Positions 1 through 64,000 of a stretch of 64,000 nucleotides of DNA are shown piece after piece. A model generated the notes under the pieces. The model was not told the origin of the DNA, did no database searches, and worked only from the letters and a program-made list of their open reading frames with translations. Each line of letters starts with the position of its first letter. The first letter of the stretch is position 1. This DNA comes from a virus (Duplodnaviria > Caudoviricetes): positions 14,072-78,071 of IMG/VR virus record IMGVR_UViG_2974719393_000001, one strand, 5' to 3'. The position numbers were made by a program, and so were the translations under genes.

Positions 1-402
1 GAACGTACGTGGGAATTTGCCAACAACCTAATGGAGCAGTGGGGCGATACAGTTCCAGGCAGCAAACTAACACTGCTGCAAGGTACTATCGGTACTGGTC
101 TGGCTCAGGAATTCTACAACTTCCTGAAGGTCTACAAAAAGATTCCAGACTACGCAGCTATCATTGCTAATCCAAAAGGTACTCCAGTACCGGATGAGCC
201 TGACCGTCGTTTCGCACTAACTGGTGTTATCGCTAAAAACATCGAAGCTTCTACAGCTGGTGATGCGATGAAATACATTGGCCGTCTACCTCTTGAATTC
301 CAAGTCATCTGTATGAAGGACATCATGAAGGTAAACCCAGGTATGTCTACCAACCCAGATGTTGCGGCATGGGTGAAGCAGAACATGAATGCAATGTTCT
401 AA
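1..402 (+). CDS. MoxR-type AAA+ ATPase, C-terminal part (N4 gp24-like); 5' end outside window
   Basis: Frame is open from base 1 (ERTWEFANNLM..., matching the 'PRtWE' motif of these AAA proteins). Lies upstream of the vWA/metallopeptidase partner as in N4 gp24-gp25. Confidence 0.8.
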   Translation, partial: ERTWEFANNLMEQWGDTVPGSKLTLLQGTIGTGLAQEFYNFLKVYKKIPDYAAIIANPKGTPVPDEPDRRFALTGVIAKNIEASTAGDAMKYIGRLPLEFQVICMKDIMKVNPGMSTNPDVAAWVKQNMNAMF

Positions 403-410
403 GGACTACT

Positions 411-869
411 ATGCGAAAATCCACTATTCATGACTATGAGGTGTTTTCCGATGGTACGGTGTATTCACATAACACCAATAAATTTTTAAAACCATTAATC
501 CACTCACAGGGTTACCACATGGTGGATTTAGCTGGAAAACGTTATTTAGTACATAGGCTGGTTGCACAAAAATTTTTACCCTTGATAGAAGGGAAAGAAT
601 ACGTTAATCACATTAACGGGAACAAAGCTGACAATCGAGTTTCAAATTTAGAATGGTGTACGCAAAAAGAAAATATATACCATTCTCATAAAACAGGGTT
701 AGCTGGTAAATCGAAAAACCAACCTAAACTACGCAAACTACCTCCTAAAGCAGTGCGGGATATCCGTACAAAAAGACTTTCTCAAAGAAAGTTTGCTGCG
801 CTTTACCAGATAGGTAAACGTACTGTAGCAATGATTCAGTCGGGTGAAACCTATAAGGATTTGTACTAA
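411..869 (+). CDS. HNH homing endonuclease (HNH_3 type) with C-terminal HTH
   Basis: VHRLVAQKFL...VNHINGNKADNRVSNLEWCTQKEN motif. ATG 411 follows AAGGA. AT-richer than flanks. Confidence 0.9.
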   Translation: MRKSTIHDYEVFSDGTVYSHNTNKFLKPLIHSQGYHMVDLAGKRYLVHRLVAQKFLPLIEGKEYVNHINGNKADNRVSNLEWCTQKENIYHSHKTGLAGKSKNQPKLRKLPPKAVRDIRTKRLSQRKFAALYQIGKRTVAMIQSGETYKDLY

Positions 870-2002
870 TGGTAACGAATTTTAAAGCAGTTGATGGTCT
901 GCTGTCGAAAGCGAAGATTAACCTGATGACTCGACCGGACAGTGTATTCATTACTACTGTCCTGTTTTCGCTTAATCCAAAGTGGGATACCACTATTCCG
1001 ACAGCGGCTACTAACGGTGTTGATTTGATTATCAACCCACACTTCTTCGAGCAGCTAGACTTCGCGGAACGCGTATTTGTACTAGCTCACGAAACTTGGC
1101 ACGTAGTCTTCCAGCACATGGACCGTCAGATGGGTCGTGACCCAATCAAGTGGAATTACGCTTGTGACTATGTCATCAATCTGATGCTGAAAGACAACGG
1201 TTTCAAAGTCATGCGTGGTGCGCTCATTGATGAGCAATACCGCGATATGTCAGCGACTGAAATCTACGACATTCTTCCAGACCCACCGGCAGACCCGGGT
1301 GGTACTGGTGCAGACTTGCAAGATGCTCCTAAGGACATGTCCAAGGAAGACTTCAAGCGCCACGTAGAAGGTATGGTTCAACGTGCTTCAATGGCAGCTG
1401 ACAAAGCTGGCCAAGCCGGTACAGTTCCAGGTGATGTACAACGTTGGTTGAACAAGCTAACTCGTACTAAGGTTGACTGGCGTAAAGCTCTGCGAAACTT
1501 CTTCACTGCCCTTGCGAAGAAAGACTTTTCGATGTCTAAACCGAATCGTCGTTATATCAATCAGGGTTTCTTCTTGCCTACTCTGCAAGGTGAAGCCATG
1601 GGTGAAATCGCATGTGCGGTGGATACTTCCGGTTCGGTATCGGACGAAGAGTTCACAGCATTCGTCTCAGAGATGAAAGCCATCAAGGAAATCTACAACC
1701 CAGAGAAGATGACCATCATCGACTTTGATACGCAGATTAACACGGTGGAAGAAATCGCTGCAGGCGAAGCCTTTAAGTGTAACTTCCGTGGGTACGGTGG
1801 TACTGATATGTGGCCTGTCTTTGAACATTTCAAGGGTAAGAAGCCACCTAAGTGCCTAATTGTCTTCTCAGACATGTACTGTGATATGTCGATGCCTAAA
1901 CCACCATTTCCGGTGATTTGGGTTTGTGTTAACCGTGAAGACTGGAACCATGACTGGGGCAAGGTGATTCACTATGACACAACCGACTTATTCGACCGAT
2001 AA
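869..2002 (+). CDS. vWA-domain / zincin metallopeptidase-like protein (N4 gp25-like)
   Basis: TAATNG...LAHETWH (HExxH), WNYACDYVIN, MIDAS VDTSGS, GYGGTD and FSD motifs. Confidence 0.88.
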   Translation: MVTNFKAVDGLLSKAKINLMTRPDSVFITTVLFSLNPKWDTTIPTAATNGVDLIINPHFFEQLDFAERVFVLAHETWHVVFQHMDRQMGRDPIKWNYACDYVINLMLKDNGFKVMRGALIDEQYRDMSATEIYDILPDPPADPGGTGADLQDAPKDMSKEDFKRHVEGMVQRASMAADKAGQAGTVPGDVQRWLNKLTRTKVDWRKALRNFFTALAKKDFSMSKPNRRYINQGFFLPTLQGEAMGEIACAVDTSGSVSDEEFTAFVSEMKAIKEIYNPEKMTIIDFDTQINTVEEIAAGEAFKCNFRGYGGTDMWPVFEHFKGKKPPKCLIVFSDMYCDMSMPKPPFPVIWVCVNREDWNHDWGKVIHYDTTDLFDR

Positions 2003-2237
2003 GTTTATTGCAGAAATTGAGTCTTGGGATACCCCCGAGACTCAAGAATGTTTCCCAAAGTCAGAATACTGCCCGTTCGAAAAAGAAGGGGAGGATGGGA
2101 CATTTATGTGTACCCAATGCCCTTTCTCTGAACGCAACAGGAAGCAGTTCCTCAATACGCTTAAAACCATCAAGCTACTGGAGCTAGACCATGTCGCTAT
2201 TCCCGAAACTCCTAAAGCTACTAAAGGGAGCAAGTAA
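1974..2237 (+). CDS. small putative Zn-finger protein (paralog of next ORF)
   Basis: C..C..CxxCPF pattern; overlaps both neighbours. Confidence 0.6.
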   Translation: MTQPTYSTDKFIAEIESWDTPETQECFPKSEYCPFEKEGEDGTFMCTQCPFSERNRKQFLNTLKTIKLLELDHVAIPETPKATKGSK

Positions 2238-2412
2238 CACTGAATTGTGTGGCGCGGTAAACGCGAACTGCGATAACCAGTGTCAGTCTTGCCCATTTGG
2301 TTCGGCTAACAACAAAAAGCATATCGACAATTCACTCGATATGATTAATCTGGTTATGGGTGAAAGCTTTAACCAGACAGAGGAAATCCCCGATTATGAT
2401 TCAGACGACTAA
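2191..2412 (+). CDS. small putative Zn-finger protein
   Basis: GGAG SD; C..C..CxxCPF pattern like the preceding ORF. Confidence 0.6.
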   Translation: MSLFPKLLKLLKGASNTELCGAVNANCDNQCQSCPFGSANNKKHIDNSLDMINLVMGESFNQTEEIPDYDSDD

Positions 2413-3646
2413 CCTAACTGCACACCAGCAGTTGGGTTTAGATGCGTTTGAAGATTTCCTCTTCAACTCCAATGACCGAGAGTTCGTTCTAAGCGGATTC
2501 TCGGGCGTTGGTAAAACGCACTTAACATCCGCAATGATTGTTAGTGTGCAAAAGTATATCAAATCCTGTGAGCTCATCGGCATTGATGCCGATACCACCT
2601 ACGAGCTTACGGCGACTACAAACCAAGCAGCAAAAGTACTAAGTGACCGGCTGAAAATGCCAATAGACACAATCTTCTCTGCGCTGAAAGTTAAACTTCG
2701 TGAAAATTACCGTACCGGTAAAGAAGACTTAGATTTCAGTAACTGTAGTATTCATTACGATAAAGTAATTTATTTCATTGATGAGGCTTCATACCTCAGT
2801 AACGAAATGATTGGAGCTTTACGTAGCTACAGACCCAACAGTAAGTTTGTGTATATAGGCGATAAATTTCAGTTACCACCGGTCGGGTACAATACTGCCC
2901 CTGCCTTTGATATTGTGGCTCCACAATACCATCTCTCTGACATTATCCGTCAAAACTCCCAAGCACAAAAAGACCTTGTATTATCACTGAAAGATGAAGT
3001 AGAACAGAATCGCTTCATGTATAGTATTCACAAATTCCATAACGGTAATGAAATCATCATTTGTAATGGCTCAGATTTTCAAGCCCTAATAGATGCTGAA
3101 TTCTCACGCCCAGATTACGAAGAAGACGATGCAAAAATACTTGCTTATCATAATCACACTGTTACTGCCTATTCTCATTACGTTAGAGAGTTGCACGGTA
3201 AGCCTGAATTATTTGTCTCGGGCGACACCGTCATCCTCGGACAGTCATGGGGCAACATCCCCACAGCATTTAAAGCTACAGTAGACTCAATTAGTTCTAA
3301 GCCAACCGAATTCTATGGTTTAGAGGCTTACTACGTCACTGTTAATGGTGCTGAAGGCGTGTACACTCCTGACTTCGAAGGTCTGAAAGCCTTAAAGAAA
3401 GAGTACGCATGGCAGTGTTCAAGACAGTACAAGCATTGGGCAGAGTACTTCGAACTGAAGAATTTCTTCGTCGATTTACGTGACCCAAGTTCATCCACTG
3501 TGCATAAAGCACAGGGTTCCACACACAAGACAATTTTCGTTGACATGCACGACTTAAACGAGTGTAAGTCTCCTAGTCTGTTGCGCCGTTTGCGCTACGT
3601 GGGTTTGTCACGTGGAGCAGAGAGAGTAGTAGCTTATGCGAAATAA
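2396..3646 (+). CDS. SF1B (Dda/RecD-like) DNA helicase (N4 gp37-like)
   Basis: Walker A GFSGVGKT, IDEAS, IGDKFQLPPV, STVHKAQGST, YVGLSRG. ATG 2396 follows GAGGA. Confidence 0.9.
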   Translation: MIQTTNLTAHQQLGLDAFEDFLFNSNDREFVLSGFSGVGKTHLTSAMIVSVQKYIKSCELIGIDADTTYELTATTNQAAKVLSDRLKMPIDTIFSALKVKLRENYRTGKEDLDFSNCSIHYDKVIYFIDEASYLSNEMIGALRSYRPNSKFVYIGDKFQLPPVGYNTAPAFDIVAPQYHLSDIIRQNSQAQKDLVLSLKDEVEQNRFMYSIHKFHNGNEIIICNGSDFQALIDAEFSRPDYEEDDAKILAYHNHTVTAYSHYVRELHGKPELFVSGDTVILGQSWGNIPTAFKATVDSISSKPTEFYGLEAYYVTVNGAEGVYTPDFEGLKALKKEYAWQCSRQYKHWAEYFELKNFFVDLRDPSSSTVHKAQGSTHKTIFVDMHDLNECKSPSLLRRLRYVGLSRGAERVVAYAK

Positions 3647-4133
3647 AGAAATATCGTGGGGATACGCTATTGGAAGTTCCGCTTCCAAATATGAGCGTTG
3701 GCAGTATGGCACCCACATGACACTGCGATTGCAGAAACTGTTGGTTAAAGCCATGGGGCGCGAATTGAATCGCCCACTGGAACCAGCTTTCCGAACAACC
3801 ACATTCATGATGAATCCTCACGGTGTTGCTTTAAAAAGCCATGTTTACCACTTAGAGCCAGAGGAAGAAGCAGCACAGAGAGAGATTATCGAAGCTTACC
3901 GCCAAAGCATTGAGCTTGGGCAAAAGTTAGAAAATTCTCTACGCCGCGTAATGAATGCAGCTGAAACCACCCACGAACAACTGTACGCAATCAATAATCT
4001 GTACGGTGACTCAACTGAGGTAGCTGACGAATGGATTTCCGACGAGTTCAAAGCAATGTGCGACGCCGAGACGTACAGAGATTCTGCGAGAGAGTTAAGG
4101 CTGCTAGTAATTCTCCACGGAGGCACTCTATGA
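3636..4133 (+). CDS. hypothetical protein (gp38-like position)
   Basis: Coupled ORF between helicase and polymerase. Confidence 0.65.
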   Translation: MRNKEISWGYAIGSSASKYERWQYGTHMTLRLQKLLVKAMGRELNRPLEPAFRTTTFMMNPHGVALKSHVYHLEPEEEAAQREIIEAYRQSIELGQKLENSLRRVMNAAETTHEQLYAINNLYGDSTEVADEWISDEFKAMCDAETYRDSARELRLLVILHGGTL

Positions 4134-4693
4134 GAACGATTGACCTACACGGTTACAGTTCTCATTCGATAGGTGCATTGTGCGAAATCACATTGCTGGC
4201 CCAGTACTACCAACAGGAATTCGGTTGGGTACTAAATCATGCCCGAGAACAGAAACCAGAGGCTAATGCCTTGTACATTGGCTCCTATGTCCTTCTGCTA
4301 AACCCCGCTGAAAATGCATTATATAACGGTGCTCAATGTGACACCAAAGATGAAACGATGGCCTTCATACTCAATGAAACTCTGCGTCTAAAAGCAGAAG
4401 CCAAGGAAGTCAATGCTCTATTCAAATTGGCCTCACGCACTTGTGAAGAACCACGTTATAGAAAAGTGAGTATGTTCCACTTGATGGGCTTACAGCAAAA
4501 CATGGGCAGTCCTTTACTGGACAAAGACGTAGTCAAGGTAATGGAGTTCCAACGTGCGAACCAAAAGACTCTTACCAAGATGAAAGAGGCTTGTGTTCGA
4601 GCTCTGCTGCGCGGTATTCAACCACCATTCGTATTCAACGATGACATGGACTTGTCGGACAATAAGCGTACGTACAAGAGCATCTTCGACTAA
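4130..4693 (+). CDS. hypothetical protein (gp38-like position)
   Basis: GGAGG SD and ATGA overlap with the previous stop. Confidence 0.65.
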   Translation: MRTIDLHGYSSHSIGALCEITLLAQYYQQEFGWVLNHAREQKPEANALYIGSYVLLLNPAENALYNGAQCDTKDETMAFILNETLRLKAEAKEVNALFKLASRTCEEPRYRKVSMFHLMGLQQNMGSPLLDKDVVKVMEFQRANQKTLTKMKEACVRALLRGIQPPFVFNDDMDLSDNKRTYKSIFD

Positions 4694-4725
4694 ACTGTAG
4701 TTCCACCCACTAACCTGAGGTATCC

Positions 4726-7347
4726 ATGCGACACTTACTTTTCAAAGAACAGGACTCCTATCAAGTCGCAATCTTGATTAAAGAAGCCGCGTTCAAAAAA
4801 GATTTGTTGGTCAAGCATTACGTCAAGCCGTTGGAAGCCCTAGGTATTAACCGCGATGACATTATTTTCTTCACCCTTGAGTATGACAACCCCAAGAAGG
4901 TGAAGGCGTCTACCGCAAAAGCGTACATGGAAAAACTACTTCCAGTACTCCAACGGTTTGATATTGAACACATTATTTGTTGTGACCCTAATTACTACAA
5001 ACCATTGTGTAAAAAGACCAATACGGAAAAAGAGCACGGTTACGTGCAGCCAAGCCAACTGAAAGGATGGGAAGACGTATTCCAAGTCGCTATCTGTCCT
5101 AACTTCCAGGGCTTGTTCCGCAATCCAGACCTCCAAGCCAAAATGGATATGGACATGCACGCCATGGCCACGTTCATTCAGGGCACATTCGAGGAACTCG
5201 GCAAGGACGTAATTCACCTGTATGAATATACAGAGGATTACTTTGAAATCCGCGACCGACTGGAGAAGCTACTCCTAGAACCAAAACTCACCTGTGACGT
5301 TGAGGCTTTCTCGTTAAAGCACCCCACAGCTGGATTGGGCTCGATTGGATTCGCTCGCAATAAACATGAAGGTTGGACAATCGGTGTTGATAAAATCATC
5401 AACCGAGCTGCTACATTTGAGGAGCAAGTTAACTGTCCAATTCGTGCACTACTACGTGATTTCTTCGAACGCTACGAAGGCAAAGTGGTTTACCACAATG
5501 CTTCCTTCGATATTAAAATCATTCTGTTCAACCTATGGATGAAGCACCTGACTGACCAAGAAGGGCTAGTCAAAGGTTTGAACATTATGACCCGCAACTT
5601 CGACGACACTAAAGTCATCACGTACTTGGCAACAAACAGTACTGCTGGTAACCATCTTGGTTTGAAAGACCAGAGCCATGAATACACCGGTAACTACGCT
5701 GTCGATGACATCGACGATATTTCTCTTATCCCAAAAGAAGAGTTGTATCGTTACAATGCTATTGACTGTATGGCTACTTGGTATGTGCATGAGAAGCATT
5801 GGGACACGGTAGTTGAAGATGACCAACTGGAAATCTACAACGACATCATGATTCCAAGCTTACGTGTCATTATCCAGATGGAATTAACCGGGATGTGCTT
5901 AGACATGGCCCGGGTTCAGCGAGCAGTACGTTCAGTTGACCGCAACCTACGTTGGTACAACCGTATAGTTGACGCGCATCCTGCGGTTCAGCAGGTAATC
6001 ACCCTCAAGAAACAGCGACAAATCGAAGAAGATAATAAGAAACTCAAAACCAAGCAACGCACTTGGGACGAGGTGGACTATATCGGATTCAACTCTGGCT
6101 CGACCAAAGATTTGCAAATTCTGTTGCATGAGGTGTTGGACTACAAAGTCCATGATAAAACTGCGACCAAACAACCAGCTACCGGTAACAAAACTCTCAA
6201 GAAACATATGAGCATGTCCTGTAAGGACGAATCAGAGCGTAACTTGATGAAAGCGTTAGTTGGTATTGGTGACGCGTCTATCATTCGAAACAACTTCCTT
6301 AAAAACTTCTTGGAAGCCACATACTCAGAAGAAGACGGAGCTTACTACATCTTCGGTAACTTCAATCTGGGTGGTACGGTATCAGGACGATTATCCTCCA
6401 GTGGGCCTAATCTCCAAAATATCCCGTCTAGCGGTACTCCTTATGCCAAGATGATTAAGAAATGTTTCATTGCTCCACCAGGGTTCGTATTTGTAGGTGC
6501 CGACTTCGCTTCACTAGAAGACCGAATCTCAGCACTGACTACACGCGACCCAATGAAACTGAAGGTGTATACCGATGGATATGATGGACATTGCCTCCGA
6601 GCTTATCACTATTTCCCAACAGAATATGTGGGAATACCAGAGACTCCTGCGGCAATCAATGCCACCAAGAGTACTCATAAAAAGTGGCGTCAATTATCGA
6701 AGACACCAACGTTTGCCCTTACCTATGGCGGGACTTACATGGCAATTGTTGAGCAGACAGGGATGCCTGTCGCCGACGCAAAAGCAATTGAAGAGAACTA
6801 CCATAAGCTCTACTCAGCGAGTGATGCTTGGGTCGAGGGGCATGTCAAAAAGGCGACTACAACTGGGTATGTTACATGCGCATTTGGACTTCGCGTTAGG
6901 ACTCCTATACTCGCCAAGACGATACTAGGTCTGAAGGAAACCCCTTATGAAGCACAGAAGGAAGCCCGCACTGCCGGCAACGCCTTAGGCCAATCATGGG
7001 GCCTACTCAACAACCGTGCCGCTATCGAGCTACAAGAGAAGACTCTCAAGAGCGCGTTCGTACTTGATATTCGCCCTTGTGCTCACATTCATGACGCTCA
7101 GTATTTCTATGTGCGCGATGACGTGGCTGCTGTGGAGTACCTCAATAACAACCTAGGCGATGCAATGGCGTGGCAAAACCACCCATTAATCCAGCATCCA
7201 GATGTTCATCTATCTGGTGAGTTGGACTTGTTCTACCCATCTTGGGCATATGACAAGACGTTACCAAACCATGCTTCTCAGGACCTCATCTTCAAAATTG
7301 CAGATGCATCACCTGAAGAGTACAAAAAATTAATGAAATCCCTATAG
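4726..7347 (+). CDS. family A DNA polymerase with 3'-5' exonuclease (N4 gp39-like)
   Basis: ExoI CDVEA, ExoII HNASFD, ExoIII YNAID; SGRLSSSGPNLQNIP; motif A ADFASLEDR, motif B RQLSKTPTFALTYG, motif C IHDA. Confidence 0.96.
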   Translation: MRHLLFKEQDSYQVAILIKEAAFKKDLLVKHYVKPLEALGINRDDIIFFTLEYDNPKKVKASTAKAYMEKLLPVLQRFDIEHIICCDPNYYKPLCKKTNTEKEHGYVQPSQLKGWEDVFQVAICPNFQGLFRNPDLQAKMDMDMHAMATFIQGTFEELGKDVIHLYEYTEDYFEIRDRLEKLLLEPKLTCDVEAFSLKHPTAGLGSIGFARNKHEGWTIGVDKIINRAATFEEQVNCPIRALLRDFFERYEGKVVYHNASFDIKIILFNLWMKHLTDQEGLVKGLNIMTRNFDDTKVITYLATNSTAGNHLGLKDQSHEYTGNYAVDDIDDISLIPKEELYRYNAIDCMATWYVHEKHWDTVVEDDQLEIYNDIMIPSLRVIIQMELTGMCLDMARVQRAVRSVDRNLRWYNRIVDAHPAVQQVITLKKQRQIEEDNKKLKTKQRTWDEVDYIGFNSGSTKDLQILLHEVLDYKVHDKTATKQPATGNKTLKKHMSMSCKDESERNLMKALVGIGDASIIRNNFLKNFLEATYSEEDGAYYIFGNFNLGGTVSGRLSSSGPNLQNIPSSGTPYAKMIKKCFIAPPGFVFVGADFASLEDRISALTTRDPMKLKVYTDGYDGHCLRAYHYFPTEYVGIPETPAAINATKSTHKKWRQLSKTPTFALTYGGTYMAIVEQTGMPVADAKAIEENYHKLYSASDAWVEGHVKKATTTGYVTCAFGLRVRTPILAKTILGLKETPYEAQKEARTAGNALGQSWGLLNNRAAIELQEKTLKSAFVLDIRPCAHIHDAQYFYVRDDVAAVEYLNNNLGDAMAWQNHPLIQHPDVHLSGELDLFYPSWAYDKTLPNHASQDLIFKIADASPEEYKKLMKSL

Positions 7348-7378
7348 TCGTGGTGGTGGCTTCGCCACCTCCCACGAC
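7347..7378 (+). other. GC-rich stem-loop after DNA polymerase (no U-tract; processing or stability element, or weak terminator)
   Basis: GTCGTGG-T-GGTGGC-TTC-GCCACC-TC-CCACGAC. Confidence 0.5.
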
Positions 7379-7398
7379 CTATTCAACGGAGAGTTATC

Positions 7399-7683
7399 AT
7401 GGCAAAGTCACCACTTATTGTTAACGAAAGCAGCAATCATTCACTTCCTTACCCACGTAACGTTCAAGTCTCTGGTCGTACCTCAGGTGGTGGTAATTAC
7501 CTGATGCGTGCAGCGGCTTACGCCAAGGAACACGACGAGCGCCATGTGTACGTGTGTGTTTCACCGGGTGAAAAGCAAGAAGCAGTTACTGAGGCTATCA
7601 AGCAGCAGTACTTGCTGATGAACACTGTCGGTAAGACAAACTTCACGATTACTATCGTGAAAGAGGATGCTTGCATCATCTAG
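7399..7683 (+). CDS. hypothetical protein
   Basis: GGAGAG SD; phage-like codon usage. Confidence 0.7.
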   Translation: MAKSPLIVNESSNHSLPYPRNVQVSGRTSGGGNYLMRAAAYAKEHDERHVYVCVSPGEKQEAVTEAIKQQYLLMNTVGKTNFTITIVKEDACII

Positions 7684-7692
7684 GAGTACACC

Positions 7693-8709
7693 ATGCCAAA
7701 GGCAAAGTACGAAAACGATTGTGATGCGCCGCTCAGTGTAGCCGTATGGCTCGCTGACGACGATTACAGCTTCAACCCTGACGAACGTGCATTATCTTGT
7801 ACGGACCTCTTAAAATCGCATAGACAGCTTGTATTGCGACAACGCCGATTAGCGGTATTGTCTGCAAATCCACAGATTGCAGTGGAAGCAGTGAAGTTGT
7901 CTACTCGCGTCGCGAGCCGCATGGGTCAATCAATCCATGCCGGTATTGAGCACACGTGGAACAACAATGCAGCGGAAGCACTCATGAAATTGGGTTACCC
8001 GAAGCGTGTTGCTGACAAAGTGGTCATTAATCCAGACCCAGATAGTGATTTAGAAGACCTAATCCCTATTTATATGGAAATTCGCAACGAGCGAGAAATT
8101 GAAGGTTTTATCATTTCTGGTCAGTTTGACTTCTGTATTGAAGGGCGTCTTGAAGATTTTAAATCGACAAGCGTATTCACTTACACGAACCAAACCAATG
8201 CTGACAAGTATGTTAAACAGGGCTCGATTTATCGTTGGTTAAATCCTAAAATTGTGACTGAAGATATTTTCAACATTAACTATATCTTTACTGACTGGTC
8301 TAAGAACATGGCACGCGGCGCTAATTACCCGAGCCAACGTGTAATGGCACAGACATTCAATCTGATGCCAGTAAGCGAGACAGAATCTTGGATTCGTCAG
8401 AAGTTGATTACGATTAAAAATCTCGAATCAGTCCCTGAACCAGAACTACCAGACTGCACTCCAAAAGAACTTTGGCAGAAAGAGCCGAAGTACAAGTACT
8501 ACTCCGACCCGAACAAAGCTGCGGCTGGCGGTCGAGCTACCAAAAACTTTGATGACAAAATGTCTGCTCAACTCCATTTATCGGATAAGGGCAAGGGCAC
8601 TATCATCACTGTTCCCGGTGAAGTAGTAGCTTGTAAATACTGTGACGAGTTCGATGCGTGTACGCAGAAAGACCGTCTGATTGTAGTTGGTGCATTACGA
8701 ATGGAGTAA
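7693..8709 (+). CDS. PD-(D/E)xK exonuclease-like protein (N4 gp42-like)
   Basis: ISGQFD...EDFKSTS nuclease motif, C-terminal CKYC...C, synteny. Confidence 0.82.
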   Translation: MPKAKYENDCDAPLSVAVWLADDDYSFNPDERALSCTDLLKSHRQLVLRQRRLAVLSANPQIAVEAVKLSTRVASRMGQSIHAGIEHTWNNNAAEALMKLGYPKRVADKVVINPDPDSDLEDLIPIYMEIRNEREIEGFIISGQFDFCIEGRLEDFKSTSVFTYTNQTNADKYVKQGSIYRWLNPKIVTEDIFNINYIFTDWSKNMARGANYPSQRVMAQTFNLMPVSETESWIRQKLITIKNLESVPEPELPDCTPKELWQKEPKYKYYSDPNKAAAGGRATKNFDDKMSAQLHLSDKGKGTIITVPGEVVACKYCDEFDACTQKDRLIVVGALRME

Positions 8710-8712
8710 ACC

Positions 8713-10875
8713 GTGACAAAACGTTTACCAACACTAGAAACCATGACATTCAACCCAACGATTGAAGCTGTTGTGGATACACTGTGTGAGCGTACGCAGA
8801 ATGACAACCGTCAATTCTTCCGTCTCTTGGTCACCTACAATATGTGTAAGGTGGCCTCGATGATGCGTGCAAGCGTACTCACTCATGACCGTGGTAGCAT
8901 TCCTGTAAATATGTATGCTATCAACCTCGCAAGCTCAGGTTTCGGTAAAGGCTACTCAACTAACATCATGGAAGATGAGGTGCTACACCTATTCCGTGAG
9001 ACTTTCCTTGAGAAGACCTTCGAAATCCTAGCGGAAAACAACCTCGACATGATTGCTAATCGCCGAGCAGCCCGTAAAGGCACAGCTACGGATGATGAGC
9101 GCTTACGTGTCGATAAAGAGTTCGACGCATTGGGCCCACTTTTATTCGCATTTGACTCTGGTACTTCACCAGCTGTTAAGCAGATGCGTCAGAAACTTCT
9201 GATGGCAAATGTAGGTTCTATGAACTTCGAGTGTGATGAAATTGGTTCTAACCTGATTAACCAAATCGACGTTATGAATGTGTTCCTTGAACTGTATGAC
9301 GTAGGTAAGGTCAAGCAGAGGCTAGTGAAGTTTAGTGCTGAGAACCAGCGTAATGAAGAAATTCACGGGCGCACTCCTTGTAACATGATGTTGTTCGGTA
9401 CTCCGGCCAAGCTGCTTAACGGCGGTAAGACGGAAGAAGAACTAATGTCATTCCTTGAGACTGGTTATGGCCGACGCTGCCTATTCGGTTACTCACGTCA
9501 CTATGCATTCGACGAGGAGCTTACTCCTGAAGATGTATACGACATGATGACTAACACAGCATCAAGCCAAACCATTATCAATCTAGCAACACAACTGAAG
9601 CAACTAGCTGACCCAATGAACTTTGGCCGCGAAATTCCTATGGAAAAAGAAGTGGCACTACAGGTCATTGAATACAAGCTAATGTGTGAACGCTACGCGG
9701 CTAAGATGCCAGAGCATGAAGAAATTCGTCGTGCAGAAATGACACACCGATACTTCAAAGCACTTAAAGTTGCTGGTGCTCTAGCATTCATCGAGCAGTC
9801 AGACGACATTACCGAAGACCACCTGTACAACGCTATTGCACTTGTAGAAGAGTCTGGTAAAGGTCTAAACGCTCTATTAGCTCGTGAACGTCCATACGTG
9901 AAACTAGCTCAGTACATTGCTGGCGTTAATGGCGAACTAACTCACGCTGACCTAGTAGAAGAACTACCGTTCTACAAAGGCACCAATACTCAGAAGCAGG
10001 AAATGCTAACACTGGCTATTGCGTGGGCTTACAAAAACAACATCGTCATTAAGAAGTCATTTACCGAAGGTATTGAATTCTTGTCTGGTGAGTCCTTGAA
10101 GGAAACCAACCTAGACGAAATGATTATGGCCGCGTCAGATGACATCGCCTATGGCTATGAGAACCAACGAATCAAGTGGGATGAAATTGGTATGGTCGGC
10201 GAAAATGCCGGTTACCATTGGATTAACCACTGGTCAAAAGACGGACACCGTCATGATGACAAGATGATTCCAGGTTTCAATATGCTTGTACTGGATATCG
10301 ATAATGACGTGAGTCTTGAGACAGCAATGTTCTTAATGAAAGACTACACGTACTACATCTATACCACCAAGCGCCACACTGACGACGAGCACCGCTTCCG
10401 TATGATTCTGCCAACCAACTTCGAGTTGCGCCTTGATGCAGAAGATTACAAAGAATTCATGCACAACGTGTATGAATTTCTGCCGTTCAAGTCAGACGAA
10501 GCCACTGGCCAACGTGCTCGTAAATGGTTGACCCATGAAGGGGACACTTACAGCAATGAAGGCCAACTGTTCGACGTAATTCCATTCATTCCTAAAACCA
10601 CTAAGAACGAAGCACGTCAAGCTGCGAATGTTGACCTATCGAACCTGTCCAACTTGGAACGTTGGTTCTGTAACAACACCGGCAAAGGCAATCGCTCTAA
10701 CCAGCTAGTCAAGTACGCCTTGATGCTAGTGGATGCGGGTGGTGACGTGGACTACGTGACAGATGCAGTAATCTCGTTGAATGATAAGCTACCGAATAAA
10801 CTACCGGAAGCTGAAATTCATTCTACAATCATGGTCACAGCTAGTAAGGCAATCATTGCCCGAGCTAAGGTGTAG
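8713..10875 (+). CDS. DNA primase / replication protein (N4 gp43-like)
   Basis: P-loop ASSGFGKG, AEP-like LDID...TTKRH...RFRMILP, C-terminal PriCT-like GNRSNQL. Confidence 0.85.
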   Translation: MTKRLPTLETMTFNPTIEAVVDTLCERTQNDNRQFFRLLVTYNMCKVASMMRASVLTHDRGSIPVNMYAINLASSGFGKGYSTNIMEDEVLHLFRETFLEKTFEILAENNLDMIANRRAARKGTATDDERLRVDKEFDALGPLLFAFDSGTSPAVKQMRQKLLMANVGSMNFECDEIGSNLINQIDVMNVFLELYDVGKVKQRLVKFSAENQRNEEIHGRTPCNMMLFGTPAKLLNGGKTEEELMSFLETGYGRRCLFGYSRHYAFDEELTPEDVYDMMTNTASSQTIINLATQLKQLADPMNFGREIPMEKEVALQVIEYKLMCERYAAKMPEHEEIRRAEMTHRYFKALKVAGALAFIEQSDDITEDHLYNAIALVEESGKGLNALLARERPYVKLAQYIAGVNGELTHADLVEELPFYKGTNTQKQEMLTLAIAWAYKNNIVIKKSFTEGIEFLSGESLKETNLDEMIMAASDDIAYGYENQRIKWDEIGMVGENAGYHWINHWSKDGHRHDDKMIPGFNMLVLDIDNDVSLETAMFLMKDYTYYIYTTKRHTDDEHRFRMILPTNFELRLDAEDYKEFMHNVYEFLPFKSDEATGQRARKWLTHEGDTYSNEGQLFDVIPFIPKTTKNEARQAANVDLSNLSNLERWFCNNTGKGNRSNQLVKYALMLVDAGGDVDYVTDAVISLNDKLPNKLPEAEIHSTIMVTASKAIIARAKV

Positions 10876-10878
10876 CCT

Positions 10879-11136
10879 ATGCATTACACATCTGAAGGAC
10901 CAGGCGGAACCAAAGTCTATTGGATTCAACATGGAGCTGTATTCCTAAGTATCACTTACTTAGGGCGTCGTAAGGTTAACGCCTACATCGGTGTATCCAC
11001 CAAGCTTCCAAAAGGATATTTGCCCACTAACAGTGATAACACACCTGCGGTGGTCAAAAGGGCATTCAACAACGCAACCTCAGGACGCACAGAGTTTCCT
11101 GTAGGGGGCCTAATTCGAGTACAAGTCAATGACTGA
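10879..11136 (+). CDS. hypothetical protein
   Basis: Fills the gap between primase and the AAA gene; overlaps the next start. Confidence 0.6.
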   Translation: MHYTSEGPGGTKVYWIQHGAVFLSITYLGRRKVNAYIGVSTKLPKGYLPTNSDNTPAVVKRAFNNATSGRTEFPVGGLIRVQVND

Positions 11137-11854
11137 TTATGTAAATGACCATCTGGTATTGATTTCAGGCAAATCAGCTACCGGTAAATCAGCTTGTCTG
11201 ATGGGTTTGGAGAACCCAGAAGGCGTGATGTATCTCAACTGTGAGAACAACAAAAAGCTACCATTCCGTTCAAAATTCATGGAACTCACTGTAACTGACC
11301 CGTTGCAAGTCTATGAAGCATTCGAAGAAGCGGAAAGCATGCCTGATGTGCACACCATCGTAGTCGATACAGCGACATATATGATGGATATGTTCGAGTC
11401 TATGTACGTTCTAACAGCGGCAGACACTCGTTCAGCATGGGGCGACTATGCTCAGTTCTGGAAGAAACTGATGCAGAACTATGTGGCTAACTCCACCAAG
11501 AATGTTATCTTCTTGGCCCACACTAGTGACGTGATGAACGAAACTGACCAAGTGATGGAATCATTTGTGAAGTTCAAAGGTTCAATCATGAACAATGGCG
11601 TTGAGTCTTACTTCTCGACTGTAATTTCAACCAAGCGCGTACCGTTGAAAGACTTGAAGGAATACGACAACGATATGCTTGATATCACCAAAGAAGATGA
11701 AGCGGTGGGATTCAAGTACGTCTTCCAAACCAAACTTACGAAGAAAACTACCGGTGAGCGTATTCGTTCGTCACTAGGTATGTGGGACCGTAAGGAAACC
11801 TTCATCGACAACAATGCGCAGCACGTAGTTAACCGTCTGCGTGAATACTATTGA
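11129..11854 (+). CDS. Sak4-like AAA ATPase / recombinase (N4 gp44-like)
   Basis: Walker A GKSATGKS, IVVDT, IFLAH; upstream of SSB. Confidence 0.85.
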   Translation: MTDYVNDHLVLISGKSATGKSACLMGLENPEGVMYLNCENNKKLPFRSKFMELTVTDPLQVYEAFEEAESMPDVHTIVVDTATYMMDMFESMYVLTAADTRSAWGDYAQFWKKLMQNYVANSTKNVIFLAHTSDVMNETDQVMESFVKFKGSIMNNGVESYFSTVISTKRVPLKDLKEYDNDMLDITKEDEAVGFKYVFQTKLTKKTTGERIRSSLGMWDRKETFIDNNAQHVVNRLREYY

Positions 11855-11862
11855 GGTGATAC

Positions 11863-12339
11863 ATGCAGGAACTAGCTGAAAGTCTCATATATGACCCGTT
11901 AACTGGTGAATTTACATGGAAGGTCTCTAGCCCACGACGCAAAGCAGGTAGTAAAGCTGGTGGTGTAAGTGGTGCTGGTTACGTATACATCGGTTTTCAA
12001 AAGAAAGTCTATCTGGCACACCGAGTAGCGTGGTTCATTATGGAAGGTGAGGTTCCTGATTGTATAGACCACATCGATGGCGACCGTACTAACAACGCAT
12101 GGAACAATTTACGAAACATTTCTAAAAAAGAAAATCATCGTAACATGAAACGCAACTCTAAGAATACTACTGGAATCACTGGTGTATTTCCATATGAGCA
12201 CAATCGTTTCAGAGCTTGTATCACTGTTGACGGTAAAAATCTGCACCTTGGGTGTTTCGACACCATAGAGGAAGCCGCAGATGCTCGTAAAAACGCCGAG
12301 GTTAAGTATGGGTTTCATACTAACCACGGTAGAAACTAA
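11863..12339 (+). CDS. HNH homing endonuclease with AP2-like C-terminal domain
   Basis: YLAHRVAW...IDHIDGDRTNNAWNNLR; NTTGITGV...HLGCFDTIEEAADAR. Confidence 0.9.
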   Translation: MQELAESLIYDPLTGEFTWKVSSPRRKAGSKAGGVSGAGYVYIGFQKKVYLAHRVAWFIMEGEVPDCIDHIDGDRTNNAWNNLRNISKKENHRNMKRNSKNTTGITGVFPYEHNRFRACITVDGKNLHLGCFDTIEEAADARKNAEVKYGFHTNHGRN

Positions 12340-12362
12340 TTAGCTAATTAAGAGAAACTATT

Positions 12363-13082
12363 ATGTCATTTCTAAAAAATCTAGGTAAAGACAAAGATAT
12401 CCAACAAGAAACGGACAGCCTTGGCGGTGGTGCTAAAGAGTCTGGTCTATACAAGTGTGTTGTAGAAGCAGCATATCTTGGCGTTTCTAAAAACGGCGCG
12501 AACAGCATCACTATCGTGGCTAAGTCTGAAGAAGGTCACCAGTTCCGCGAAACCCTATGGGTAACCAACAAAGAAGGTAAAGAGTTCTACATCTACAACG
12601 ATGAGAAACGCTTCCTACCAGGTTACAACGTAGCGAATGCTATCGCCCTTCTGACTACAGGTTACGAACTAGCTGACCTTGATGACCCAGAAGAACGTAC
12701 TCTGAACATCTACGACTTCGACGAGAAGAAAGAGCTACCAACTCAAGTAGACTGTCTAACTCAGCTGCACGGCGAAGAAATCTGGCTTGGTATTCTTAAA
12801 GAAATCCAAGACAAAACTAAAGCTAACCCAGCGACTGGTAAGTACGAGCCAACTGGTGAAACACGTGAAGTGAACGTCATCGACAAAGTGTTCCGTGCTG
12901 AATCAGGTCTAACTGTAGCGGAAGCTCGTCTAGGCCAAGACACTGGTGACTTCATGGACAAATGGGTTAACAAGTGGTCTGGTAAGACTCGCGACAAGTC
13001 TAAAGGTGCTGCTGCTGCTGGTAAAGCTGGTGCTCCAAACCAAAGCGCTGCTAAACCTAAGTCGTCACTATTTAAGAAATAA
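12363..13082 (+). CDS. ssb: single-stranded DNA-binding protein (N4 gp45-like)
   Basis: DSLGGG, LPGYNVANAIALLT, TGETREVNVIDKVF, C-terminal SLF; synteny. Confidence 0.88.
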   Translation: MSFLKNLGKDKDIQQETDSLGGGAKESGLYKCVVEAAYLGVSKNGANSITIVAKSEEGHQFRETLWVTNKEGKEFYIYNDEKRFLPGYNVANAIALLTTGYELADLDDPEERTLNIYDFDEKKELPTQVDCLTQLHGEEIWLGILKEIQDKTKANPATGKYEPTGETREVNVIDKVFRAESGLTVAEARLGQDTGDFMDKWVNKWSGKTRDKSKGAAAAGKAGAPNQSAAKPKSSLFKK

Positions 13083-13477
13083 TGGCGGTAACTATTGTGT
13101 CACCCTTGCGGGTGGCACAATCCAAATCTAAAGACTTCATTCTCAACATGAACGTCTATCGTAATGCCCACTACAGAACCCTGCATAGCACAAAGAAGGA
13201 ATACGAATCGGTGATGGAAAATCAGATTCGATTCAAAGTTCCCCTTATGACAAAAGTCTCAGTGACATACGTGGTCTACCCACAGACCAGACGTAAGTGT
13301 GACCTCATGAATGTGGTCTCAATCCATTCCAAATATTTCCTTGATACTCTGGTTAAGCTCGGAAAGCTACCTGACGACAGCTACGACCATGTCATTAAAG
13401 AGTCCACTGCTTTTGGCGGTGTTGACAAAGACAACCCCAGAGTGGAAATCATCGTAGAGGACCTATCATGGCTCTAA
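13082..13477 (+). CDS. RusA-like Holliday junction resolvase (N4 gp46-like)
   Basis: LNMNVYRN, DLMN...K...D.L...G.LPDD, VDKDNPRVEI. Confidence 0.78.
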   Translation: MAVTIVSPLRVAQSKSKDFILNMNVYRNAHYRTLHSTKKEYESVMENQIRFKVPLMTKVSVTYVVYPQTRRKCDLMNVVSIHSKYFLDTLVKLGKLPDDSYDHVIKESTAFGGVDKDNPRVEIIVEDLSWL

Positions 13478-14019
13478 AAGTAAAAGTTAAAAAGACAGTC
13501 ACTCTTGACATCGATATCGACCAAGTTGGCCTAGAAAAGCTAGTACGCGACCACATTGCTGCAGAAGACCCGAACATCGTGGTTAAAGCAGTCAAGTTCG
13601 TAGCTACTCGTAAACCAGCTGGTGTAGTAGTAGAAGTTGAAGCGGAGTACCGTGATGACGACGAAGCTGACGACGTTAAAGCTGACGTGTGCAAAGGCTG
13701 CGGCGAAGCTGTATGCGAATGTAAGTCCGACACAGGCGAAGCGGAAAAGGAAGAAGATGCTCCAGACCCAGAGCCAGAAGCGGAAGAACAGCTGGAGCTA
13801 GAAGAGACAGAACCAGAAGCTACTTCGGAAGAATCTTTTGAAGACAGCGAAATGGATTTGATTGATGAAACTCTAGCGGAGCATGCCGATGAAGAAGACG
13901 CAGCAGCCATGGACTTGCCTGACGTTGACACCGACCTACCAGATGGTATGGACGACTTACCTGACGTGGACGCTGAGCCAGCACCAAAGAAACGTAAGTC
14001 CTTGTTTAATAAGGACTAG
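13468..14019 (+). CDS. acidic hypothetical protein (N4 gp47-like)
   Basis: Acidic low-complexity tail ending KSLF; internal CxxC..CxC. Confidence 0.7.
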   Translation: MALKVKVKKTVTLDIDIDQVGLEKLVRDHIAAEDPNIVVKAVKFVATRKPAGVVVEVEAEYRDDDEADDVKADVCKGCGEAVCECKSDTGEAEKEEDAPDPEPEAEEQLELEETEPEATSEESFEDSEMDLIDETLAEHADEEDAAAMDLPDVDTDLPDGMDDLPDVDAEPAPKKRKSLFNKD

Positions 14020-14022
14020 TGC

Positions 14023-14352
14023 ATGAATGATTTTGCTAATAGTACGGCAGGGGCTGCTAAAGTGTAGGGTTCAGTAGATGCAAAAGCTGTACGTGGTACA
14101 CGTAGCGTAGCCGAGATGATTATTCACTCGGAAGGCAACCTTGTAGATTTGCGCCGTCATAACGACATGCTTCGTTTTATGATTCGCCAACTCGACGGGT
14201 CAGCTGAAGAAGAACAACCATTATGCGGTGATTCAACAGCATGTGGTTGGAACCCTCGTCTAGACGACGTTACGACGCAGACCAGCCAAGAGTTAGCAAC
14301 GCAGGCGATGCTTACGCACCGCCTGGCTGAGCTAATGGGCCTAGAAGTTTAG
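14023..14352 (+). pseudogene. hypothetical gene with in-frame amber stop at codon 15 (or a shorter CDS 14116-14352)
   Basis: AAGGA-ATG at 14023 is in frame with the 14116 ORF, interrupted only by TAG at 14065-14067. Confidence 0.5.
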
Positions 14353-17300
14353 GTAGCGAAGTCATATACCTGAACAATAGGTAGCGACTCAACACCCATC
14401 TCTGCGTACTGGAAGAAGCCCAACTTGTTCGTAATTGAATTGAACAGGAAGAAGGCATCAAAGTACGTGGAGATGTCAACTCCAGTAAGATTAGTGAGAG
14501 CCAAGTATTCGAATACACGACGCGGATTGCGGATAGTGTTTCGGATGATGACATTCTGAATACGGAAGAAGTATTTGAAGAACCATAGCTGACCCACATC
14601 CCCAAGGTACTGTAAGTACTTGTTAGCCGGTAAGTCATAGTTTACAAATGCGTCTACCACATCATCAATGTCATTGGCTGTCACTTCACCTTTCGTATCA
14701 GTGCGGTATTTCAGCGCTGCATAACGAGAGGAGAAATCACCCAGCTGTGTGAACATGTACAAGCTGCGGTACACCTCAGAATCTTTATTGACTAGTAGAG
14801 CGTTAGTCGCGCTACGCGCACCTTTCGGTAGGCGGTTAGTCAAACCAGACACTTTATTCTGCATCTTGTTCATGTAGCTGAATGGGTTAGTGTCTTCCTC
14901 CACATCCTCAACAATCGCTGTTAACAAACCATGGTCAATCAAATGACGTGCAGGGTTTTTAGCCAGCTCCTCTTGCAGTTCCACAATGCGAGATTCAATC
15001 ACCTTCACTTTACGAACGTCCGGTTCAATATCCTTCTCAAACTGTAAACGACGAATCTTAGACTGAGCTTCCTGATAACGACGAGCCTCAGAGATACCCT
15101 CAATCTGATACTTGATTGCTGTACGCAATGGCATATCTTCTTGAAGAACCAGCTGCACTGTGTTCGAAATCATGTTACCCAGCATTACACGTAGGCCACG
15201 GATTACGATAAGGTCCTTGATTGTATGGCTTACTTCACTCAAGAACTTCTCACCATGCAATACTGCTTGAATCATTGGCTTCTCAAGTCGGTAGTTAATT
15301 GTTAACGCACGACCCAACTGAGCAACCCACATACTACGGTCATCATCCTCAGTGTGCTTACGCAGAACGTTAGCGATACTCGCCTTACGGTAACCGTAAA
15401 CCGTATCAAACAACGCAGAGTCTACGAATGCAGCCTCGCCCCACACACGACGTAAATCTTGGCGTGCTTCCGGTGGCATCATTCGGTACGCTTCGCGACC
15501 TCTTTTCGTTGGTGCATCCTTGCTCACTTCAATGAAGCGGCTAGTAGTACCACGAACTTTTGCAACATCGTATGCCTCTTTCAGACGTTTATTAATCTCA
15601 TTATTGAAATTCACAGTACCTTCAGCCTCTACAGTACGACCAAATGATTGACTTAAAATATCAATGAAATTCGTATCACGCCCTAGGATGTTCTCGCGCT
15701 CCGCACGGCTTACTACATACTGGAATCCAGTTACTGCACCATGTGCATTTAGTACCGGCACAAGATGATTGGTCAGTTGTGTAGACGTGTTAGAGTTCGC
15801 GAACATCGCCTCCATTGCCAAACGCTTCTGTGCTTTAGTCACTTTCGTGTACTTCTGCATAGTAGAGTAATCATCATAACCATTGAATGTAGTACGGCCA
15901 TCTAGGTTCTTAATACCAGACTGTGCCGCGTTAATAGTAGAGTACAGACCTTGTTGGTATTCGCCCAAACCACCAGTGCTTGAAGACACTAGGTATAGTT
16001 CATCTGGGTTACCATCGTACAAGTCTTTTTGTACTCGACGCACCAAGCTGTAGTTCGAAGAAGTCAACTTATTTAGGTCGCTCTTTCGTACCATTTTTAG
16101 GTCTTTAAATGAGTCATATACCTCGTTAAAGCCACCTTTCAAAGTAAGGAACTCATTGCCTTCGTAACGATGGTCAATCATGTCCTGTTTGTAAATCGAC
16201 AGCATTGTCTCAAGCGCAGCGTATGTTTCTGGTTTCTCCAGTACACGTGCGGCTGCATCTTTGTCTACTTTAGACTGATGCTTGAGAGCAACTAGCGTAG
16301 CTAGTTGGTCGATAAGCGGTGTTACTTCCGATGGGATGTAATCCTGGCTGTTATGGCCAACATGCTGAACCGCAATAGCATGCGCATTCGGTAGAGTGAA
16401 CTGCTCACTGGCCTGACCAGTAGCAATCAGTGTACCTAGCGATAGCGCCGAACGGATGTGGAAGTTGCTGTACGTACCAGACTTACCAGCGATTAGGTCT
16501 TTCAATACCTCGATGGTTTCATCTAGTTTCTGCTCATCACGCAATAGCGCCAGTACATCTTGTTGGTCAAGGTGTTCTGATTCCATGATGGCACGTAGGT
16601 CTGAATCCAACAGAGTACGAGTAAGGGCCTTGTTTTGTGCATCTGTCAGGTCTTGCTTGAAGATGTCACGCAGAACCTGTTTCACAGCCTTAGTCTTACC
16701 ATCACGAGCACCAGCGATAGCACGAGTCTTACCGATGGATAGACGACGGAACTCTTTGTTACGTTCATTCGTTGGAAGCATCTCTTCAACCATGCGTGGC
16801 AACCAAGCCATGATGCCATGAGACAATGACAAGTGAAGTTCATTCAGTGAGTCATATTGACCAGAAGTGAATGCACGCTTCACGCCACCACCTACGGTGG
16901 TGAACGCTCGCTTGATAGCGCGGGCCACAGCATTTTGGAAAATACCGGTCATACCTTTCTCGAATGCCTTCTTATACAGACCATAACCGTAATCCAGTTT
17001 CTGGAATGCACGCTCAGCTTTACGCTCTAAACCAGACTTACCAACTTGGTCAGCAACTGCCATGCGTTTAGATAGGCGGTCAACACGGTCTTTGTAATTA
17101 CGCAAACCTTTTGTACCAGTATAACGGTCAATGGCAACTTTCTTGAACAGGTCAACACCTGCTTCGATTGCACGAACATCAATGTCTTTCACACCTTTGT
17201 TCTTGCCAGGGCGACGATTGTAAGCCTTGTTTAACGCTTGGCGCATAGTAGGGTTTACACGAGCCAGTGCAATAAACGATGCCAAGTACTCCGAGCGGTT

Positions 17301-20300
17301 GTACGTATTTTCAATACCAGCGGTAGTAGTATCAACTTGCTGCTTAGGTGAACCATGTTGAATGAAGACTGAGTCATATTGAGCTTGACCGTTAGGGCCA
17401 AAATCTTCTGGCTTCAAGACCACTTTAGCGTTCTTGTACAGGTCAGCGATTTCTTTCGCGTACTTGTTATTGTCCGATAGAGCCTCGACCATCATTGCAC
17501 GGTACAACTGGAACGTGTGTTCTTCGACAGGCGACATATTGAATGAGCCCTTGAAGTTGTCCACACGAATGTCAGCACCAGCGTCCTTCAACTCATTCAA
17601 GCGTTCAGCAGTGTTGGCATGTGAGTTCAGGAAGTCATACTTCGCATTCTCCATAGCCGGTAAGATTTCACTCACGAACACCTCTTGAACCTGAGCAAAG
17701 TCTTTTTGGTTCATAGTAGAGATAGCAGCCAAGTCCTCGAAAGTCTTAGACGCTTCTTGGTTGTTGATGTTCGCATAGTCCTCTTGGAGTGACTTGCCTT
17801 TCTGACCGCGATTCGGTGCCTGAGCCTTAGGAGCCAATTCAGCAGCTGTAGTGAATAGGAAACTGAAAATTGAGTCTTCTTGGATTCGGTTACCACCTAG
17901 AGTCCAACGACGGATTAGTCGGCGAATGAAGTTCCAGATACGACCAAACAGACCACGAGGGTTGGATTCAGATTTAGCCTGAGCCAACTCAGTCATGATG
18001 TGGTAGTTAGTCAGTGCCCATGATAGGAATTCGCGGGTATTGATAGAACCGTCTTTACGTACCCAAGGGATATGACGGTTGATACCATCTGTAACTGCAC
18101 CATCTGGAGTGAAGCGCGTAACTAGGGCCTGGTTTTTCTCCAGGAACTCTTTAGCTTCTACAGCCAATGCTTCTAGGTCTTCAGCATAACGCTTACTCTT
18201 ACGACCAGAGTGAACCAATGCAATATCAAGTGCCGAGTGAACTAGTTCGTGGAACAGAGTTTCTACGTTAGCACCTGCCTTGTCTTGATTTAGGAAGATG
18301 GTGTTATCTTTGTAACGGTATGCACCCTTATGTTGACCACCAACTTCTTGTTCCATACCAGCATTGTCTACCACGCGGATAACAGGAAGGCTGCCAATTG
18401 CCTCGAATGCAGGCAATAGCACTTGGTCAATCAGACCTTCCTGTAGGAATGTCGCGTATTCACTGTTCTCTACACCAGCCTGTTTAATCAGGTTTAACAG
18501 ACGTGTTTTAGTACCACGCTTATTAAAGCTATGATGGCGATTCCAGTTGCGAGTAACAAATCCAGCCAAAGTAACGCTGTTAGGCAATTTAGCATTAATT
18601 TCAGCATCCATCGGGTTGTTGCTTTCCACTTTTTCATAATAATCCTTATCAGGGTTTAGTGGATTCAACTCCTCGAATGCGTCTTTAACAGTGCCATCAT
18701 TAGAGATAACTGTTGTCTTATCGTTAACAGCACCAAACTGGTCAACGGCCAAGTCTTGGTCGCTAAGTGCAGCGTGCTTGCGAATACCATCGGCGATAAC
18801 GGTTGCTTCCTCTTGAACCAAGTGGAACATTGAGGAGACAAAACCTTCGTCCATACGACGGTCTTCTTTGATGCGCATAGCATCCATTAACTCTTCGTAG
18901 TACTTAGGTGTTAACGAGTTAATACCACCATCTACTACTGCTGTGTAGTTCTCTAGAATTTTCGAGAATGTGTCATTATTGCGTAGGGATTTCATGTAAG
19001 AAGCGTTTGCAGCCTGAGCCAAAACATCCATACGTAAGCCGTTTATCAACACACCGTCGAACACTGTCATGAAGCCTTCGTTCAGTTGTTCCATGATTCC
19101 AAAAATCGTAGAAGCATCCGCCACCGAAATGGTAGAAGCAGCTACACCACCAGCACCTACATCCGTGATTTCCTGTCCAGTTACGAACAGAGGAGCAGTA
19201 GCATCACCCGCTTTGAGGGCATACTTACTGATTTGCTCCTTACCACGTGGTGCAGAATCATAGTTGTATAACGGAATTGCGTCTGACATGTCCTCGGCTG
19301 TATGCATGTCCAACTTCAAATTTGGTAGTTGGTCACCTAGCTCTAAGTAGATTTTTTCCAAATCTTTTACAGGCAATTCTTCAAATCGAGAAATTTCCAA
19401 TTCAGCACGTCGAGCCTCGATAGCATTCTCAATGCGTTGGCGAGCAAACACTGCACCAACTGAAGTCATGCGTGAAACCATAGTTGCTTGCGCAACTGCT
19501 GACTCATACACACCTTTAATACCATCAAGTTTTGCGCGACCATAAGAAAAGTCTTCTCGCATATTGTCAGTCAACATAGCTTGAATATCCACAGATAATT
19601 CGAAGTTAATCAATTTTTCTGGGGTATCCATCTGACTCATTAAGTTATTGTAGACCTTAGTAACTTCTGCTTGCCACTCTCCAGTGGTCTTACGCTCATT
19701 ACGCTTCTGGCCTTTAGACGATGCTGCAGCTTGAGCCAGTGTCCATACTAGACGCTCTTGGCCCATGCTTGATGTACCATCAATTACTTTCTGCAGTTCA
19801 CCATAGAAGTTAGCCATAATCTCACCAACCTCTGCACGCAATAGCGATGCGTCACCAGCGTTGTAGAACAGCTTAGTGATAAGAGACTTGGTTTCATTAC
19901 GGTTAACTTTCAAACCGCCCTTTAGTGATACCAGTTTAGGGTTCATAGCTTTCAGGGTAGTTTGGGCACCTAGAATCAAACGCTCAGCTTCCATACCTTC
20001 ATCTTTCAGTACTTGACTGGTTTGAGTCAGGCTTTCCTGTACTGCTTGAGCACCTTCTTCGTATAGACCATCTGCTTTATCTTCATAACGTTCAGCTGCT
20101 GTACGTTGGTCTTGTGCCGCGATAGTGATACCGGCACGACGTAGGTAAGCATCAAAATCCATGTCTGCAGTAAGTGACTGTAGGATTGCAGTGATAGGAC
20201 CATTATTCACACCATCTAGCTCGATAGGCATAACCACCTGCATAGAGGTCTGTTCTGCTTCTAGAGCATTACGGTAACGAGCGTACTCACGTAGAGCCAA

Positions 20301-23300
20301 CAGCGTATGCATGTTTTCTTCACTTGCAGCGAAATCAACAATCTCATCCATCTGGTCTTCAGATAGCGCATCGCCGTTCTCAAACTTCTGCATCAAACCC
20401 ACGACCATAGCGTTCTCTTCGACCAGTGCGTCTAGTTTACTGATAGAGGTCGCTGATGATAGTTTATCGGCAGAGATGCCCATACCTTGAGCCACTGAAA
20501 CCAAGAACGCTACTTTCTGGCCGGCATCTGTCATATCGAATGTTTGCTCACCGTGGTGTGCAGCGAAACGATGCATAGCTTTAGATGACTGGTAGTTGAA
20601 CGTCTGAGAGTCAACGAACTGACGTTGGTAAGCTGAGTTGAAGAAGTTCGCAAAGAATGGGACATCTGAAACGCTGCCGTAACCAAACTGGTCAGCTTCA
20701 CCTTGCATGTCAACTAGGAAGTTGTTCCAACCGTCTAAGTCTGCTTGGATAGTCTGATTCTTACCTTCACGAGTTAGCGCCACTACTTTGTTAGTGGTGT
20801 CTTTATCGTAAGCTTTCCAACCAGCAACACGCATAATACGTTGGTCACCAAAAATTTCTTTGATGCGCATGATGCCTTTGTCTAGGAACAATTTCTGTTC
20901 AGACTGTTTATCCTGTGCAGCTTTCTGATTCTTATTAAGCTTTTTGTGTTGGTAGCCTTTAATCTTACCTTCGTTCTTACGAGGTGTAGACATAGCAGGA
21001 ACACGTTTAGTGTAATCAGTACCGAACACTTTAGAGAAACCAGTAGACGCACCTTTAACATTGTTCAGGTACTGTTCTACTGACATACCGCCAATAGTAG
21101 CCTCTGGGTCAATGTAGAAAGTCTCGATGTAATTACCTTGGGTAGTGTCGTCATAGACTTTATAGCCTTTGCCTTTCCACTCGTACACAATACCGTTGTA
21201 TGAGATGTACTTACCCATGTTCTTATTACCTGGCCATGATTCCACATCCCATGTAGCTTTGAACTTCTGTTTCGCTTGCTGAGCTTTTAGCTTCTCGATA
21301 ACAGCTTGGTTATCGTACTCAGCGCCAGCCCATGCCAGTTTATTCACAGATACGCGCTTACCGGTAATGATGCCCATGTCACGTAGCGCATTGAACAGGA
21401 TATTACCCATTGCAGAAATATGGCGAGGGCGGGTATTAGCGTGAGCACCACTGAACTTAACACCAGCAATGTTCATTGCGTTGGTGCCGAGTGACTCAAC
21501 TAGGTTGGCTTTCGTATCACCGATGCCAGTTTCCATAGCCAGTTGCATTAGCTTGTGAGGAACTTCAGCTTTCGAATCCAAGTTACCAAATGCCTGTACT
21601 TGAGATGTAACGATTCGACGCTCAACAGCAGCGTTGTTCATTACAAAGTCAGTAGCTGCAAGCATGCCGCCTTTAAGCAGGAAGGTAACCATCTGACCTG
21701 TGGCGTCAGCAAAGTTTGAAGCATACTCAGTATTGAACTTCGCATACTCAGGATTCTTCATCTTAGCCATTTGCTTAACAAACTGTGCTTGAATAGGGCC
21801 CACGAATGTAGCCTTACCGTGCTCATAGATTTTGGCAACCAAGGTAGCCTTATCAGCTGGAAGCTGTTGTTGGATACCACGACCAAAAACTAGTTGACGA
21901 GTCAGAGCTGTATCAGAAGCGAAGCTTTCAACCTTGGCTTCTTCTTTGAACTCGTTCTTCGCACGATATACAGCATCTGCATCTGTTTCATCTGCCAAGA
22001 AGTAACGGTCAGACATCGCATCCATTTGCTCTTGACCAATACCTTTGGTTTTAAGCTGCTTACCGAAGTCTTTATCAGCAATGGCTTGACGAATTAGCTC
22101 CAGAGCCTTCGTGTAGTGCTTCTCATCGATAGATGAATCCAATGGCTCTACAAGTACACCGTCACGCTCTTTGTACGCGATAGCCTTACCTAGCTCACGG
22201 ATAGCACGTTTTACACCTGGAGACTGAGTACTGTTTGCTGCTCGCGCAACCACATCACCAGATTCTGGGAGGGAAGAAATGTTAAAAACTTCTGAAGATG
22301 TAGCTTCAGAGTCTGATGAGCGCAGCGAGTCAGAGTCTGGAGATACAACGCCAGAATTTTTAACATTTCTTTCCGAGCCCACTAGAACGTTATCTAGTTC
22401 TTGCTCAACTGCTTTGGTGTTTGCTGCGTACTGAGGTTCAACGGTTCCGTCACTGTCCACTTCGATATCGCTATCCCCGTCAACAGATTCACTAGTCTCA
22501 TCCTGTACAGCATCAGTGTTATCTGATTCGATGTCTTCATCTACTTCAGGCTCCGTTACGTAACCACCGATTAAACCATCGATAGTAGCTTGTGCTTGTT
22601 CGAAGTTACCACCGTACACTTCCACTGCATCATCCAGAATAGATTGCAGTACATCACGGTCAGTAGTCATTTTGTCTAATAGCAAGTCAGTACGCTTGTC
22701 ACCAGAGGCAAACATAGGTTGGCCATTCAATGACTCGTACGGGATGCCGACACCGGCTTCTTCGCTTTCTTCAGTGCGCAGTACTTCAACCGAGCGTCCA
22801 AGTTGTTTTGCTTTACGCTGCGCTGTGGTGAAATCTTTAACTTTTTCGTCGATGTAACCCGAAAAGCGAGCCAACTCCACAAGCTGAATAGAAGCATTAG
22901 CTTCATCGCCGGCTTCCATAGCTGAAGCGATTTTAGAAATGTAGTAAGCACCGCCGCGCCAATCGCTGTCACCAACGATAATATTGTCAGTAACTTCAGC
23001 AGAAGTCTTTGCAGCTTCCTTGATAAGCGTAAGCGTTTTGACTTGTTCGTCAGTGGCACCTTTTGCCACAGCAGTGTCAATTGCTTTTTGATAGTCGTTT
23101 TCATTTAACTCACCATCTTCATCTAGGCTGATTTGGTACGCCACTTCACCTAGGTACTCATCAACTGATTGTTCTTCTGGTGATTCAGTGAATACAGACT
23201 TATCTACCTTCTGACTCTGAATGTCGGCACCACGAGTTTGCAGAGAGTTCACTTTCTTCTCTTGCTCACGAATAGCCGCTTCCGGGATACCCGGGGTCTT

Positions 23301-25001
23301 GCGCATTAAGTCCAGGATGCCCTGTTCTTTCTCGATGGTAGACTTAGCTTTCTTAACTTGAGTTTGTTGCTCAGGAGTTACAGGCTTCTTAGTCTGTTGA
23401 GCTTTCTTCACAGTCTTGTTTACATCGCGAACCAAACGTTCTTCAGGTGATAGGGCTAACTGGTCTTTAGCAGACTTAGCAGCATCATTCAGTTTCTCGC
23501 CGGCAGACTTAGTAGCTTTAGCTCCTTCTGCTACAGCGACACCACCACCACCGAATGAACTGCCAGCAATACCACCGATGACTGCAGCTAGTGATGCAGC
23601 TGAACCATCAACTTCATTACCTTTAGCTACGTCTTCCAATGCAGTTTGGCCAGCTTCGGTCACTGCTTCTGTTACGGTTGATTCAGCAGCACGGCCAGCA
23701 ATACGAGTAACGGCATTACGCAGATACTTGTTATTAGTAGCTCCAGCAATGGCAGCTTTAACAGCAGGGTCAACACTCTCTTTGAGTGCACCAGTCCCGC
23801 CAACCAATACTTTATCGGCAGCAACTTCGAGGATACCCGCACCGAGAGACGCAAGCGCCATACGTGCCAAATCATCTTGGCCTGGGAGCTGACCTTCATT
23901 TTCTTTCTTGAACTCATTGATTGCTTCCTTATAGACATCGCCTACATAAGCTGAGTTAGTGATAGCCGCTGTGTACGGGTTGAATGCTGCAGCCATTTGA
24001 GGTGCAGTTTCAGTTACCATCTCAAATACAGCCTCAGGATTATCCCATGCTGCTTCAATTGAGCCGCCTACGGCACGTAGAGCACCACCAATGGCATCAA
24101 TCGACCCACTGAGGTACTGTCCATCTGCAAACGCGTCAGCGCCCTTCTGAGCCTGTTCTAAGCCAGCTTGAGTATTCTCAATGTTCTGACGGTTCAGGTC
24201 ATCTTTGAAGATAGGGTCGATGTTCGCTTTCAAATCTTCGAAGTAAGCATCGTTAGCTTCTAGGTCTGCATATTCTTTTTCGATGCCCTCAACGAATTCA
24301 CGCAGAGGTTTACCATCGTTATTTACACCAAGTGGCGCGAAGTTAGATTTAACTTCGAATTCACCAAACTGATTGCCAACCGTATTAGGTTTACCGGCAC
24401 GAGGTGCATTCCATAGAGCGTAAGCATCTTCTGGAATAGTCATCTCATCTTTGGTCTTCTGTAATGAACCGCGAAGTAGTTCACGTTGGAAAGGGTCAAG
24501 GTCAGTACGCTGAGCCATCTCACCAATCTTTTTATTCAACTCTTCTTGCGCCATCTCATAGGTGCGCACTTCATTCACTGCATTGATTTCATCTTGAGAC
24601 AGAGACTCAAGACGACCTTTCAATTCCAGTGTTGATGGTAGGTTGAAGATTTGTTGGCCAACACGAATAGCACCGTTCTGTAGTGAGCCAAGAATATCAG
24701 GGCCTTCTGAACGACGGATGTCTTCGTTCACTTCAACTGCTTTATCCAGTGAAGAGTTCAAACGATTGAACAAGTCTTGTTCGATTGGAGATAGGTTCTC
24801 AGTGATACGACGAGAAGCTTCGGCTGTACCTTGAGTAGCACGGACAGAGCCAGCTGCTAATTGAGCCTCTTTAGGTAACGCACCTTTCAGTGATTGAATA
24901 GCTTCTGATTCATTGAAGTTCGGTTGAGAAAAAGAAACGGAGCCATTATCGGCTCCGCTGTCATTTCCTAAACCATTACGGTTCTGGTCGGTCATAATCA
25001 A
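14349..25001 (-). CDS. virion-encapsidated RNA polymerase (N4 gp50-like vRNAP), 3550 aa
   Basis: Size; no Cys seen; T7-like motifs A (ELDGVNNG), B (RNETKSLITKLFYNAG) and C (TVFDG); zincin-like HELVH segment. Confidence 0.96.
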   Translation of the reverse strand: MIMTDQNRNGLGNDSGADNGSVSFSQPNFNESEAIQSLKGALPKEAQLAAGSVRATQGTAEASRRITENLSPIEQDLFNRLNSSLDKAVEVNEDIRRSEGPDILGSLQNGAIRVGQQIFNLPSTLELKGRLESLSQDEINAVNEVRTYEMAQEELNKKIGEMAQRTDLDPFQRELLRGSLQKTKDEMTIPEDAYALWNAPRAGKPNTVGNQFGEFEVKSNFAPLGVNNDGKPLREFVEGIEKEYADLEANDAYFEDLKANIDPIFKDDLNRQNIENTQAGLEQAQKGADAFADGQYLSGSIDAIGGALRAVGGSIEAAWDNPEAVFEMVTETAPQMAAAFNPYTAAITNSAYVGDVYKEAINEFKKENEGQLPGQDDLARMALASLGAGILEVAADKVLVGGTGALKESVDPAVKAAIAGATNNKYLRNAVTRIAGRAAESTVTEAVTEAGQTALEDVAKGNEVDGSAASLAAVIGGIAGSSFGGGGVAVAEGAKATKSAGEKLNDAAKSAKDQLALSPEERLVRDVNKTVKKAQQTKKPVTPEQQTQVKKAKSTIEKEQGILDLMRKTPGIPEAAIREQEKKVNSLQTRGADIQSQKVDKSVFTESPEEQSVDEYLGEVAYQISLDEDGELNENDYQKAIDTAVAKGATDEQVKTLTLIKEAAKTSAEVTDNIIVGDSDWRGGAYYISKIASAMEAGDEANASIQLVELARFSGYIDEKVKDFTTAQRKAKQLGRSVEVLRTEESEEAGVGIPYESLNGQPMFASGDKRTDLLLDKMTTDRDVLQSILDDAVEVYGGNFEQAQATIDGLIGGYVTEPEVDEDIESDNTDAVQDETSESVDGDSDIEVDSDGTVEPQYAANTKAVEQELDNVLVGSERNVKNSGVVSPDSDSLRSSDSEATSSEVFNISSLPESGDVVARAANSTQSPGVKRAIRELGKAIAYKERDGVLVEPLDSSIDEKHYTKALELIRQAIADKDFGKQLKTKGIGQEQMDAMSDRYFLADETDADAVYRAKNEFKEEAKVESFASDTALTRQLVFGRGIQQQLPADKATLVAKIYEHGKATFVGPIQAQFVKQMAKMKNPEYAKFNTEYASNFADATGQMVTFLLKGGMLAATDFVMNNAAVERRIVTSQVQAFGNLDSKAEVPHKLMQLAMETGIGDTKANLVESLGTNAMNIAGVKFSGAHANTRPRHISAMGNILFNALRDMGIITGKRVSVNKLAWAGAEYDNQAVIEKLKAQQAKQKFKATWDVESWPGNKNMGKYISYNGIVYEWKGKGYKVYDDTTQGNYIETFYIDPEATIGGMSVEQYLNNVKGASTGFSKVFGTDYTKRVPAMSTPRKNEGKIKGYQHKKLNKNQKAAQDKQSEQKLFLDKGIMRIKEIFGDQRIMRVAGWKAYDKDTTNKVVALTREGKNQTIQADLDGWNNFLVDMQGEADQFGYGSVSDVPFFANFFNSAYQRQFVDSQTFNYQSSKAMHRFAAHHGEQTFDMTDAGQKVAFLVSVAQGMGISADKLSSATSISKLDALVEENAMVVGLMQKFENGDALSEDQMDEIVDFAASEENMHTLLALREYARYRNALEAEQTSMQVVMPIELDGVNNGPITAILQSLTADMDFDAYLRRAGITIAAQDQRTAAERYEDKADGLYEEGAQAVQESLTQTSQVLKDEGMEAERLILGAQTTLKAMNPKLVSLKGGLKVNRNETKSLITKLFYNAGDASLLRAEVGEIMANFYGELQKVIDGTSSMGQERLVWTLAQAAASSKGQKRNERKTTGEWQAEVTKVYNNLMSQMDTPEKLINFELSVDIQAMLTDNMREDFSYGRAKLDGIKGVYESAVAQATMVSRMTSVGAVFARQRIENAIEARRAELEISRFEELPVKDLEKIYLELGDQLPNLKLDMHTAEDMSDAIPLYNYDSAPRGKEQISKYALKAGDATAPLFVTGQEITDVGAGGVAASTISVADASTIFGIMEQLNEGFMTVFDGVLINGLRMDVLAQAANASYMKSLRNNDTFSKILENYTAVVDGGINSLTPKYYEELMDAMRIKEDRRMDEGFVSSMFHLVQEEATVIADGIRKHAALSDQDLAVDQFGAVNDKTTVISNDGTVKDAFEELNPLNPDKDYYEKVESNNPMDAEINAKLPNSVTLAGFVTRNWNRHHSFNKRGTKTRLLNLIKQAGVENSEYATFLQEGLIDQVLLPAFEAIGSLPVIRVVDNAGMEQEVGGQHKGAYRYKDNTIFLNQDKAGANVETLFHELVHSALDIALVHSGRKSKRYAEDLEALAVEAKEFLEKNQALVTRFTPDGAVTDGINRHIPWVRKDGSINTREFLSWALTNYHIMTELAQAKSESNPRGLFGRIWNFIRRLIRRWTLGGNRIQEDSIFSFLFTTAAELAPKAQAPNRGQKGKSLQEDYANINNQEASKTFEDLAAISTMNQKDFAQVQEVFVSEILPAMENAKYDFLNSHANTAERLNELKDAGADIRVDNFKGSFNMSPVEEHTFQLYRAMMVEALSDNNKYAKEIADLYKNAKVVLKPEDFGPNGQAQYDSVFIQHGSPKQQVDTTTAGIENTYNRSEYLASFIALARVNPTMRQALNKAYNRRPGKNKGVKDIDVRAIEAGVDLFKKVAIDRYTGTKGLRNYKDRVDRLSKRMAVADQVGKSGLERKAERAFQKLDYGYGLYKKAFEKGMTGIFQNAVARAIKRAFTTVGGGVKRAFTSGQYDSLNELHLSLSHGIMAWLPRMVEEMLPTNERNKEFRRLSIGKTRAIAGARDGKTKAVKQVLRDIFKQDLTDAQNKALTRTLLDSDLRAIMESEHLDQQDVLALLRDEQKLDETIEVLKDLIAGKSGTYSNFHIRSALSLGTLIATGQASEQFTLPNAHAIAVQHVGHNSQDYIPSEVTPLIDQLATLVALKHQSKVDKDAAARVLEKPETYAALETMLSIYKQDMIDHRYEGNEFLTLKGGFNEVYDSFKDLKMVRKSDLNKLTSSNYSLVRRVQKDLYDGNPDELYLVSSSTGGLGEYQQGLYSTINAAQSGIKNLDGRTTFNGYDDYSTMQKYTKVTKAQKRLAMEAMFANSNTSTQLTNHLVPVLNAHGAVTGFQYVVSRAERENILGRDTNFIDILSQSFGRTVEAEGTVNFNNEINKRLKEAYDVAKVRGTTSRFIEVSKDAPTKRGREAYRMMPPEARQDLRRVWGEAAFVDSALFDTVYGYRKASIANVLRKHTEDDDRSMWVAQLGRALTINYRLEKPMIQAVLHGEKFLSEVSHTIKDLIVIRGLRVMLGNMISNTVQLVLQEDMPLRTAIKYQIEGISEARRYQEAQSKIRRLQFEKDIEPDVRKVKVIESRIVELQEELAKNPARHLIDHGLLTAIVEDVEEDTNPFSYMNKMQNKVSGLTNRLPKGARSATNALLVNKDSEVYRSLYMFTQLGDFSSRYAALKYRTDTKGEVTANDIDDVVDAFVNYDLPANKYLQYLGDVGQLWFFKYFFRIQNVIIRNTIRNPRRVFEYLALTNLTGVDISTYFDAFFLFNSITNKLGFFQYAEMGVESLPIVQVYDFAT

Positions 25002-26266
25002 TATCCTGTCAAATAACCTGGAAGTTTAAATTCAGGACGCGCACCAGAAGCTTGTTTTGTCTGTTCAGCCAATTGCTTGTTAAACAGTTTCATCGCTTCC
25101 GATTGAACCGGAGTAGCGAGAATCTTTTCGACCTCGTTATTTCCGGCGACGCGTTGAACATTATTACTGCGAGCTGTTGATAGTAGTTTAGCAATGTTAT
25201 CTGCTTGTGTCTTGCCCAAGTTTTGTAAAACTGAAGCTTGGTTGTCTTTCAACTCGTACCATGCTTCCAATGCCTTACGTGTTTGTTGAGCTTTATCACT
25301 ATCACCGACGCCAATAGAATCAGCATACTCATCAATAATTTTCTCATAACCATCACCAAATAAACGGTTAGCGTCTAAATCGATGTCACCAGAAACAAAC
25401 GGTGTCCAGTCTTCTTCAGAAGCCAAACCAGCTAGGTAACCTAGCTCTTGTTTAGTTGGCACACGACCAAACTTCTGTACGAAGTAACGGTTCATTTCAG
25501 TAGCTTCACCACCAGATGCTTTGTTCAACTGTTGTACCAAGCCTTCACTTGTTTCAGTATCACGTTGAAGATTAAGAACAGTAGGTGAAATACCGGCACC
25601 AGCTGCAACAGTTTCCAATTGACGTTCAGAACGTTCACGGAATTGTTGTACTTGTGCTTGGTCATACTGAGTCTGTTCATCTACTACAGCTTGCTGTGAA
25701 CCAGTCAAACCGTATAAGGCATTATCTAGTGTTGATGCTTGTTGTAGGAAACCAGCTAAATCACCATCAGCGATGTTTGAATCACGTGCATACTTGACCA
25801 AATCTCGGGCAAGTGTGTCAGGGGTTGAGTTAGCGAGTACAGCGTCCAGACCATCATAAGCGGCCTCCAAGTTTGCGCGGTTAGTGTCATTACGAATGTC
25901 ATCTTGCACACGACGACCATGCACATATTGAGCACGACCTTCAGCAGATTTACGTAGTGAGCGTTGTTGTTCGTTAGTGAGTAACTGGTCATCAAGACGA
26001 GTCTGTGCACGGTCACCTTCAGCTTTGTTAAGTAGAAGTTGTTCAGCTGCACGTTCATCACGATTCGTGGCAAGTTGGTTAACAAAGTCTTGTTGCTCTA
26101 GTCGGTCATCACGTTCTTGAACGAAACGAGCGTCTGCAACTGCTTGGTCACCTAAGTCTTGCAAAGCACCGAACGCACGGTCAAAGGTACGAGTAGCACC
26201 TTCGAGTGCACGACTAGCACCACCATCTCCACCAGTACTGACATTACGCCATGTAGGGGTAGCCAT
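24998..26266 (-). CDS. internal virion/ejection protein (N4 gp51-like)
   Basis: MATPTWRNV N-terminus typical of gp51 homologs; Cys-free; coupled to vRNAP. Confidence 0.78.
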   Translation of the reverse strand: MATPTWRNVSTGGDGGASRALEGATRTFDRAFGALQDLGDQAVADARFVQERDDRLEQQDFVNQLATNRDERAAEQLLLNKAEGDRAQTRLDDQLLTNEQQRSLRKSAEGRAQYVHGRRVQDDIRNDTNRANLEAAYDGLDAVLANSTPDTLARDLVKYARDSNIADGDLAGFLQQASTLDNALYGLTGSQQAVVDEQTQYDQAQVQQFRERSERQLETVAAGAGISPTVLNLQRDTETSEGLVQQLNKASGGEATEMNRYFVQKFGRVPTKQELGYLAGLASEEDWTPFVSGDIDLDANRLFGDGYEKIIDEYADSIGVGDSDKAQQTRKALEAWYELKDNQASVLQNLGKTQADNIAKLLSTARSNNVQRVAGNNEVEKILATPVQSEAMKLFNKQLAEQTKQASGARPEFKLPGYLTGY

Positions 26267-26267
26267 A

Positions 26268-26519
26268 TTAAATCTCCTCTGACTTAGTACCGTACTGAGA
26301 CAGTACAGCTAGATAACGCATATACGCTTGTTCATCCAATTGTGGAATCTTCTCAAGCGCGTCTTTGACAGTCGTTACCTGCAAACCTTCGAACAACATG
26401 TTCAAGCCCTGAGGTGTTAACTGGCCTACAGCTCCTTCATGCCAACCACGTTGCGCTTCTTGAAACGCTGATGGTTCTGGCACTTCTGCATGTTCATCTG
26501 GCATATCGAAAATATTCAT
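26268..26519 (-). CDS. hypothetical protein
   Basis: GAGG SD; tightly packed in the late operon. Confidence 0.65.
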   Translation of the reverse strand: MNIFDMPDEHAEVPEPSAFQEAQRGWHEGAVGQLTPQGLNMLFEGLQVTTVKDALEKIPQLDEQAYMRYLAVLSQYGTKSEEI

Positions 26520-26528
26520 ACGAACCTC

Positions 26529-26885
26529 TTACGCATTTTGTTTAGCGGCAGTGTTCGTTTGATTTGCTTTAGCTGTATCGTACGAATCTTTTTGCATCGC
26601 ATAGTTCTTATTGAACGCATCCTTTTGGAATGCGAACATATCTTGAGCTAAGCCATATTGTTGGAAGCCAAGCCAAGACTGAGCAAGTGCATTGCCCACG
26701 CCTGCAACTTGAGTTAAAGCGCCAGCGCCATTAGCGCCCCCGAATAGGAACTCCTGCTGCTGTGGGTCTAAACCAAAGATGTTAGACGCAGGAGCCGGCG
26801 TAGTCGGTGTAGTAGTTGGGGCCTTGTAATATGGGTTACCACCACCAAAGCTACCAGTGAAAAATTCTTGGTCAGTCATAGTCAT
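26529..26885 (-). CDS. small ejection/structural protein (N4 gp52-like)
   Basis: Gly/Ala-rich; QQYGLAQDMFAFQKDAFNKNY segment; synteny. Confidence 0.72.
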   Translation of the reverse strand: MTMTDQEFFTGSFGGGNPYYKAPTTTPTTPAPASNIFGLDPQQQEFLFGGANGAGALTQVAGVGNALAQSWLGFQQYGLAQDMFAFQKDAFNKNYAMQKDSYDTAKANQTNTAAKQNA

Positions 26886-26888
26886 CTC

Positions 26889-28988
26889 CTAAACATTAAT
26901 GTTTACGCCAAGACCCGGTGACAAAGACGGGAGACTCAGCTTATTGTCTACGTAGTAATTGACGGAATCCAATGTGCCAACCCCTGGGTTACCAGCGTGC
27001 ACCGTCCGGTAGAGGAACGCACTTGGTGTTTCAAAATACTGCTCCTGACCGAAGTCAGTAAAAATATCCATCGGGTCTAAGTCTACACCAACTTCGAGCT
27101 CATCCCAAAGTTCCTCAAGCTCTGCGGTCTTCTTAGCAGCTTCATCTTGGAAGCCTTGAATCTCAGCATCTAACTCTTCAAATGCAACTTCCATAGTTGC
27201 TTCTGTTAAGTTGTTCGCTGCCATCAATGCTTCACTTGCAAATGGCAAACCTGACAGTGAGCCGGTGCCCATGACTGAGCCTGCTGCGTAAGCAGCAAAG
27301 GCGATGGAGAGGGCAAAGGCGATATTAGGTGGGAGAATCTCTGCCACCATCTCGAAACCTTTCTTAATGGCAAAGGCTACGACAATATCTGCGAGCACCA
27401 GAGTCAGTGTACTTAAACCAGCAACTGCACCAGCACCAACAATAGAACTGGTCAAAGCCCCAGGCTGGTAAGTCACGATAGTAATGGCCACTGCAACGAT
27501 AATGGTAACGAACTGGAAGAAACCAGTCTGATACCATTTCAACTTCACAACCTCATACGAGTTGAACACAATCTTGATTGCGTCATACATCAACTCGTTA
27601 CCTTTCTGCAGGCCCATAGACTGAAGAATGTTGTTGTTCAGGGGAATGACAAAGTTACCATTCGTCTGGTCACCTTCGCTATCGCGGTAGAATGCATTCT
27701 CAAGTGAGGTGTCTACAGTCTTGCCACCATACACATGGTTAATGTGCATTAGGCCATACACGCGTACTTCACTATAAGTGTCATCATCAAGCTGACGACG
27801 GAAGACAATTTCGTCTGTATTTGCTGACCAACTATCTGTACCAATAGGGGTGTTGTAGTTTACTTCCCGTTCCATTGGCTCCGCCAATGTACCGGTCAGA
27901 ACTCGGCGCTCTGTGTACAGGTAGCCAACATCAATATTGTATGCTCCATCCGTGATGTTCACGGTATTCATAGGAGGGGTATTTGAGTACTGAGGGTTAG
28001 CAGCTGCAACGCCTGCCCAATTGTCATAAGCAGATTTAGTAGCAGGGTTAAGAGAATGTAGATACACGAAATAGTCGTGTAGATAGCGCCAGCTATTAGG
28101 CAAATCAGTACTGATATCGACACCCATAATGATATATGCGTGGTCAATTTCAGACTGGTCGGGATTCTCTTGGATACCAGTAACAACATCATCCAAATCA
28201 ATGCCAATAATATCCAGTAATTTACGAGTAGTTGGATAGTCATCATCACCCTCCTCAACATCGTTATTATTCTGGCGAACAATTGCCACCGGGAAGTATG
28301 GGCTTTCAAGCGTAACACCCGGTTGTACCGCCAACTCTGGGTATGTCCCATCAGTAGTGTTATACGACCAATAGCTTACTGCAGAACCAGTCTCACCTTT
28401 GCGAATGTACTCCGCATGGTAGAAATACACATCTGGCTCGACTCCGACCATAGAAATAGTTTCAGTTACGAATCCAGTACCGCCGGCATTCTTCTCATAG
28501 CTGTAACGGAGTAACAAGGTGTCTGAAGCAGTGATGGTGGCGTCCACGTAGTATACAGGGCCAGATTCACCAACTGGCAAAGTAGGGTACGTTGTAACAG
28601 TATCGTCCGATTCATTGTAACCTCGATTAGCTACCAACCAAGGAATAGCAAAGAAGTTAGCGTCACAGATATCAAGAGTACAAGTGACCAAGGTAATTGA
28701 GTATCCGACTTCGGACTCAATAGCATTAGTAACAGCGATGTTATTAGTTTGGAACACTTCTTTAGTGCCCTGCGGTAAGCCGTGTACATAGGTGTCTCGT
28801 CCATAGCGGTAGTACTGACGTGCCTGTACATAAATACCATTGAGGTAGTTACCCACAATATCAGGAGCAATATCACGGGACTTCAAAATAGAAGTCGTAA
28901 CTGAGCTCTGTACGATGTCAGGCGTTTCTTCAATCATGCTCATGGTTTGAGCAGATACGTATGTCTTCTTCTTACTAAATAAACCGAT
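26889..28988 (-). CDS. structural protein with C-terminal TM helices (N4 gp53-like); probable ATC start
   Basis: Frame extends upstream of ATG 28943 to ATC-GGT-TTA-TTT (xGLFSKKKTYV) with GGAGG SD; KWYQTGFF followed by hydrophobic segments. Confidence 0.8.
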   Translation of the reverse strand: MGLFSKKKTYVSAQTMSMIEETPDIVQSSVTTSILKSRDIAPDIVGNYLNGIYVQARQYYRYGRDTYVHGLPQGTKEVFQTNNIAVTNAIESEVGYSITLVTCTLDICDANFFAIPWLVANRGYNESDDTVTTYPTLPVGESGPVYYVDATITASDTLLLRYSYEKNAGGTGFVTETISMVGVEPDVYFYHAEYIRKGETGSAVSYWSYNTTDGTYPELAVQPGVTLESPYFPVAIVRQNNNDVEEGDDDYPTTRKLLDIIGIDLDDVVTGIQENPDQSEIDHAYIIMGVDISTDLPNSWRYLHDYFVYLHSLNPATKSAYDNWAGVAAANPQYSNTPPMNTVNITDGAYNIDVGYLYTERRVLTGTLAEPMEREVNYNTPIGTDSWSANTDEIVFRRQLDDDTYSEVRVYGLMHINHVYGGKTVDTSLENAFYRDSEGDQTNGNFVIPLNNNILQSMGLQKGNELMYDAIKIVFNSYEVVKLKWYQTGFFQFVTIIVAVAITIVTYQPGALTSSIVGAGAVAGLSTLTLVLADIVVAFAIKKGFEMVAEILPPNIAFALSIAFAAYAAGSVMGTGSLSGLPFASEALMAANNLTEATMEVAFEELDAEIQGFQDEAAKKTAELEELWDELEVGVDLDPMDIFTDFGQEQYFETPSAFLYRTVHAGNPGVGTLDSVNYYVDNKLSLPSLSPGLGVNINV

Positions 28989-29056
28989 GGGAATACCCTC
29001 CGCCCAATAATGGGCTACAATAGTATAAATTTTTAATGTACCCCAAAGGAGGTCTT

Positions 29057-29557
29057 ATGACACAGAAAGGTACTTATCGTCAGTGGTTGAATAAAGTTTA
29101 CGGCCAACAACGCTCTTCGTCAAAAACACGCAATCACCTTATGCCTGATTATACCAAAGAAGAATTAGGGCAATGGATAACTGATAACTACGCAAACATA
29201 TTTATTGATATGTTCGCGGCCTGGGTTGCTTCCGGCTATGAAAAGAATTTAGTCCCATCCCTTGATAGGTTAGACGATTCCTTGCCTTATTCCCTAGACA
29301 ACCTGCAACTACTGACTTGGGGAGCCAACGAAAACAAATACCGTACTAACAGGGAAAGAAATAAACGCAATCGAACAGTTGTAGCAACTTCATTAATAGA
29401 TGGTACTGTAGCAGAATACCCATCATCAGCTTTAGCAGCTGAGGCACTTAGTTTAAGTCAAACTTCAATAAGTCGAGCAGCGCGAGGAGAAAGGAAATCG
29501 TATGCTGGATGGCATTGGAAGTTTAAAAATACTGAATGGAATTTTGAAAGAAAATAA
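29057..29557 (+). CDS. putative homing endonuclease (HNH-like core plus NUMOD1/HTH), antisense insertion in late region
   Basis: PSLDRLDDSLPYSLDNLQLLTWGAN; EYPSSALAAEAL...ISRAARGERKSYAGWHW; AAAGGAGG SD. Confidence 0.8.
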   Translation: MTQKGTYRQWLNKVYGQQRSSSKTRNHLMPDYTKEELGQWITDNYANIFIDMFAAWVASGYEKNLVPSLDRLDDSLPYSLDNLQLLTWGANENKYRTNRERNKRNRTVVATSLIDGTVAEYPSSALAAEALSLSQTSISRAARGERKSYAGWHWKFKNTEWNFERK

Positions 29558-29581
29558 GCCCCTACCAAGGGGCTTTTATTT
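29551..29581. terminator. bidirectional intrinsic terminator
   Basis: AAAAT-AAGCCCCT-ACCA-AGGGGCTT-TTATTT between convergent genes. Confidence 0.8.
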
Positions 29582-29583
29582 AC

Positions 29584-30315
29584 TTATGGTGTCATACCGA
29601 TACCGTTTTTGGCGTAAGCCAAGACACTATCGATGCTCGTGTTGTTGGCCTCACTTGGGACCTCAACTGCATCGTTGGTAGTTCGGGATACAGACCATGT
29701 ATCAAGCAACATCTTAGACAGTTTCTGTTCCGCGTCACGTGCGAAGCCATCAATCTGTGCTTGGTATAGCTCTTTCTGTTTACCGATTGAACCAGCCACT
29801 GGAAGAGAGTTAACCGTATCAAGGCGTTGAGCTTGTAGGTTGTATTTCTGTTCCACTGCCACTTCTGTATCAGCATCCAGTTTGAGTGCTTGTTTATCAA
29901 GGATGACACCTTGTTTGCCCGCATTCGCTACTTGAGCTGTAACCAAGGCAGTATTCTCAGTCTCCGTCAATAAACGTTGATTAAGCAAAGCTGTCTCAGC
30001 TTGAGCTTGTGCAGTCTGGGCTTGGATTAATGCGATTTGAGCATCCACCAACGCCGTGTCTTTAACAATCTTATCGTTCTGCAATTGTATTTGTGCGATT
30101 TGCGCATTCGTCAGTTCCTGTTGCAGTACGAATTGTAAAGCAGTCTGCATAGCTTGTTGTGTACCACCGAGGTACACCTTGGCGTAACCGTCACCTGTTA
30201 GACGACCTGCGTCGTACTCTTCAACAAGATGGGTTTTCATAGAACGCATCAACTCGTCATATAGACCAGCTTCGTCCTTGCCACCGCCAGTTAAATCGGA
30301 TACCTCGATAGTCAT
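29584..30315 (-). CDS. virion structural protein (N4 gp54-like)
   Basis: GLYDELM...HL..EYDAGRLTG..YAKVY...GKQKELYQAQIDGF; synteny. Confidence 0.8.
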   Translation of the reverse strand: MTIEVSDLTGGGKDEAGLYDELMRSMKTHLVEEYDAGRLTGDGYAKVYLGGTQQAMQTALQFVLQQELTNAQIAQIQLQNDKIVKDTALVDAQIALIQAQTAQAQAETALLNQRLLTETENTALVTAQVANAGKQGVILDKQALKLDADTEVAVEQKYNLQAQRLDTVNSLPVAGSIGKQKELYQAQIDGFARDAEQKLSKMLLDTWSVSRTTNDAVEVPSEANNTSIDSVLAYAKNGIGMTP

Positions 30316-30319
30316 AAGC

Positions 30320-30991
30320 TTAGTCCTCTAGTGAGCCTTTATGTTGCTTCTTAGCCAACGCATCAAGCTCAGCTTGAGTTAGCGGCTCAAGTACTTCAAG
30401 AGCAAATTCACGTACCTGACGAGGAGTCTTAACTTCCACACCATTTACTTTCTTACCCGAGAACGCTTGGAACTCTTTTGCTTTCATCATTAGATAAATG
30501 CAGTAAGGTACATGGTAAGCATCGCCAGCTTCACAGTTGTATGGTACGAACTTCTTAACTGTACCGACCACTCCGTTAACGAAGGAGAACACTTCACCTT
30601 TCCATTCTTTCTTCGCTGGGTTGAAACATGTGATTTTCACACGAACCAAACGAGTCAAATCTTTACGGATGATGTCCTTGGCGATAGGAGTGTATTCCAG
30701 TTGAGTGCGGTTACCGCGTTTAATGGGCATCTTCGGCAGCTTAGTCACATCAATCTCACCATTCGGTAGACGAGGGGCTGTCTTGTACGTTAGTTGAGTA
30801 GAGGTGTCTACAGCGTCGGATGCTTTAGCAATATCTTCTTCTTCGATATCAGACTCGGCCAGCTTAGCTTTGATTTTCTTACGGATGGATTCGGCTTTAG
30901 CATTAGGTGAGTATGAAATACCCAGACGGTCAGCTTCAGCACGTGCAGCATTCAAATCAGCTTCAAGAAGTTCTTTATCAATTTCAGACAT
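30320..30991 (-). CDS. N4 gp55-like protein
   Basis: ADRLGISYSPN, LVRVKITCFNPAKKEWKGE, EVLEPLT. Confidence 0.8.
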   Translation of the reverse strand: MSEIDKELLEADLNAARAEADRLGISYSPNAKAESIRKKIKAKLAESDIEEEDIAKASDAVDTSTQLTYKTAPRLPNGEIDVTKLPKMPIKRGNRTQLEYTPIAKDIIRKDLTRLVRVKITCFNPAKKEWKGEVFSFVNGVVGTVKKFVPYNCEAGDAYHVPYCIYLMMKAKEFQAFSGKKVNGVEVKTPRQVREFALEVLEPLTQAELDALAKKQHKGSLED

Positions 30992-31032
30992 GTGAGTTTC
31001 CTTTAAATCTTAGGAGGGGTGATACCCTATAG

Positions 31033-31060
31033 AAAAAGCCCCACCACTTGGGCAGGGCTT
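31033..31060 (-). terminator. intrinsic terminator after major capsid gene
   Basis: AAGCCC...GGGCTTTTT on the minus strand. Confidence 0.7.
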
Positions 31061-31086
31061 GTGGTTTCATAAACCATTATAGACTA

Positions 31087-32289
31087 TTAAATTTCTGCTG
31101 GGCTGTAAACCGTAGCAATACGCTCTGGGCGTAGAACCATGAAGCCGTAGTACCATTTAATAGAACTGAAACCTGATTCGCCGTATGGGTCGAAACGGTC
31201 AGCAGTTGCTTCGCCAGGCATCTTAGTAGTGATTTTGAATTTCACCATAGAGCCAGAAGTTTGGAAGCCGATAGTAGTGAACGACTCAGCACCAACAACA
31301 AGCATTGGGAATACGTCGTATGCACCAGCTGTTGCACGGTAACCACCGTTAGTAACTTCAGGTGCACCAGCACCCGCCCAATGTAGCATTTCAGGAACTT
31401 CAACGATACGGAATTCACCGATAGCACCAATCTCACCGCGAAGTAGAGTTGTAGCTGCACCGTATTGGTTAACTGGAATGAACGCAGGGTTACCGTGTAG
31501 GTCAGTCATCTTCTCTAGCGTAGGACGTAGAGCAGAACCAACGTACATTACAAAGCCCATACCACGGATAGTTTTAGTATCCACCATACGAGAACCTGTA
31601 ATAACAGTAGTCTGAGTTGGACAACGGTTGTCACGTAGAGTGATAGCAAGACGCATTAGGTCTTCGTATGAAATCAGTGTTTCAGCACCAGTTTCACCAG
31701 AGATACCAGTCTTAGCAACAACTGAGCCTGGGTACACTTCAACGCCAGCTGCGTTTAGCAGGTCGATTTGCAGTGCAGCTTCAGTCATCTGAGAAGCACC
31801 GATAATCATTTCACGTTGCATGTGACCGAATAGGTCAGCCATTGTATCGAAGTCTAGAGACTCTTGAGTGAATTCATCGAAGAAACCGAACTTCTCAAGC
31901 GTACCTTCTAGTTGCAAACGCGTAAAACCAACACGGTTCACACGACCACCAACTTCTGTTAGCGCTGGAAGTTTACCTTGAATAGTACCGATGTCGCGGC
32001 TTGAACCATATAGGTTACCATCTGCGATGGTTACACCAGATGCATCGATACCTTGGTCATTGTCATTTCGGTCGTCTAGTAACGGCATGAAATGGTATTT
32101 CTTGATAGTTTTACCGAAGTGTTTCGGCATGTTTTTCACAGACGCCATCTGAGTAAAGTATTGGTCACGTGCTGCTTCAACAAGCGCCTTTTTCCAATAT
32201 AGGTGCGGTTGTAGCTGCTCAGCGCCAGTACCAAGGTTAGAGTGGTCTGAGCCGTTATTATAACGGATTTGGTCAGTAGTATTTGACAT
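31087..32289 (-). CDS. major capsid protein (N4 gp56-like)
   Basis: MPKHFGKTIK, PLLDDRN.NDQGIDA, GNLYGSSRDIG, GGRVNRVGFTR, DPYGE.GFSSIKWYYG. Confidence 0.95.
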   Translation of the reverse strand: MSNTTDQIRYNNGSDHSNLGTGAEQLQPHLYWKKALVEAARDQYFTQMASVKNMPKHFGKTIKKYHFMPLLDDRNDNDQGIDASGVTIADGNLYGSSRDIGTIQGKLPALTEVGGRVNRVGFTRLQLEGTLEKFGFFDEFTQESLDFDTMADLFGHMQREMIIGASQMTEAALQIDLLNAAGVEVYPGSVVAKTGISGETGAETLISYEDLMRLAITLRDNRCPTQTTVITGSRMVDTKTIRGMGFVMYVGSALRPTLEKMTDLHGNPAFIPVNQYGAATTLLRGEIGAIGEFRIVEVPEMLHWAGAGAPEVTNGGYRATAGAYDVFPMLVVGAESFTTIGFQTSGSMVKFKITTKMPGEATADRFDPYGESGFSSIKWYYGFMVLRPERIATVYSPAEI

Positions 32290-32299
32290 GAGTCATTCC

Positions 32300-33463
32300 T
32301 TAGTAGATTGAGTTACCAAACTGTTTCTCGAAGTCTTCATCCGATAAATCGAATGGGTTCACTTCGGGTTCTTTCACAGGCTTCTTAGCCTTAGTTGCAG
32401 CAGCCGCCTTACGTTGGCTCTTGCGCTGTTCGTTTGCCTTCTTCTTAACCGGCTCAACTACTTTTTCAGGTTCCTGGGTTTGAGAATTCTCTTGGGTCTG
32501 AGAACCAAACTTACCAGCTGCCATCAAATCGTTGCCGACTTTGAAGTAAGCATCCAAATCTGAAAGACCGGTCAATTGACCGAGTGCATCTTGTCGCGCC
32601 ATTTCGTCTGCAATTTGCTGATAAACGCCATTACCCATGTGTTCATTCAGTTTGAGAATCATTGACGGATTTTGCACAAGTTTGCCTTTACTCGACTCAT
32701 CCCATTCTTTACCAACCAGATTCATAGTTGCTTCGTATGTATCCGTCTCCCGTACTTGAGCCAATACATCATCGAGGGCTAGTTCTGCGTCAGTAACCTT
32801 ATGCTTGGTCGTAGGTGCATACTTAGGGTCTTCATCGCTTTCTAAGCTATCAAGGTCAATACCTTTATCTTTGATAAGCTTTTTGAGAGCGTCTGGATTG
32901 CCATTCTGCAAATCAATTAAATAACTTACTGTATCTTCATCCAGTAGTTCGTTATTTTCTAGCATTTTAGCCACTTTAAACGCAGGTTTCAAGGCAGCCA
33001 TCTTTTTATTGTAGTTGGCACCCTTCTGCATTAGCGTACGAGCTTCATCGACAGACTCAACTTTAATCATCTTGCCGTTAGCTTTGAATGGTTCGAATAG
33101 AGCTTCTAGGTCTTTATTCGTTACTTCTGTTTCGGAGGTTTCTGACTCGTCATCGTCTGTGTCTTCGTCTGACTCTCCATCTGAATCTGACTCATCGGCT
33201 TCTCCGTCTGTGTCGTCATCATCTTCGTCAGTTTCATCGTCACTATGCTCTGAGCCAGTCTCTTCTTCTTCATTGTGTCCTTCAACACTTGAATCAGAAT
33301 CTTCCTCGCTTCCTGTGTCGGAAAGAACAGTTTCATCGGCTTCACCTTCTTCTGTCTGTGATTCTTCGACAGCAGCTAGGGCCTGTGCTTCAAGAGCATC
33401 CGACTGACTGATGAACTCGTCATCAGGCATGTCGAAGAAATTGGTTTCTTGATTATCGTTCAT
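32300..33463 (-). CDS. N4 gp57-like protein (scaffold-like, acidic N-terminus)
   Basis: PFKANGK...LMQKGANYNKKM; upstream of the capsid gene. Confidence 0.82.
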   Translation of the reverse strand: MNDNQETNFFDMPDDEFISQSDALEAQALAAVEESQTEEGEADETVLSDTGSEEDSDSSVEGHNEEEETGSEHSDDETDEDDDDTDGEADESDSDGESDEDTDDDESETSETEVTNKDLEALFEPFKANGKMIKVESVDEARTLMQKGANYNKKMAALKPAFKVAKMLENNELLDEDTVSYLIDLQNGNPDALKKLIKDKGIDLDSLESDEDPKYAPTTKHKVTDAELALDDVLAQVRETDTYEATMNLVGKEWDESSKGKLVQNPSMILKLNEHMGNGVYQQIADEMARQDALGQLTGLSDLDAYFKVGNDLMAAGKFGSQTQENSQTQEPEKVVEPVKKKANEQRKSQRKAAAATKAKKPVKEPEVNPFDLSDEDFEKQFGNSIY

Positions 33464-33466
33464 GGA

Positions 33467-33832
33467 TTAGCCCTCCAGCTCATCGTACTGGTCATCAGAC
33501 ATAGACTCTAGTTCTACGATAGCCTGTTCACATTGGCGAACACGTTCGTCAGCTGCAGTAGCCATTTGACGTAGAGAAGCTAGGTAAGCATTAAATGCCG
33601 ATGCACCGGTAAGTGCTTTTTGGATGGATTGTTGAACCAAATCGTGTTGACAGTCCGGGCGAGCAATCATTGAAGTTTGTTCTAGGACGTGGTCTTTCAA
33701 GAAACCTTCAAGTACGATTTTCTTGAAATCGCGGTTACGTTCGAGACGGTCTAGTACATCATTCATTGCTTGAGCTTGTTTTGCATCTTCAAGTTGCGCA
33801 CGGATTGCTTCAAGTTGTTGAGTACGAGTCAT
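33467..33832 (-). CDS. N4 gp58-like protein
   Basis: LERNRDFKKIVLEGFL motif; synteny. Confidence 0.78.
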   Translation of the reverse strand: MTRTQQLEAIRAQLEDAKQAQAMNDVLDRLERNRDFKKIVLEGFLKDHVLEQTSMIARPDCQHDLVQQSIQKALTGASAFNAYLASLRQMATAADERVRQCEQAIVELESMSDDQYDELEG

Positions 33833-33853
33833 ATCTATTCTCCGAAAAGCGGC

Positions 33854-36004
33854 TTATTCGCCGCTTGATTTGTTTGTATTTGATTCAGGTTTTTGAGGAG
33901 CCAGTGCTGCCTCTACTACCTTCATTTGAGTGTTGGCTTGTGCCTGAGCTTGGATTTCAGCCATCTTACGCTCATGGTTCACGCCGCGTTCTTCTTCCAC
34001 AAACTCCAAGTGCTTGTTGTCTGTGTCTGCATTAAGGTTAGCCGCTTTAGCTTGAGATTCAACCGCTTTCGCGCCATCAAGCTGTGTTTGACCACCTAGT
34101 CGTGCGATTTCTGCCTGAAGCTTCATAATTTCCATCTGAGTTTTCTGCATCTCAAGTTGTACACTTGGGTCAGGTTCAGGCTGGAATTCTTCGATACGTT
34201 TAGCCAGTGCAGGCATCTGACGTAGTCGAGCGATGTCGGCGAGAATAACTTGTGACATAGGTAATGGCAAGCTGTTGCCCATAGTCTGTAGCATAAATGC
34301 CAACTCAGAAGCTTTCTGGTTATCAGCTTCAGCTGTGGATACTGTTAGACGTAAGTCGAAGTTACCCGCTAAATCGTCACGACGGATAGGAACGAATTCC
34401 TCAGCAGTGACACGAATCACTTCTTCTTCATCAAGGAACATAGAGTTCATTGCGATAATCTTACGACCTACTTGAACCAAACCAGTAGCCAAACGACGAA
34501 GGATACCTAGTTCGCGTTTAGATGCCGCATCCAAAGCTCCTCGTACTGCAGTGGCTGTGTCACCAAGTGCTGCACCACTAATACCAGAGGAAAATGCTTT
34601 AACGCCTGTAAGAGATTCAGCGTCTTGATTCTGCATGTCGAGCATGTATTGTGCAGAGCCAGGAATCTCAGGATAAGTGTGGTCAATAACAGCAATTCGA
34701 GGGTCAATAGTAGGGTTAAATTCATAGTCTTCACCATTCTTATATTTACGGCGGTTCACAGGGTCTAGAGCATCTTGACGCATACCTTTTTGGCCAGCGG
34801 CAGAACGTCCCATCATGTCAATCATCCCGCGAGTAACCGCACCAATGATGTCTTGATTTTCTTTAAGAAGCGCACCATCTGATTCGCCATAAGTAGACTT
34901 ACGAACAGGCAAATACTGAACGACAGTGAATGGCAATTTACCATCTGGATAAGGGCTACGCTCCATGCGAATAATAGTATCGCCGACCCAAGTGGCCACG
35001 AAAGGCTCAACAGTGCCATCGCCATCAAGGTCCCAAAAACCCCAATACTCATATGCGACAAACTTCTTGCGCGGCTTATCACTAAAATTGAAAGCGGTAT
35101 CACCATCAACATGGTGGTCAGGAGCAGAAATAGGGTCATTCGTTCCATCTTGTACGTCCAACTTATCGAGGTTGAAATAGCGGTCAGGATACTGTTCCAG
35201 CTCAGACAAAGATGTTTCAAATGAGTAGATAGCAAATTGCGCTTTATCCACATCACCATCACAGGTTGGGTCAAGCATGAAGTTATGGTAATCCACTACT
35301 TCAACTGTAGGGTGGTTAGCTGTCACACGTTCTTCGGTTACTTCTTTCTTGCCCACACGTTTAGCGATATAGGCAATAATGCCACCGTTATCTAGGGTGT
35401 ATTCGACAGAACGTTTCAGGTCTTCAGGCAGCGCCATGAACTCTGCTGGCGCAGAGTTCTTGAGCGCCATGCCTTGAGTAATCATTGCAACAGCAGCAGG
35501 GTCAGTAGCTTGAACGTACTCGTATGTGTCAACCATATGAGTAACCATCTGCTCTTTGTATTCCCAGCCGGTACGAACGATGACAGTACCTTCATCAACA
35601 GCGGTACGTACGTAGTCATCGATGAACTTCTGTTTGTTAATCTTGGTAGAGAATTGGTAGTTCAGAACCAACTGATTCTGATATGCCGCATCTTTGTCTT
35701 CCGCAGTCACAGGCTCAACATTATATAAGTCGTACGTACTAAGTAAAGGCTCCGATAAGGAGCCATAACGCCATTCAGCTTGCTTACGAATTAACTTAGG
35801 TTGTACCTGAGAACGACCACGAATGAACTTCTTCTTCGCCGAACCAGTGATGTTCATGTTATCAAGATAACCATCAATCTTAGAGATGGCATCATCACGG
35901 TCAGGCTTAGCCAAGAGGTAATCATTCTTTAGCTCCTGCAATGAGGGAGCATTTTCAAAGTCATGCTTACTCTCTGTAACATCATTCATGTTTTCGTCTT
36001 CCAT
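33854..36004 (-). CDS. portal protein (N4 gp59-like)
   Basis: GRSQVQPKLIRKQAEWRY, AESLTGVKAFSSGISG, LDAASKRELGILRRL. Confidence 0.95.
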   Translation of the reverse strand: MEDENMNDVTESKHDFENAPSLQELKNDYLLAKPDRDDAISKIDGYLDNMNITGSAKKKFIRGRSQVQPKLIRKQAEWRYGSLSEPLLSTYDLYNVEPVTAEDKDAAYQNQLVLNYQFSTKINKQKFIDDYVRTAVDEGTVIVRTGWEYKEQMVTHMVDTYEYVQATDPAAVAMITQGMALKNSAPAEFMALPEDLKRSVEYTLDNGGIIAYIAKRVGKKEVTEERVTANHPTVEVVDYHNFMLDPTCDGDVDKAQFAIYSFETSLSELEQYPDRYFNLDKLDVQDGTNDPISAPDHHVDGDTAFNFSDKPRKKFVAYEYWGFWDLDGDGTVEPFVATWVGDTIIRMERSPYPDGKLPFTVVQYLPVRKSTYGESDGALLKENQDIIGAVTRGMIDMMGRSAAGQKGMRQDALDPVNRRKYKNGEDYEFNPTIDPRIAVIDHTYPEIPGSAQYMLDMQNQDAESLTGVKAFSSGISGAALGDTATAVRGALDAASKRELGILRRLATGLVQVGRKIIAMNSMFLDEEEVIRVTAEEFVPIRRDDLAGNFDLRLTVSTAEADNQKASELAFMLQTMGNSLPLPMSQVILADIARLRQMPALAKRIEEFQPEPDPSVQLEMQKTQMEIMKLQAEIARLGGQTQLDGAKAVESQAKAANLNADTDNKHLEFVEEERGVNHERKMAEIQAQAQANTQMKVVEAALAPQKPESNTNKSSGE

Positions 36005-36019
36005 CTTGATAACTCCAGG

Positions 36020-36409
36020 TTAGCGACGTAATTGGATGTGAGGCCAGTCTTGGATGGATTCCCAAAGACCACCGAATTCGATTTCAACACCTTCAATAAT
36101 AGCTGCTGTAATAAATGCTTGTACTACCTTACGAAAGTATTTCTGATTCCACGTAAGTTTACCACCAACCCAGACAGTAATGTCTAGTGCTTCGGCCTCG
36201 CCTTTGGCGTTTGGTAAATGGCGTGAATTCATAGTCCAAGACTTGCCTTCCGCTACTAGCTGCTTTTGGCGTTCTACAGTGCGCAGGGTTTCGCCAATAC
36301 CGAAGTCGTATTTTGTGAGCGTTAGCGCACGTTTGGCGACACGCTGTAGACGTTCGTCACAATCTGCTAGTCGAGTTAATGATTTTTGGCTAAATTTAAA
36401 ATTACTCAT
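36020..36409 (-). CDS. endolysin, M15 (L-Ala-D-Glu peptidase-like)
   Basis: FSQKSL.RL, LRTVERQKQLVAEGKSWTMNSRHL...ALD...DWPHIQL (Zn ligands H, D, H). Confidence 0.9.
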   Translation of the reverse strand: MSNFKFSQKSLTRLADCDERLQRVAKRALTLTKYDFGIGETLRTVERQKQLVAEGKSWTMNSRHLPNAKGEAEALDITVWVGGKLTWNQKYFRKVVQAFITAAIIEGVEIEFGGLWESIQDWPHIQLRR

Positions 36410-36457
36410 GATGTTCTCCTTCTAGGAAATATCCCAATCATAGCACGGAACTCTTCT

Positions 36458-37129
36458 ATGAAAACAAAACAACTCCAGACAACACCTACGCATCAGGCTT
36501 ATCAGCTTGCTCTGCATTCTCGTGAGTTATACCCAACAATTGCATACGGCTCAGCTGGTACTGGTAAAACATACGGTGCTTTAAAAGCGGGCATTAAGAT
36601 GCTTCAGGATAAGCAGATTAAACGTATCATTGTTACTCGCCCTAACGTTTCATTCGCTCAAACCAATGGTTTCTTACCAGGTACTGAGCGCGAAAAAATG
36701 GAACCGTGGGTACGTCCGATTCTTCAAAACCTCGGAAAGTTAGGAGTTAATTCAGGTACAGTCGAATCATGGGAAAATAACGGTACGTTATTGTTCTACC
36801 CGCTTGAGTTCGTTCAAGGTATGTCATTTGACGATGCACTCATCATTGTCGATGAATGTCAGAACATGACTTTTGACCAGTTGAAAGTATTCCTGACTCG
36901 TACCGGTTTTAATGCTCGTGTCGTACTAGCCGGCGACATTGCACAAATCTCTCCTAAGTTTGGTAACTCTGGTTTAGCCAAGTTACTCCATATGGTTGAA
37001 GTAATGGGCATCCCTTGTCAAACAATCGGTTTTGGTCGCGAAGACATCGTTCGTTCAGAGCAATGTAAGATGTGGATTGAAGCTTTCGAAGATTATGAAG
37101 CTGGGCTCTACCCAGATAAAGAAGAGTAA
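36458..37129 (+). CDS. phoH: PhoH-family ATPase
   Basis: GSAGTGKT, TRP, GFLPGT.REKMEPW, IIVDECQNMT, FLTR, GDIAQ, DIVRS. Confidence 0.93.
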   Translation: MKTKQLQTTPTHQAYQLALHSRELYPTIAYGSAGTGKTYGALKAGIKMLQDKQIKRIIVTRPNVSFAQTNGFLPGTEREKMEPWVRPILQNLGKLGVNSGTVESWENNGTLLFYPLEFVQGMSFDDALIIVDECQNMTFDQLKVFLTRTGFNARVVLAGDIAQISPKFGNSGLAKLLHMVEVMGIPCQTIGFGREDIVRSEQCKMWIEAFEDYEAGLYPDKEE

Positions 37130-37130
37130 A

Positions 37131-37158
37131 GAAAGGGGCCATTTGGCCCCTTATTTTT
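37131..37158. terminator. bidirectional intrinsic terminator
   Basis: AAGGGGCCA-TT-TGGCCCCTT-ATTTTT between convergent phoH and tail genes. Confidence 0.8.
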
Positions 37159-37444
37159 ATGCTGTCGGAATAGGATAACTATCAATAATAAACTGAATAG
37201 TCCCATCACTAGCGCCTGCCGGCATACGTACTGTGCCTACCTCATTCCATTGGTCATCCGAAAACAACTCAATAGAATAATCACCCTCACCAAGAGTGAA
37301 GCTGTAAGCCCCACCCGCAGCAAGAGTAATCGTAGCCTCAGCTGTAGCCAACACATCACCCGAGCCTTTTAAGCATTTGATGCGAACCTTGGAAGCCAAG
37401 GCTGTACCAATCGGGTTTGTTAAGTTACCTGAGATATTAGCCAT
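37157..37444 (-). CDS. stand-alone lambda Stf-like tail-fibre N-terminal domain protein
   Basis: ISGNLTNP.G...G.YSFTL..GDYSI...VGTV resembles the Stf N-terminal domain and the N-terminus of the upstream fibre; GGAGG SD. Confidence 0.7.
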   Translation of the reverse strand: MANISGNLTNPIGTALASKVRIKCLKGSGDVLATAEATITLAAGGAYSFTLGEGDYSIELFSDDQWNEVGTVRMPAGASDGTIQFIIDSYPIPTA

Positions 37445-37453
37445 GGGGCCTCC

Positions 37454-40231
37454 TTAACATAAGTCATTACCATTACGAAATAAAATCGCAGAAATAGTAT
37501 TATTTGAATAAGGGGATGCTATACACATACCACCATTTGCTGCACCATTCAAATCATCTAAATGCCCATAAATATTTATACTTCCTGTGGTGTTTGCGGG
37601 TATATTTATTGCAACTTGATGAATACCAGTAACCACGCATTGGTGTGTATTACCGCTTTGGGAACATGCCCAAATTTTAGCAGTATTAACAGCAGTGAAT
37701 TGTGTACTAGTCGTCACCAGTTTAGCTGATGCTTGGGTTGGGTTTCCCGCTTCACCTGTACTTGTAGCCCACACACTAATTAAGGCACTTAATTGAAGGG
37801 TGCGTGGATATGGCATAGAGCCGGATACACAAATCACTGCAAATAACGGCGTATTCCCCGTGGAGCCGGATTTTACTTGAGTTGTTGCAGCCTTATTCAA
37901 ACCAGATGTAACATCCCCAATAATACACTGAGCATATATGGAACCACAAAAACAACCTGTGGCAGCACTGATAGTGCCACGTACAATAGCATTGTTGAAC
38001 TCAGCATTACCACTACAATCAATTGCCCAACCAGTTGAACCAACAACGTAGTTACCGGATTTGATTTGAATTTGACTTTGACAAGGGTAAATGCGGTTTT
38101 CTGTCCAAGCACAAGCAGCAGTACCTTCGTTTACTGCACAAGTTTTTGCTGCGTCACCGCAAGATATACCACAGTTGCAGGCACTCACAGCTTTATTACA
38201 TGCATTGGTTTCAGCTGTTAATGCGCGGTCGTACGACTTGCCCATTAGTTCTTGAACGGAAGGGGCGTTACCCATCTCCCATAATCCTGGTTTGTAGAAA
38301 TACTGTATAGGGCCATTAACATCAGCAGAGTAATACCAAAAAACCCGTTGGGTAACGTTAGTAACAGTACCACTAGGTGGCATAACCCAATCTACACCAG
38401 ATGCTACTTTAGTGCCTGTGTCGGGGTCATAAACACCGGTAACACCTGTTTCTCCGGCAGTATACCCACGAGCATGCACTACACCAACGAGCAGATACCA
38501 CTTATTTAATTGAGGCAAATCCCCAGACCAAAAGTAAGGGTTATCTGACGTTTGTGTACCATCTGCACTGTTCATACCCACATATCTAGTAGTACCAAAA
38601 AATATTTGCCCATCTAATGTGGTTTGACACGCCCAAACAGCATGTAAGTAAGACTTGCTCACTGAGAAGTTTTGCGTAGCGCAGTACGTCCAACCCCCAT
38701 CAGGAGTGTCTGCAGTATTACTATTTGTTTTGGTACGCCAAACTAAGCCACCTTGTCCAAAAGGACCACCAGAAGTTGTACTCACATAGTTTTCATCGGA
38801 GTCTCCGTTTCTAATGAAAGTATTACAAGCATTATTATCAGAATCCCCTCGATACCCTACAACCCATAAGTTTGTATTAAGTAAGTTAGATACTGCACTG
38901 TCTGCAGTTAACTGGGCATTAGTGATTTCAGGCGGTACTGCACTAGCATCACAAAAAACCAAGCAAGTAGTATTAATACACCCAGTAATATAAGCATTTG
39001 AAGCAATAAGCGCACCGTTATCTGTTACACGAAAAGGAGCCGTCGGAATTCCTGTAGAATTGCGAGCATCCCAGTAACCTGCCCAAAATCGATAACCTTT
39101 ATTTAGGTTAGAGGTTTCAGACCCAGAATCATCCCCATTCATCCCTGCTGTTGTTATACCGGTTCCAGCTTTAATGGTTGTATTTGAAACTAACTTATCT
39201 CCTGTCAAACAACGAATATATGCTGCATCCATATATACACAATTACCAACTACTTGGAATGGGTAGCTTTGAGTGTTTGGATTACCGTTATGCATGATAA
39301 TTTTGTCAGCTTGCATCAAGATACAGGATTCTTGTACCGCAGCTTCCGTACAAGCAGTGGCCACGAGAGCAATACTTGCACACGCATCACCTGCTTGAGT
39401 AACAATTTCATAACCAGCTTGTTGTAAACCCTGGCCATTATCAATTACGTTCATACAGGTATAGACTGCAGCATCACAGGCTTGAACCATATTCACCAAG
39501 TTCGAACACACAATGCCTGCACAAGTGTCAGAATATGCTTCCGCAGTCTGAAGTACTTGGGCATCTCCAGCATCCATGTCAGTACATAGACAGGCAATCG
39601 CAATATCATTCGAAGTAGTGTACGCAGTTAGCGTAGAGCAGATGTCTACTAACGCTGTATTTAATGAAGTGGTACAGCAAGTAATCTCCGCACCAGTCGC
39701 ATCAGCATAAGCTTGACTTTCTAAGAGAACAGCCGCGTCACCGGCCACAATAGTGTCGGTTAACTCAGCAGAACAAGCCTGTAATCGGTCATTGGTATAG
39801 GTAGTCATCGCGGTACACACACCAGTGTCACCTTGTACTACCTGTTGTGATAGTTGAACAATACAAGTGTCCCATGCAGTTTCGAGCGCTGAAATACAGC
39901 CGCCAAAGTCATCACGGATACACTGTTCATTTTGATTCGGTAACGGAGTTGTGTAATACAACAGTTCCGAAATTGTATATGACGAGTCAGTCAGAGAATC
40001 GTTGGCTACCGTTGTACCGATATGCTCGAATGTATCTGTGAACATCACATATAGTTCATGAGTACCGAACGCGAGATTAAAGTCATAATTACCTTGGTTG
40101 TCGGTAAAATAAATGGCCTCGGAAGTCGTTAAGACATTACCGAAGCCACTTGAGGTTACAACTTTAATCGGGACGTTCTGTACCACTTGACTCATAGGTG
40201 TCTGCAAGACACCCAAAACTCGAATGGACAT
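37454..40231 (-). CDS. cysteine-rich tail fibre / host-specificity protein (Stf-like N-terminus, lambda J-like segments)
   Basis: Stf-like N-domain; GD..V.....AY.D coiled repeats; QADKI...PFQV; IKSGNYV.GSTGWAID.SGNAEFNN; about 41 Cys counted by hand. Confidence 0.85.
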   Translation of the reverse strand: MSIRVLGVLQTPMSQVVQNVPIKVVTSSGFGNVLTTSEAIYFTDNQGNYDFNLAFGTHELYVMFTDTFEHIGTTVANDSLTDSSYTISELLYYTTPLPNQNEQCIRDDFGGCISALETAWDTCIVQLSQQVVQGDTGVCTAMTTYTNDRLQACSAELTDTIVAGDAAVLLESQAYADATGAEITCCTTSLNTALVDICSTLTAYTTSNDIAIACLCTDMDAGDAQVLQTAEAYSDTCAGIVCSNLVNMVQACDAAVYTCMNVIDNGQGLQQAGYEIVTQAGDACASIALVATACTEAAVQESCILMQADKIIMHNGNPNTQSYPFQVVGNCVYMDAAYIRCLTGDKLVSNTTIKAGTGITTAGMNGDDSGSETSNLNKGYRFWAGYWDARNSTGIPTAPFRVTDNGALIASNAYITGCINTTCLVFCDASAVPPEITNAQLTADSAVSNLLNTNLWVVGYRGDSDNNACNTFIRNGDSDENYVSTTSGGPFGQGGLVWRTKTNSNTADTPDGGWTYCATQNFSVSKSYLHAVWACQTTLDGQIFFGTTRYVGMNSADGTQTSDNPYFWSGDLPQLNKWYLLVGVVHARGYTAGETGVTGVYDPDTGTKVASGVDWVMPPSGTVTNVTQRVFWYYSADVNGPIQYFYKPGLWEMGNAPSVQELMGKSYDRALTAETNACNKAVSACNCGISCGDAAKTCAVNEGTAACAWTENRIYPCQSQIQIKSGNYVVGSTGWAIDCSGNAEFNNAIVRGTISAATGCFCGSIYAQCIIGDVTSGLNKAATTQVKSGSTGNTPLFAVICVSGSMPYPRTLQLSALISVWATSTGEAGNPTQASAKLVTTSTQFTAVNTAKIWACSQSGNTHQCVVTGIHQVAINIPANTTGSINIYGHLDDLNGAANGGMCIASPYSNNTISAILFRNGNDLC

Positions 40232-40240
40232 GAAACCCCC

Positions 40241-40975
40241 TTATAGGCGTGGATTAACACGCATGCCTTCAAAGCCTTTACGAGTAATAGTACTTAATTT
40301 CTTGTAATACTTCACGCCGGATGTAGACGCTAGGTATGCCACTTGCGGCTTACCCATTGCTGCCGCAATGTGTAGCGCCGCCGTGTCACAAGAAACAACC
40401 ATATCTGCGATTTGGACGTAACGGATAAATACCGGTTCTGCGATTTCTTTAATCTGTTGACACACTTCCGTGTCGAAACCAAAGTCAACATCTGTACCTA
40501 GAATAAAGATTGCGTATTCCTTGTGGTATTTTTCAACCACTTCCAACACTTCCTTACGTGTCATGGAACGGGAGTCTGCTTCTCCACCTGAGCCATGAGG
40601 CTGTAACATAAGGATTGGTCGGTCCGAGTGTATAGACGCAGGAATGTGTCGTAAGTCGGGGCTGTACGGTAGGTTATCGCCTTTAGGTACGGTCAGACCT
40701 AGTTCCGTTAGAAATGCTTCGACGAGGTTGAGCTTTCCAGCGCGGTAGTCCAGATTCCAGTATGGTTCCGGTTTTACAACTTCAAAGCCTTCAAGCTTAT
40801 CTTGTAAATTCGGAGTACCAAGGGCAAGGACATTTAAACCAGAGCCTGTATAGGCGAATTCCCAACCACCGGTTAGGACAATCAATTCATGCTTCTTGTT
40901 CAACTCTTTTAACGCAGGGATAGCGCAGAGTACCCGGCCTAAGCCACCGTCAATAATCACAGCTAGTTTTTTCAT
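40241..40975 (-). CDS. GT9-like (heptosyltransferase fold) glycosyltransferase
   Basis: N-terminal KLAVIIDGGLGRVLCAIPAL, ILMLQPHGS..SRS, C-terminal VVSCDTAALHIAAAMGKPQV..AST. ATG 40975 is coupled to the upstream TGA. Confidence 0.85.
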   Translation of the reverse strand: MKKLAVIIDGGLGRVLCAIPALKELNKKHELIVLTGGWEFAYTGSGLNVLALGTPNLQDKLEGFEVVKPEPYWNLDYRAGKLNLVEAFLTELGLTVPKGDNLPYSPDLRHIPASIHSDRPILMLQPHGSGGEADSRSMTRKEVLEVVEKYHKEYAIFILGTDVDFGFDTEVCQQIKEIAEPVFIRYVQIADMVVSCDTAALHIAAAMGKPQVAYLASTSGVKYYKKLSTITRKGFEGMRVNPRL

Positions 40976-40976
40976 A

Positions 40977-41195
40977 TCAGTCTCGTGTACGTTGTAATTG
41001 TTGTTGTTCGACATATGCGCGGATATACGCAACGTCATTTGCCATTAATTCTAGCTTATCTACACGGTCATCCAAGTCATTAATTGACTGAGAGTTGACA
41101 GCTGTCTCGGTATGGGTAGTAAAAATACCGATTCCGCCTGCAGTTAATAAGCCAGCCAGAGCAGTAGTTACAATGGTACTTACTGGTAGGTTCAT
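40977..41195 (-). CDS. single-TM coiled-coil protein (holin/antiholin- or spanin-like)
   Basis: N-terminal hydrophobic helix, coiled-coil tail, ATGA overlap with the holin. Confidence 0.55.
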   Translation of the reverse strand: MNLPVSTIVTTALAGLLTAGGIGIFTTHTETAVNSQSINDLDDRVDKLELMANDVAYIRAYVEQQQLQRTRD

Positions 41196-41683
41196 GGTTT
41201 TTCGCCTCGTCGTTTCTGTTCATCAGCACCCAACCAGAAAGCAATAGCCGTCGAACCGAAACCAATTAAGGCACCGATAAGCATATTGACCATATCGCGA
41301 TTTCCATCAGGGATGGTAACAGTGAACAAGGCTAATAATGCTGCTGTGAGCAACGCCATAATGCCACCGGTAAGAAGTGCGGGAACGTTTGATTGAGTAT
41401 TCATCTGCATAGTTCGTGCACTTTGCTTATCTGCTAAACGTAGCTCAAGCTCGCGCACTGTCATGCTATGAATCTCTTCTTTGTGGTTCAGCTCAATCTC
41501 CTTCAAGCGCACAAGCGCATCCGGGTCATTTTTGATAGCCGCAGCCACGTCTTCTGGATTCGGGTTGGCCCCGAACACGCTTGCAATAAGTGTCCCAGCT
41601 GCTGTACCTACTGGACCACCTAAAAGGCCACCCAACACAGGGGCAGCCGATGCAACAGTTTTACCTAAGTCTTTCCAATCCAT
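41192..41683 (-). CDS. putative holin (GTA 3TM holin-like)
   Basis: MDWKDLGKTV..AAPVLG.LLGGP.G, DKQSAR.MQ, two C-terminal TM helices ending AFWLG. Confidence 0.75.
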   Translation of the reverse strand: MDWKDLGKTVASAAPVLGGLLGGPVGTAAGTLIASVFGANPNPEDVAAAIKNDPDALVRLKEIELNHKEEIHSMTVRELELRLADKQSARTMQMNTQSNVPALLTGGIMALLTAALLALFTVTIPDGNRDMVNMLIGALIGFGSTAIAFWLGADEQKRRGEKP

Positions 41684-41685
41684 GG

Positions 41686-42072
41686 TTACCCCCAGAGATT
41701 AGCAAGTTGCTTAATCCACACAGTAGTGAGGATAGCACGGTATTTGAAAGTAAACTGATGTTCCATTTTGTGACGGGACACCCATTTACGATAAATATTG
41801 TCAATGCACATACCTTTATGCTCCAGAACCATGTGAGGTTCCCAAGTAGATTTGACTCGAACGTAGTGGAATTTTATCTGACGAGTCAGAATCATCCAAT
41901 ACAGTTTTAGCCAACTACCTTCAGCAATAAGCCAGTATGCAATCCACAGGGAATAGTCCTCGCAGTCACCATTGAGATGTCCCTTTGCGTCAGGTTCCAT
42001 AAGGGTCCAACGGTCTGTATGCCTATCAGATTTGTAATGGAATCGACTGTTTAAATAATTCAAATTTTTCAT
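41686..42072 (-). CDS. transglutaminase-like cysteine peptidase (BTLCP/LapG-like)
   Basis: GDCEDY...HMVL...IDN Cys-His-Asp triad. Confidence 0.75.
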   Translation of the reverse strand: MKNLNYLNSRFHYKSDRHTDRWTLMEPDAKGHLNGDCEDYSLWIAYWLIAEGSWLKLYWMILTRQIKFHYVRVKSTWEPHMVLEHKGMCIDNIYRKWVSRHKMEHQFTFKYRAILTTVWIKQLANLWG

Positions 42073-42177
42073 TACAACTCACCTTCGATAATATTTCGAT
42101 ATAATCTATAGCTCTGTAATAGCAATCCAATATATAAACGTACCTAAACTACACAAAATACTAGTACTTTAAATTAA

Positions 42178-44718
42178 TTACGCCAGATTTGGTAAAGCCC
42201 TCCAGTGAGAATAAGTTGTCTTTGCATTTACAGGTATAAAACGACCTGCTGGAACAGGTGTTGTAATTGTCAAGTCATTGCCTGATTTGGATGTCAACTG
42301 TGTCCAATGCCATGTACCGTTATCCATCTCAAAACCACATATACTACCAAACCCGGTTCCTAACCACCCTCCTGGATTGGTTACTATAACTACAGAATCC
42401 CCTGCGTTTGCTTGCGCACTTACAATAGAGGTGTCCTCATCAAAGAGACAAATATACCCAATAGGGACTCCTATAGCTGGAGTAGGGTCATCCCAACGGG
42501 AACCTGCATTAAAGTAGCCTTGGTCTGGTAAAGTATCTCTGAAAATCCTCTCTCTGTAGCGTTCAGGGGATGAAACTTCTCGCTCAAGGATAGCATGGTC
42601 TGTTACTGCAAAGATGCCGGGCGTTTCGCTTTCTAATGCGTAATCATTGGTATTACCTTTGAATTCATTACCTTGAATAATACCATTTTTCTGAGTGATA
42701 GTAGTAGATAATCCAAACGTACAGCCTGAGATTGTGTTACCTCTGACACTACAACGAGAACCTCGTATACGTATGCCCTGCTCTGTTATTACACCTGAAA
42801 CAAAATCAGGTTCTGTTAACGCACTCGGGTTCGTTATTGGCGTGTACGTCCTGATTACGTTACCGTTAAGAGAGGTATCTTCTGCTGAGCACGTAATACC
42901 ATACGGAGCACAGTTTAAAAGCAGATTATTAGCACAAATATTATCAGAATTAGCCACCGTAAAACTAGGGGTATTTGTTGAGCTTAGAATTATACCTCCA
43001 CGATTAGTTGCATTAATTACTGTATTACCTGTAATATTGCAAGCCCCGTGATAGATTGCTTGAATACCCCATGATACGTTTTTTACTAGGTTATTAGCAA
43101 TCACCCCATGGCCGTCATAATTGCCTTCACCCCAAGCAATACCACCACAATTTGCAGCGTTTGAAATTACATCTCCGTATACCGTATTACTAGTGATAAT
43201 ACAGTGACCTGTTGCTTGAATAGCCAAAGAATTGATATCTCCATTGCAACCAGAAACAATATTACCGGAGATGATACTTTGGTAACAACGCCCATTGAAG
43301 TTAATACCCGTATATTTACAATCATGGACTTGATTATTAACAACTTTAAAGTACCCATCGCCACTTTCCGCGCAAATACCAATCATGCTCATATCATACA
43401 CTTGGTTATCATGGACATTCACATTAATAACATTTCTAAAAAGAATACCACGACCTTTAGCTAAGCCGAAATTCTGATAGACACCTGTACCTTGTATTAC
43501 AATGCCATATACTTCAAAATTACGAAGTTCTGTACCTACAGCGGGTGTTGCAATACTCTCCTGGCTAGAGAAGTGCAACGGAATATGTGCATTAGCTTCT
43601 GTCTTAATTATACTTTTATACCCATCTCCGGAAATTGTCACATTGTTCCCATGAACCCACAGACAGGCTTTATTTTCATCTTGTGTTGTGACTTTGTAGT
43701 ACACATCCGCAGAGGGTATGTACACTCGACCGCCACCTTGTGCTATTACAAAATCAATGGCTGCTTGAATAGCAGCAGTATCATCTACAATGCCATCTCC
43801 TACAGCCCCAAAATCTTTTATATTCACAAAATCTGCAAAGTGATTAGCCAAAGTTCTAGCTGTAAGTCTGTCCGTCGGTGTAACCAAAGAATTAGAGGCA
43901 ACAATGGCTCCCCAATCATTACCATCCCAATACCTTAATTCACCTTGATTACCACCAAAATCCTGCCAATAAGTAGCACCAATTTGTAACGGCTGCCCTG
44001 TGTTATCAAGTAAAGGAGGAGAAGTTTTAGCACCGAGATATTTACTTTCAAAATTTGTGAGTACGACATCAGCCGCTGAAGCTGATAAAGCTGAAGAGTC
44101 AGCAAAAGCGGAAGCAGAGGCCGCACTCGTACTGGCATTCGTTTCAGATGTACCTGCAGCAGCTTCACTTGCAGCCGCAGCAAGTTCTGAATTACCAGCA
44201 TTAATCTCTGACAAAGCAGCAGCCGTTTCACTGTTTGCAGCATTATTCGCAGAGGTATTAGCGTTAGCTTCGGAGGTTGATGCATTTGACTCGGAGGTCG
44301 CGGCATTTGCTTCCGATGTAGCAGCAGCAACTTGAGAAGCTTGAGCCGCATCACGTGCATCTTGTGAATCACTCATTGCAGTAAGAGCGGAGTCACGGGC
44401 ATCCTGTGCTTGTTGTGCTGCCTGCACTACAGTATCGGCATCCGACACAACCCATACACCAGGGTCAGCATCGTAGTACTGCAAGTTGCCGTCAGTTTCA
44501 TTTAGGTAAAAGTTACCGGCTACAAGAGGTGCGCCATCACGACCTTCAGTTGGGGCATTTTCAAATGCACCCAAGTAAAGGTTCATAACGTCTACACCAC
44601 CAGCGGCAGCAATAACTTCTTCGATATTCTCAGCGACTAGTTCCACCGCATCATATGCAGTGTTATCGAACTTCTCGACTGGAGTCGTATTATTGTGGCT
44701 CTGTGGTACGCGAGGCAT
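42178..44718 (-). CDS. tailspike / depolymerase with right-handed beta-helix
   Basis: N4-type anchor (AYDAVELVAENI), Ala/Ser heptad stalk, VNIKDFGAVGDGIVDDTAAIQAAID, Asn-ladder repeats; AGGAG SD before ATG 44718. Confidence 0.88.
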   Translation of the reverse strand: MPRVPQSHNNTTPVEKFDNTAYDAVELVAENIEEVIAAAGGVDVMNLYLGAFENAPTEGRDGAPLVAGNFYLNETDGNLQYYDADPGVWVVSDADTVVQAAQQAQDARDSALTAMSDSQDARDAAQASQVAAATSEANAATSESNASTSEANANTSANNAANSETAAALSEINAGNSELAAAASEAAAGTSETNASTSAASASAFADSSALSASAADVVLTNFESKYLGAKTSPPLLDNTGQPLQIGATYWQDFGGNQGELRYWDGNDWGAIVASNSLVTPTDRLTARTLANHFADFVNIKDFGAVGDGIVDDTAAIQAAIDFVIAQGGGRVYIPSADVYYKVTTQDENKACLWVHGNNVTISGDGYKSIIKTEANAHIPLHFSSQESIATPAVGTELRNFEVYGIVIQGTGVYQNFGLAKGRGILFRNVINVNVHDNQVYDMSMIGICAESGDGYFKVVNNQVHDCKYTGINFNGRCYQSIISGNIVSGCNGDINSLAIQATGHCIITSNTVYGDVISNAANCGGIAWGEGNYDGHGVIANNLVKNVSWGIQAIYHGACNITGNTVINATNRGGIILSSTNTPSFTVANSDNICANNLLLNCAPYGITCSAEDTSLNGNVIRTYTPITNPSALTEPDFVSGVITEQGIRIRGSRCSVRGNTISGCTFGLSTTITQKNGIIQGNEFKGNTNDYALESETPGIFAVTDHAILEREVSSPERYRERIFRDTLPDQGYFNAGSRWDDPTPAIGVPIGYICLFDEDTSIVSAQANAGDSVVIVTNPGGWLGTGFGSICGFEMDNGTWHWTQLTSKSGNDLTITTPVPAGRFIPVNAKTTYSHWRALPNLA
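44050..44420 (-). repeat. Ala/Ser-rich (A..SE.NA) heptad repeats in tailspike stalk
   Basis: AATSEANAATSESNASTSEANANTSANNAANSETAAALSE... Confidence 0.7.
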
Positions 44719-44729
44719 GAGTAGTCTCC

Positions 44730-45428
44730 TTAAACCCAACCATTAGAATGGAACGCATTGTTCGCTTCTGGTGAAATATTATTGACCGTAATGTATTTTT
44801 GTAGGAACAACAACTGTTCCTCATACATCATCTTTTGGTTCATCGAAATAGCCTGAGCTTCTGCACTTTGGTTTGGCATGTATGCACGCCATGTAACGTA
44901 ACAAAGCAAAGCAGATAGCGCCACCTCAGGTAACTCCAATTCAACTGACGACGGGTCAGACACATCACTAAGTTTAGGGTGGTCAGCACGGTACTGCACA
45001 AATGTGCTATTACCTGTTACTGGTGTCGGAATCTGTACGCTCAGTGGAGTCGGAGTGTAGTAAGAATTTGACGCACTATTGTCATTTATTGGAACCAAAC
45101 AGCCTGCTTCATCATAGAAAGCTGTGATGGCCAAAATGTCATCAGTGAATTCATTACCATCATCGTCATCGATATACTTCTGCTCAGTGGATTCCGTGTT
45201 TGAGTACGCGTGCTTCGAGTTCAAGTAGTAAATAACTGTACCGTCATCTTGGTCAAGAATCAGTTCACTATCCTTGAGTGGGAATCGGGTGTAAATATCA
45301 CGCAGACCAAGCTGCGTGAAGTTAGCAAATTTTTGATAGGAATCAGTTTTAATCATTCCATTAACTACGTCACCGGTATTTGCCAGTGGGCCTAAAGCCA
45401 AGTAGTTAAATACATCCAGTAAAGTCAT
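44730..45428 (-). CDS. head-tail adaptor (N4 gp67-like)
   Basis: GL.DIYTRF.LK, YRADHP, LELP...ALL.YV, FHSNGWV end; downstream of terL. Confidence 0.8.
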   Translation of the reverse strand: MTLLDVFNYLALGPLANTGDVVNGMIKTDSYQKFANFTQLGLRDIYTRFPLKDSELILDQDDGTVIYYLNSKHAYSNTESTEQKYIDDDDGNEFTDDILAITAFYDEAGCLVPINDNSASNSYYTPTPLSVQIPTPVTGNSTFVQYRADHPKLSDVSDPSSVELELPEVALSALLCYVTWRAYMPNQSAEAQAISMNQKMMYEEQLLFLQKYITVNNISPEANNAFHSNGWV

Positions 45429-45437
45429 GATGTCCCC

Positions 45438-47060
45438 TTAAACAATATATGAGTCGGTGCCGTATGTGTCATCGTCGTCTTCATCCATACCCCAATATTT
45501 AGTATCAGCATCGTGATAATGTTTGGGTAGGGCTTGGCCCGCAGGTTTCCAAGCACGCATTACAGATAGCATTGAAATTGTATCAGCAAAATCGTCATGC
45601 TTCGACTTGAAACCATCACGCGCTACAAGACTAAGTTCTTCGTAGGCTTCCAACATCGGCTTCGAATCGCGCATCTGTTCAGGGAAGTGAATCATCTTCT
45701 GCTTGAACCAAGGCACTACTGTATTGAATCGTACGAATTTCTGTACGTTCGGGCGTACACCTGGTTTACCACCGTTAGAATCAGACGCTAGGTTGAACAA
45801 GATATTGCGGTGACGCATCTCTTTCTGTAGCAATGAGATGAAACCACCTTGTTGACCTGACACCTCGATACCAACTTCTTTGGGGTCCCACTTCTGCACT
45901 AGACGGAATAGGTGTTCAAAGTTTTGGTCCATGGTGCAGCGCTCACAGATACCATCTACCCAGAACCAATGACCATTAGAGTCGTAGGCCCAGACGGAAA
46001 TCACAGAGTAGTCGGCAGACATTTTCTCTGATGTCGCAAAGTCGGTAGTAATGTAGTAGTGGTAGTACTGCTTGTTCTTGACGATATCGTCTCGGTTGTA
46101 CCACATGATGTCATCTTCGCCGATGAGACGTTCCTCATCCGACATGATTCGCAGCATCAATTCTTGGTTAAACGTATCTGGTCGTCCGTTCGCCATAGCG
46201 AAGTCATATTGCTCTTTGATGAACGCATATGTGAAACGGTCTGGCCAAGAACCACGGAAATCAGCCTCGTCACATGGGTATTGTTCACAAACAGGGTAGA
46301 CGTTCACCCACCAACCACCAGATTCCACCGCTTTGTACAGTGGGTCTTTAGCGTTAAACGGAGTGCCTGACCAAATAACCTTTTTACGGCTAGGTGCCAG
46401 TGCGTGTTCTACCGCTTTATAAATGGTTGCCTCGACGTTCTCAATAACTGTTGGTGATTTAGCGTCTTCATCCGACAAAAGGTCATCGAGTACGGCCAAC
46501 ACTGGACGAGTACCCATCTCTTTCGCACCACGAACACCGGTCTTCGCACCATATCCTTTGATTACGGTCTTAACACCGTCGATATTAGTGAATTCCCAGC
46601 GAACATCTGTGAATCGTACGCCTTTACGTGGAAGGTACTTCTGAAGGAAGTCCGAGTTTTCCCAACGGTACTCCAAGTTCTTACGCATGTTCTTCACACC
46701 ATTCTCAATGGAGTCAGATACGTACAGAGCTAGTGGAACTTTACCGAATCCTGGGAGTTCTCCGTACACAGCGATGTACAAGAACAGGTATTCACCTAGA
46801 AGTGTGGTCTTTGCCATACCACGGTGACACAGGTTGATGGTCTTCGAGCGCATACCGGCTACGTTATCCAGCATCTTGTAGTGAACTACTGGAGTTAAGT
46901 TCTCTTCACCTTCAGTACCGTTAACCAGTTTGATGAAGTTCACGAATTCTAAGGCGAATGCACTAGGGACATAGGTCGGGTCTACCGAATAGTCCACGGA
47001 GTTGAGCCATTCAACTACCGTCTTTTTAGGTGGTTTCTCAATAACGACGTTATTCATCAT
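45438..47060 (-). CDS. terL: terminase large subunit (N4 gp68-like)
   Basis: CHRGMAKTT, VLDDLLSD, WSGTPF, TTDFATSEK, HDDFADTISML. Confidence 0.95.
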   Translation of the reverse strand: MMNNVVIEKPPKKTVVEWLNSVDYSVDPTYVPSAFALEFVNFIKLVNGTEGEENLTPVVHYKMLDNVAGMRSKTINLCHRGMAKTTLLGEYLFLYIAVYGELPGFGKVPLALYVSDSIENGVKNMRKNLEYRWENSDFLQKYLPRKGVRFTDVRWEFTNIDGVKTVIKGYGAKTGVRGAKEMGTRPVLAVLDDLLSDEDAKSPTVIENVEATIYKAVEHALAPSRKKVIWSGTPFNAKDPLYKAVESGGWWVNVYPVCEQYPCDEADFRGSWPDRFTYAFIKEQYDFAMANGRPDTFNQELMLRIMSDEERLIGEDDIMWYNRDDIVKNKQYYHYYITTDFATSEKMSADYSVISVWAYDSNGHWFWVDGICERCTMDQNFEHLFRLVQKWDPKEVGIEVSGQQGGFISLLQKEMRHRNILFNLASDSNGGKPGVRPNVQKFVRFNTVVPWFKQKMIHFPEQMRDSKPMLEAYEELSLVARDGFKSKHDDFADTISMLSVMRAWKPAGQALPKHYHDADTKYWGMDEDDDDTYGTDSYIV

Positions 47061-47757
47061 CTACGTCCTCGATTTCGCCTTCGATAATAGGCGTGTGGGC
47101 TACCTGCTGCGCAGTCATCCCACCGCCAGCAATGATTTGTTGTTGTAGTTCGGCCATCTTGCGCATTGTTTCACGCAGTTCACCAACATGGCTGGAGTTC
47201 TCGTTAACATTGATGTCAACTTGCAGCTTGGCATTTTCTTCTTCAGGTGGCTTAGTGTGTGTAAGTACTGAGTTCGCCGCGTCAGAACGTACCTTCTCAG
47301 AGGTAGCAGTCATCATAATCTCAGCTTGTACGTTCAGAGCTTTCTGACGGATGTCCATATTCTGGACATAGAAGCTGATGGACACTTTTTTGATGACTTC
47401 TTCCACGCACTTACTGTTGGCGAAAGCCGACACATAACGTGAAATCTCTTTATCCGACTTACCTTGAGCCAACCAGTCTTGGTATTTGTCAGGGAATGTC
47501 TTGATAAAGCTTGAAATATTGGTTTCGCCCATTGATTTGAACGTAGCGTACTTACAAGCATTGATGTACTGCTCGAAGGTGTAGCGACCTTGCTTAATTA
47601 CGTCACTCGAACTAATCAATGTGTCACGGACAAAGCTGGCCGTATCAGGGTCATTAATTAGTGCGTTGACGTCGTCAACGTATTGTTGGTCGATTAACTT
47701 CTGCACAGACTTCGGAGCAATACTTTGAAGCATTTCAACGGATAATTCGTTTTTCAT
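47050..47757 (-). CDS. N4 gp69-like protein (putative terminase small subunit)
   Basis: TFPDKY, SEKVRSDAANSVLTHTKPPE; immediately upstream of terL. Confidence 0.8.
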   Translation of the reverse strand: MKNELSVEMLQSIAPKSVQKLIDQQYVDDVNALINDPDTASFVRDTLISSSDVIKQGRYTFEQYINACKYATFKSMGETNISSFIKTFPDKYQDWLAQGKSDKEISRYVSAFANSKCVEEVIKKVSISFYVQNMDIRQKALNVQAEIMMTATSEKVRSDAANSVLTHTKPPEEENAKLQVDINVNENSSHVGELRETMRKMAELQQQIIAGGGMTAQQVAHTPIIEGEIEDVDDE

Positions 47758-47796
47758 GAGAGTCTCTCTGTAGGGATTGTGTAGTAAACATATCAT

Positions 47797-47957
47797 AGTA
47801 TAACCCGCTTCGCGGGTTCTTTGCGGTTTTTCCGAACTTTCGGGAGTGACACCTCGATAATTTCCGAATAGTCAGAAGAACAATTGCCTGATACCCTAAT
47901 CCACCCCGCCAGGGGTGGTATTAGGGTTATTCCATTCCACTAGTAAGGTGGATATTT
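47797..47957. promoter_or_regulatory. divergent intergenic region with hairpin cluster and possible late -10 box
   Basis: AACCCGC-TTC-GCGGGTT (47802-18); ACCCTAATCCACCCC-GCCA-GGGGTGGTATTAGGGT (47893-927); TATACT on minus strand at 47797-802. Confidence 0.5.
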
Positions 47958-47981
47958 ATCCATGACTGTGAGTATTTCCAC

Positions 47982-48497
47982 ATGATTAAACCTACTGTTA
48001 CTTATGTCATTGATGGTACTGAATACACACAATTTACTGTCAATGACGAGTTTACTCCTTTCGCTATATCTCGTAATGGTACGATTATTAATCTTGAAAC
48101 AAATCGAATTCGTAAAAGCTTCTTACACCGTAAACTAAGTTATTTAGTTTTTGACGTTAAATGTTATGGGATAACAAAACAGCTATATGTTCACCGTATA
48201 GTTTGTGCAGTTTACCATTACCAATCTAATCAAAATTTATACGTAGACCACATTGATGGGGACAAGTTAAATAACTACTGGTTAAACGTACAGTGGGCTT
48301 CTGCTGCCCAGAATACGCAAAAATACTTTGGTACGTTGAACAAAGAGATTTGTCTTATTGCACCTGACGGCACAAAACATGTAACTACCAATTTGTATCA
48401 ATTTTGTAAACAACACGGTTTGACCCCGTCACGTATGAGTGATGTAAAGAACGGCAAGTTTAAACAACATAAAGGTTGGCAAGTCCAACAGGAGTAA
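47982..48497 (+). CDS. HNH homing endonuclease
   Basis: YVHRIVC...VDHIDGDKLNNYWLNVQW; C-terminal FCKQHGL...HKGW. Confidence 0.88.
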   Translation: MIKPTVTYVIDGTEYTQFTVNDEFTPFAISRNGTIINLETNRIRKSFLHRKLSYLVFDVKCYGITKQLYVHRIVCAVYHYQSNQNLYVDHIDGDKLNNYWLNVQWASAAQNTQKYFGTLNKEICLIAPDGTKHVTTNLYQFCKQHGLTPSRMSDVKNGKFKQHKGWQVQQE

Positions 48498-48503
48498 AGA
48501 TTA

Positions 48504-48785
48504 ATGTCACGCGCTATTAATACGCATGAACCTCGTACAGCTAAGATGGAAGTTTCATTGGTTTCAGAATTGTTAATCAAGTTCTACGGCAATAAGTCTC
48601 ACGTAGCTGAACATTTGAAACTTCAACGCACCACCTTGAACAAGTACTTAAACGAGTACGGTGACATCATGATGATGAAGTTCGGTGACCAGTGGGTTCC
48701 ATTGACTCAGCTGTCTCGTCGTCACAACGAACCAAAGGTAGATATCCAAGAGGTTATCGATGCCATTAATAAAGTCCGACTATAA
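48504..48785 (+). CDS. NinH/Fis-like HTH protein
   Basis: SELLIKFYGNKSHVAEHLKLQRTTLNKY resembles lambdoid NinH; AGGAG SD. Confidence 0.65.
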   Translation: MSRAINTHEPRTAKMEVSLVSELLIKFYGNKSHVAEHLKLQRTTLNKYLNEYGDIMMMKFGDQWVPLTQLSRRHNEPKVDIQEVIDAINKVRL

Positions 48786-49146
48786 GTTTCGTATCCTGTT
48801 CAAATACGAACATGGGTACAACTACCTAATGGAAGACAAAGCCTATTTAATTTTTGGTGTCATCAAATACCAAGGCGTCAAGTTATTTATGCGTCGTCCA
48901 AAGGAAATTCGCATCGACCCTAACTACCCAATTAGTGTGGATGAGGAGGCTAGAGACTTATTCAAGCAAATGTCTTTCGCTTGTCATCCACGCGGTACGG
49001 TAGCATACGGGATTGATAAAAAGGACCTAGCCAAAGTTTTAATCAATATGCCCGGGTGGGCTACCGGAAATGGTAACCAGTTCCGCCCACAACGTATGAA
49101 ATGGGAGTCAGAGCATGGCTGGAGAAAATTCGATTCAACAACATAA
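48760..49146 (+). CDS. hypothetical protein
   Basis: GAGG SD; overlapping operon. Confidence 0.65.
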   Translation: MPLIKSDYKFRILFKYEHGYNYLMEDKAYLIFGVIKYQGVKLFMRRPKEIRIDPNYPISVDEEARDLFKQMSFACHPRGTVAYGIDKKDLAKVLINMPGWATGNGNQFRPQRMKWESEHGWRKFDSTT

Positions 49147-49324
49147 TCAGCACCCAGAATTAGACGATGTGTGGAAGAAGTACAATGAAGCCCCTGATGC
49201 TTGGCTTCGAGCTCGTATGGAAAATGGTTTTAATCTACCACCCACGGCTACGCAAAAACGTATGGATATGCTTAAAACAATTTTGACTCTTCGTACGATT
49301 GGGGTATTGAAAGCACCCACTTGA
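49115..49324 (+). CDS. small protein, family B (C-terminal LxLRxIG)
   Basis: Ends LKTILTLRTIGVLK. Confidence 0.6.
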   Translation: MAGENSIQQHNQHPELDDVWKKYNEAPDAWLRARMENGFNLPPTATQKRMDMLKTILTLRTIGVLKAPT

Positions 49325-49383
49325 AAGTTCCAAGCCCAATACGGAATTGGGATAATCCGTCCAGATTATGAGGCAAATTCTTC

Positions 49384-49743
49384 ATGAAAAAACCAATCTT
49401 AGTCCTAGCTAATGGGACTGTTATTGATACCCCAGAATATGTGTGCAAAGACTCAATCAATTCATCCTACGTGTCTTTTCGCTGGATTACATGTGACGGG
49501 GTTCAAGTCATTCAAGACCGAGAATACGGTTGCAAAAATTTAAGCATGCCTGAGCTGAAGCGTCGTAAAGAAGACCTCGAAGAAGCTATGGAGTTCCATA
49601 AAAACAAGGTAGACCAACAGCACCGTGCAGAACTTTTACTAATCCGCTACGACCAATGTCTGCAACATATGGCATTACGTCTTATCGGTATCCGACATGA
49701 GGGCACACCAAGTGAAAACCTCAAACACACGTTCAGGGGTTAG
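49384..49743 (+). CDS. small protein, family B
   Basis: LQHMALRLIG near C-terminus. Confidence 0.6.
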   Translation: MKKPILVLANGTVIDTPEYVCKDSINSSYVSFRWITCDGVQVIQDREYGCKNLSMPELKRRKEDLEEAMEFHKNKVDQQHRAELLLIRYDQCLQHMALRLIGIRHEGTPSENLKHTFRG

Positions 49744-50092
49744 TGTTGCTAGTAATGGTTATTTTGTTACACGCATCTTAAATTACTACCCCGGACTGAC
49801 GGTCGAGGACTACAACAAAATCATGGACCTCGAATATGACAACCGTCAGCACCTTCAAGGCATAGCCAATGCCCTAGGATTTACATTCCACACTTGCCCA
49901 ACGGTAGTAGTGAAGGAATATTATTTGGAGAAGTACCCCGATGACATCATCCTCGCGAAATACTGGACAGCAAGAATTACCCGCGCTCAATCGTTCTCGC
50001 CAACTAAGCAACGACGCCTACAAAAAGCAGCTGGATTTGCGACACTCTATGGAGGCTCAACTAAGGTCACACGGATTCCAGGTCACCCTTAG
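49697..50092 (+). CDS. hypothetical protein with PolA O-helix-like C-terminal motif
   Basis: KQRRLQKAAGFATLYGGS. Confidence 0.6.
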   Translation: MRAHQVKTSNTRSGVSVASNGYFVTRILNYYPGLTVEDYNKIMDLEYDNRQHLQGIANALGFTFHTCPTVVVKEYYLEKYPDDIILAKYWTARITRAQSFSPTKQRRLQKAAGFATLYGGSTKVTRIPGHP

Positions 50093-50282
50093 CCAACCAG
50101 TAGTAGTATCTGGTTTCAAGCCTAGCTTTAACGTGCGTTGTCTGCAGATTCGATTGAATGGGGATTACCTTGGAATGTATAACCCATTCTACGGGCAGTT
50201 CTCAGTTAGCGATGCCAGACTCTCGGCATGGTGTCACATCATGGGAGAAAAATACTATGAGAACCAAAAAGCACGACTTTAG
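50049..50282 (+). CDS. array family A microprotein (divergent)
   Basis: YLGMY...LSAWCHIMG; start uncertain. Confidence 0.5.
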   Translation: MEAQLRSHGFQVTLSQPVVVSGFKPSFNVRCLQIRLNGDYLGMYNPFYGQFSVSDARLSAWCHIMGEKYYENQKARL

Positions 50283-50472
50283 TATGTTCACTACGCATGA
50301 ACTGACTAAAACCGTCGAAAAACACGAACGTATGATGGAATCGTTAGCAGAAGAAAACGGACACCTAGTTAGCGAGTGGTTGAGCCAAGCTAAGCAAGAA
50401 CTGACCATGCGATTGATAGCAGGAGATGACTATGCTACTAACCGACCTGATGCTGAAAGTGGAGAACGTTGA
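50257..50472 (+). CDS. small protein, family B
   Basis: GGAGA SD; AKQELTMRLIAG. Confidence 0.6.
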   Translation: MRTKKHDFSMFTTHELTKTVEKHERMMESLAEENGHLVSEWLSQAKQELTMRLIAGDDYATNRPDAESGER

Positions 50473-50713
50473 ACCAGGGGCTGAACTCAAAAGCCATGGG
50501 TATGGTCACTGGTCAATTGTAAACCCACGTAAACGCAATCCAACCCAAACCGACCAACCGCTTATGCTGGCCAGAGTCGTAACCTTCCCTGGTACACACC
50601 CAAAAACCGGCTCGCCTGTTAATAAAGTTGACCACGTAAAAATCGTAGGTAACACAGGTCCTCGCAAACAACTACGTGTATGGATGCTCTTATGGGGATT
50701 AACGCTCAAATGA
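50426..50713 (+). CDS. array family A microprotein
   Basis: Ends QLRVWMLLWGLTL. Confidence 0.6.
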   Translation: MTMLLTDLMLKVENVEPGAELKSHGYGHWSIVNPRKRNPTQTDQPLMLARVVTFPGTHPKTGSPVNKVDHVKIVGNTGPRKQLRVWMLLWGLTLK

Positions 50714-50973
50714 TAACTGATAAGCAGTTTGCAGAAATACTCAAACCATTGGACTTTGAATACGATACCAGTCACGACAACATTTATGTTGATGACGATG
50801 AGCTAATAGCAGTAGTTGACTCAATACCTGATGGTGATGACTGGAAGCGAGACTATTTTGTTGTGATGGTTCGTATACCAGATACGGATGACGAACGCAC
50901 ACTTGCGCTCCGCGCCGCGTGCGTTCTACACAATATCGAAGTGAGGGAGTTGAAAGACAGTGACCACCGATGA
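50710..50973 (+). CDS. array family A microprotein
   Basis: LRAACVLHNIEV; ATGA coupling. Confidence 0.7.
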   Translation: MITDKQFAEILKPLDFEYDTSHDNIYVDDDELIAVVDSIPDGDDWKRDYFVVMVRIPDTDDERTLALRAACVLHNIEVRELKDSDHR

Positions 50974-51289
50974 ATTTTACGACTTGATGCAACGACTTCG
51001 CATCCGTCATGACCCGAAAAACCACTACATCTTTCTTGACCATAAAGACTTAACAGGCGGCAACATTACTGGTGCCTACGTTTTCGATAAACGAACCCTA
51101 GATAATCAGACCATTGTCAAGAAAGTAACCTTCTACTGTCGTGCACCCGAAATGGATGAAGTACGCATGCATTGTATGTTGCATGGTGTTGAGGTAGCCG
51201 GTTTCTGTTATACCCGTGACCCAAGCGAAATTGAGGAGAAGCTGTATGCGCGAGGCCGATATCGAGACAGTCGAGCAAACGCTAAATAA
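50960..51289 (+). CDS. array family A microprotein
   Basis: VRMHCMLHGVEV. Confidence 0.7.
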   Translation: MTTDEFYDLMQRLRIRHDPKNHYIFLDHKDLTGGNITGAYVFDKRTLDNQTIVKKVTFYCRAPEMDEVRMHCMLHGVEVAGFCYTRDPSEIEEKLYARGRYRDSRANAK

Positions 51290-51551
51290 CTACTTGTTCG
51301 AACACTTGCCTGAGTATCACGTTATGCGTTATCACAATCAATTGCGTTTGTTCATCGAACCAATTAGTGGTGGTAACGCAGCAGCTCAATATATCCACAT
51401 AACTAAGGCCATACATCCATTTAAAGTTATGGGATTACCAGAAGAACTTGAACGTGTATTACGTGTGTTCTGCTTGTTACACGATTTGGCTTATCACGAC
51501 ATAACCATAACGGAGCCGGCTGATGACGAAAACTACTCACTCCGTCCGTAA
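51246..51551 (+). CDS. array family A microprotein
   Basis: LRVFCLLHDLAY; GAGGAG SD. Confidence 0.7.
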   Translation: MREADIETVEQTLNNYLFEHLPEYHVMRYHNQLRLFIEPISGGNAAAQYIHITKAIHPFKVMGLPEELERVLRVFCLLHDLAYHDITITEPADDENYSLRP

Positions 51552-51834
51552 CCCATATGGACCAACCCATAATGAAAAAATTATGAGTGTCGTACAACTT
51601 CAAGGACTTGATAAAACCATTGAAGAAATGACTGATGAAGGGATAGAAAATATGCTGGATTCGTTCACTCGTACGCTGCTCCGGGGCAACCATGCTGACA
51701 AGCCGGGTTTTCATGACTACCTGGAAGAAGCCATCAGTCTAATGAAACAGGAACTTGCCCATCGAACCATAGGCTCTAAACCTCATGTTGTTTGGGAAGA
51801 AGGCCGGCAATTCAAAAGGACCTACTATGAGTGA
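51523..51834 (+). CDS. small protein, family B
   Basis: MKQELAHRTIG. Confidence 0.62.
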   Translation: MTKTTHSVRNPYGPTHNEKIMSVVQLQGLDKTIEEMTDEGIENMLDSFTRTLLRGNHADKPGFHDYLEEAISLMKQELAHRTIGSKPHVVWEEGRQFKRTYYE

Positions 51835-52141
51835 CCCAACAATGGCAGATGTGCGCGGCGCACTGGAAGCCTCCGGCTTGCCAGTGTTACATAGCGGTTA
51901 TTCTCTGCGTTTCCCTAACTCTCCTCTCATCTTCCGCATGGACTCTGGCTACAAAGTAGTGGCCTTGTACTGTGGGGACTTCAAGGAGGAATTCATTTCT
52001 GAAACCGACAAAAAGATATTCGCTATCGCTGCCATATTCGATATCGAGCGTTCTGACTTCGGTATTAAAACAAGTCGAGGCAAATATGTTACTGACTTCA
52101 GCTCAAGAAGCTCTGAGAAAAAGTGGATATCGATTCCTTAG
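51827..52141 (+). CDS. array family A microprotein
   Basis: IFAIAAIFDIE; AAGGA SD. Confidence 0.62.
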   Translation: MSDPTMADVRGALEASGLPVLHSGYSLRFPNSPLIFRMDSGYKVVALYCGDFKEEFISETDKKIFAIAAIFDIERSDFGIKTSRGKYVTDFSSRSSEKKWISIP

Positions 52142-52304
52142 TGGTCACATCATCAAAAACAATATGACCTACGGATTCTATGCTACGAGTTCTACTAAGA
52201 AATTTGGTACGTATGTCGATGAGCATATTTATATGGTCAAAACCTGTAGTCGCGAAGTAGCTGCAGTAATGGTGGTGAACAATGTCGAAGTTATCAAATA
52301 CTAA
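52086..52304 (+). CDS. array family A microprotein
   Basis: YGFY...VAAVMVVNNVEV; GAGG SD. Confidence 0.65.
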   Translation: MLLTSAQEALRKSGYRFLSGHIIKNNMTYGFYATSSTKKFGTYVDEHIYMVKTCSREVAAVMVVNNVEVIKY

Positions 52305-52575
52305 GCGTGCAGATGCATTCGGTGACAAAGTAAAGCGAGTAGTTGCAGCTATTGAGTGTACAGTCGATGTAGGTGACTTCATCATATGGGGCGGCCTAAA
52401 CATCGGTATCCTAACTAGTCGTGGTGATTGGCAAACAGGTGAAGTAACTGAGTTTGTCATGATATCTGTTCGTGGATTGCCAATAGAAAAAGAGCTGATG
52501 ACTCACCTCACTTTACATGACATTCCCTTTGTCAAACATGACAGAAGAGAGGAGCCAGGTAAATGGAACCGATGA
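52282..52575 (+). CDS. array family A microprotein
   Basis: NIGIL...LMTHLTLHDIPF. Confidence 0.68.
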   Translation: MSKLSNTKRADAFGDKVKRVVAAIECTVDVGDFIIWGGLNIGILTSRGDWQTGEVTEFVMISVRGLPIEKELMTHLTLHDIPFVKHDRREEPGKWNR

Positions 52576-52787
52576 AACCATCTAGATTCCTAATCATGCT
52601 CAAGAATCACTTCGGATATCGAATCAGTCCAAAAGTCGCTAATGGGCGTGACCTATATCTGAATGGTTGGGCAGGCTACCTTAGCTATGACGGTATGACG
52701 GACAGACCAAGAGGGTTTGTTATCGGCGCTAAAGGGCAGCACCTAAAAGCCATGTGCATTCTCCATGACCAGAGGATTCTCGAATGA
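52563..52787 (+). CDS. array family A microprotein
   Basis: AGYL...LKAMCILHDQRI. Confidence 0.7.
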   Translation: MEPMKPSRFLIMLKNHFGYRISPKVANGRDLYLNGWAGYLSYDGMTDRPRGFVIGAKGQHLKAMCILHDQRILE

Positions 52788-53050
52788 AACAGATTAGCAA
52801 CGTTCAGCTAACTGACTTAGCCAAAAAAGTTGGCCTAGTAGTAAACTTTGAATATCACCTACTGCACTTGGTTAACTCCAAAGAAACAATAGGGCATTGG
52901 TCTTCTGCTAAGGGCTGGGTTAAACAAGTCACATTACACGGCAATACTGCTGATAACGACAAAGTTAAAGAATTCCGTGTTCTGTTACTAATTAACGATG
53001 TCAATTGTCGTGTGACCGATAAAATCACTATAACGAAGGACTTTCGATGA
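52784..53050 (+). CDS. array family A microprotein
   Basis: IGHW...FRVLLLINDVNC. Confidence 0.68.
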   Translation: MKQISNVQLTDLAKKVGLVVNFEYHLLHLVNSKETIGHWSSAKGWVKQVTLHGNTADNDKVKEFRVLLLINDVNCRVTDKITITKDFR

Positions 53051-53301
53051 ATACCTTCTCAAAAATCAATGCCGACCTGAAGCAGTATGGACTTCAACTG
53101 GAACAAGCCATTGCTCGTCAATGGTACATAACCAATGAAGGTGAGTACGGCAGGGGCCAAATCCATGGGTATTTTAAATACAACCGAGGTACTGACATAG
53201 CCGAGACACTTCTGGTGTACAAGACTTCAGGCCATAAAGAACTACTGTTGACACTTAATACTACTATCTGGGATTGCGTATTAACTGGAGGTACTGATTA
53301 A
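53047..53301 (+). CDS. array family A microprotein
   Basis: HGYF...LLTLNTTIWDCVL. Confidence 0.65.
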   Translation: MNTFSKINADLKQYGLQLEQAIARQWYITNEGEYGRGQIHGYFKYNRGTDIAETLLVYKTSGHKELLLTLNTTIWDCVLTGGTD

Positions 53302-53579
53302 TGAGAATAGTAAGAGAACTGATGCAAACCATGTTGGATTGGATGCCAGGCTACTACGCAATAGAAGACAAGAACCTAATGCACTATTGGCACCTCCGTA
53401 CATCAGCTAAAGGCCGCAGTCGTGGAACCATAGTGTTTGACCATCAATACGGACTCCGCGTTCGTTTAGACGACGCCGACTTAGTTAAGGAGCTAAGGAC
53501 CAAAGTCCTTATCAATAACATGGAAGGTGCCGTAACCATCTACTACATCAACCCGAGGTTACCTCATGCGTCTGACTAG
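53301..53579 (+). CDS. array family A microprotein
   Basis: RGTI...LRTKVLINNME; GGAGG SD. Confidence 0.68.
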   Translation: MRIVRELMQTMLDWMPGYYAIEDKNLMHYWHLRTSAKGRSRGTIVFDHQYGLRVRLDDADLVKELRTKVLINNMEGAVTIYYINPRLPHASD

Positions 53580-53862
53580 TTTTGTAAAAATCATTGAGCT
53601 CACCTTCCCTGATATGGTGTGCCAGTTCATTGATAATGGTACAGCTGTGCACGTCCGTCGAGTAAACCATACTCGCAAATCAGGGTGGGAGTCAGTAGCT
53701 TATGTGTCCACATGGGACATCCCAAACCGCCGTCGTAAGTTAACCAAGCATGGCTCACCACAAGTAACGTACATTCGTAACTGCACTCATAAAGGTATGC
53801 GTGCCTTGGCCACAGTACATGGCATCGAGGTCATGGACAAATATGAAGGATTGAAGCTATGA
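53566..53862 (+). CDS. array family A microprotein
   Basis: VAYV...MRALATVHGIEV. Confidence 0.7.
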   Translation: MRLTSFVKIIELTFPDMVCQFIDNGTAVHVRRVNHTRKSGWESVAYVSTWDIPNRRRKLTKHGSPQVTYIRNCTHKGMRALATVHGIEVMDKYEGLKL

Positions 53863-54119
53863 CTAAACAAGAATTTGCTGAAGCATGTGCAGGGGTCGGG
53901 GTATGGTTCAATCCAAAGTCCCTACGCATCTACCGTAACTATGGCTTCTCCCACCAAATTGGATATATCACTACAGATTATCAGGGAAACGTACAAAGGG
54001 TGGTCCTGCTTGAATCTACTAATGAGCTTGAATGCTTTAAGGCGTTGCGCACACTAATAATGATTCATGGTTTATCAGAAGCCAAGTTATCTACTGACTG
54101 GGGGAGACAGATGGGATGA
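53859..54119 (+). CDS. array family A microprotein
   Basis: IGYI...LRTLIMIHGLSE. Confidence 0.7.
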   Translation: MTKQEFAEACAGVGVWFNPKSLRIYRNYGFSHQIGYITTDYQGNVQRVVLLESTNELECFKALRTLIMIHGLSEAKLSTDWGRQMG

Positions 54120-54358
54120 CTAAGAGCGAAGCGAACAAACTTATCTTTAATCAGCATGGCTACTACATTGCTTCTTCTGGTGGTTTGTATTTAATCGGTG
54201 GAGGTAAAATTGGTATTTGTGCTTTTGAATGGAATGCCCCACGACACATTCTTCGAGTAAACATTCTTGCAGATGCCATCAATGGGCCTCAAATGAAGGA
54301 GATACAAACCCTTTGTCTGCTACACGACATAAGATTAAAAATACTGGAGAACTCATGA
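54116..54358 (+). CDS. array family A microprotein
   Basis: IGIC...IQTLCLLHDIRL. Confidence 0.7.
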   Translation: MTKSEANKLIFNQHGYYIASSGGLYLIGGGKIGICAFEWNAPRHILRVNILADAINGPQMKEIQTLCLLHDIRLKILENS

Positions 54359-54630
54359 CGTACCTTCAATTTATCCACCGTATTACTGGCCCAATTGGAG
54401 TAGCAATATTCCCATCCTCGGGCAATCTGTACTACAACCACGTCCGTGTAGGCTACCTAGACTTCAACCGTCACTCTGAAGAACAGGAAGTTAACTTCTT
54501 CCGTCCAGCATCAATACCGCGCACCATTGGTCCAGATAGAAGCGAAGAGGAGAAGTTACGTGACATCGTTAAACAACTAACTGCCCTCTCTGTCATCCAT
54601 AGCGTAGAGGTAAGGAATATTGCATGCTAA
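54355..54630 (+). CDS. array family A microprotein
   Basis: VGYL...LTALSVIHSVEV; GGAGA SD. Confidence 0.7.
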   Translation: MTYLQFIHRITGPIGVAIFPSSGNLYYNHVRVGYLDFNRHSEEQEVNFFRPASIPRTIGPDRSEEEKLRDIVKQLTALSVIHSVEVRNIAC

Positions 54631-54860
54631 TGGCTCATATGGCAGGCACACTCGCCAAATATGGTATCTACCTTCACCCAAATGGTGTCATCAAGATTGA
54701 TGGTGACCGAGTAGTAGGCGGTGTTAGTAGCTTTTGTCCATATACCCACCAAACATACTTAGACCCACAAGGCAGACATGTAGCAATGTTCGTAGCCCAG
54801 TACTCAGACCCAGCAATCAAAACACTAGCATTCATCCATGGGGTAGGAGTGCACCAGTAA
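54624..54860 (+). CDS. array family A microprotein
   Basis: VGGV...IKTLAFIHGVGV. Confidence 0.7.
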   Translation: MLMAHMAGTLAKYGIYLHPNGVIKIDGDRVVGGVSSFCPYTHQTYLDPQGRHVAMFVAQYSDPAIKTLAFIHGVGVHQ

Positions 54861-55011
54861 AAGGTCGCAGGTTTTTCGGAAAAAATAATAATTTTGTACA
54901 GGTGTAGTATACATACATCGAACACCTCAGAAAGAACCTACCCCCCCGGTACTTACACCTGAGACTCCGTCTCATACAGGCAATCATGCCCTAACTACCG
55001 AGGATATCCTT
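54861..55011. other. probable genome terminus / terminal-repeat region
   Basis: Non-coding gap with a C7 run, immediately upstream of the first vRNAP promoter and the gp1-like gene, which begin N4-like genomes. Confidence 0.55.
54960..54980 (+). promoter_or_regulatory. vRNAP hairpin promoter 1
   Basis: TGAGAC-TCC-GTCTCA-TAC-AGG. Confidence 0.85.
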
Positions 55012-55338
55012 ATGTTCAAAGCAATCAAAGCACTATTCAAAGCGTTCATCTCACTAATGAACATCATCACTGGCCTTATCAACCTAGGCGGTGACGCAAT
55101 GAGTGATGCCTCTCGTGAATACGGTGACTGGTCAAACAGACGTCAGGCTACCAAGTCACGTCTAACCACATTCAACGATAACTTCGATGCACTCGAAGAA
55201 CTAGCAGACAAACTGCAAGACATCGAAACATCTGACATCCCAGAAGATGTCAAGGTAATCCTACGTGCAGAAATCAATGCACAAATCGACCAGTTCAAAA
55301 CAACAGAAACAGCACCAGCTGTTGACCCTAACGCATAA
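55012..55338 (+). CDS. first early gene (N4 gp1-like)
   Basis: MFKAIKALFKAF amphipathic start, 108 aa, GAGGA SD, first gene after promoter 1. Confidence 0.7.
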   Translation: MFKAIKALFKAFISLMNIITGLINLGGDAMSDASREYGDWSNRRQATKSRLTTFNDNFDALEELADKLQDIETSDIPEDVKVILRAEINAQIDQFKTTETAPAVDPNA

Positions 55339-55340
55339 CC

Positions 55341-55369
55341 TCTCAGGGCTCCTACGGGAGCCCTAGAGA
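55341..55369 (+). terminator. stem-loop with UACG tetraloop after gp1-like gene
   Basis: AGGGCTCC-TACG-GGAGCCCT; no U-tract. Confidence 0.6.
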
Positions 55370-55404
55370 AGACTTACACCTAAGATGGTAATAGCCTAGA
55401 CTAA

Positions 55405-55426
55405 ATGCACCTTCGGTGCATATAGG
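55405..55426 (+). promoter_or_regulatory. vRNAP hairpin promoter 2
   Basis: ATGCACC-TTC-GGTGCAT-AT-AGG. Confidence 0.82.
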
Positions 55427-55553
55427 TAGGTTTAAGAAGCTCTCTATGCGTACTACAAGGCTACCTTTCCATGTTACCTCTTCAGATTGCCACTACTTGC
55501 CACTAACCTACACTTCACTCATCTCATTCTCATCAACTACATGGACACTACAC

Positions 55554-56144
55554 ATGACTCAACATAAACTCTTTGGAGTTGGTATCAATGATTGTGATTA
55601 CAATCCTACTCCCAAACAAACTATCGATGGTAAGCGTGTAACGCTTCCTCCTTGTCCTTATTACACTCTCTGGACAAACATGCTAAGTCGATGCTACTCA
55701 TCCTCTAAACAACGCACACAACCAACCTATGCAGGTTGTACTGTTGACTCTCAATGGCACACATTCAGTGTATTCAAAGAATGGCTGATAGCTCATCACT
55801 TCACTCAAGGTATGCACCTTGATAAAGACCTACTAATTGATGGTAATAAACACTACTCACCTACTACTTGTGTATTACTACCTAAATCAATTAACTCATT
55901 CCTCACTGACAAACAAAAGCCAAGAGAACTCCCAACTGGCATTTATGAAGCCAATGGTAAGTACTATGCAATGGTCAAAGACACCGAGCTAAACAAGAAG
56001 GTCACATCACATCGAGTGGACACTATTGAAGAGGTTGTTGAACTACGCAACAACGCCAAACGCAACAACCTCAAATACCTCATCAACAAAGAGAACATCA
56101 CTGACCAACTCATCATCAATAAACTCATGGAGAGATACTCATGA
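55554..56144 (+). CDS. HNH-like homing endonuclease
   Basis: GVGIND, W.NMLSRCY, PTYAGCTV..W..FS.FKEW, LDKDLL..GNKHYSPTTC. Confidence 0.8.
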   Translation: MTQHKLFGVGINDCDYNPTPKQTIDGKRVTLPPCPYYTLWTNMLSRCYSSSKQRTQPTYAGCTVDSQWHTFSVFKEWLIAHHFTQGMHLDKDLLIDGNKHYSPTTCVLLPKSINSFLTDKQKPRELPTGIYEANGKYYAMVKDTELNKKVTSHRVDTIEEVVELRNNAKRNNLKYLINKENITDQLIINKLMERYS

Positions 56145-56590
56145 AACTACTAACTCTAGCTCTACTAGCACTCTCTATGAGTGCTACTGCTAACACTCAA
56201 CTAGAACGCTTCAACAAAGAACAGGACATCATTGAATCAATAGCTATCTGTTCGTACATGTACCCAAGTAACGCTAACGCGTTACTTGTGCAAGCTACAC
56301 AACGCTACGCAAAAATAGGTAAAGACATACTCATACCTGAACTAACCAAAGACAAAGATGCCAGTATTTACTCTGAGTACAAGGAAGCTGGTATCAATGA
56401 CGATATGTTCATTGGCATGGCAATGGCAGGTACATTTGAGCGTGCTCAAGACATAGCTGATGCACGCATTGAAGACTACTTGCTCAACATCGATGTACCT
56501 TGGCACATGTACCTCAACATGAAGCCTGAGCAAAAGAGAACAGCACTGGCACCACTACGTAAGAAGTCAGGTTGTCATCTAATACCCTAG
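56141..56590 (+). CDS. early exported protein (Sec signal peptide)
   Basis: MKLLTLALLALSMSATA/N; GGAGA SD. Confidence 0.7.
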   Translation: MKLLTLALLALSMSATANTQLERFNKEQDIIESIAICSYMYPSNANALLVQATQRYAKIGKDILIPELTKDKDASIYSEYKEAGINDDMFIGMAMAGTFERAQDIADARIEDYLLNIDVPWHMYLNMKPEQKRTALAPLRKKSGCHLIP

Positions 56591-56609
56591 TCACTCCGTG
56601 ACATAGAGG
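56590..56609 (+). promoter_or_regulatory. vRNAP hairpin promoter 3
   Basis: GTCAC-TCC-GTGAC-ATAG-AGG. Confidence 0.85.
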
Positions 56610-56647
56610 CATCATTTAAGGTGCCTCAATCCAACTAAGGAGTACCT

Positions 56648-56944
56648 ATGTGTAAGTGTCACTCATACAACAAAGACACCGGTATTACCCCAAATGTCAT
56701 AGTACAACACCCTTATGAACCAGACAGAACTATTTGTTTAGATGCTTGTATTGCACCTGTAATACAACATTTATGGGCAAGGGGGTATTGGACATTGAAC
56801 TCATGTTGTGGGCACAACAAACAACCACCTAGCATAATCTTTGAAAAACTAACACATGATAAAGCTAAAGAAATAGCTGCATGTATCAAAGAAATAGACG
56901 TCCGCTGCTTCGATTTAATGGCATGGACACTCGTTAAATATTAA
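56648..56944 (+). CDS. hypothetical Cys/His-rich protein
   Basis: CxC, DACIA...GYWTLNSCCGH; AAGGAG SD. Confidence 0.7.
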   Translation: MCKCHSYNKDTGITPNVIVQHPYEPDRTICLDACIAPVIQHLWARGYWTLNSCCGHNKQPPSIIFEKLTHDKAKEIAACIKEIDVRCFDLMAWTLVKY

Positions 56945-56958
56945 CTAAGGAGCCAACC

Positions 56959-57219
56959 ATGGTCTTCACAAAACAACCTGTTGAAGCTGAACCAGAACCA
57001 GCTAAGTATGCATTTCGTAATGCACGCACTGGTGAGTGGTTGAAGTCATTCACACTTGAAAACGATGGACATCGTAATCGATGTGGCATCACACCGGCTG
57101 ATGATATCAGTCAGCGTCTTGAACTAAGCGCAAAGCCTTATGAACCTAATCAGGTGAGAATAGCGGAGTTACTCTCCAGCCTCTCTGATGATATTTGGGA
57201 GTCAGTATTAATATGTTAA
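56959..57219 (+). CDS. hypothetical protein
   Basis: AAGGAG SD. Confidence 0.7.
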   Translation: MVFTKQPVEAEPEPAKYAFRNARTGEWLKSFTLENDGHRNRCGITPADDISQRLELSAKPYEPNQVRIAELLSSLSDDIWESVLIC

Positions 57220-57536
57220 GCCACAACGCAAAGCAAACCTTGAAGCTAGGTGCAGCATACATTGCCATTGTATGGTCAATCATCATGTTCGTGATTGTGT
57301 GTAGTACTCCAGCCTCTGCTCATCCTAAATTTATCAGTGATAGTAAATATAAGTACGTTGTAGTGTGTGAACACAACGACATCACTTATACATACTACAC
57401 AAATAAGGTTAACGATTGGGATGTGAATTTTGTACTCACTGAACCAATCACAATCAATGAAATCACTCGCGAAGAAACCAAACTAGGTGAACAACTTGTT
57501 GTTTCTAACGTCAACTGTATGTTACTCAAAAAGTAA
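57213..57536 (+). CDS. hypothetical membrane-anchored or exported protein
   Basis: Hydrophobic N-terminal helix ending PASA/H. Confidence 0.65.
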   Translation: MLSHNAKQTLKLGAAYIAIVWSIIMFVIVCSTPASAHPKFISDSKYKYVVVCEHNDITYTYYTNKVNDWDVNFVLTEPITINEITREETKLGEQLVVSNVNCMLLKK

Positions 57537-57550
57537 CTAATCAACCTGTC

Positions 57551-57579
57551 GGAAAACACACACCTTTGGTGTGTTTTCC
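57551..57579 (+). other. intergenic stem-loop
   Basis: GGAAAAC(AC)ACACC-TTT-GGTGTGTTTTCC. Confidence 0.5.
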
Positions 57580-57600
57580 GTAGTTAAAGGAGAACCTGTT

Positions 57601-57792
57601 ATGCCACTATCGTGTTATCGAGAACTAAGTCATGCAGCTAGAGCTGAAGACCTAGCTATGGATGTGACTCAAGATACTCGTGAGAAGCTGCTTGATGAGA
57701 TGCAGCGCATCTACGCAGCACCACGTATCACTGACCAAAACAAAATGTGCATGGCGTACAACGTCATGATTATCAAAGGATACTCACTATGA
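57601..57792 (+). CDS. hypothetical protein
   Basis: AAAGGAG SD. Confidence 0.65.
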   Translation: MPLSCYRELSHAARAEDLAMDVTQDTREKLLDEMQRIYAAPRITDQNKMCMAYNVMIIKGYSL

Positions 57793-58190
57793 ACCAACAA
57801 CCTAATGCATGGCGCATTGAAGTGTTGAAAGAGAACCCAGAGTCACTACGTACACTAGCCAAAGCAGCTAAAGAAATGCTTTGGTCTATGACTGATAAAC
57901 AGTTGGGCTCGCCGTTCAACTACACATGCGCCAAACTACCTCAATGGGTAGACCGCAGCTACTCAAGTACTATCTTAGCCATCCTTGGTCATGAGTTTGC
58001 TTGGCATAACTATGGTGATGTTGAAACTAACTCTGCGTTTATCAATTGTCACATTGACTATACGTACTTTCATATCATTGAACATGGTGTAGACATTTGT
58101 TCCATCAAACGTGCTGCATTTATCACTCACCGTAAGATGTGGTTGAACTACATCATCAACATGGCAGAACTCTATGCACCTCTCGACTAA
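57789..58190 (+). CDS. hypothetical protein
   Basis: ATGA coupling, AAAGGA SD. Confidence 0.65.
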   Translation: MNQQPNAWRIEVLKENPESLRTLAKAAKEMLWSMTDKQLGSPFNYTCAKLPQWVDRSYSSTILAILGHEFAWHNYGDVETNSAFINCHIDYTYFHIIEHGVDICSIKRAAFITHRKMWLNYIINMAELYAPLD

Positions 58191-58365
58191 AATCATCGGT
58201 TACCTTGGTGGTGGCTGCGCAATGTTCGGCTTAATGGGTGGCATCGCTGCTATCTTTCAAGCCAAGTACTTCCAAGGTATCGCTTTGATGTTATGGAACA
58301 TTATCTTAATGTTCTTTATTCAACGTACCTTCGACAAACATAAACAACCAAAGGACACAGAGTAA
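58174..58365 (+). CDS. small 2-TM membrane protein
   Basis: Two hydrophobic helices. Confidence 0.6.
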   Translation: MHLSTKIIGYLGGGCAMFGLMGGIAAIFQAKYFQGIALMLWNIILMFFIQRTFDKHKQPKDTE

Positions 58366-58550
58366 TGGTAACTGTAACACTACTGATATTGACCGTAGTA
58401 CTGGCAATGGTCATCTGCTTCCGTAACGTACTCAACTGCTGTAATAACTTCGAAGCTGGTGTTAGCCTCGCAACCTTTGTAGTACTAGGTGGGTGGCTAC
58501 CAACACTAGTACAAATCTTTAATAAATTAATGGAGACAACCCATGGTTGA
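58365..58550 (+). CDS. small 2-TM membrane protein
   Basis: TAATG coupling; two hydrophobic helices. Confidence 0.6.
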   Translation: MVTVTLLILTVVLAMVICFRNVLNCCNNFEAGVSLATFVVLGGWLPTLVQIFNKLMETTHG

Positions 58551-58845
58551 ACAAATGCAATTCCGTACTGAACGTAAGCAAGGCAAGGATGGTAAGTTCC
58601 ACTACCTAATCATCGCTGATAATAAGCACGGCTACTACGTTCATGACCAAGAAACCGTTGATGGCTTTTGCCAAATCCAAGGCAATTGGGTGATGTGGCC
58701 AGTGGGTGATAATCCGTGGGACACGTTTGATGCGTCACACTATCGTGACGGCTTACCAAAGGTTAAGCCAGAAGTAGTTATGACTTCGTCATATGGGGAG
58801 ACATGCAACTACTTGAAAGTTAACGCACTAATAGGAGCAGTGTAA
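58543..58845 (+). CDS. hypothetical protein
   Basis: GGAGA SD. Confidence 0.65.
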   Translation: MVEQMQFRTERKQGKDGKFHYLIIADNKHGYYVHDQETVDGFCQIQGNWVMWPVGDNPWDTFDASHYRDGLPKVKPEVVMTSSYGETCNYLKVNALIGAV

Positions 58846-58988
58846 TGACTATGAAATGCTGGACAGTCGTGTACTACATGGGCAAGTTTGTGATGCAAGG
58901 CTACGTTGTAGCCGGCAACAAGCAAGCAGCTGAAAGGAGAGCAGAGCAACGCTATGGCAATTACAAAAAAGTGATTGCTCCAAATTAA
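58845..58988 (+). CDS. 47-aa hypothetical protein (not in ORF track)
   Basis: AGGAG SD, TAATG coupling; MTMKCWTVVYYMGKF...VIAPN*. Confidence 0.55.
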   Translation: MTMKCWTVVYYMGKFVMQGYVVAGNKQAAERRAEQRYGNYKKVIAPN

Positions 58989-59046
58989 AACCTACATATC
59001 GAGAGTTGAAAAACCTCGCTAAATCCAACCTACAAGGAGCCCTACC

Positions 59047-59298
59047 ATGGCTAACCAAGGATACTCACGTAAAGCACTGATGGCTGACAAAGATATCAGC
59101 ATCAAAATGACCATCTTCAATGCACTTGACCAAGGTGGCATCAATCGTCAACAACTAGTCAAAATCGTCGCTGTAAACCACGGTATTCAGCTAGCAATGG
59201 ACGATGAAGACTTCAAGAATGCTCAACTGCATTACACCGGTGCGTGTCGTTTTGTACGCACAACTCTAATGCGCATCCAAAAGGAGTCACGCTCATGA
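59047..59298 (+). CDS. hypothetical protein
   Basis: AAGGAG SD. Confidence 0.65.
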   Translation: MANQGYSRKALMADKDISIKMTIFNALDQGGINRQQLVKIVAVNHGIQLAMDDEDFKNAQLHYTGACRFVRTTLMRIQKESRS

Positions 59299-59510
59299 TT
59301 CGCACAACTAATTGGGATGGGCACATCCTATTAATCGACCCATTCAGTATTGATATGGTCGTGTACGGCAAGAAGAATCAAGTCACTGTAAAAACTGATG
59401 TTACGTTGTATGTCCAAGGACAAACAGTATCTATGGACTCTCGTGTATTCGAGGCAGACGTTCTACCATCCATCGAAGAGGAATCTAAGTATGGCACTCT
59501 CAATGATTGA
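59295..59510 (+). CDS. hypothetical protein
   Basis: AAGGAG SD, ATGA coupling. Confidence 0.62.
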   Translation: MIRTTNWDGHILLIDPFSIDMVVYGKKNQVTVKTDVTLYVQGQTVSMDSRVFEADVLPSIEEESKYGTLND

Positions 59511-59790
59511 GCAAGCGCTCGCTTACAACAAGGAAACCTTCGGCATCGAAGACTTCGAACTAGTTCAACGTGACGGCATGTTCGTGCTGCAAGTTGACTT
59601 CACCGTTGGCATTCATGCTGGCATCTACAGCACTGGTGCGGTGGAATTTCAAACCACTAAGCCAATCAAACAAAAACGTCTTGGTGCCACAGTAGGCATC
59701 ATCAATGCATTCGCTAGACATATGGAGCACTACAATGAAAACCCTCAAGAACCTAATGTGGCTGATGGCAGCACCAGTCCTAATTCCTAA
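59491..59790 (+). CDS. hypothetical protein
   Basis: GAGGA SD. Confidence 0.6.
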   Translation: MALSMIEQALAYNKETFGIEDFELVQRDGMFVLQVDFTVGIHAGIYSTGAVEFQTTKPIKQKRLGATVGIINAFARHMEHYNENPQEPNVADGSTSPNS

Positions 59791-59874
59791 ATTCCTTGTG
59801 ATGTACTTCATCAAAGCACACCACCGTAAGCAATTCGAACTAACTGGTGACCGCAATCACCTAAGGAAGAGTCG

Positions 59875-60402
59875 ATGAATCAAGTAACGGTTGACCACCA
59901 AAACCGCGACGCACCCAAACCCCAAGAGGGTGGCGAGCTGTTTATTACGGTGTTCACTGATGCATCTCATTGCCCTGATACTAATGCCTATGGAATTGGC
60001 GTTTGGGTGCGTGCGGGCGCTGACCCTATCGTGACCTATAGCAAGCGTGGAATCGGCTTAAAGGATTCCACCCAAGCGGAGTACTTCGGCATCAAAGATG
60101 CACTTGAGTACATTAAGAAGCACTGCGAAACCAAGGACAAAGTCCTTGTGCTTCAGTGCGATAACCTCTCAGCATTGGGAAAGCTTGACGTGTTCCGCGT
60201 TAAGCTATCTCTCAAACTCAAACACGTGAAACTAAAGCACGTTAAGGCACATACCAATGGAAAAACTCGCCGCACTCGCGTTAACTCTATTGTTGATAGA
60301 CTGGCTTATAACGCTATGTCTTCAACGCGTCGTATCGCAACGTCAAACCGAGCCACTCCAGTTAACTATCTCGAAGCAGAACTTCAGGAACATTCGTGGT
60401 GA
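59875..60402 (+). CDS. ribonuclease HI-like protein
   Basis: FTDAS, STQAEY, QCDN, HVKAH...N..VDRLA (D-E-D-D plus His). Confidence 0.85.
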   Translation: MNQVTVDHQNRDAPKPQEGGELFITVFTDASHCPDTNAYGIGVWVRAGADPIVTYSKRGIGLKDSTQAEYFGIKDALEYIKKHCETKDKVLVLQCDNLSALGKLDVFRVKLSLKLKHVKLKHVKAHTNGKTRRTRVNSIVDRLAYNAMSSTRRIATSNRATPVNYLEAELQEHSW

Positions 60403-60527
60403 CGACATCTCTCTGTCGTACCTTGCTTGGTGGTTGTTCAACTACCGTGGGTTCCCAGATACTGGTAACAATCGTCGCTGTTTGGCTGCGTGGCATACAA
60501 CCATGGAAATGCGCTTTAAGTAACGTT

Positions 60528-60548
60528 TGGCACTCCGTGCCATAAAGG
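60528..60548 (+). promoter_or_regulatory. vRNAP hairpin promoter 4
   Basis: TGGCAC-TCC-GTGCCA-TAA-AGG. Confidence 0.85.
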
Positions 60549-60638
60549 AAGTTGGGTGTGGTGTGCAACGGCAATTCGCACCGCGCTCGCTTCAAATTCC
60601 GGCAATTTCGCCACATTTTAAATATCGAGGAAATTATT

Positions 60639-61241
60639 ATGTCTACTCAAAACATCGCTCCTGCTGTACGTATTCTTGTTGAACGCTCTGCTGACATCAT
60701 TTCTTCAGCTGGTCTGACCATTGAAGATTTCGCTGGTGTTACAGCTGATAAAGCTCGTGAAATCATCGCTGATTGTAAATCCGCTATGGGTATGGAAGAC
60801 GACAGCAAGCTAGGTGCTCCACCTAAAACTGGTAACGCTCCAACGGCTGGTGGTAACGCTGATTCCGTGGAAGAAGTTGAGTACATGGGTGTTGTAGCTG
60901 AACGTCGTGTTTACGGTCAAGGCACAAAAGACCGTCGCGTTTACCTTAACGCCAAAGCCTTTGAAGGTTCTGCGTACATGAACATCTCGTTGCCTGTTGG
61001 TGACAAGCTGATGAAGATTGGTGGTATCAATCTTCAAGACCTTTCTGAAGCTAACGCATCTGACAACGGTACTAAACGTGGTCGTGCAATGCTTCTACGT
61101 TTGATTCAAGAACACGGTCTTGCTGCTTGCGGCAAAATCAAGTTCGAAGTTGAACTAAACGTTCCATCATTGATGGAAGATAACCATGAAGCGCTTGACG
61201 CTGAAATCGCAGCTTTCTTTGAAACTGCAACTACTAAATAA
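60639..61241 (+). CDS. RNAP II ssDNA-binding co-activator (N4 gp2/Drc-like) with N-terminal extension
   Basis: SAYMNISLPVGDKLMKIGGINL resembles the gp2 core; GAGGA SD; downstream of promoter 4. Confidence 0.6.
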   Translation: MSTQNIAPAVRILVERSADIISSAGLTIEDFAGVTADKAREIIADCKSAMGMEDDSKLGAPPKTGNAPTAGGNADSVEEVEYMGVVAERRVYGQGTKDRRVYLNAKAFEGSAYMNISLPVGDKLMKIGGINLQDLSEANASDNGTKRGRAMLLRLIQEHGLAACGKIKFEVELNVPSLMEDNHEALDAEIAAFFETATTK

Positions 61242-61296
61242 CCCTTAACCCCACTCAAGCCGAGAGGCTTTGGTTGCTAAACATAGTACAAACTTC

Positions 61297-61339
61297 AAGG
61301 CAAGTACCACATGGATGTGGGCTTGCCTTATTTATTTTT
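61297..61339 (+). terminator. intrinsic terminator
   Basis: AAGGCAAG-TA-CCACAT-GG-ATGTGG-G-CTTGCCTT-ATTTATTTTT; a second hairpin AAGCC-GAGA-GGCTT lies at 61257-70. Confidence 0.7.
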
Positions 61340-61354
61340 AGAGTGAGACTGATT

Positions 61355-61645
61355 ATGAAACTGAAATTGCAGTTGTGGCTAGACCACTATAAGAAGTACG
61401 AAATGAACGTTAAGCAAGGAGCAGCAAACCAACGTAATGCTCTGAAAAAACATGAGAAAGAACGTTCCGAAACATTTGTTGCCAAATGTGAGGAGCACTT
61501 ACCAGAGATTCTAAGATTGAATGAGTTAGACCTACCAGCCAATGATATTGCAGACATCATTGGTGTAGACCGAACTCATATTTACCACATTCTTAGAAAG
61601 CTCAACCTTAAATTAAACAACCGTCGAGGAAAGATTCATGAGTAA
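61355..61645 (+). CDS. HTH DNA-binding protein
   Basis: ANDIADIIGVDRTHIYHIL. Confidence 0.7.
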   Translation: MKLKLQLWLDHYKKYEMNVKQGAANQRNALKKHEKERSETFVAKCEEHLPEILRLNELDLPANDIADIIGVDRTHIYHILRKLNLKLNNRRGKIHE

Positions 61646-61994
61646 ATTACTGACATCAATCAAAATGGGTATGGCACGTCGTCGTATGGCTAAACACAAA
61701 GCAATCGATGCAAAGCTATGTACTGAATTTACAAGGACTTTTGAGAAGTGGATGCCTAATGCAGCCAGTGCATTTACTACCAACGAATTAGAGTCAGCAG
61801 TCATGTCATATTTAATTGGCACCCGACGACTATGGTGCACTATTTATATGGCACAGCCTCAATGTGATGCTTGGAAAAAGAACTTTGCACTATTTGCTCG
61901 TTATTACAAAGAGTGGGTTCAAAGTGAGCCAGCAGCTATTGGCGGCTTCCATGAGTGGTGCATGTTAAATAGAGTCAAAGCAACTCTTATTTAA
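61638..61994 (+). CDS. hypothetical protein
   Basis: GAGGA SD. Confidence 0.65.
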   Translation: MSKLLTSIKMGMARRRMAKHKAIDAKLCTEFTRTFEKWMPNAASAFTTNELESAVMSYLIGTRRLWCTIYMAQPQCDAWKKNFALFARYYKEWVQSEPAAIGGFHEWCMLNRVKATLI

Positions 61995-61999
61995 AAAAT

Positions 62000-62021
62000 T
62001 GCGCCTTCGGCGCATAGCAGG
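62000..62021 (+). promoter_or_regulatory. vRNAP hairpin promoter 5 (upstream of RNAP II genes)
   Basis: TGCGCC-TTC-GGCGCA-TAGC-AGG. Confidence 0.78.
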
Positions 62022-62044
62022 TGGTTTGAAAAAAGGATTAGACA

Positions 62045-63019
62045 ATGGACAAAGTATTATTCGACTTACAACAACAATTAGAATACCGCACATCAAATCA
62101 ACATATTAATCTGTATTTCGAAGAAGAGCGTAACTCGTTTACGCTCGACCCTTTGATGTACATCATGGATTATATGTCCGAATGCAAGGACAAAGACTAT
62201 ACGTACCAGAAGAAGGGTTCGCCTCTTCAACTGGTGCGTCATGATTTACTTGAGGTAGATGGATGGCTATGTGACGAAGACAACATGGAAACCATCGACC
62301 ATATCTTGTATCGCATGATGTGCCTAATCTATACAACCAAGGGCGGTGTGACTGCACAGGCTTTGGCCGGGTTGGTATTCAACAAGGTTGACTTCGAGGA
62401 GAAGCAGCGCCGCTTAAAGCTGGCGTCAATCTTCCTAGATGCAATCGCGGTATCTGAATACGTCAACATTCGTAACACACCTGACAAAATCTACTTCGAA
62501 CCAACGGTAGAACTATCAATGGAACGCCAGCGTGAGATTACTCACCTAGGCCACCCACTACCAATGATTTACGCACCACGTGTAAAAGACAACCGTTCAC
62601 TTGGCTACGCTACTCACAAGATTCCTATGCTTGCAGGCGGGAAGCTTAAACAGCATGACAAGGACATATGTCTTGACCACTTCAACCGTTTGAATGCAAC
62701 GCAGTACTGTATCGAGCTACGTATGGGCATGATGTACCAACCAACATTCCATGCAGAAGCCAAGGTTAAAAAGAATGGCGAGTGGGAAACTCCCGAAGAC
62801 ATTCAAAAGCGTAAAGAGCAGTTCGACCTTATGGTCGCTGAACTACCGCTTAAAATCGGTGAGATGGTGAAACAAGGTAACCGCTTCTACATCCCTCACT
62901 ATGCAGATAACCGCATTCGAACTTATGCCAAGGCATACCACTTCAACTACCAAGGTGCTAAGTGGACTAAGGCAGCAGTTCAATTCAAACACAAAGAAAT
63001 TGTAAAACCGGAGTTCTGA
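62045..63019 (+). CDS. RNA polymerase II subunit 1 (N4 gp15-like)
   Basis: HPLPMI.AP, HDKDICLDHFN, NRFY...DNRIRTY..YHFNYQG..W.KA. Confidence 0.88.
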   Translation: MDKVLFDLQQQLEYRTSNQHINLYFEEERNSFTLDPLMYIMDYMSECKDKDYTYQKKGSPLQLVRHDLLEVDGWLCDEDNMETIDHILYRMMCLIYTTKGGVTAQALAGLVFNKVDFEEKQRRLKLASIFLDAIAVSEYVNIRNTPDKIYFEPTVELSMERQREITHLGHPLPMIYAPRVKDNRSLGYATHKIPMLAGGKLKQHDKDICLDHFNRLNATQYCIELRMGMMYQPTFHAEAKVKKNGEWETPEDIQKRKEQFDLMVAELPLKIGEMVKQGNRFYIPHYADNRIRTYAKAYHFNYQGAKWTKAAVQFKHKEIVKPEF

Positions 63020-63040
63020 TATGAGTAAATGGAGGTTACC

Positions 63041-63598
63041 ATGTCCCCAAACACTAACGAATGCAAATACGTTACTACGCTCAAAGAGAGAATCAGAAGA
63101 ATTACAGCAGAAGGTGCTACAACATCAGAAGTACACCAATATATTACGCAGACGATTACTGGACATATGTATAACGGTCAATGCTCCTCCTCAAAAAGAA
63201 GAAAACATCCGTTACCCAACTACTCGCTTTCAGATTTACGTGCTTGGTGTGTCTCCAGACCTAATTGGAACCAAGTACTCCAAGCATGGATTGATTCCGA
63301 TTTCAACCCCAAACTTAAACCATCCTGTGACCGTGTTGAAAACCATAAATCCTACACGTTGGACAACCTTTCCCTTGTTACTTGGACTTTCAATGACGCA
63401 AGAGAAAGAGAGGCTAAACGCACAGAACACACCTCCAAAAGAGGTGTACAAGCTGTGTATACAAAAACTGGAGAAAGCAAAGTATTTGAGTCAGTCAGAG
63501 AAGGAATGCGTCATTTCAACTCTACTTCAGGAAATATCTCACGGGCGTTAGCCGGTAAACAACCCACAGCATACGGATACGTATGGACTTACATCTAA
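63041..63598 (+). CDS. putative homing endonuclease (HNH-like plus NUMOD1), homolog of 29057-29557
   Basis: KPSCDRVENHKSYTLDNLSLVTW..N; FESVREGMR...ISRALAGKQPTAYGYVW; GGAGG SD. Confidence 0.8.
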   Translation: MSPNTNECKYVTTLKERIRRITAEGATTSEVHQYITQTITGHMYNGQCSSSKRRKHPLPNYSLSDLRAWCVSRPNWNQVLQAWIDSDFNPKLKPSCDRVENHKSYTLDNLSLVTWTFNDAREREAKRTEHTSKRGVQAVYTKTGESKVFESVREGMRHFNSTSGNISRALAGKQPTAYGYVWTYI

Positions 63599-63619
63599 TT
63601 ACATATAAGGGCAGATTAT

Positions 63620-64000
63620 ATGGAAACTTACACGCCAGCCCAATGGCTGCTGATTGACTTGGCTTCACAATACGGCCTAGATAAGAAACACTTTGACGTA
63701 CGCCTAGATTGGGGCAAAAGCTTATTGCCTCGTCTAGAGGGCTGTAGCCAAGACCCTGAAGAGATTGCTCTATTCTTCCAAGACTATATCGATGAGGCTG
63801 ACGAGCCAGAGATGTTCTGTGCTTCGTTACTAGCTATCAAAGATGTGATGCTTGGTAAGCCAACTGGTTACACAGTAGGTTTGGATGCAGCATCTTCAGG
63901 ACCACAGCTCCTATCTGTATTATGCCGTTGTCTAACTGGCATGATGAACACAGGCGCTATCGACTCTGGTCTTGTACCTGACTTGTACTCACTAATTAGA
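63620..64000 (+). CDS. RNA polymerase II subunit 2 (N4 gp16-like), runs off window
   Basis: Hand translation: METYTPAQWLLIDLASQYGLDKKHFDVRLDW...VGLDAASSGPQLLS (motif A). Confidence 0.9.
   Translation, partial: METYTPAQWLLIDLASQYGLDKKHFDVRLDWGKSLLPRLEGCSQDPEEIALFFQDYIDEADEPEMFCASLLAIKDVMLGKPTGYTVGLDAASSGPQLLSVLCRCLTGMMNTGAIDSGLVPDLYSLIR

What the first reader, a model, noticed from the sequence alone, without database searches (positions are those of the whole stretch)
37454..40975. Candidate phage cysteine (S-)glycosylation system: Cys-studded tail fibre co-transcribed with a GT9 lacking the catalytic Asp
Seen: the 925-aa fibre has about 41 Cys (about 4.4%, hand count), while vRNAP and gp51 have none. 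The Cys are scattered at irregular spacing rather than forming metal-binding CxxC pairs, and none occur in the first ~103-aa attachment domain. In recognisable lambda-J/Stf-like motifs they sit where polar residues usually are: WAIDCSGNAEFNN (usually W.I.K.G), TGCFCGSIYAQCIIGDV (usually G.F.G.VYA.KI.GDV), YITGCINTTC, AYSDTC. The adjacent upstream gene (9-nt gap) is a GT9-fold enzyme (DTAALHIAAAMGKP) whose N-terminal loop reads GGLGR. Known: WaaC/WaaF and the protein heptosyltransferases TibC/Aah have Asp at this position (LGD/MGD) as the catalytic base that deprotonates the acceptor hydroxyl, and TibC/Aah show this fold can hyper-glycosylate adhesins. Inference: Arg here suits a thiolate acceptor, so the phage may decorate surface Cys of its fibre with a sugar (donor unknown, possibly ADP-heptose) for stability, shielding or receptor binding.
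Basis: partly seen in the sequence, partly recalled or inferred. Interest (0 to 1): 0.92.

Follow-up and report, generated by a model that had tools for sequence, protein, structure and literature searches.

The report
Cysteine-studded phage fibre with sugar enzyme
An N4-like marine phage has a tail fibre unusually rich in cysteine, encoded right after a heptosyltransferase-like enzyme whose usual catalytic aspartate is an arginine; this pairing recurs in many phages, so the enzyme probably decorates the fibre, perhaps through a sugar-to-sulfur bond, which no experiment has yet tested.

Summary
The 925-aa fibre (37454-40231, minus strand) has 41 Cys (4.4%), none in residues 1-103. The other virion proteins have 0-0.3%. 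Nine bases upstream lies a 244-aa enzyme with a GT9 fold (Z 16-18 to a Veillonella GT9, TibC, WaaF and WaaC). Its Arg14 aligns with the catalytic Asp13 of WaaC, and donor-side residues are kept.

The enzyme belongs to a large family that is almost entirely viral. GGxG[RK] is present in 149 of 161 stored members. Cys-rich ORFs from many unrelated families cluster beside it: 217 within 4 kb against 19 farther out, across 184 loci. In the reverse direction, 68 of 77 loci found through a Cys-rich protein carry the enzyme, and the other 9 are cut short. Fibre modules from phages without the enzyme have 0-1.2% Cys, mostly with polar residues at those sites.

The pairing is therefore well supported. 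S-linkage and the donor sugar are inferred. This scan noted the same pairing in at least 35 other genomes, and my literature searches found nothing published on it. What this window adds is a minimal two-gene version with cultured relatives.

The parts
40241..40975 (-). Arg-type GT9-fold glycosyltransferase-like enzyme, 244 aa. A longer ORF starts at 41038, but homologues start at 40975.
   Evidence: ORF list. Homologue N-termini. Pfam PF01075 25.2 bits, residues 206-241 of the 265-aa ORF only. phrog_8954 E 5.9e-22. Model pLDDT 88.8. VIA Z: 17.8 to 3tov, 16.4 to 4rap (TibC), 16.4 to 1psw (WaaF), 16.2 to 2h1f (WaaC); the next unrelated enzyme folds score about 10.
40934..40948 (-). GGLGR loop (G10 G11 L12 G13 R14). 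Arg14, codon 40934-40936, stands where GT9 enzymes have the catalytic Asp.
   Evidence: Adding WaaC and WaaF to alignment A2 puts their G-D13 on G13-R14. The motif is R in 138, K in 11 and D in 2 of 161 stored family proteins. Codon positions.
40760..40768 (-). E70-P71-Y72 motif of the N-domain. P71 and Y72 are invariant and E70 is at least 90% conserved in 60 diverse members. Candidate acceptor-side or alternative catalytic residues (inferred).
   Evidence: Alignment A2; codon positions.
40370..40387 (-). D197-T-A-A-L-H202, the donor-side motif matching WaaC V-D261-TGLSH. R136 (40568-40570) matches WaaC K192.
   Evidence: hhalign of A2 against WaaC and WaaF. WaaC numbering checked on the K-12 sequence. 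D197, H202 and R136 are conserved in at least 90% of A2.
40232..40240 (-). 9-nt spacer GGGGGTTTC with a Shine-Dalgarno-like G run, between the enzyme's stop and the fibre's ATG.
   Evidence: Sequence. No promoter-like or terminator-like site lies between the genes.
39923..40231 (-). Fibre residues 1-103: Cys-free N-terminal virion-attachment domain.
   Evidence: 0 Cys. phrog_2636 tail fiber, residues 1-62. Residues 1-98 match the collar spike protein 7kjk, E 1.5e-4.
37454..39922 (-). Fibre residues 104-925 plus the stop codon: the Cys-bearing shaft and tip, with 41 Cys. Contains a Phage_Tail_Tip domain and a J-like / pb4-like distal module.
   Evidence: Cys positions. PF09327 47.1 bits, residues 271-350. 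phrog_25191, phrog_5269 and phrog_2589 on residues 693-883. Homologous modules in Vibrio phages.
37157..37444 (-). 95-aa ORF after the fibre: a stand-alone tail-fibre N-terminal domain with 1 Cys. Same operon; role unknown.
   Evidence: PF08400 E 9.5e-4, below cut-off. phrog_2636 E 1.3e-7. A similar small ORF follows the fibre in Vibrio phage D505.
37133..37152 (.). G+C-rich hairpin with T runs on both strands: the likely end of the minus-strand late operon and of the convergent phoH-like gene.
   Evidence: Terminator-like scan.
40977..41195 (-). 72-aa ORF with a hydrophobic N-terminus. Its stop lies 1 nt before the enzyme's ATG. A homologue is fused to the enzyme in P0013.
   Evidence: ORF list. 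Junction sequence. P0013 (329 aa) in alignment A1. A similar 76-aa ORF sits in D505.

Best explanation
A late-operon pair. The phage makes a small GT-B enzyme of the heptosyltransferase (GT9) fold together with its distal fibre. The enzyme binds a host-made nucleotide sugar through a conserved GT9-type donor site (R136, D197, H202). It transfers the sugar onto many sites on the shaft and tip of the fibre in the cytoplasm, before or during assembly.

The acceptor is most likely the thiol of the scattered cysteines. The catalytic base of GT9 enzymes is replaced by a conserved cationic residue (Arg14; Lys in some relatives). A cationic residue would favour a thiolate, or a base-free mechanism. 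Cysteine richness is the one feature shared by the otherwise unrelated proteins encoded beside this enzyme family.

Shown here: the fold, the Asp-to-Arg change, the retained donor motifs, the gene pairing and its recurrence, and the Cys-poor state of homologous fibres in phages without the enzyme.

Inferred: catalysis, the fibre as substrate (my estimate about 0.65), sulfur as the linking atom (about 0.4), the donor, and the benefit to the phage (a hydrolysis-resistant glycan coat, thiol capping, or receptor binding). The confidence given is for the whole statement including the sulfur link.
For: 1. GT9 fold with a clear margin: Z 16.2-17.8 for four GT9 chains against about 10 for unrelated enzyme folds. 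One further row, 7wff_a, a plant NDH-PSI complex subunit, scored 14.5 and was not examined.
2. R14 aligns with WaaC and WaaF D13. D13A lowers HepI activity 4688-fold, and TibC Asp-110 is the proposed base (PMC5713226 and PMC4358343, passages).
3. The donor side is kept: D197 matches D261 and R136 matches K192. In 60 diverse members G10, G11, G13, P71, Y72 and H202 are invariant, and R14, E70, Q125, P126, G128, R136, D197, S198, T218, Y224 and R243 are at least 90% conserved.
4. The family is large and viral. There are 474 representatives at E<=1e-3. GGxGR occurs in 138 and GGxGK in 11 of 161 stored proteins. The nearest Atlas clusters are 80-100% viral. Only one true member turned up among contigs of 185,579 species genomes, on a phage-like MAG contig that also carries a 5.9% Cys ORF.
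5. Forward association over 184 loci. Cys-rich ORFs make up 25%, 32%, 45% and 18% of ORFs at positions -1 to -4, against 0-3% at +1 to +8. There are 217 within 4 kb (1311 kb of sequence) against 19 farther out (1421 kb). The density is higher near the enzyme in 17 of 31 usable 60%-identity clusters and lower in 1. These ORFs fall into 35 BLAST families.
6. Reverse association. 68 of 77 loci found with the main Cys-rich family carry the enzyme. The 9 without it end within 2.4 kb downstream.
7. This lineage. Eight close fibre homologues have 40-60 Cys and none in the attachment domain. Four of them (717, 680, 817 and 1320 aa) have longest contigs whose lengths equal those of four enzyme homologues. 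K479 and D505 keep 13 of 21 and 11 of 14 aligned Cys at 41% and 52% identity. Nine homologous modules from Vibrio phages without the enzyme have 0-9 Cys (0-1.2%); at 93 aligned Cys sites they show S 15, D 10, T 8, V 8, K 8, A 7, N 6, E 6 and only 3 Cys.
8. Cys counts show no even-number bias (68 even, 55 odd among 123 representatives, p = 0.28) and no CxxC excess.
9. Sugar-tailoring genes accompany the enzyme elsewhere: a carbamoyltransferase at +1 in 119 of 184 loci, plus sulfotransferases, epimerases and heptose genes.
Against: - No chemistry was tested. The role of Arg14 is a guess: GT-B enzymes can work without a base, or E70 could be the base.
- The association is not complete. 29 of 111 loci with at least 4 kb on both sides lack a Cys-rich ORF by my threshold. 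Nine of those 29 have a locally Cys-rich stretch, and about 20 have none.
- The loci are not independent. Most come from two T4-like aquatic subfamilies. At 50% enzyme identity there are only 17 clusters, 12 of them with a Cys-rich neighbour.
- Some of the 35 'families' are evident false positives, such as small zinc-ribbon-like proteins and a wrong-strand ORF (judged by eye).
- No sequence motif surrounds the Cys.
- Many Cys are fully conserved among close relatives: 112, 123, 153, 185, 186, 198, 237, 252 and 259. That would also fit a structural role.
- Serine plus threonine account for only 23 of the 93 residues facing the Cys, so 'Cys replaces O-glycosylation sites' is not specifically supported.
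- Exposure of the Cys could not be assessed.
- The gene order differs. Here the fibre lies downstream of the enzyme, whereas in most loci the Cys-rich genes lie upstream.
Confidence: 0.42

Rival explanations
1. The enzyme glycosylates the fibre on oxygen (Ser/Thr/Tyr) or another atom. The cysteines serve a separate purpose that goes with such fibres, for example inter-chain disulfides formed after lysis in oxic seawater, or metal sites.
For: The fibre is rich in Thr (11.5%) and Ser (7.6%). The known GT9 protein glycosyltransferases TibC and AAH act on adhesins (PMC4358343, abstract and passages). Several Cys are invariant among relatives. E70 could replace the lost base.
Against: It gives no reason why cysteine richness, in 35 BLAST families, follows this one enzyme family. 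There is no even-number bias and no CxxC pattern. Polar and charged residues occupy the Cys sites in Cys-poor homologues. The catalytic Asp needed to activate a hydroxyl is absent in 159 of 161 family proteins.
Confidence: 0.2
2. The GT9-like protein transfers a non-sugar group to the fibre's cysteines, or acts as a non-catalytic assembly chaperone that recognises Cys-rich fibres.
For: Tail-fibre chaperone genes often flank fibre genes; 4 of 150 neighbour ORFs match Phage_tail_APC. The catalytic Asp is lost. The Pfam match is weak and limited to 36 residues.
Against: The donor-site residues (R136, D197, H202, QPxG, T218) are conserved across 60 diverse members, which is unexpected for a pseudo-enzyme. 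Sugar-tailoring and sugar-nucleotide genes accompany the family.
Confidence: 0.12
3. The enzyme has nothing to do with the fibre. It modifies host lipopolysaccharide, another envelope glycan or phage DNA, and the fibre's cysteines are purely structural.
For: GT9 enzymes are classically LPS heptosyltransferases. Many phage glycosyltransferases modify O-antigen or DNA (recalled, not checked here).
Against: The gene sits inside the late structural operon, 9 nt from the fibre gene. The family is nearly absent from cellular genomes. Its position relative to the Cys-rich genes is fixed across loci, and in the reverse test all 68 enzyme genes lie on the same strand as the Cys-rich gene.
Confidence: 0.08

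Closest known systems
Bacterial autotransporter heptosyltransferases TibC and AAH with their adhesins TibA and AIDA-I (GT9; PDB 4rap, 4rb4; PMC4358343)
   Same: GT9-type GT-B catalytic fold (Z 16.4, 227 residues aligned). The enzyme is encoded beside a fibrous surface adhesin that it modifies at many sites in the cytoplasm (paper abstract and passages).
   Different: TibC uses Asp-110 as base and acts on Ser; here the equivalent position is Arg. The model aligns only to TibC residues 96-351, so the parts that make TibC an iron-containing dodecamer have no counterpart in this 244-aa protein. The family here is viral, and its partners are Cys-rich.
LPS heptosyltransferases WaaC (HepI) and WaaF (HepII), CAZy GT9, Pfam PF01075 (PDB 2h1f, 2h1h, 2gt1, 6dfe, 1psw)
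   Same: Best structural matches. Shared D-[ST]-x-x-x-H donor motif and a basic residue at the K192 position.
   Different: D13 is present in all heptosyltransferases (PMC5713226) but is Arg or Lys here. This enzyme is about 80 residues shorter. Sequence similarity is confined to the C-domain (hhalign probability 80-94%; no significant phmmer or hmmsearch hit in the PDB). Its acceptor is probably a protein rather than Kdo2-lipid A.
S-glycosyltransferases of glycocins (SunS for sublancin, ThuS, PalS; S-linked glucose on Cys of small peptides)
   Same: These give enzymatic sugar-to-cysteine linkage in bacteria, with the enzyme encoded next to its substrate gene (PMC6405829 and PMC12457901, abstracts in the search listing).
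   Different: As I recall (no call tested it), those enzymes are GT2, GT-A fold, and modify one or a few Cys of a peptide of about 40 residues. Here the enzyme has a GT-B/GT9 fold and the candidate substrate is a 925-aa virion fibre with 41 Cys.
Virion O-glycosylation in mycobacteriophages (Freeman et al. 2023, Cell Host Microbe)
   Same: Phage-encoded glycosyltransferases decorate the phage's own structural proteins.
   Different: I saw that paper only as an entry in two reference lists. It is not held, and its content is recalled: capsid and tail-tube proteins, O-linked, different GT families, actinobacterial hosts.

Membership tests
CAZy GT9 / Pfam PF01075 (heptosyltransferases) | GT-B two-Rossmann fold closest to solved GT9 structures | tested here: met
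   VIA Z 17.8 (3tov), 16.4 (4rap), 16.4 (1psw), 16.2 (2h1f), with rmsd 3.0-3.5 over 226-231 residues. Unrelated enzyme folds score about 10, and one unexamined row (7wff_a) scores 14.5. The Foldseek top 10 are all WaaC, WaaF or TibC.
CAZy GT9 / Pfam PF01075 (heptosyltransferases) | Pfam model match above the gathering score | tested here: met
   25.2 bits against a cut-off of 22, but only residues 206-241 against profile positions 179-214. This is a marginal, C-domain-only match.
CAZy GT9 / Pfam PF01075 (heptosyltransferases) | Catalytic Asp after strand 1 (WaaC D13, TibC D110), present in all heptosyltransferases | tested here: not met
   Arg14 aligns with WaaC and WaaF D13. R or K occupies this position in 149 of 161 family proteins. 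The role of the Asp comes from PMC5713226 and PMC4358343.
CAZy GT9 / Pfam PF01075 (heptosyltransferases) | Donor-side residues equivalent to WaaC K192 and D261 | tested here: met
   D197 matches D261 and R136 matches K192, a conservative Lys-to-Arg change. Both are at least 90% conserved.
CAZy GT9 / Pfam PF01075 (heptosyltransferases) | ADP-heptose as donor | not testable with these tools
   This phage has no CTP_transf_like or SIS_2 gene. HldE-like and GmhA-like genes lie near the enzyme in 40 and 15 of 184 loci, which is suggestive only for those lineages.
BAHT family (TibC/AAH protein heptosyltransferases) | Extra N- and C-terminal parts that give the iron-binding dodecamer | tested here: not met
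   The 244-aa model aligns to TibC residues 96-351 of a 381-residue chain, so there is no sequence left to form the extra parts. Oligomeric state was not predicted.
BAHT family (TibC/AAH protein heptosyltransferases) | Encoded beside the fibrous surface protein that it hyperglycosylates | tested here: inconclusive
   Adjacency is met (9-nt gap) and recurs. Glycosylation of the fibre itself is untested.
Glycocin S-glycosyltransferases (SunS/ThuS type, GT2) | GT-A fold with Glycos_transf_2 domain | tested here: inconclusive
   Pfam found only PF01075, and the fold-search lists show GT-B enzymes only. An unlisted family is not formally excluded.
Lambda J / tail-tip fibre proteins (Pfam PF09327 Phage_Tail_Tip), for the fibre | Pfam match above the gathering score, plus a virion-attachment N-domain | tested here: met
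   PF09327 47.1 bits against a cut-off of 22, residues 271-350. The N-domain matches phrog_2636 and the collar spike protein 7kjk. The distal module matches J-like gp24 (23gd_D) and a T5-like pb4.

The most novel reading that the evidence does not exclude
A clade of heptosyltransferase-fold enzymes found almost only in phages has exchanged its catalytic Asp for Arg or Lys and become a protein S-glycosyltransferase. It attaches sugars to dozens of cysteines on receptor-binding fibres, giving virions a sulfur-linked, glycosidase-resistant glycan coat. The system would be widespread in aquatic phages (N4-like vibriophages, T4-like cyanophages and others). Fibres would evolve by gaining Cys at surface positions as glycan attachment points. 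It would be the first S-glycosylated virus particle and the first GT-B/GT9 enzyme known to glycosylate protein cysteines.
Probability: 0.38. Interest if true: 0.9.

Novelty: new variant of a known kind. Interest (0 to 1): 0.8.

Why it matters
If the enzyme sugar-coats the fibre, this is a virion-modification system of marine phages that no paper found in my searches describes. It would act on the proteins that decide host recognition. If the bond is to sulfur, it extends S-glycosylation from a few small bacteriocins to large virus structures. It would also define a new catalytic solution within the GT-B fold. Cysteine content of fibres would become a readable genomic marker of glycan decoration.

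This window gives the simplest form of the system: two genes and no tailoring enzymes. It sits in an N4-like phage whose relatives are cultured, namely Vibrio phages of the K479 and D505 groups (enzyme 52-55% identical). More distant cultured carriers are Aeromonas phage HJ05 and Synechococcus phages S-CAM1 and S-CAM3. The question can therefore be settled by mass spectrometry on existing isolates.

Tried and rejected
- Sequence searches of the enzyme against PDB chains gave only chance hits, both as a single sequence and as profile A1. The fold search was needed.
- hhalign of A2 against single WaaC and WaaF sequences aligned the C-domain only. The Arg/Asp correspondence therefore rests on MAFFT --add and on the matching strand-loop-helix position.
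- Megablast of the region against the phage collection found no match.
- The search for related loci with profile A1 found one IMG/VR locus. With the diverse A2 it returned an error, because no stretch was conserved enough. I then used three subfamily alignments, A3-A5.
Their co-residence is inferred from equal contig lengths.
- The full-length fibre monomer model had mean pLDDT 35.1. It says nothing about burial of the Cys. A heptad guess on its helices (12 Cys at g, e, f or d positions) is too weak to use.
- The idea that the Cys replace Ser/Thr O-glycosylation sites is not specifically supported: S plus T make up 23 of 93 facing residues.
- No sequon was found around the Cys.
- Genome-collection scans: A4 found nothing. 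A5 found 7 loci, of which one is a true family member and the others are C-domain matches to ordinary GT9-like genes.
- The phage's own genome gave no match for Carbam_trans_N, CTP_transf_like, SIS_2, Sulfotransfer_3 or Epimerase.
- Literature searches found no paper describing Cys-rich phage fibres paired with a GT9-like enzyme, or S-glycosylated virions. Subscription journals and supplements are not covered. PMC10527164 is not held.
- Complex prediction, read laying and the look-up of sequencing runs were not used. An enzyme-substrate pair is a poor case for the first, and expression was not in question.
This is the same report with that field filled in.

Full report
**What is there.** The window comes from a complete 78,071-bp N4-like phage record (vRNAP ORF of 3550 aa). 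On the minus strand a late operon runs from an 853-aa beta-helix tailspike (42178-44739) through three small ORFs. It continues into a 244-aa enzyme (40241-40975), a 925-aa fibre (37454-40231) and a 95-aa ORF. It ends at a hairpin at 37133-37152. The enzyme's stop and the fibre's ATG are separated by 9 nt (GGGGGTTTC), with no promoter-like or terminator-like site between them. Homologues of the enzyme begin at the ATG at 40975, which follows the stop of a 72-aa ORF after a single base.

- The fibre has 41 Cys in 925 residues (4.43%), irregularly spaced, with none in residues 1-103 and none in 561-677.
- The 74 non-overlapping ORFs of the window average 1.17% Cys. The large virion proteins are nearly Cys-free: 0 of 3550, 0 of 422, 2 of 684, 1 of 400, 0 of 387 and 1 of 716.
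- The fibre carries a Phage_Tail_Tip domain (PF09327, 47.1 bits) and tail-fibre PHROG matches.
- Its N-domain resembles the collar spike protein of 7kjk.

**The enzyme.**
- Pfam sees GT9 only weakly (25.2 bits over 36 residues), and PDB sequence searches fail.
- A confident model (pLDDT 88.8) matches GT9 structures: Z 17.8 (Veillonella GT9, 3tov), 16.4 (TibC), 16.4 (WaaF) and 16.2 (WaaC). One unexamined row, 7wff_a, a plant NDH-PSI complex subunit, follows at 14.5. Unrelated enzyme folds score about 10. Foldseek agrees.
- Adding E. coli K-12 WaaC and WaaF to a 60-member family alignment places their G-D13 on G13-R14.
- D13 is the proposed base of all heptosyltransferases, and D13A lowers activity 4688-fold. 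TibC Asp-110 plays the same part (passages of PMC5713226 and PMC4358343).
- The donor side is kept: D197 matches D261 and R136 matches K192.
- Across 60 diverse members G10, G11, G13, P71, Y72 and H202 are invariant. R14, E70, Q125, P126, G128, R136, D197, S198, T218, Y224 and R243 are at least 90% conserved.
- This looks like a working nucleotide-sugar site joined to an altered acceptor side.

**The family.**
- A profile search of 1.84 billion representatives found 474 proteins at E<=1e-3, and 140 at 1e-10.
- Of the 161 proteins stored at that point, 138 have GGxGR and 11 have GGxGK. Only 2, both long multidomain proteins, have GGIGD.
- In GenBank phages the enzyme occurs in 52 records: Vibrio 29, Synechococcus 14, Prochlorococcus 4, 'Marine' 3, Aeromonas 1 and 'Cyanophage' 1.
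- The nearest Atlas clusters are 80-100% viral.
- Two pattern scans over one genome for each of 185,579 species gave one true member. It lies on a phage-like MAG contig, two genes after a 575-aa ORF with 5.9% Cys.

**Association with cysteine-rich proteins.**
- In the four annotated phage groups that I opened, the neighbours are Cys-rich:
  - K479 tail protein: 39 Cys in 1643 aa, with up to 16 per 200 aa.
  - D505 tail protein: 41 Cys in 1756 aa.
  - HJ05 upstream protein: 23 Cys in 559 aa.
  - S-CAM3: three proteins with 36, 35 and 24 Cys in about 300 aa each.
- I fetched 188 IMG/VR loci with A1 and three subfamily alignments. A motif rule recognised an enzyme ORF in 184 of the 192 loci then held, including the four annotated ones.
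- I defined a Cys-rich ORF as at least 120 aa, at least 8 Cys and at least 3.5% Cys. Such ORFs are 25%, 32%, 45% and 18% of ORFs at positions -1 to -4. They are 0-3% at +1 to +8 and 3-7% at -5 to -8.
- Pooled, there are 217 such ORFs in 1311 kb within 4 kb of the enzyme, against 19 in 1421 kb farther out. Cys content is 2.23% near and 0.90% far.
- At the level of 60%-identity enzyme clusters, the density is higher near the enzyme in 17, lower in 1, and not different in 13 of 31 usable clusters. At 50% identity it is higher in 11, lower in 0, of 16 usable.
- The 217 proteins fall into 35 BLAST families, the largest with 144 members. By eye several small families are false positives (zinc-ribbon-like proteins, a wrong-strand ORF). 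Many others are unmistakable fibre-like or glycine-rich proteins with 6-13% Cys.

**Reverse test.** With an alignment of the largest Cys-rich family I fetched 77 IMG/VR loci. Of these, 68 contain an enzyme-family ORF (hmmsearch E<=1e-10). All 68 are GGxGR and on the same strand, and 30 have an enzyme sequence not seen in the first set. The 9 without an enzyme end within 2.4 kb downstream of the Cys-rich gene. Within reach of these data, Cys-rich proteins of that family do not occur apart from the enzyme.

**This lineage.**
- Eight close fibre homologues (40-80% identical over the full-length alignment) have 40-60 Cys (4.5-7.2%) and none in the attachment domain.
- Four of them have longest contigs with the same lengths as four enzyme homologues: 79246, 76984, 78308 and 14268.
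- More distant homologues of the N-domain have 0.1-1.0% Cys.
- K479 and D505 keep 13 of 21 and 11 of 14 aligned Cys at 41% and 52% overall identity.
- Nine homologous modules from Vibrio phages that were not among the 52 enzyme-bearing records have 0-9 Cys (0-1.2%). They include siphoviruses, a T5-like pb4 and other N4-like phages.
- At 93 aligned Cys positions those modules show S 15, D 10, T 8, V 8, K 8, A 7, N 6, E 6, G 4 and only 3 Cys.
- So Cys richness appears where the enzyme is present. It sits largely at positions that are otherwise polar, and it is then maintained.

**Against a purely structural role.** Among 123 representatives of the Cys-rich proteins, 68 have an even and 55 an odd Cys count (p = 0.28). 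Spacing decays smoothly with no CxxC peak, and the window fibre itself has 41 Cys. These facts do not exclude inter-chain disulfides.

**Donor and tailoring.**
- This phage has no carbamoyltransferase, cytidylyltransferase-like, SIS, sulfotransferase or epimerase gene, so any donor must come from the host.
- Elsewhere a NodU/CmcH-type carbamoyltransferase follows the enzyme at +1 in 119 of 184 loci.
- HldE-like and GmhA-like genes lie nearby in 40 and 15 loci.
- Sulfotransferases, 2OG oxygenases, epimerases, GT25 and GDP-mannose dehydratase appear among 150 scanned neighbours.
- This is the company of a glycan-building enzyme. It makes ADP-heptose plausible in some lineages, but it remains unproven here.

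**Mechanism and odds.** I think it most likely that the enzyme glycosylates the fibre in the cytoplasm (about 0.65), and that the cysteines are the acceptors (about 0.4). Arg or Lys at the old base position would stabilise a thiolate or the leaving group. The main rival is O-glycosylation with the cysteines serving another role. Smaller rivals are a non-sugar transfer or a chaperone role, and a target unrelated to the fibre.

**What weakens the case.**
- No chemistry was done.
- The association is incomplete: 82 of 111 loci with 4 kb on both sides have a Cys-rich ORF, 9 more have a locally rich stretch, and about 20 have none.
- The sample is phylogenetically lumpy.
- There is no sequon.
- Some Cys are strictly conserved.
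- The fibre model failed.

**Novelty.** Six full-text searches found no description of this pairing or of S-glycosylated virions. Known neighbours are TibC/AAH (GT9, O-linked, bacterial adhesins), glycocin S-glycosyltransferases (small peptides) and mycobacteriophage virion O-glycosylation. The last was seen only in reference lists. This scan's own notes report the same pairing in at least 35 other genomes. Those are unchecked AI notes and I did not count them as evidence. The tests above were all run here. This window contributes the minimal two-gene form of the system, with cultured relatives.

Noticed in passing
window 40977-41195 (minus strand); protein P0013: The 72-aa ORF with a hydrophobic N-terminus just upstream of the enzyme has a homologue that is fused in frame to the enzyme in one metagenomic relative (P0013, 329 aa). 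This hints that the small protein works with the enzyme, or else reflects a gene-calling or frameshift artefact.
   Followed up: partly
window 37157-37444 (minus strand): A 95-aa stand-alone copy of a tail-fibre N-terminal attachment domain follows the fibre gene. A similar small ORF follows the fibre in Vibrio phage D505 (L002 12357-12635).
   Followed up: partly
IMG/VR loci L006-L192; S-CAM3 locus L004 7154-8848: A NodU/CmcH-type carbamoyltransferase sits directly downstream of the Arg-type GT9 enzyme in 119 of 184 loci. The pair is more constant than the heptose genes. Relatives of this enzyme class carbamoylate sugar hydroxyls and, in HypF (recalled), a cysteine thiol, so its target here is an open question.
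   Followed up: partly
alignment A8 (for example L016 7587-8669): The largest Cys-rich family (144 members, about 300-490 aa, 6-12% Cys) shares a conserved core (C-x-W-T-V-P-A-G ... F-Q-I-W-G-A-G-G ... Y-T-L-C-A-G-C-A). It resembles the glycine-rich domains of phage fibre proteins, here filled with cysteines.
   Followed up: partly
L004 10234-10590 and 41 of 184 loci: A small cupin annotated 'cysteine dioxygenase' in S-CAM3 recurs 3-8 genes downstream of the enzyme in 41 loci. That is curious next to Cys-rich proteins.
   Followed up: no
window 42178-44739 (minus strand): A second receptor-binding protein lies in the same operon: an 853-aa tailspike with right-handed beta-helix and pectate-lyase-like domains and 15 Cys (1.76%). 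It is above the other virion proteins but far below the fibre.
   Followed up: no
window 36386-37129 (plus strand): A PhoH-like gene converges on the fibre operon and shares its bidirectional hairpin terminator. The same phoH-endolysin-portal neighbourhood is seen in Vibrio N4-like phages VBP32 and 1.097.O.
   Followed up: no
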